The translations under genes and the position numbers were made by a program. From NCBI RefSeq assembly GCF_013177435.1, contig NZ_CP053627.1:150001-182000 (forward strand): a DNA stretch of 32,000 nucleotides. Direction: 5' to 3'. Source of the stretch: Xylella taiwanensis (GTDB lineage Bacteria; Pseudomonadota; Gammaproteobacteria; Xanthomonadales; Xanthomonadaceae). Each line of letters begins with the position of its first letter. Within the stretch, counting starts at the first letter, position 1. Shown here in pieces: positions 1 to 32,000 of this stretch. Under the pieces are notes generated by a model. That model was given only the letters and a program-made list of their open reading frames with translations, was not told where the DNA came from and searched no databases.

Positions 1-18043: not shown

Positions 18044-19930
18044 ATGACGTGGTCTCCTGATCTCGCCCACAAGACGTATTCGATCCGACATTGGGCTGAT
18101 GGGTATTTCGAAGTGAACGAGGCTGGACACATGGTCGTCAGGCCGATCGGTGGCGATGGTGTGCAGATCTCGCTCCCGGAGGTGGTGGATGCTGCACGCG
18201 CCGCTGGTGCCAAATTGCCACTGTTGGTCCGTTTCCCAGACATTCTCGGGCATCGTCTGGGTAAATTGCAGGCGGCGTTCGCTCAGGCTCAGAGCGAGTG
18301 GGAGTACACGGGTGGTTACACTGCTGTTTACCCAATCAAGGTTAACCAGCATCGCGGTGTGGCTGGCGTTCTGGCGAGTCACCAGGGGGATGGCTTCGGC
18401 TTGGAAGCCGGTAGCAAACCGGAACTGATGGCGGTATTGGCGCTGTCGCGTCCGGGTGGGTTGATTATCTGCAACGGCTATAAGGATCGGGAGTACATCC
18501 GTCTTGCGCTGCTTGGACGTAAGCTTGGCTTGCAGACCTTCATTGTCATCGAAAAACCTTCCGAGTTGCGGATGGTGCTTGATGAAGCCAAAACGCTCGG
18601 CGTATTGCCTGGTTTGGGTGTCCGGGTGCGTTTGGCGTCGTTGGGTGCCGGTAAATGGCAAAACAGTGGTGGTGATAAGGCAAAGTTCGGTCTGTCGCCG
18701 CGCCAGGTGCTGGATGTGTGGAAAGTGTTGCGTGGTACCGAGTACGTCGATTGTTTAAATGTGCTGCACTTTCATATGGGTTCGCAAATCTCTAATGTGC
18801 GCGACATTGCCAACGGCATGCGTGAGGCGACCCGTTACTTTGTCGAGCTTTCAAGCCTTGGTGCGAAGATCACCCATGTGGACGTTGGTGGCGGCCTTGG
18901 TATCGATTATGAGGGCACACGCTCGCGTAGCGATTGCTCGATCAATTATGGGCTGCATGCCTATGCCAGTAACATCGTGCAGCCACTGGCAAACGCCTGC
19001 GAGGATTACAATTTGGTGCCGCCGTGCATCGTCACAGAGTGCGGTCGTGCGATGACGGCGCATCACGCGGTACTCATCGCTAACGTGACCGAGGTCGAAA
19101 CCGCGCCTGAGGGGCGTGTCCCAGAAGTGTGTGATGACGAGCCGGCAGTGGTTCGCCACATGCGTGAGATCTATGGAGAACTGAATGGGCGTCCGGCAGT
19201 AGAGCTGTTTTACGAAGCACAGCACTTCTATGCCGAGGGCTTGGCGGCTTACGTCCTTGGCCAAATGAATCTGGTGCATCGCGCCCGTATTGATGATCTG
19301 TTTTACGCGATTGCGCATGGGGTACGTGAGCGTCTCAGTCACGAAGAGAAGAGTCACCGCCCCGTGTTAGATGAGCTTAACGAGCGGTTGGTCGACAAGT
19401 ATTTCGTCAATTTCAGTGTGTTTGAGTCGATTCCGGATGTGTGGGCGATCGATCAAATCTTCCCCATTGTTCCGATTGAGCGTTTGAACGAGGCACCGAC
19501 CCGCCGCGGTGTGGTCTGTGATGTGACCTGCGATTCGGACGGTATGGTCAAGAACTATGTGGAAAACGAAAGTCTGGACAGTTCGCTGCCGCTGCATGTG
19601 TTGCGTCATGGTGAGGCTTACAGGATCGGTTTTTTCCTTGTCGGTGCTTACCAGGAAATCCTCGGCGATATCCACAACTTGTTTGGGGATACTGATGCGG
19701 TTGAAGTTGCCGTCGACGGTAAGGGTTACCGTATTGTCCAGCAGCGTTGCGGTGATACCACCGACGCAATGTTGGACTATGTTGGCTATGGGCTCGATGA
19801 TGTGCGCAGGGTTTATGCGCAGCGTATTGCCGCCGCGGGGATATCTGCTGCGGAATCTGCGGTGTTGAGCGACATGTTGGAGGCCGGTCTGACGGGTTAT
19901 CCCTATTTATCGGATGCGCCGCTGGATTGA
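18044..19930 (+). CDS. speA: Biosynthetic arginine decarboxylase
   Basis: 628 aa. The N-terminus (YSIRHWADGYFEVNEAGHMVV) parallels E. coli SpeA. The PLP-lysine context is AVYPIKVNQ. HFHMGSQ and GGGLGIDYEG motifs of group IV decarboxylases are present. Confidence 0.93.
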   Translation: MTWSPDLAHKTYSIRHWADGYFEVNEAGHMVVRPIGGDGVQISLPEVVDAARAAGAKLPLLVRFPDILGHRLGKLQAAFAQAQSEWEYTGGYTAVYPIKVNQHRGVAGVLASHQGDGFGLEAGSKPELMAVLALSRPGGLIICNGYKDREYIRLALLGRKLGLQTFIVIEKPSELRMVLDEAKTLGVLPGLGVRVRLASLGAGKWQNSGGDKAKFGLSPRQVLDVWKVLRGTEYVDCLNVLHFHMGSQISNVRDIANGMREATRYFVELSSLGAKITHVDVGGGLGIDYEGTRSRSDCSINYGLHAYASNIVQPLANACEDYNLVPPCIVTECGRAMTAHHAVLIANVTEVETAPEGRVPEVCDDEPAVVRHMREIYGELNGRPAVELFYEAQHFYAEGLAAYVLGQMNLVHRARIDDLFYAIAHGVRERLSHEEKSHRPVLDELNERLVDKYFVNFSVFESIPDVWAIDQIFPIVPIERLNEAPTRRGVVCDVTCDSDGMVKNYVENESLDSSLPLHVLRHGEAYRIGFFLVGAYQEILGDIHNLFGDTDAVEVAVDGKGYRIVQQRCGDTTDAMLDYVGYGLDDVRRVYAQRIAAAGISAAESAVLSDMLEAGLTGYPYLSDAPLD

Positions 19931-20366
19931 GTTGGATGGTTGTGGGGTGGGGTTGATCGGTGGGTGTGTGGCAGTAACAGTCTCTATGGGCGTCACGACA
20001 TCAGTGTGTGCTGTGCAGTCTTGACCGCATGTGCAGTGAGTGTTGATCGCTTATGTGGGGTTGTGACACCGCTTTCTACTGCGGGTGCTGTATTGCCTTA
20101 GTGAAATGTTGTGCTTATGTGCTTTGATGGCATACGTGTAGTGAGCCAGACATGTCTAAGATAGTTTCCCAATCCTGGGTGTCGGGAAGACGCCTCCGCC
20201 AAATTTGTGTTGCTCCGCAAGTGATGGACATAGGCATCTCGATATGGTTTTCAAAGGCGCATGATTGATTCGGAGCGTCCTGTTTGGATGGTTGTGCGTT
20301 TGCCGTCTACCGCTTACCGATGATGTGGTATTGGGTGTGAGTCTGGCGCTTGATGTGGCTGAGCTT

Positions 20367-21191
<825 letters not shown>

Positions 21192-21217
21192 CTACGGTTT
21201 TGGGGCATTTACTGTTG

Positions 21218-22027
21218 TTAATGGGCCTTGATCGTGATGGCTTGCAAGCCGTTACCATCGATCTTTCCCCTGGCTTCAGCCAATTCATGGGCGGTGTCAT
21301 ATGGCCCCATACGAACACGGTAAACTTGTTTGCCTCCGATGTTGGCGGATTCGATGCGCGCTGTCAGGCCGAGCATGGCAAGCCGGGCCTTCGTCGACTC
21401 GGCTTCACTGGAGGTGCCGAATGAGCCAGCTTGCAACATGTAGCGGGTGGTGTTCGCCATCGCTGCGGGTGGTGTGTTTGCAGGGGGTGCTTGTGTCGGC
21501 GTGACGGTGATGGGCACCGGCGTTGGACGGGGAGAGAGTGGTTCCGGTAACGGTTTGGGATCGTTTGTTGTCGTTGGTGCTGGTGTGCCGCTGGCCACTG
21601 TGGTTCGGGCATCCGGCTTTGGAGAGATCGTTTTGTCTTCGGGTACCACGCGTGTGGTACTCACGGTGTTTGTCTTCGTTGTCGGATCAGCATTGGATCT
21701 GGGTACTTCTTTGCCAGGTAGCAGGGTGTAGAAGTCGTATTGCGGCTGTTCTGTGGTTGGTTTGTCCGGTGCCTTCACAGTTGGTTTGGATGACTGCCCA
21801 ATGGCGGTGTCTGGGTCGATCACGGGTGCCGGTTGCGCGTTTGGGTTTGGGTGCGGACCGATATGTAAAAGGCTACCGTCGTTTTTCTTTAATAAGCTTG
21901 GTGCTGCCAGAAATACAACGGCTGTGATTGCCGCACCGGCAATCAGCCATACCCACCCTGGAGGGCTGTTATCCGTGTTGCGTCGTGCTTGACTCTTAGC
22001 GCGCCGTGTTGCCATCGACTTCTCCAA
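21218..22027 (-). CDS. SPOR domain-containing protein (FtsN-like architecture)
   Basis: It has a basic N-terminus and one TM helix (RRNTDNSPPGWVWLIAGAAITAVVFLAAP), then a long Pro/Thr-rich linker. The C-terminal region of about 75 aa has the SPOR pattern (YMLQAGSFGTSSEAESTKARLAMLGL...YRVRMGPYDTAHELAEAR). It lies immediately downstream of argS. Confidence 0.8.
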   Translation of the reverse strand: MEKSMATRRAKSQARRNTDNSPPGWVWLIAGAAITAVVFLAAPSLLKKNDGSLLHIGPHPNPNAQPAPVIDPDTAIGQSSKPTVKAPDKPTTEQPQYDFYTLLPGKEVPRSNADPTTKTNTVSTTRVVPEDKTISPKPDARTTVASGTPAPTTTNDPKPLPEPLSPRPTPVPITVTPTQAPPANTPPAAMANTTRYMLQAGSFGTSSEAESTKARLAMLGLTARIESANIGGKQVYRVRMGPYDTAHELAEARGKIDGNGLQAITIKAH

Positions 22028-22054
22028 TTACTTGCGCATGGCGGTGTGCTTGAT

Positions 22055-23743
22055 TCACATCTTTTCCGGGGTGCTGACGCCGAGTAGGTTCAGGCCATTG
22101 GCGAGTACTTGCCGGGTTGCGCAGGCCAGCGTTAGCTTTGCGTTGCGTTCTGCCGCGTCTTCTACCAGTACCGGTATGTTGTGATACCACGTGTGGAATG
22201 CATGTGCTAATTCACGCAGATACTGTGCGATCAGGTGAGGTTCCAGCAGCTCGCCTGCGATTTCCACTATTTCAGGATAGCGTGATATCTCGGTCATCAG
22301 CCACAGCGAAGTGTTGTCTGAGAGCTGATTGAGCGAATCGATGCCGCTGGTCTGGTCGTAATTTAAGTGCTTCTCATGGGCTTGGTACAGCAAACTGCAG
22401 ACGCGGGCGTGTGCGTACTGTACGTAGAACACAGGGTTGTCGTTGCTCCTTTGGCGGGCTAGGTCGATGTCGAAGGTCAGTTGTGAATCAGGCTTGCGTG
22501 CGATCAGAAACCAGCGTGTTGCATCGGTGCTGGTCTCCTCAATCAAGTCGCGTAGAGTGACGTAGCTGCCTGAACGTTTGGATAGCTTCACTTCCTCACC
22601 ACCGCGCATCACGGTGACCATTTGGTGCAGTACGTATTCCGGCCAGCCAGGCGGTATACCTATTTCCAATGCTTGTAGTCCAGCATGCACGCGTGCCAGT
22701 GAGCCGTGATGGTCGGCTCCCAGCTCGGTGATCGCGCGTTCGTAGCCACGTTGCCATTTGCTTAAATGGTACGCCACGTCTGGTACGAAATAGGTGTAGC
22801 TGCCGTCGGATTTGCGCATGACACGATCTTTATCGTCACCGAAATCGGTCGACTTCAACCACAACGCGCCGCCGTCTTCATAGGTGTGGCCGGAGTCGAT
22901 CAGTTTCTGCACTGTTTCTTCGACCTTGCCATCTTTGTAAAGCGAGCTTTCCAGAAAGTAGAGATCGAAATCGACCTTAAATGCGGCTAGGTCTTGATTT
23001 TGTTCGTTACGCAGGTAGTTGACGGCGAAGTGGTGGATGGCTGCTGTGTCGTCCACATTCTTGGTGCCGGTGATGACGGTACCTGCCATATTGACGCTGT
23101 CGCCGACCAAATAGGCTTTGGCGATATCGGCGATGTACTCGCCGTTATAGGCGTCTGTTGGCCACTGCGTGTCTCCAGGCTTAAGGCCGCGTGCGCGTGC
23201 TTGCACCGAGCGGACGAGGTTCTCTATTTGTACGCCGGCGTCGTTGTAATAGAACTCGCGTTTGACGTTCCAGCCATTCGCTTCTAGTAAACGTGCAAGG
23301 CAGTCGCCGATGGCCGCTGCGCGGCCATGACCGACATGCAAAGGACCTGTCGGATTGGCTGAGACGTACTCCACTCCGACGGTACGACCCTTGCCGGACA
23401 AATTCCGGCCGTAGTCGCTGCCCTGTTTAAGCACGTTGATCGTTTCGCGCTGGTAGGCGACTGGATGCAGATGGAAGTTGATGAAGCCTGGGCCGGCGAT
23501 TTCTACCCGCGCAATCTCAGCTCTGGTTGGTAGTGCTGCGACCAGAGCCTGTGCCAGCAGGAGCGGATTGCTGCGAGTAGCTTTGCTTAGCAGCATTGCT
23601 GCGTTGGTTGCAAAGTCGCCATGCTTGCGCGTCTTTGGACGTTCGATCACGAAATCTGGTGGCAGAGTATGGCTGGGCAGAGTGCCGTTGCTACGCAATG
23701 CTTCGATGCCTTGGCAGATCAGGGCGCGGAGTTGAGCTTTCAC
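22055..23743 (-). CDS. argS: Arginine--tRNA ligase
   Basis: 562 aa. It has the class I HIGH-type motif ([14 protein letters not shown]), the ArgRS N-terminal Add-1-like region, and a C-terminal anticodon-binding domain ending ...PEKM. Confidence 0.96.
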
Positions 23744-23869
23744 GTGGGGTGTATGTGTGCGGCGATAGACAGCGTAATTTTATCTGACCGTCTGTATGAG
23801 AAGCTTGCTGACGTTCAGCTTGTGCTCTGCTTGGCATCTCACCATACCCTGAATGGTCGCCTTCCTGGT

Positions 23870-24544
23870 TTATAGCCAGCCGTGTTCGGCAAGTGAGACC
23901 GGCGCACCGTCGCCAATCACGAAGTGGTCGACGAGGCGCACGTCGACGACGTCTAAGGCGTCTTTCAAGCGCTTAGTGACTATTCGATCGGCGGGTGAGG
24001 GCTCCCGGTTACCGGATGGATGATTATGGCCGACGATCACTGCCGCTGCGTTCAGAGTCAATGCACGCCGTACTACTTCGCGTGGGTGGACTTCAGCACC
24101 GTCAATGGTGCCGTGGAACAGTTCTTCAAAGCTGATGGCGCGGTGCCTGTTGTCCAGGAACAGGACGGCGAATACTTCATGTTGATGCGCTCGCAGGCGC
24201 TGTGCGAAGTAGCGTCCGGCGCTGATCGGATCCTCGATACTTGCGCCGCGTTGCAGCGCGGCGGCCAGGTGGCGAGCACTTAATTCGAGTGCTGCGGTCA
24301 GTTTGCAGGCGCGTGCCAGCCCTAATCCTGGCAGGCGCATGAGATCGGCGGGAGGTCGGTCCAGCAGCTCGCGTAGCGGGCCATGCGTGTGCAGCAGGTC
24401 GCGTGCGGTTTGCACCGCGTCGCGGCCGCGCAGACCAGAGCCGAGGAAGATCGCGAGCAGTTCGGCATCTGAAAGTGTGGTGGCACCCCGGGCCAACAGC
24501 TTTTCACGTGGTCGTTCATGAGTAGGCCAATCGTTGATGTGCAT
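23870..24544 (-). CDS. radC: RadC/YicR-family JAB (MPN) domain protein
   Basis: It has the C-terminal JAMM-like motif [14 protein letters not shown] and an N-terminal HhH region ([27 protein letters not shown]). ATG 24544 gives 224 aa, as in E. coli YicR. The ORF-track start at 24598 would add 18 residues and cannot be excluded. It is divergent from coaBC. Confidence 0.85.
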
Positions 24545-24641
24545 ATGTCGAGGATGGCGAGTTTCATGCGTTTCGGATATCAGAGTGGTATGGATCATCG
24601 GCTAATCTAGTCGTCCTGATGAACTGTAGGAATCAACCGAC
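24545..24641. promoter_or_regulatory. Divergent radC / coaBC intergenic promoter region (inferred)
   Basis: Inferred from the back-to-back arrangement only. Confidence 0.3.
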
Positions 24642-25871
24642 GTGACTGGATCGCATCAGCCACGCTCATTGAACGGACAGCGTTTGCTGTTGTGTGTCAG
24701 TGGTGGTATTGCCGCTTATAAATCGCTTGAGCTTGTGCGCCGCCTGTGCGGTGCTGGTGCCCAAGTTCAGGTGGCCATGACTGCCAGTGCGCAGCAGTTT
24801 GTCACCCCGCTTAGTTTTCAGGCATTGTCTGGGCAATCGACCCGTACCACGCTGTGGGATGGCAACGCTGAACAGGCGATGGGGCATATCGAATTGGCGC
24901 GTTGGGCCGAACGTGTTCTGATTGCTCCTGCCAGCGCTGATGTGATTGCGCGGCTCGCACATGGGTTAGCGGATGATTTGGTGACTACGCTGTGTTTGGC
25001 GACAACCGCACCGCTGATGATATGTCCCGCGATGAACCACAAGATGTGGTTGCATCCAGCGACTCAGGCGAATGTTGCGACGTTGTGTAGCCGTGGTGTG
25101 CAGGTGATCGGGCCAGAAGACGGTCCGTTGGCCGAAAAAGTGTCTGGCCTGGGTCGCATGAGTGAGCCTGAGGTGATCGTTGCTGCGTTAACTCATGGAC
25201 TGTCTCCTGCTCCTGTTCGGGGTGGTCTGCTGCAGGGGCAGCGCATCGTGATCAGCGCCGGACCCACGTTCGAAGACTTGGATCCGGTGCGCTACCTTGG
25301 CAATCGCAGCAGTGGGAAGATGGGTTTCGCTCTGGCTGCTGCGGCTGTGTGCCATGGGGCCGAGGTAGTGTTGGTGGCTGGCCCAGTGTATCAACCAACT
25401 CCACAGGGGGTGATCCGGGTGGATGTGCGCTCGGCGGCGCAGATGCGCGATGCAGTATTCAGTGCGTTCCCTGCCGATATTTACATTGGTGCAGCGGCGG
25501 TGGCCGATTACACGCCCAGACGGGTGTTGCCCCAAAAGATCAAGAAGGCTGATGAGATACTGATCCTGGAGTTGATGCGTACCCCAGATATCTTGTCTGA
25601 GGTGGCAGCGCAGACGGGTACCCTGAAATTGGTGGTCGGTTTCGCTGCAGAGACTCATGATGTTGAGCACTATGCACGCGGTAAATTGGCTGCCAAACAC
25701 TTGGATTTGATTATTGCCAACCAAGTCGGTGTTGTTGGAAACGGCTTTGAGAGCGATGACAATACTGTCACTGCGTATTGGCAGGGCGGCGAGCGCGTTT
25801 TTCCCAGTTGCAGCAAGGTGGAGTTGGCTGAGAGCTTGCTGGCACTGATTGCCGAAAGGATGCAAGCATGA
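24642..25871 (+). CDS. coaBC: Bifunctional phosphopantothenoylcysteine decarboxylase / phosphopantothenate--cysteine ligase
   Basis: 409 aa with a GTG start. The N-terminal flavoprotein domain is present ([29 protein letters not shown]), as is the C-terminal CoaB domain ([25 protein letters not shown]). The stop overlaps the dut start (ATGA at 25868-25871). Confidence 0.93.
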
Positions 25872-26335
25872 GTGTCGCCTTACAGCCCCTGCAGATTAAG
25901 ATCCTGGATTCCCGTCTCGGTACCGTTTGGCCGCTGCCAGCCTATGCTACCGAAGCCAGTGCCGGGCTTGATCTACGGGCCGTACTGAATGCACCGGTGA
26001 TTCTAGCTCCTGGGGATGCTGAGTTGATATCCAGTGGTTTAGCGATTCATCTGGGTGATCCGAGCTTATGTGCAGTGGTATTGCCTCGTTCTGGTTTGGG
26101 TCATCGTCATGGGATTGTGCTGGGTAACGGCACAGGTTTAATCGACGCGGACTATCAAGGGCCGTTGCTGCTGAGTATCTGGAACCGCGGGCACGAGGCT
26201 TTCACTATCGAGCCGGGCGACCGCATCGCCCAGCTGGTTGTGTTGCCGATGGTGCGAGTCGTGCTTCAGGTGGTGGATACTTTTGCTGACAGTGGGCGTG
26301 GTGCGGGTGGATTCGGTCACACCGGCGTGCGTTGA
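25868..26335 (+). CDS. dut: dUTP diphosphatase
   Basis: 155 aa with the dUTPase motifs [26 protein letters not shown] and the C-terminal [10 protein letters not shown]. Confidence 0.95.
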
Positions 26336-26348
26336 CAGAGGAAGATAG

Positions 26349-28709
26349 ATGAGTGAGACAACTGGAAACGCGTTGCTTTTGCCGATTAAACGACACCAGA
26401 TTGCATTCTTGTTGGCGATTTTGTGCCTGCTGTTGACGGGCGTGTTTGGTTGGGCGGCGTACATGCAGTGGCGGCAGAATGTGGTGGCGCAGAAACTTGA
26501 GCAGGCGCGCGATGGTGCTGTCGTGTCATTGCGTCAGGTGTTATCTGGCCAGGTCCGACAGTTGCAAAATGTGTTGCAGCGCCCAGCCATCGTACAGGCG
26601 CTGAGCGGCGGTAACACCACGGTAGCCGCTGCAGCGATTCGCGAGCAATTTCCAGGTGCTGAAAAGGTGCAGGTTCTGCCAGATGATCTGAGCGCCGCTT
26701 ATGCCGATGTGGCGCGTTCTGGTTATGCCCGGCTTGGGCTGATGGAGGCCGCTCTTGGTGGCGATGGTGTGAAGGCATGGGTGGTGCGTGACGGCACTCA
26801 GACTGGTTTGGGTATGGCTGTGATGGTAAAGCTTGGCCAAGTTCCGGCGGTGGTCTACCTGTGCCTGCCGCTAGGGGGCTTGATCAGTGCGTTGGAGGCG
26901 ATCGATGTCCCCGATAGCACTTACTTGGCATTGCGGCAGGGTAGTTACACGGTGGTCGAGCGTGGTAACGCCGCCTTAGCGAACGGTGGTGAGGTTCTGG
27001 CTAAGCCGCTGGGTTGGGTTGACCTGCGTGTAGCTGCTGCCCTGCCCCAGTTGGAAACTGTTCTACTTGATCTTGGGTTGGTGCCATCTTTGATTGTGAC
27101 AGGGATGTGTGTGCTGCTTGTGGTGATCCTTGTGTTAGTTGTGCGTGGGCATGTGGTGCTGCCCAGCCGCCGCGATGCGCAAGTGGCCAATACAAAACAG
27201 CTTACTTTACGTGAAAGTCTGGAGCAGGAAGCACAGGTGCGCGTGGCTGTGTTAAAGGAGGAAAGCACGGCTGCATCCTCGCCGTCGCTGCATCTTCAGA
27301 CCGGCTCGGCAAGTGTTGTTCAACCCAGTCTTTTCCATACCTGGGATATCTATGGTGTAGTTCCTCGCGAGCTGACACCAGCAGCGGCGAGGTTGATCGG
27401 TCAAGCGATCGGCAGCGCGATGCAGGCCAAAGGGTTGCGTGAAATTGTGATTGGCCGTGACGGTCGCCTGTCCAGTGCGGAATTGTCCGCGGCATTAAGC
27501 GATGGTCTACGTCATGCTGGTTGCGATGTGGTAAACATCGGTTTGGTGCCGACCCCGGTAGTGTATTTCGCTGCATGCCATCTTGACGTTGGCAGTTGCG
27601 TTGCGGTCACTGGCGGCCATCATCCGCCGGATTACAACGGTTTCAAGATCGTGATTGGTGGTGAGGTACTATCCAGCGAGGCGATCAACGATCTGTATCG
27701 GCGCATTGCCGATGGTCGTTTACATGTGTCTGTCGATCCAGGCAGGTTGAATGAGCGTGATGTGGTTGGCGATTACATTCAGCGTATTGCCGATGATGTG
27801 CAATTGAATCGCCCGCTGAAGATTGTTGCCGATGCTGGTAACGGTGCGGCTGGCGAGATCGTTCCGCGTCTATTCGAGGCGATTGGTGCGGATCTGGTGT
27901 CACTGTACTGTGATATTGATGGTACTTTCCCTAATCGCCATCCTGATCCTGGCGAGCCCGACAACCTGAAGCAACTGATGCAGATGGTTGAGCGTTCCGA
28001 TGCCGATGTGGGTATTGCCTTTGATGGTGACGCTGGGAGTCTCAGTGTGGTGACTCGCCAAGGTAGGATCGTCTTATCAGATCGCCTGTTGATGTTGTTT
28101 GCCGCTGATGTGTTGCAGCGCAATCCGGGTGCTTTGGTGATCTATGACGTCAAAAGTACCAGCAAGCTGTCTGACTATGTGCTGCGCAACGGCGGTAGCC
28201 CGTTGATGTGGAAGACTGGGCATTCCTTAATCAAAACAAAGATGCGCGAGACCGGTGCCGAATTGGCTGGTGAAATGAGTGGTCACTTCTTCTTCAAAGA
28301 ACGCTGGTATGGCTTTGAAGACGCACTGTATGCGGCGGTGCGTTTGCTGGAGATCCTGGCTCAGCATGAGGATCATCCGTCCGAGGTGTTCGCTGCATTG
28401 CCTGACGCTTATTCCACCCAGGAACTCAAGCAGCCTGTTGAGGGTGACGCGCAGGCATTGGTGCGGTCTTTTATCGAGGAGGTGCAGCGCGGCGGTGAGG
28501 GAACTTTGTTCGATGGCGCCCGGCTGTCTACCGTGGATGGTCTGCGTGCCGACTTCGCTGATGGTTGGGGCCTGGTACACGCCTCTGACATTGCACCGGC
28601 ATTGGTATTGTGCTTTGAGGCTGACACGCAGGTTGGGTTGGAACGGATCCAGAGTGCATTCCGCACCCAGCTACAGGCATTATTGCCCGACCAGAGAATG
28701 ATATTTTAA
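26349..28709 (+). CDS. AlgC-type phosphomannomutase/phosphoglucomutase homologue with a 324-aa N-terminal two-TM extension and non-canonical catalytic motifs (possible pseudoenzyme)
   Basis: 786-aa intact ORF. Residues from about 325 to 786 are colinear, from memory, with P. aeruginosa AlgC (PPDYNGFKIV, FPNRHPDPG, MWKTGHSLIK, AGEMSGHFFFKERWYGF, RLLEIL). Residues 1-324 comprise TM1 (IAFLLAILCLLLTGVFGWAAY), a loop of about 195 aa, TM2 (LVPSLIVTGMCVLLVVILVLVV) and a linker. The catalytic motifs are substituted (see findings). Its position after coaBC-dut mirrors dut-algC in Pseudomonas. Confidence 0.8.
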   Translation: MSETTGNALLLPIKRHQIAFLLAILCLLLTGVFGWAAYMQWRQNVVAQKLEQARDGAVVSLRQVLSGQVRQLQNVLQRPAIVQALSGGNTTVAAAAIREQFPGAEKVQVLPDDLSAAYADVARSGYARLGLMEAALGGDGVKAWVVRDGTQTGLGMAVMVKLGQVPAVVYLCLPLGGLISALEAIDVPDSTYLALRQGSYTVVERGNAALANGGEVLAKPLGWVDLRVAAALPQLETVLLDLGLVPSLIVTGMCVLLVVILVLVVRGHVVLPSRRDAQVANTKQLTLRESLEQEAQVRVAVLKEESTAASSPSLHLQTGSASVVQPSLFHTWDIYGVVPRELTPAAARLIGQAIGSAMQAKGLREIVIGRDGRLSSAELSAALSDGLRHAGCDVVNIGLVPTPVVYFAACHLDVGSCVAVTGGHHPPDYNGFKIVIGGEVLSSEAINDLYRRIADGRLHVSVDPGRLNERDVVGDYIQRIADDVQLNRPLKIVADAGNGAAGEIVPRLFEAIGADLVSLYCDIDGTFPNRHPDPGEPDNLKQLMQMVERSDADVGIAFDGDAGSLSVVTRQGRIVLSDRLLMLFAADVLQRNPGALVIYDVKSTSKLSDYVLRNGGSPLMWKTGHSLIKTKMRETGAELAGEMSGHFFFKERWYGFEDALYAAVRLLEILAQHEDHPSEVFAALPDAYSTQELKQPVEGDAQALVRSFIEEVQRGGEGTLFDGARLSTVDGLRADFADGWGLVHASDIAPALVLCFEADTQVGLERIQSAFRTQLQALLPDQRMIF

Positions 28710-28715
28710 CCCTTA

Positions 28716-29402
28716 TTAAGGGTCGGGCTCTGCTAGTAGAGAGGCATTTATATCACCACTTTTTAGTGCCCGGTAACGTTGCAGGGTTTCTTCGATTTCC
28801 CCGTTCAGTGCTGCACGTTCCTGCTCGAAGTTGGTTTGCAGCCGCTTCTGCGACAGAAGATCTTGGCGGCGTTGCTGGATATTAGCGGCGAGTGTGTCTG
28901 GTACTTTCTGTCCAGCGAGTTCCCTTTCATTGGCACTGCGTAACAAGTTGACCAAGCCTTGGCGCAGGTTAGTTGCGTTGTAGCGGGCGGTCGTCACATT
29001 GTTGTCGATGGTTGCGATGCGTTTTAAGAATACTTGTCGCAGATCGTCTTCGGTCTGAAACGCAGTCAACATGATTTGGTCAGCGCGTTTGCGGGTTTCT
29101 TGGGCCGTCTGGTCTGCAAGCCGTTGTGCTTCTTCTGACGCAATGGCAGCACGCTCGTTGGCATTGGGCGCGCGTTGCACCTCGTTCTTGCGTATGCCGT
29201 TATTGGCACTGAATTCTTCATGTGCGGCATTCACTGCTTCGGCAGGTAGCGTGTCGCTGCAAATACGTTGTCCGTTCTGATGCCAGCAGTAAAGCTTTTT
29301 TGCGTTAGATTTCGATGTTTGCGTGTTGCCAAGTTGCGGCCATCCGGTAACGGCAACACATAAAACTGTACTCCAGTAGATGTGGTGTTTGTTTGTGTAC
29401 AT
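28716..29402 (-). CDS. Secreted coiled-coil protein, DUF4124-like N-terminus
   Basis: 228 aa. A signal-peptide-like N-terminus (WSTVLCVAVTGWPQL) is followed by LYCWHQNGQRICSDTLP, which resembles the DUF4124 motif (YkW.D..G...ysD..P) as I recall it. The remainder is Q/R/A/E-rich and predicted coiled-coil. It is convergent with the algC-like gene, with only 6 bp between the two stop codons. Confidence 0.55.
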   Translation of the reverse strand: MYTNKHHIYWSTVLCVAVTGWPQLGNTQTSKSNAKKLYCWHQNGQRICSDTLPAEAVNAAHEEFSANNGIRKNEVQRAPNANERAAIASEEAQRLADQTAQETRKRADQIMLTAFQTEDDLRQVFLKRIATIDNNVTTARYNATNLRQGLVNLLRSANERELAGQKVPDTLAANIQQRRQDLLSQKRLQTNFEQERAALNGEIEETLQRYRALKSGDINASLLAEPDP

Positions 29403-29425
29403 CGCATGTTACTCTCTTTGCTTAC

Positions 29426-30085
29426 TCAGCCAGATACTTCGGCCCCATAGCGTGCTTGGTAGGCCAGCAGAGGCGTGCAGAATTTAGTGAGGTTGGCGTT
29501 CCCCTCGACAAATGCTAACAGGTCGCCAAGGGTTGCGATGGCTATCACAGGGATCCCGGTTTCGGCCATCAACGTTTGAACGGACGATTGGCGGTTGGTT
29601 TCTGAAGCGATTTCCTGGCGGTTCAGGGCTACTGCGATTCCGGTTGGGGTGCCCCCAGCGTTGTGGATGATGCCCAATGCCTCGCGGATTGCTGTGCCTG
29701 CCGTGATGACATCGTCGATAATCAATATCTTGCGTCCGGCCAGTGGCGCGCCGATCAGAGTGCCACCCTCGCCGTGGTTTTTGACTTCTTTGCGGTTGAA
29801 TGCGAGCAGCAGGTCGCGCTTACGCCGCGCGTACTCGCAGACCAGTGCTGTAGCGAGCGGAATTCCTTTGTAGGCTGGGCCAAACACCAGGTCGAAGTTC
29901 ACATTGGCTGCGTCGATCGCGTCGGCATAGCAGTGTGCTAGTGCAGCGATTTTTGCACCTGAATGAAAGTGCCCAGCGTTAAAGAAATAGGGGCTGATGC
30001 GACCGGACTTGAGCGTGAATTCTCCAAAGCACAGTGCGTTTGAGTCTAAGGCCAGCTGTAGGAAACGTTGGTGGTGGTTGGACAT
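29426..30085 (-). CDS. pyrE: Orotate phosphoribosyltransferase
   Basis: 219 aa from ATG 30085. The ORF-track GTG 30100 adds 5 aa. Motifs present are the PRPP-binding motif KILIIDDVITAGTAIRE, FGPAYKGIPLA, and the N-terminal FGEFTLKSGRISPYFFN. Confidence 0.93.
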   Translation of the reverse strand: MSNHHQRFLQLALDSNALCFGEFTLKSGRISPYFFNAGHFHSGAKIAALAHCYADAIDAANVNFDLVFGPAYKGIPLATALVCEYARRKRDLLLAFNRKEVKNHGEGGTLIGAPLAGRKILIIDDVITAGTAIREALGIIHNAGGTPTGIAVALNRQEIASETNRQSSVQTLMAETGIPVIAIATLGDLLAFVEGNANLTKFCTPLLAYQARYGAEVSG

Positions 30086-30658
30086 GAGTGGATGAATCAC
30101 TGAGAACGTGGAGAAGGTAAGGTCCTAAGCATAGCGACTGGCGTGATGTTCCCTATCTTGCCAAGGGCCATTTTATTGATGGTGTTCTCATTTCAATTTC
30201 TGCACGTGCATGACAAGTTTTAATACGAGAGAGATTTTCTGATCGCACGAACGCCATTTTCTTCTCTGTTAGGTCTTCTGTGCTGGCAGCTCGGTTGATC
30301 GGACACGATCTGCGTGTCCATCGTGCTAGTGGTGCTGATGGGGACGTACACTAGCCGTGGTACTGATCACCTTATCCAAATAGGGTAACGACCCTGCTTC
30401 CTGTGAAAGACAGGCATCCTCCCCGGAATGGTTGCAGCCCGTGGATGCCTGATGAAACATTGGAGATGTCCCTGGTAAGCAGGAGTCGGAATATACGCGT
30501 GTGATGCGTTGCCTACGTGTATGGTGACAGATGCGATCTTGTGTGGATTTTAGAGAGAATTTGTTTTGCTGATTTTCGAAGTTTCGATTAATACTCGAAA
30601 TTACAGACTGTCTTTATGGTAGAAGATAGCAATATTAGGCTTCTCTTAGGGTATTTAT

Positions 30659-31468
30659 ATGGCCACCGTTCCCCTGGATTTTCCTTTTACTGCTTTTCGT
30701 AGTGAACTGCCAATGGATGATTATTTGGCTCCAGATATGAAATGCGGTGATCTCACCGAGAAACAATTAATAGATGACTTTGGACTCTCATTTGTTTCAT
30801 TTCATGTGGATCCTTTCAATAATGAGGAAAAATTTATAATAAGAAAAAATAAAAGAATTTCTGATAACCAAGCAAGCATTATGTTATTTAATGAATTTCG
30901 TGTCTGGACCAGAAGATTATCATTTGGTTGTTACGCGGGGGCGATGCAAAGTCTTATATCGAATTTTCAAGATAATAAAGGAATGCCTTTTAGTGATCCT
31001 TTACTTGATAAGGCATTCAAAGAGCTAATACTGAATGAAAAATCAGAGAATGGTTCTATATCAAGAATTAAATCAGCCCTTGATGATTATATTGATTGGG
31101 ACATAGGCTTTTTACCATCGGAAAGCAAGAAACATATCATTGAACTTCTCAGAAGCACGGTATTTCCAGAGTTTACTCGGATTCAAGATACGTTTAATGG
31201 GCTTGGACTCGCTGTCCACAATATTAATTCAATGGATATTACAATTAATTCTTTGCATATCCATGATAATCGTTACTGCGCTAGTATTCATTATCAAGGG
31301 CAAGATCATTTTGGATTGGATGATGGTGATATTCTTGATTTTAGGTTTCACTATTTTAATATATTCAGAATTTGGTTTGTTCTGCAACGTTGGAGCAGAT
31401 ATGCTTTTAAGCCTTTTATGACTAATATGCAGGCGACGATCGAAATTTCGGGGATAAGACCCATTTAA
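30659..31468 (+). CDS. Hypothetical protein encoded in a strongly AT-rich patch (possibly DUF3289 family; unverified recollection)
   Basis: This 269-codon ORF is the only long ORF in the patch. By eye its G+C is roughly one third over sampled lines, against about one half in the flanks. It has no TM helix or signal peptide. Segments such as MDDYLAPDMKCGDLTEKQL, GLGLAVHN, DHFGLDDGD and FRIWFVLQRWSRYAFKPFMTNMQATIEISG remind me of DUF3289 (PF11692) proteins. I cannot confirm this without an HMM search. Confidence 0.6.
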   Translation: MATVPLDFPFTAFRSELPMDDYLAPDMKCGDLTEKQLIDDFGLSFVSFHVDPFNNEEKFIIRKNKRISDNQASIMLFNEFRVWTRRLSFGCYAGAMQSLISNFQDNKGMPFSDPLLDKAFKELILNEKSENGSISRIKSALDDYIDWDIGFLPSESKKHIIELLRSTVFPEFTRIQDTFNGLGLAVHNINSMDITINSLHIHDNRYCASIHYQGQDHFGLDDGDILDFRFHYFNIFRIWFVLQRWSRYAFKPFMTNMQATIEISGIRPI

Positions 31469-31626
31469 TGAATAGAAGTTTTTATCACAAGCTAAATCAT
31501 GAAGCCGATGTAGCAGACGCGCTTGCGTCTGTGAAGAGTGATCGGAACTCTGGTTGTCGAGTTGGAATCATGAGGTTAAACGATGACTACCGATGTGTGA
31601 TCTCTTGCGTATGTATTCATGACTGA
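31468..31626 (+). CDS. Candidate small ORF (52 aa), stop/start-coupled to the 269-aa ORF
   Basis: I translated this by hand because it is below the ORF-track length cut-off. ATG 31468-31470 overlaps the TAA 31466-31468 of the upstream ORF (TAATG). The product is MNRSFYHKLNHEADVADALASVKSDRNSGCRVGIMRLNDDYRCVISCVCIHD*. I recognise no family, and the coding status is uncertain. Confidence 0.25.
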   Translation: MNRSFYHKLNHEADVADALASVKSDRNSGCRVGIMRLNDDYRCVISCVCIHD

Positions 31627-31770
31627 AGCGTGGTGATCAGGGCTCGAAGGATCTACCGTATTTTACTGTTGTTTCTGGAATGAGCATGCTGAGGCAAAGT
31701 AAAGCGGTGCCAGCTCACTGGAAGCGGCTGGCAAGCCGCCAATTCCCCATTCGATTGTGACCCGAATTTC

Positions 31771-32000
31771 TTATGCTTTCACGGTCTTAATCACCCAAAA
31801 GTCAGACGCCAATTGCTTATTGCACATGTATTCATAAGGCATCCAGAAATATCCGTTTTCGCCCACTTCGCTTCCCCATGAGTTACGGATACGAAACTGT
31901 TTTCTTTCATCATCATAACCGACACACAAGACAGCATGGCCCCCTTCAAGTTCATCCTTATCGATTGGCAAAGGGATTTCAACTGGCAACGGTTTATTGC
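31771..32000 (-). CDS. Papain-family (C1A) cysteine peptidase, 3' portion; the gene continues beyond the window end
   Basis: The C-terminal 70+ aa contain the catalytic-His context [12 protein letters not shown] and the catalytic-Asn context [23 protein letters not shown]. The frame stays open to nt 32000 (the codons upstream of the track's TTG read ..NKP), so the Cys-containing N-terminal half lies outside the window. It resembles the bacterial papain-like protease known from Xylella (xylellain) in type and context. Confidence 0.85.

Follow-up and report, generated by a model that had tools for sequence, protein, structure and literature searches.

The window analyzed in the current study is the whole 32,000-nucleotide stretch of DNA from Xylella taiwanensis. 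Toward its right end, pyrE (29426..30085, minus strand), which encodes orotate phosphoribosyltransferase (PF00156 and named orthologues), forms the left anchor of a Xylella-specific insertion site. It is followed by a spacer (30086..30658) and by a 269-codon ORF on the plus strand with an ATG start (30659..31468), the orthologue of XF_0155. This ORF was assigned as a DUF3289 / TIGR03034 (YPO3983) gene from HMM matches, invariant alignment columns, AF2 and Foldseek results and dN/dS values. A second, non-coding spacer (31469..31770), overlapped by a 52-codon ORF on the plus strand (31468..31626), leads to the 3' end of a convergent gene for a xylellain-type papain-like (C1) cysteine protease (31771..32000, minus strand, PF00112), which runs past the end of the window. 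The full protease matches PDB entry 3OIS (E 8.6e-160) and its gene has a GC content of 0.42-0.44; it lies within the same inserted block as the DUF3289 gene, yet is a separate gene.

The proximal ~250 nt of the upstream spacer are conserved between Xylella species and presumably represent the promoter/leader of the gene, while the distal part is variable and is ~270 nt longer in X. fastidiosa. The downstream spacer aligns poorly between the species, with indels. When the spacers were searched against Rfam, no match at E<=1 attained the gathering score of its family, and scans of them for promoter and terminator consensus sequences gave matches at chance level only.

The GC content, calculated in 200-nt windows, was 0.305-0.39 across positions 30500-31499, compared to 0.52-0.62 in the genes at 24000-30000, and climbed back to about 0.47 after 31500. 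This bears out an earlier note on this DNA, which had described an AT-rich drop between pyrE and the papain-like protease gene. The trough coincides with the 269-codon ORF, which has a GC content of 0.35 and a GC3 of 0.29 (pyrE, dut, coaBC and PMM: GC3 0.53-0.64). Both ORFs were found exactly where they had been placed (30659-31468 and 31468-31626), the ATG of the smaller overlapping the TAA of the larger. At such a base composition the probability that a frame stays open by chance is ~1e-9 for 269 codons and ~0.05 for 52 codons, and therefore only the large ORF is beyond chance.

The 269-aa protein is a full-length member of the DUF3289 / TIGR03034 (YPO3983) family. PF11692 (DUF3289) was matched with 275.9 bits (cut-off 25, E 5.1e-82), residues 6-265 aligning to positions 1-272 of the 272 in the model, and TIGR03034 with 369.7 bits (cut-off 156.45, E 8.9e-111), residues 5-265 aligning to positions 1-274 of 274. 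The HMM check proposed in the earlier note thereby confirmed the likeness to DUF3289 that had been suggested there, while the description of the ORF as an orphan without known family had to be abandoned. In an alignment of 46 sequences the window protein kept all of the invariant family columns (35/35), which include H187, Q215-D216-H217-F218-G219-L220-D221 and D224, as well as F236-R237-I238-W239-F240, L242-Q243, P252-F253 and T255.

The AF2 model of the protein had a pLDDT of 89.7 and a pTM of 0.84. Its best PDB match in Foldseek was 9jdi_A, the DUF3289 C-terminal domain (CTD) of BtpeA (E 4.2e-12, probability 1.00, TMq 0.55); the structural comparison that had been suggested thus also recovered the DUF3289 fold. 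The maximum Kyte-Doolittle mean over 19 residues was 0.76, indicating neither a hydrophobic segment nor an export signal, in agreement with the previous statement that a signal peptide and TM helix are lacking. No anti-phage defence match was obtained with PADLOC for either ORF. The gene is already annotated as a DUF3289/YPO3983 family protein. Literature searches by Xylella locus tag (XF_0155, confirmed, and PD0124, guessed) and by YPO3983 returned nothing on the Xylella gene.

Comparison of X. taiwanensis with X. fastidiosa gave a dN/dS of 0.27 for the DUF3289 gene (bootstrap CI 0.17-0.40), with the same value in the N- and C-terminal halves; pyrE, dut and coaBC had lower ratios (0.10-0.16). 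Its dS (0.50) was within the range of the neighbouring genes (0.44-0.60). The ~138 substitutions between the two species had introduced no stop and no frameshift, although 7% of random codons at 35% GC are stops, and the ORF was intact in several hundred contigs covering all X. fastidiosa subspecies. Between these subspecies the protein is unusually divergent, with 83% amino-acid identity compared to 96-99% for the products of the flanking genes. Judged from these comparisons, the gene is under purifying selection in X. taiwanensis and X. fastidiosa, and the 269-codon ORF is a genuine, selectively maintained gene. It is dispensable, because one Xylella lineage has lost it.

The gene sits at one and the same locus in genomes of the X. 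taiwanensis type and across all X. fastidiosa subspecies, and a third Xylella lineage has only a decayed remnant there. In Xanthomonas outgroups pyrE directly abuts an Exo_endo_phos gene; in Xylella 7-9 kb lie between them. Outside Xylella and Symbiopectobacterium purcellii, the relatives detected in a scan of species-representative genomes (Xylella itself was not among its results) all belong to Enterobacterales. Among the relatives from other genera, the DUF3289 protein of S. purcellii is the nearest (60% identity); it groups as sister to the Xylella copies in the tree and has a 12-residue deletion in common with them. Its gene is likewise not followed by DUF943 and has a GC content of 0.30. 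Unlike the Xylella gene, it is not at the pyrE locus but sits amid IS elements and prophage debris. The host of S. purcellii is a leafhopper, belonging to the insect group that vectors Xylella.

According to these data, the DNA is of foreign, putatively enterobacterial origin. It was acquired a single time, as part of the 7-9 kb block between pyrE and the Exo_endo_phos gene, by an ancestor that predates the separation of the known deep Xylella lineages. Since this entry it has been inherited vertically, with the gene staying AT-rich. The horizontally acquired insertion proposed in the earlier note is therefore upheld as to its foreign source (the family is otherwise enterobacterial, and the block is absent in Xanthomonas), but not as a recent or strain-level event, given the same locus across Xylella and a dS like that of the neighbours. 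Conservation of the locus among relatives had been named in that note itself as counting against an insertion, and because this was what the survey of presence and absence revealed (with the remnant in the third lineage), a recent insertion is largely refuted; the codon usage is still unlike that of the host.

The searches agreed with the previous report of no flanking integrase, tRNA or obvious repeats: there was no tRNA in the window, the genes called at the locus did not include an integrase, and there was no flanking direct or inverted repeat beyond matches of chance size. A phage or plasmid was considered as the transfer vehicle and rejected, as collections of phages, plasmids and viral contigs contained no relative above ~42% identity. 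The DUF3289 matches in viral collections lie at contig ends.

In enterobacteria the ~270-aa DUF3289 module serves as an antibacterial T6SS effector and occurs on its own or as a PAAR fusion. A DUF943 gene (~150 aa) is located downstream in 72/74 loci, usually overlapping the stop of the toxin gene. In Klebsiella, a PAAR-DUF3289 fusion is followed by DUF943. The position corresponding to this immunity gene is empty in the Xylella spacer, and six-frame hmmsearch (--max) of the window, the ~20-kb source locus and the X. fastidiosa loci detected neither a DUF943 gene nor a remnant. Two other candidates for an immunity gene were rejected. A strongly hydrophobic 93-codon ORF in another frame within the gene (31140-31421), which could have been a hidden membrane protein, is broken by stops in X. 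fastidiosa and is therefore regarded as a by-product of T-rich sequence. The second, a 122-aa gene located 3' of the Symbiopectobacterium copy, is GC-normal (0.52), belongs to prophage debris and has no Xylella counterpart; its similarity to a CCDC90-like coiled-coil model (E 5e-06) does not reach the Pfam cut-off (26.9 vs 33.5 bits).

An immunity gene is thus absent at the Xylella DUF3289 locus. No VgrG, Hcp, PAAR or adaptor gene was found among the called genes of the ~20-kb source locus, and T6SS clusters are reported to be absent from all Xylella (PMC6653060). The absence of DUF943 and T6SS genes in Xylella refers to ~52 kb of locus sequence together with the literature. The Xylella gene thus belongs to a known family, but its setting is unusual: an immunity gene is missing and, as reported, so is a T6SS.

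Other members of the DUF3289 family are toxic in the periplasm, with cell rounding and rescue by DUF943, and DUF3289 has been proposed as a structural homologue of colicin M that attacks the cell wall on its periplasmic side (PMC11148199). Secretion of the Aeromonas jandaei DUF3289 protein is T6SS-dependent, and it forms an effector/immunity pair (PMC12135965). By its PDB title, 9jdi is also a T6SS effector-immunity complex.

The explanation that we favour, if by a modest degree, is that an enterobacterial-type DUF3289 toxin was acquired once, long ago, that its immunity gene was lost, and that it is kept for a T6SS-independent antibacterial use. By analogy, the Xylella protein would be a colicin M-like enzyme, damaging the cell wall or a lipid-linked precursor from the periplasmic side. 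It would be harmless in the cytoplasm of its producer, because it has no signal peptide. As there is no T6SS, sister Xylella cells would be unable to inject each other, and DUF943 immunity would have become dispensable and hence have disappeared. The persistence of purifying selection implies a protein that is still in use, most likely as an antibacterial toxin released independently of a T6SS (by lysis or in vesicles) in the mixed communities of the xylem and insect foregut. We know of no T6SS-independent delivery route for the DUF3289 family.

A different outcome of the same history would be that the enzyme was repurposed, i.e. kept for a non-killing role after its T6SS context and immunity partner were lost, for example in cell-autonomous turnover of envelope or undecaprenyl-linked precursors, or acting on a plant or insect substrate. 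This would fit purifying selection on a gene with no known delivery system or immunity gene, and a protein that is cytoplasmic unless the cell lyses, since it lacks a signal peptide. It would also fit an N-terminal domain shortened by 12 residues and the missing DUF943, which are common to Xylella and Symbiopectobacterium and thus set them apart as a distinct sub-lineage, and an adjacent xylellain-type protease that is discussed as a plant-colonisation factor common to vascular pathogens. However, the protein keeps every residue that is invariant in the toxin family, including the QDHFGLDxxD and FRIWFxLQR blocks, and the two halves of the gene have equal dN/dS, which gives no hint that the function has shifted. 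The gene was moreover lost in one lineage, and nothing points to an alternative substrate. We therefore consider repurposing unlikely, although it is the strongest of the alternatives.

Less probable still, and in our view quite improbable, is a slowly decaying relic, meaning that the ORF would be the functionless remainder of an old transfer which has so far escaped disruption in X. taiwanensis and X. fastidiosa. The missing T6SS and immunity gene, the decay to a remnant in the third lineage, the persisting AT-richness and a dN/dS above that of housekeeping neighbours would all be expected of such a relic, and some X. fastidiosa strains have a split copy of the protease gene next to it. Against this, the CI of the dN/dS excludes 1, and not one of the ~138 substitutions has created a stop or frameshift at a composition rich in stop codons. 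The ORF is also intact across all subspecies with every invariant family residue retained, and the third lineage demonstrates how very little of the gene survives neutral decay over the same period.

The earlier note had compared the two ORFs to toxin/immunity or effector/chaperone pairs, and the first half of this idea stood, in that the large protein belongs to a toxin family (PMC11148199, PMC12135965). The 52-codon ORF is no partner: in the orthologous DNA of X. fastidiosa its ATG is replaced by ATA, indels of lengths not divisible by three shift the frame, and stops occur in all frames. Its product had no match in Pfam, NCBIfam or PADLOC and no hydrophobic segment. On comparative grounds it is a chance reading frame that should stay unannotated. 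A recent pair with this ORF as the partner is thus highly improbable, even though the TAATG overlap resembles that of genuine coupled pairs and the true enterobacterial partner, DUF943, also overlaps the toxin stop, because the frame is lost in X. fastidiosa, its product has no family match and, unlike DUF943 or the Aeromonas immunity protein (PMC12135965), no transmembrane segment, a frame of this length arises by chance with a probability of ~0.05, and the locus dates back to the ancestor of the genus.

Xylella fastidiosa is a quarantine plant pathogen. Under the favoured explanation, XF_0155 and the orthologous genes, which are conserved and uncharacterised, would be candidates for an antibacterial factor in the xylem and insect foregut. 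The locus offers a clean natural case of the fate of a T6SS effector whose secretion system and immunity gene have disappeared: of three sister lineages, two maintain their copy, and in one it has decayed. The xylellain-type protease next door is also common to hemipteran-associated enterobacteria, and this adjacent gene, together with the ancestry in common with the leafhopper-symbiont copy, points to the insect vector as a site of gene exchange. The consequence for annotation is small.

A bolder statement can be put forward tentatively, with less than even confidence. It is that a periplasm-acting, T6SS-type toxin was transferred between leafhopper-associated bacteria and has remained functional from a time before the known Xylella lineages split, with neither T6SS nor immunity gene, which would imply an undescribed T6SS-independent deployment or a new function other than as a weapon. 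If true, deployment could proceed, e.g., via outer-membrane vesicles, which are abundant, or via the lysis of some of the cells; the alternative would be a new, non-weapon role for a DUF3289 enzyme in an insect-vectored, xylem-limited pathogen.

Among known systems, the colicin M family (ColM, syringacin M, PaeM) consists of lipid II-degrading phosphatases. Their folds ranked 2-8 in Foldseek after BtpeA, with weak scores (E 0.014-0.3, probability 0.1-0.4, TM 0.17-0.30). At the sequence level there was no match to colicin M: the Pfam scan gave DUF3289 only, and when PDB sequences were searched with a profile (E<=1), DUF3289 chains were retrieved and no colicin M-family chain. Colicin M carries an import/receptor-binding domain (TonB box), whereas none is recognisable in the Xylella protein, which is wholly spanned by the DUF3289 model.

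BtpeA of Bacteroides fragilis (PDB 9jdi, 9jg8) has the same toxin domain, and its conserved C-terminal block can be aligned at the sequence level. It is a multidomain protein of 608 residues with DUF3289 as its CTD. The A. jandaei gene is an "orphan" like that of Xylella, i.e. distant from T6SS clusters (PMC12135965). Both the A. jandaei effector and BtpeA are T6SS-secreted in experiments and have a cognate immunity protein (PMC12135965; title of 9jdi), neither of which applies to Xylella.

The same architecture over the full length occurs in the TIGR03034 proteins of Enterobacterales (Pantoea, Erwinia, Serratia, Yersinia, Klebsiella). Their genes are often arranged in tandem arrays, and PAAR fusions are possible, whereas the Xylella gene is single, is not accompanied by DUF943 and encodes a protein with the 12-residue deletion in the N-terminal domain. 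These proteins have the same length of ~270-280 aa and 40-46% identity to the Xylella protein, all invariant residues are in common, and the gene is likewise AT-rich for its genome.

The 269-aa protein encoded beside pyrE belongs, at full length and under constraint, to a toxin family; the Xylella ancestor acquired its gene a single time, and the usual immunity gene is now missing beside it. Its gene (30659-31468, + strand, ATG start) coincides with a G+C trough of 0.39 to 0.305 across 30500-31499 (200-nt windows), compared with 0.52-0.62 in the upstream genes and about 0.47 past 31500, and the ATG of a 52-codon ORF (31468-31626, + strand) overlaps its TAA. An AT-rich patch with both ORFs had been proposed here in an earlier note, and GC windows and ORF calls agreed with it. 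At the local base composition the chance probability of an open frame was ~1e-9 for 269 codons, which is far beyond chance, and ~0.05 for 52 codons. No tRNA was detected in the window, and neither integrase nor flanking repeats were found at the DUF3289 locus, as the earlier note had also reported. The pyrE-DUF3289 and downstream spacers gave no Rfam match at the family gathering score, and promoter and terminator consensus in the spacers around the gene was not above chance.

The pyrE-DUF3289 spacer (window 30101-30400; 7166-7950 in the X. fastidiosa loci L003/L004) is ~270 nt longer in X. fastidiosa, where the extra segment is annotated in some genomes with a 163-aa minus-strand ORF that matched nothing in Pfam; the window's genome lacks the greater part of it. 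An alternative frame within the DUF3289 gene (31140-31421, + strand) encodes a strongly hydrophobic 93-codon ORF (maximum Kyte-Doolittle 19-residue mean 2.87). It was rejected as a real gene and regarded as a by-product of T-rich sequence, since stops break it in X. fastidiosa.

The 269-aa product covered the whole Pfam model PF11692 (DUF3289; E 5.1e-82, 275.9 bits, cut-off 25) and matched NCBIfam TIGR03034, 'YPO3983 family protein' (E 8.9e-111, 369.7 bits, cut-off 156), so that the DUF3289 likeness suggested in the earlier note was correct. All invariant columns of a 46-sequence alignment (35/35) were kept, including the blocks Q215-D-H-F-G-L-D221..D224 and F236-R-I-W-F..L-Q243. The AlphaFold2 model predicted from this alignment (mean pLDDT 89.7, pTM 0.84) had as its top solved-structure match 9jdi (E 4.2e-12, TMq 0.55), in which the C-terminal domain of BtpeA, a T6SS effector from Bacteroides fragilis, is bound to its immunity protein. 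The next matches were weak (E 0.014-0.3, TM 0.17-0.30) and comprised syringacin M, colicin M and PaeM of the colicin M family. A sequence-level PDB search returned DUF3289 chains only, and PADLOC gave no match.

The 52-codon ORF is a chance frame. Its X. fastidiosa counterpart has ATA in place of ATG, carries indels of 3, 2 and 1 nt and is interrupted by stops in all three frames; the X. taiwanensis ORF itself showed no family match and no hydrophobic segment. The coupled partner proposed for the large protein was therefore rejected. A sensitive six-frame profile search for DUF943, the usual immunity gene beside DUF3289 toxins, found nothing in the window, the 20.8-kb source locus or the X. 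fastidiosa loci.

The exact 269-aa product is encoded on the 2.82-Mb chromosomes CP087686.1 and CP011800.1, which match the window without a difference along the 10.3 kb compared; the adjacent pyrE has a partial match, 96% identical, that carries the name Xylella taiwanensis. In X. fastidiosa the corresponding site between pyrE and the papain-like protease gene is filled by orthologues of 76% and 73% identity, in a cluster that spans several hundred contigs (XF_0155 of strain 9a5c, Temecula1 and M23; subspecies pauca, fastidiosa, multiplex, sandyi and morus). Between the X. taiwanensis-type copy and that of X. fastidiosa the gene showed a dS of 0.50, the same as pyrE, dut, coaBC, PMM and protease (0.44-0.60), and a dN/dS of 0.27 (bootstrap 95% interval 0.17-0.40), equal in the N- and C-terminal halves. 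Its GC (0.35) and GC3 (0.29) were the same in all lineages compared. A third deep Xylella lineage, roughly equidistant from the other two, retains at the pyrE site only a frameshifted remnant (residues about 12-57, 46% identity), which shows that their common ancestor already carried the gene. As this remnant displays neutral decay over the same time span, the intact, constrained copies of the other two lineages are meaningful. The third lineage is represented by a MAG (2.54-Mb assembly GCA_052692575.1; L106/L107:6135-8000), in which the protease and flanking core genes are kept beside the ~46-residue remnant.

Between X. fastidiosa subspecies groups (L003 versus L010) the DUF3289 protein is 83% identical (dS 0.31, dN/dS 0.27), whereas flanking proteins are 96-99% identical (dS 0.017-0.25), a pattern suggestive of recombination at the gene or of alleles that split long ago. 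A phosphoglucomutase/phosphomannomutase homologue of 786 aa (window 26349-28709, + strand) shows comparatively fast evolution, with 76% identity from one Xylella species to the other and a dN/dS of 0.27; roughly 330 residues with hydrophobic stretches precede its PGM_PMM-type region, an extension conserved in the Xanthomonas proteins, which are 781-788 aa long.

The distance from pyrE to an Exo_endo_phos gene is ~115 bp in Xanthomonas nasturtii and X. albilineans, whereas 7-9 kb separate them in Xylella. Xylella thus has a genus-specific inserted block in which the DUF3289 gene lies nearest to pyrE; the block also contains a cysteine protease (solved X. fastidiosa structure 3OIS, E 8.6e-160) and pieces of an ABC-three-component (ABC-3C) conflict system. 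Named relatives outside Xylella were nearly all from Enterobacterales, the exceptions being a match named Pseudomonas graminis and a single locus of an unclassified proteobacterial MAG. The foreign origin of the DNA is upheld, and the large protein does belong to a toxin family; the idea of a recent event delivering a toxin/immunity pair did not survive, given the chance ORF and the ancestral presence of the gene.

The nearest relative outside Xylella, sister to the Xylella clade in a distance tree, was the Symbiopectobacterium purcellii copy (60% identity), which has the same 12-residue deletion as the Xylella proteins in its N-terminal domain, likewise lacks DUF943 and is more AT-rich still (GC 0.30). 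Phage, plasmid and viral-contig collections held no DUF3289 relative above about 42% identity. The vectors of Xylella are xylem-feeding leafhoppers and spittlebugs. S. purcellii was isolated from a leafhopper, and the xylellain-type protease has been reported as common to vascular pathogens, including the hemipteran-associated Arsenophonus.

The convergent neighbour (window 31771-32000, continuing to L001:11113-11928; L005-L007:9079-9894) is a xylellain-type C1 cysteine protease, likewise low in GC (0.42-0.44), whose gene is broken into ORFs of 105 and 123 aa in some X. fastidiosa genomes and intact in others; such peptidases are reported to be horizontally shared among vascular plant pathogens. 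Downstream of it lie the ABC-3C pieces, a Mrr_cat-CTD12 effector, an MC8 middle component and a DUF2326 ATPase (L001:13417-16264, about 2.8-5.6 kb past the window's right end; L003/L004:10970-14093). Two of these genes encode 376 and 528 aa in X. fastidiosa versus 277 and 318 aa in the window's genome, suggesting decay in the latter.

Geller et al. showed that a DUF3289 domain in the periplasm is toxic to E. coli, causing cells to round up, that DUF943 protein neutralises it, and proposed homology to colicin M, a lipid II degrader (PMC11148199). In Aeromonas jandaei, secretion of an 'orphan' DUF3289 protein depends on the T6SS, and this protein and the small membrane protein encoded directly after it are a bona fide effector/immunity pair (PMC12135965). 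DUF3289 and DUF943 are also linked in Klebsiella T6SS loci in further published work, and DUF3289 is listed among the toxic C-terminal domains of PIX-domain T6SS effectors of Enterobacterales.

According to the literature, every member of the genus Xylella lacks T6SS clusters (PMC6653060). The Xylella protein carries no export signal, and proteins of this family are toxic only when they act from the periplasm, so it would leave its producer unharmed; without a T6SS there would be no injection between sister cells, which would remove the need for immunity and account for the loss of DUF943. Continued purifying selection argues that the protein has a present use, and the best estimate from the sequences is a T6SS-independent antibacterial role once it is released. 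The main rival would be a repurposed enzymatic role. A slowly decaying relic is unlikely, because about 138 substitutions have brought zero disruptions and the intact copies contrast with the decayed third lineage. Literature searches on the locus tags returned nothing.

The locus survey agrees with the published pairing. In Pantoea, Serratia and other Enterobacterales, a ~280-aa DUF3289 gene overlaps at its end with a DUF943 gene, whose product of about 150-155 aa is hydrophobic near the N-terminus, and such pairs often stand in tandem arrays; of the enterobacterial loci whose sequence extended far enough downstream, 72/74 had DUF943 there. Klebsiella has the entire module (query residues 5-267, 40% identity) fused to a PAAR domain, with DUF943 next to it downstream. 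In Pantoea agglomerans (L011/L012 1-9530) a DUF3289-DUF943 pair lies ~4.6 kb from pyrE, within a radC-coaBC-dut-pyrE neighbourhood conserved likewise in Xylella, which may be coincidence or a common preference for the region.

The Xylella locus would gain interest with proof that its toxin is deployed independently of a T6SS or has a new function. Its protein belongs to the DUF3289 family by PF11692, TIGR03034, invariant residues and fold, but it is not part of a 'DUF3289-DUF943 T6SS effector-immunity system', since it has no immunity gene beside it and the secretion system is reported to be missing from the genus. The protein family is thus a known one, but its arrangement here is unusual and, in the literature searched, not described for Xylella.
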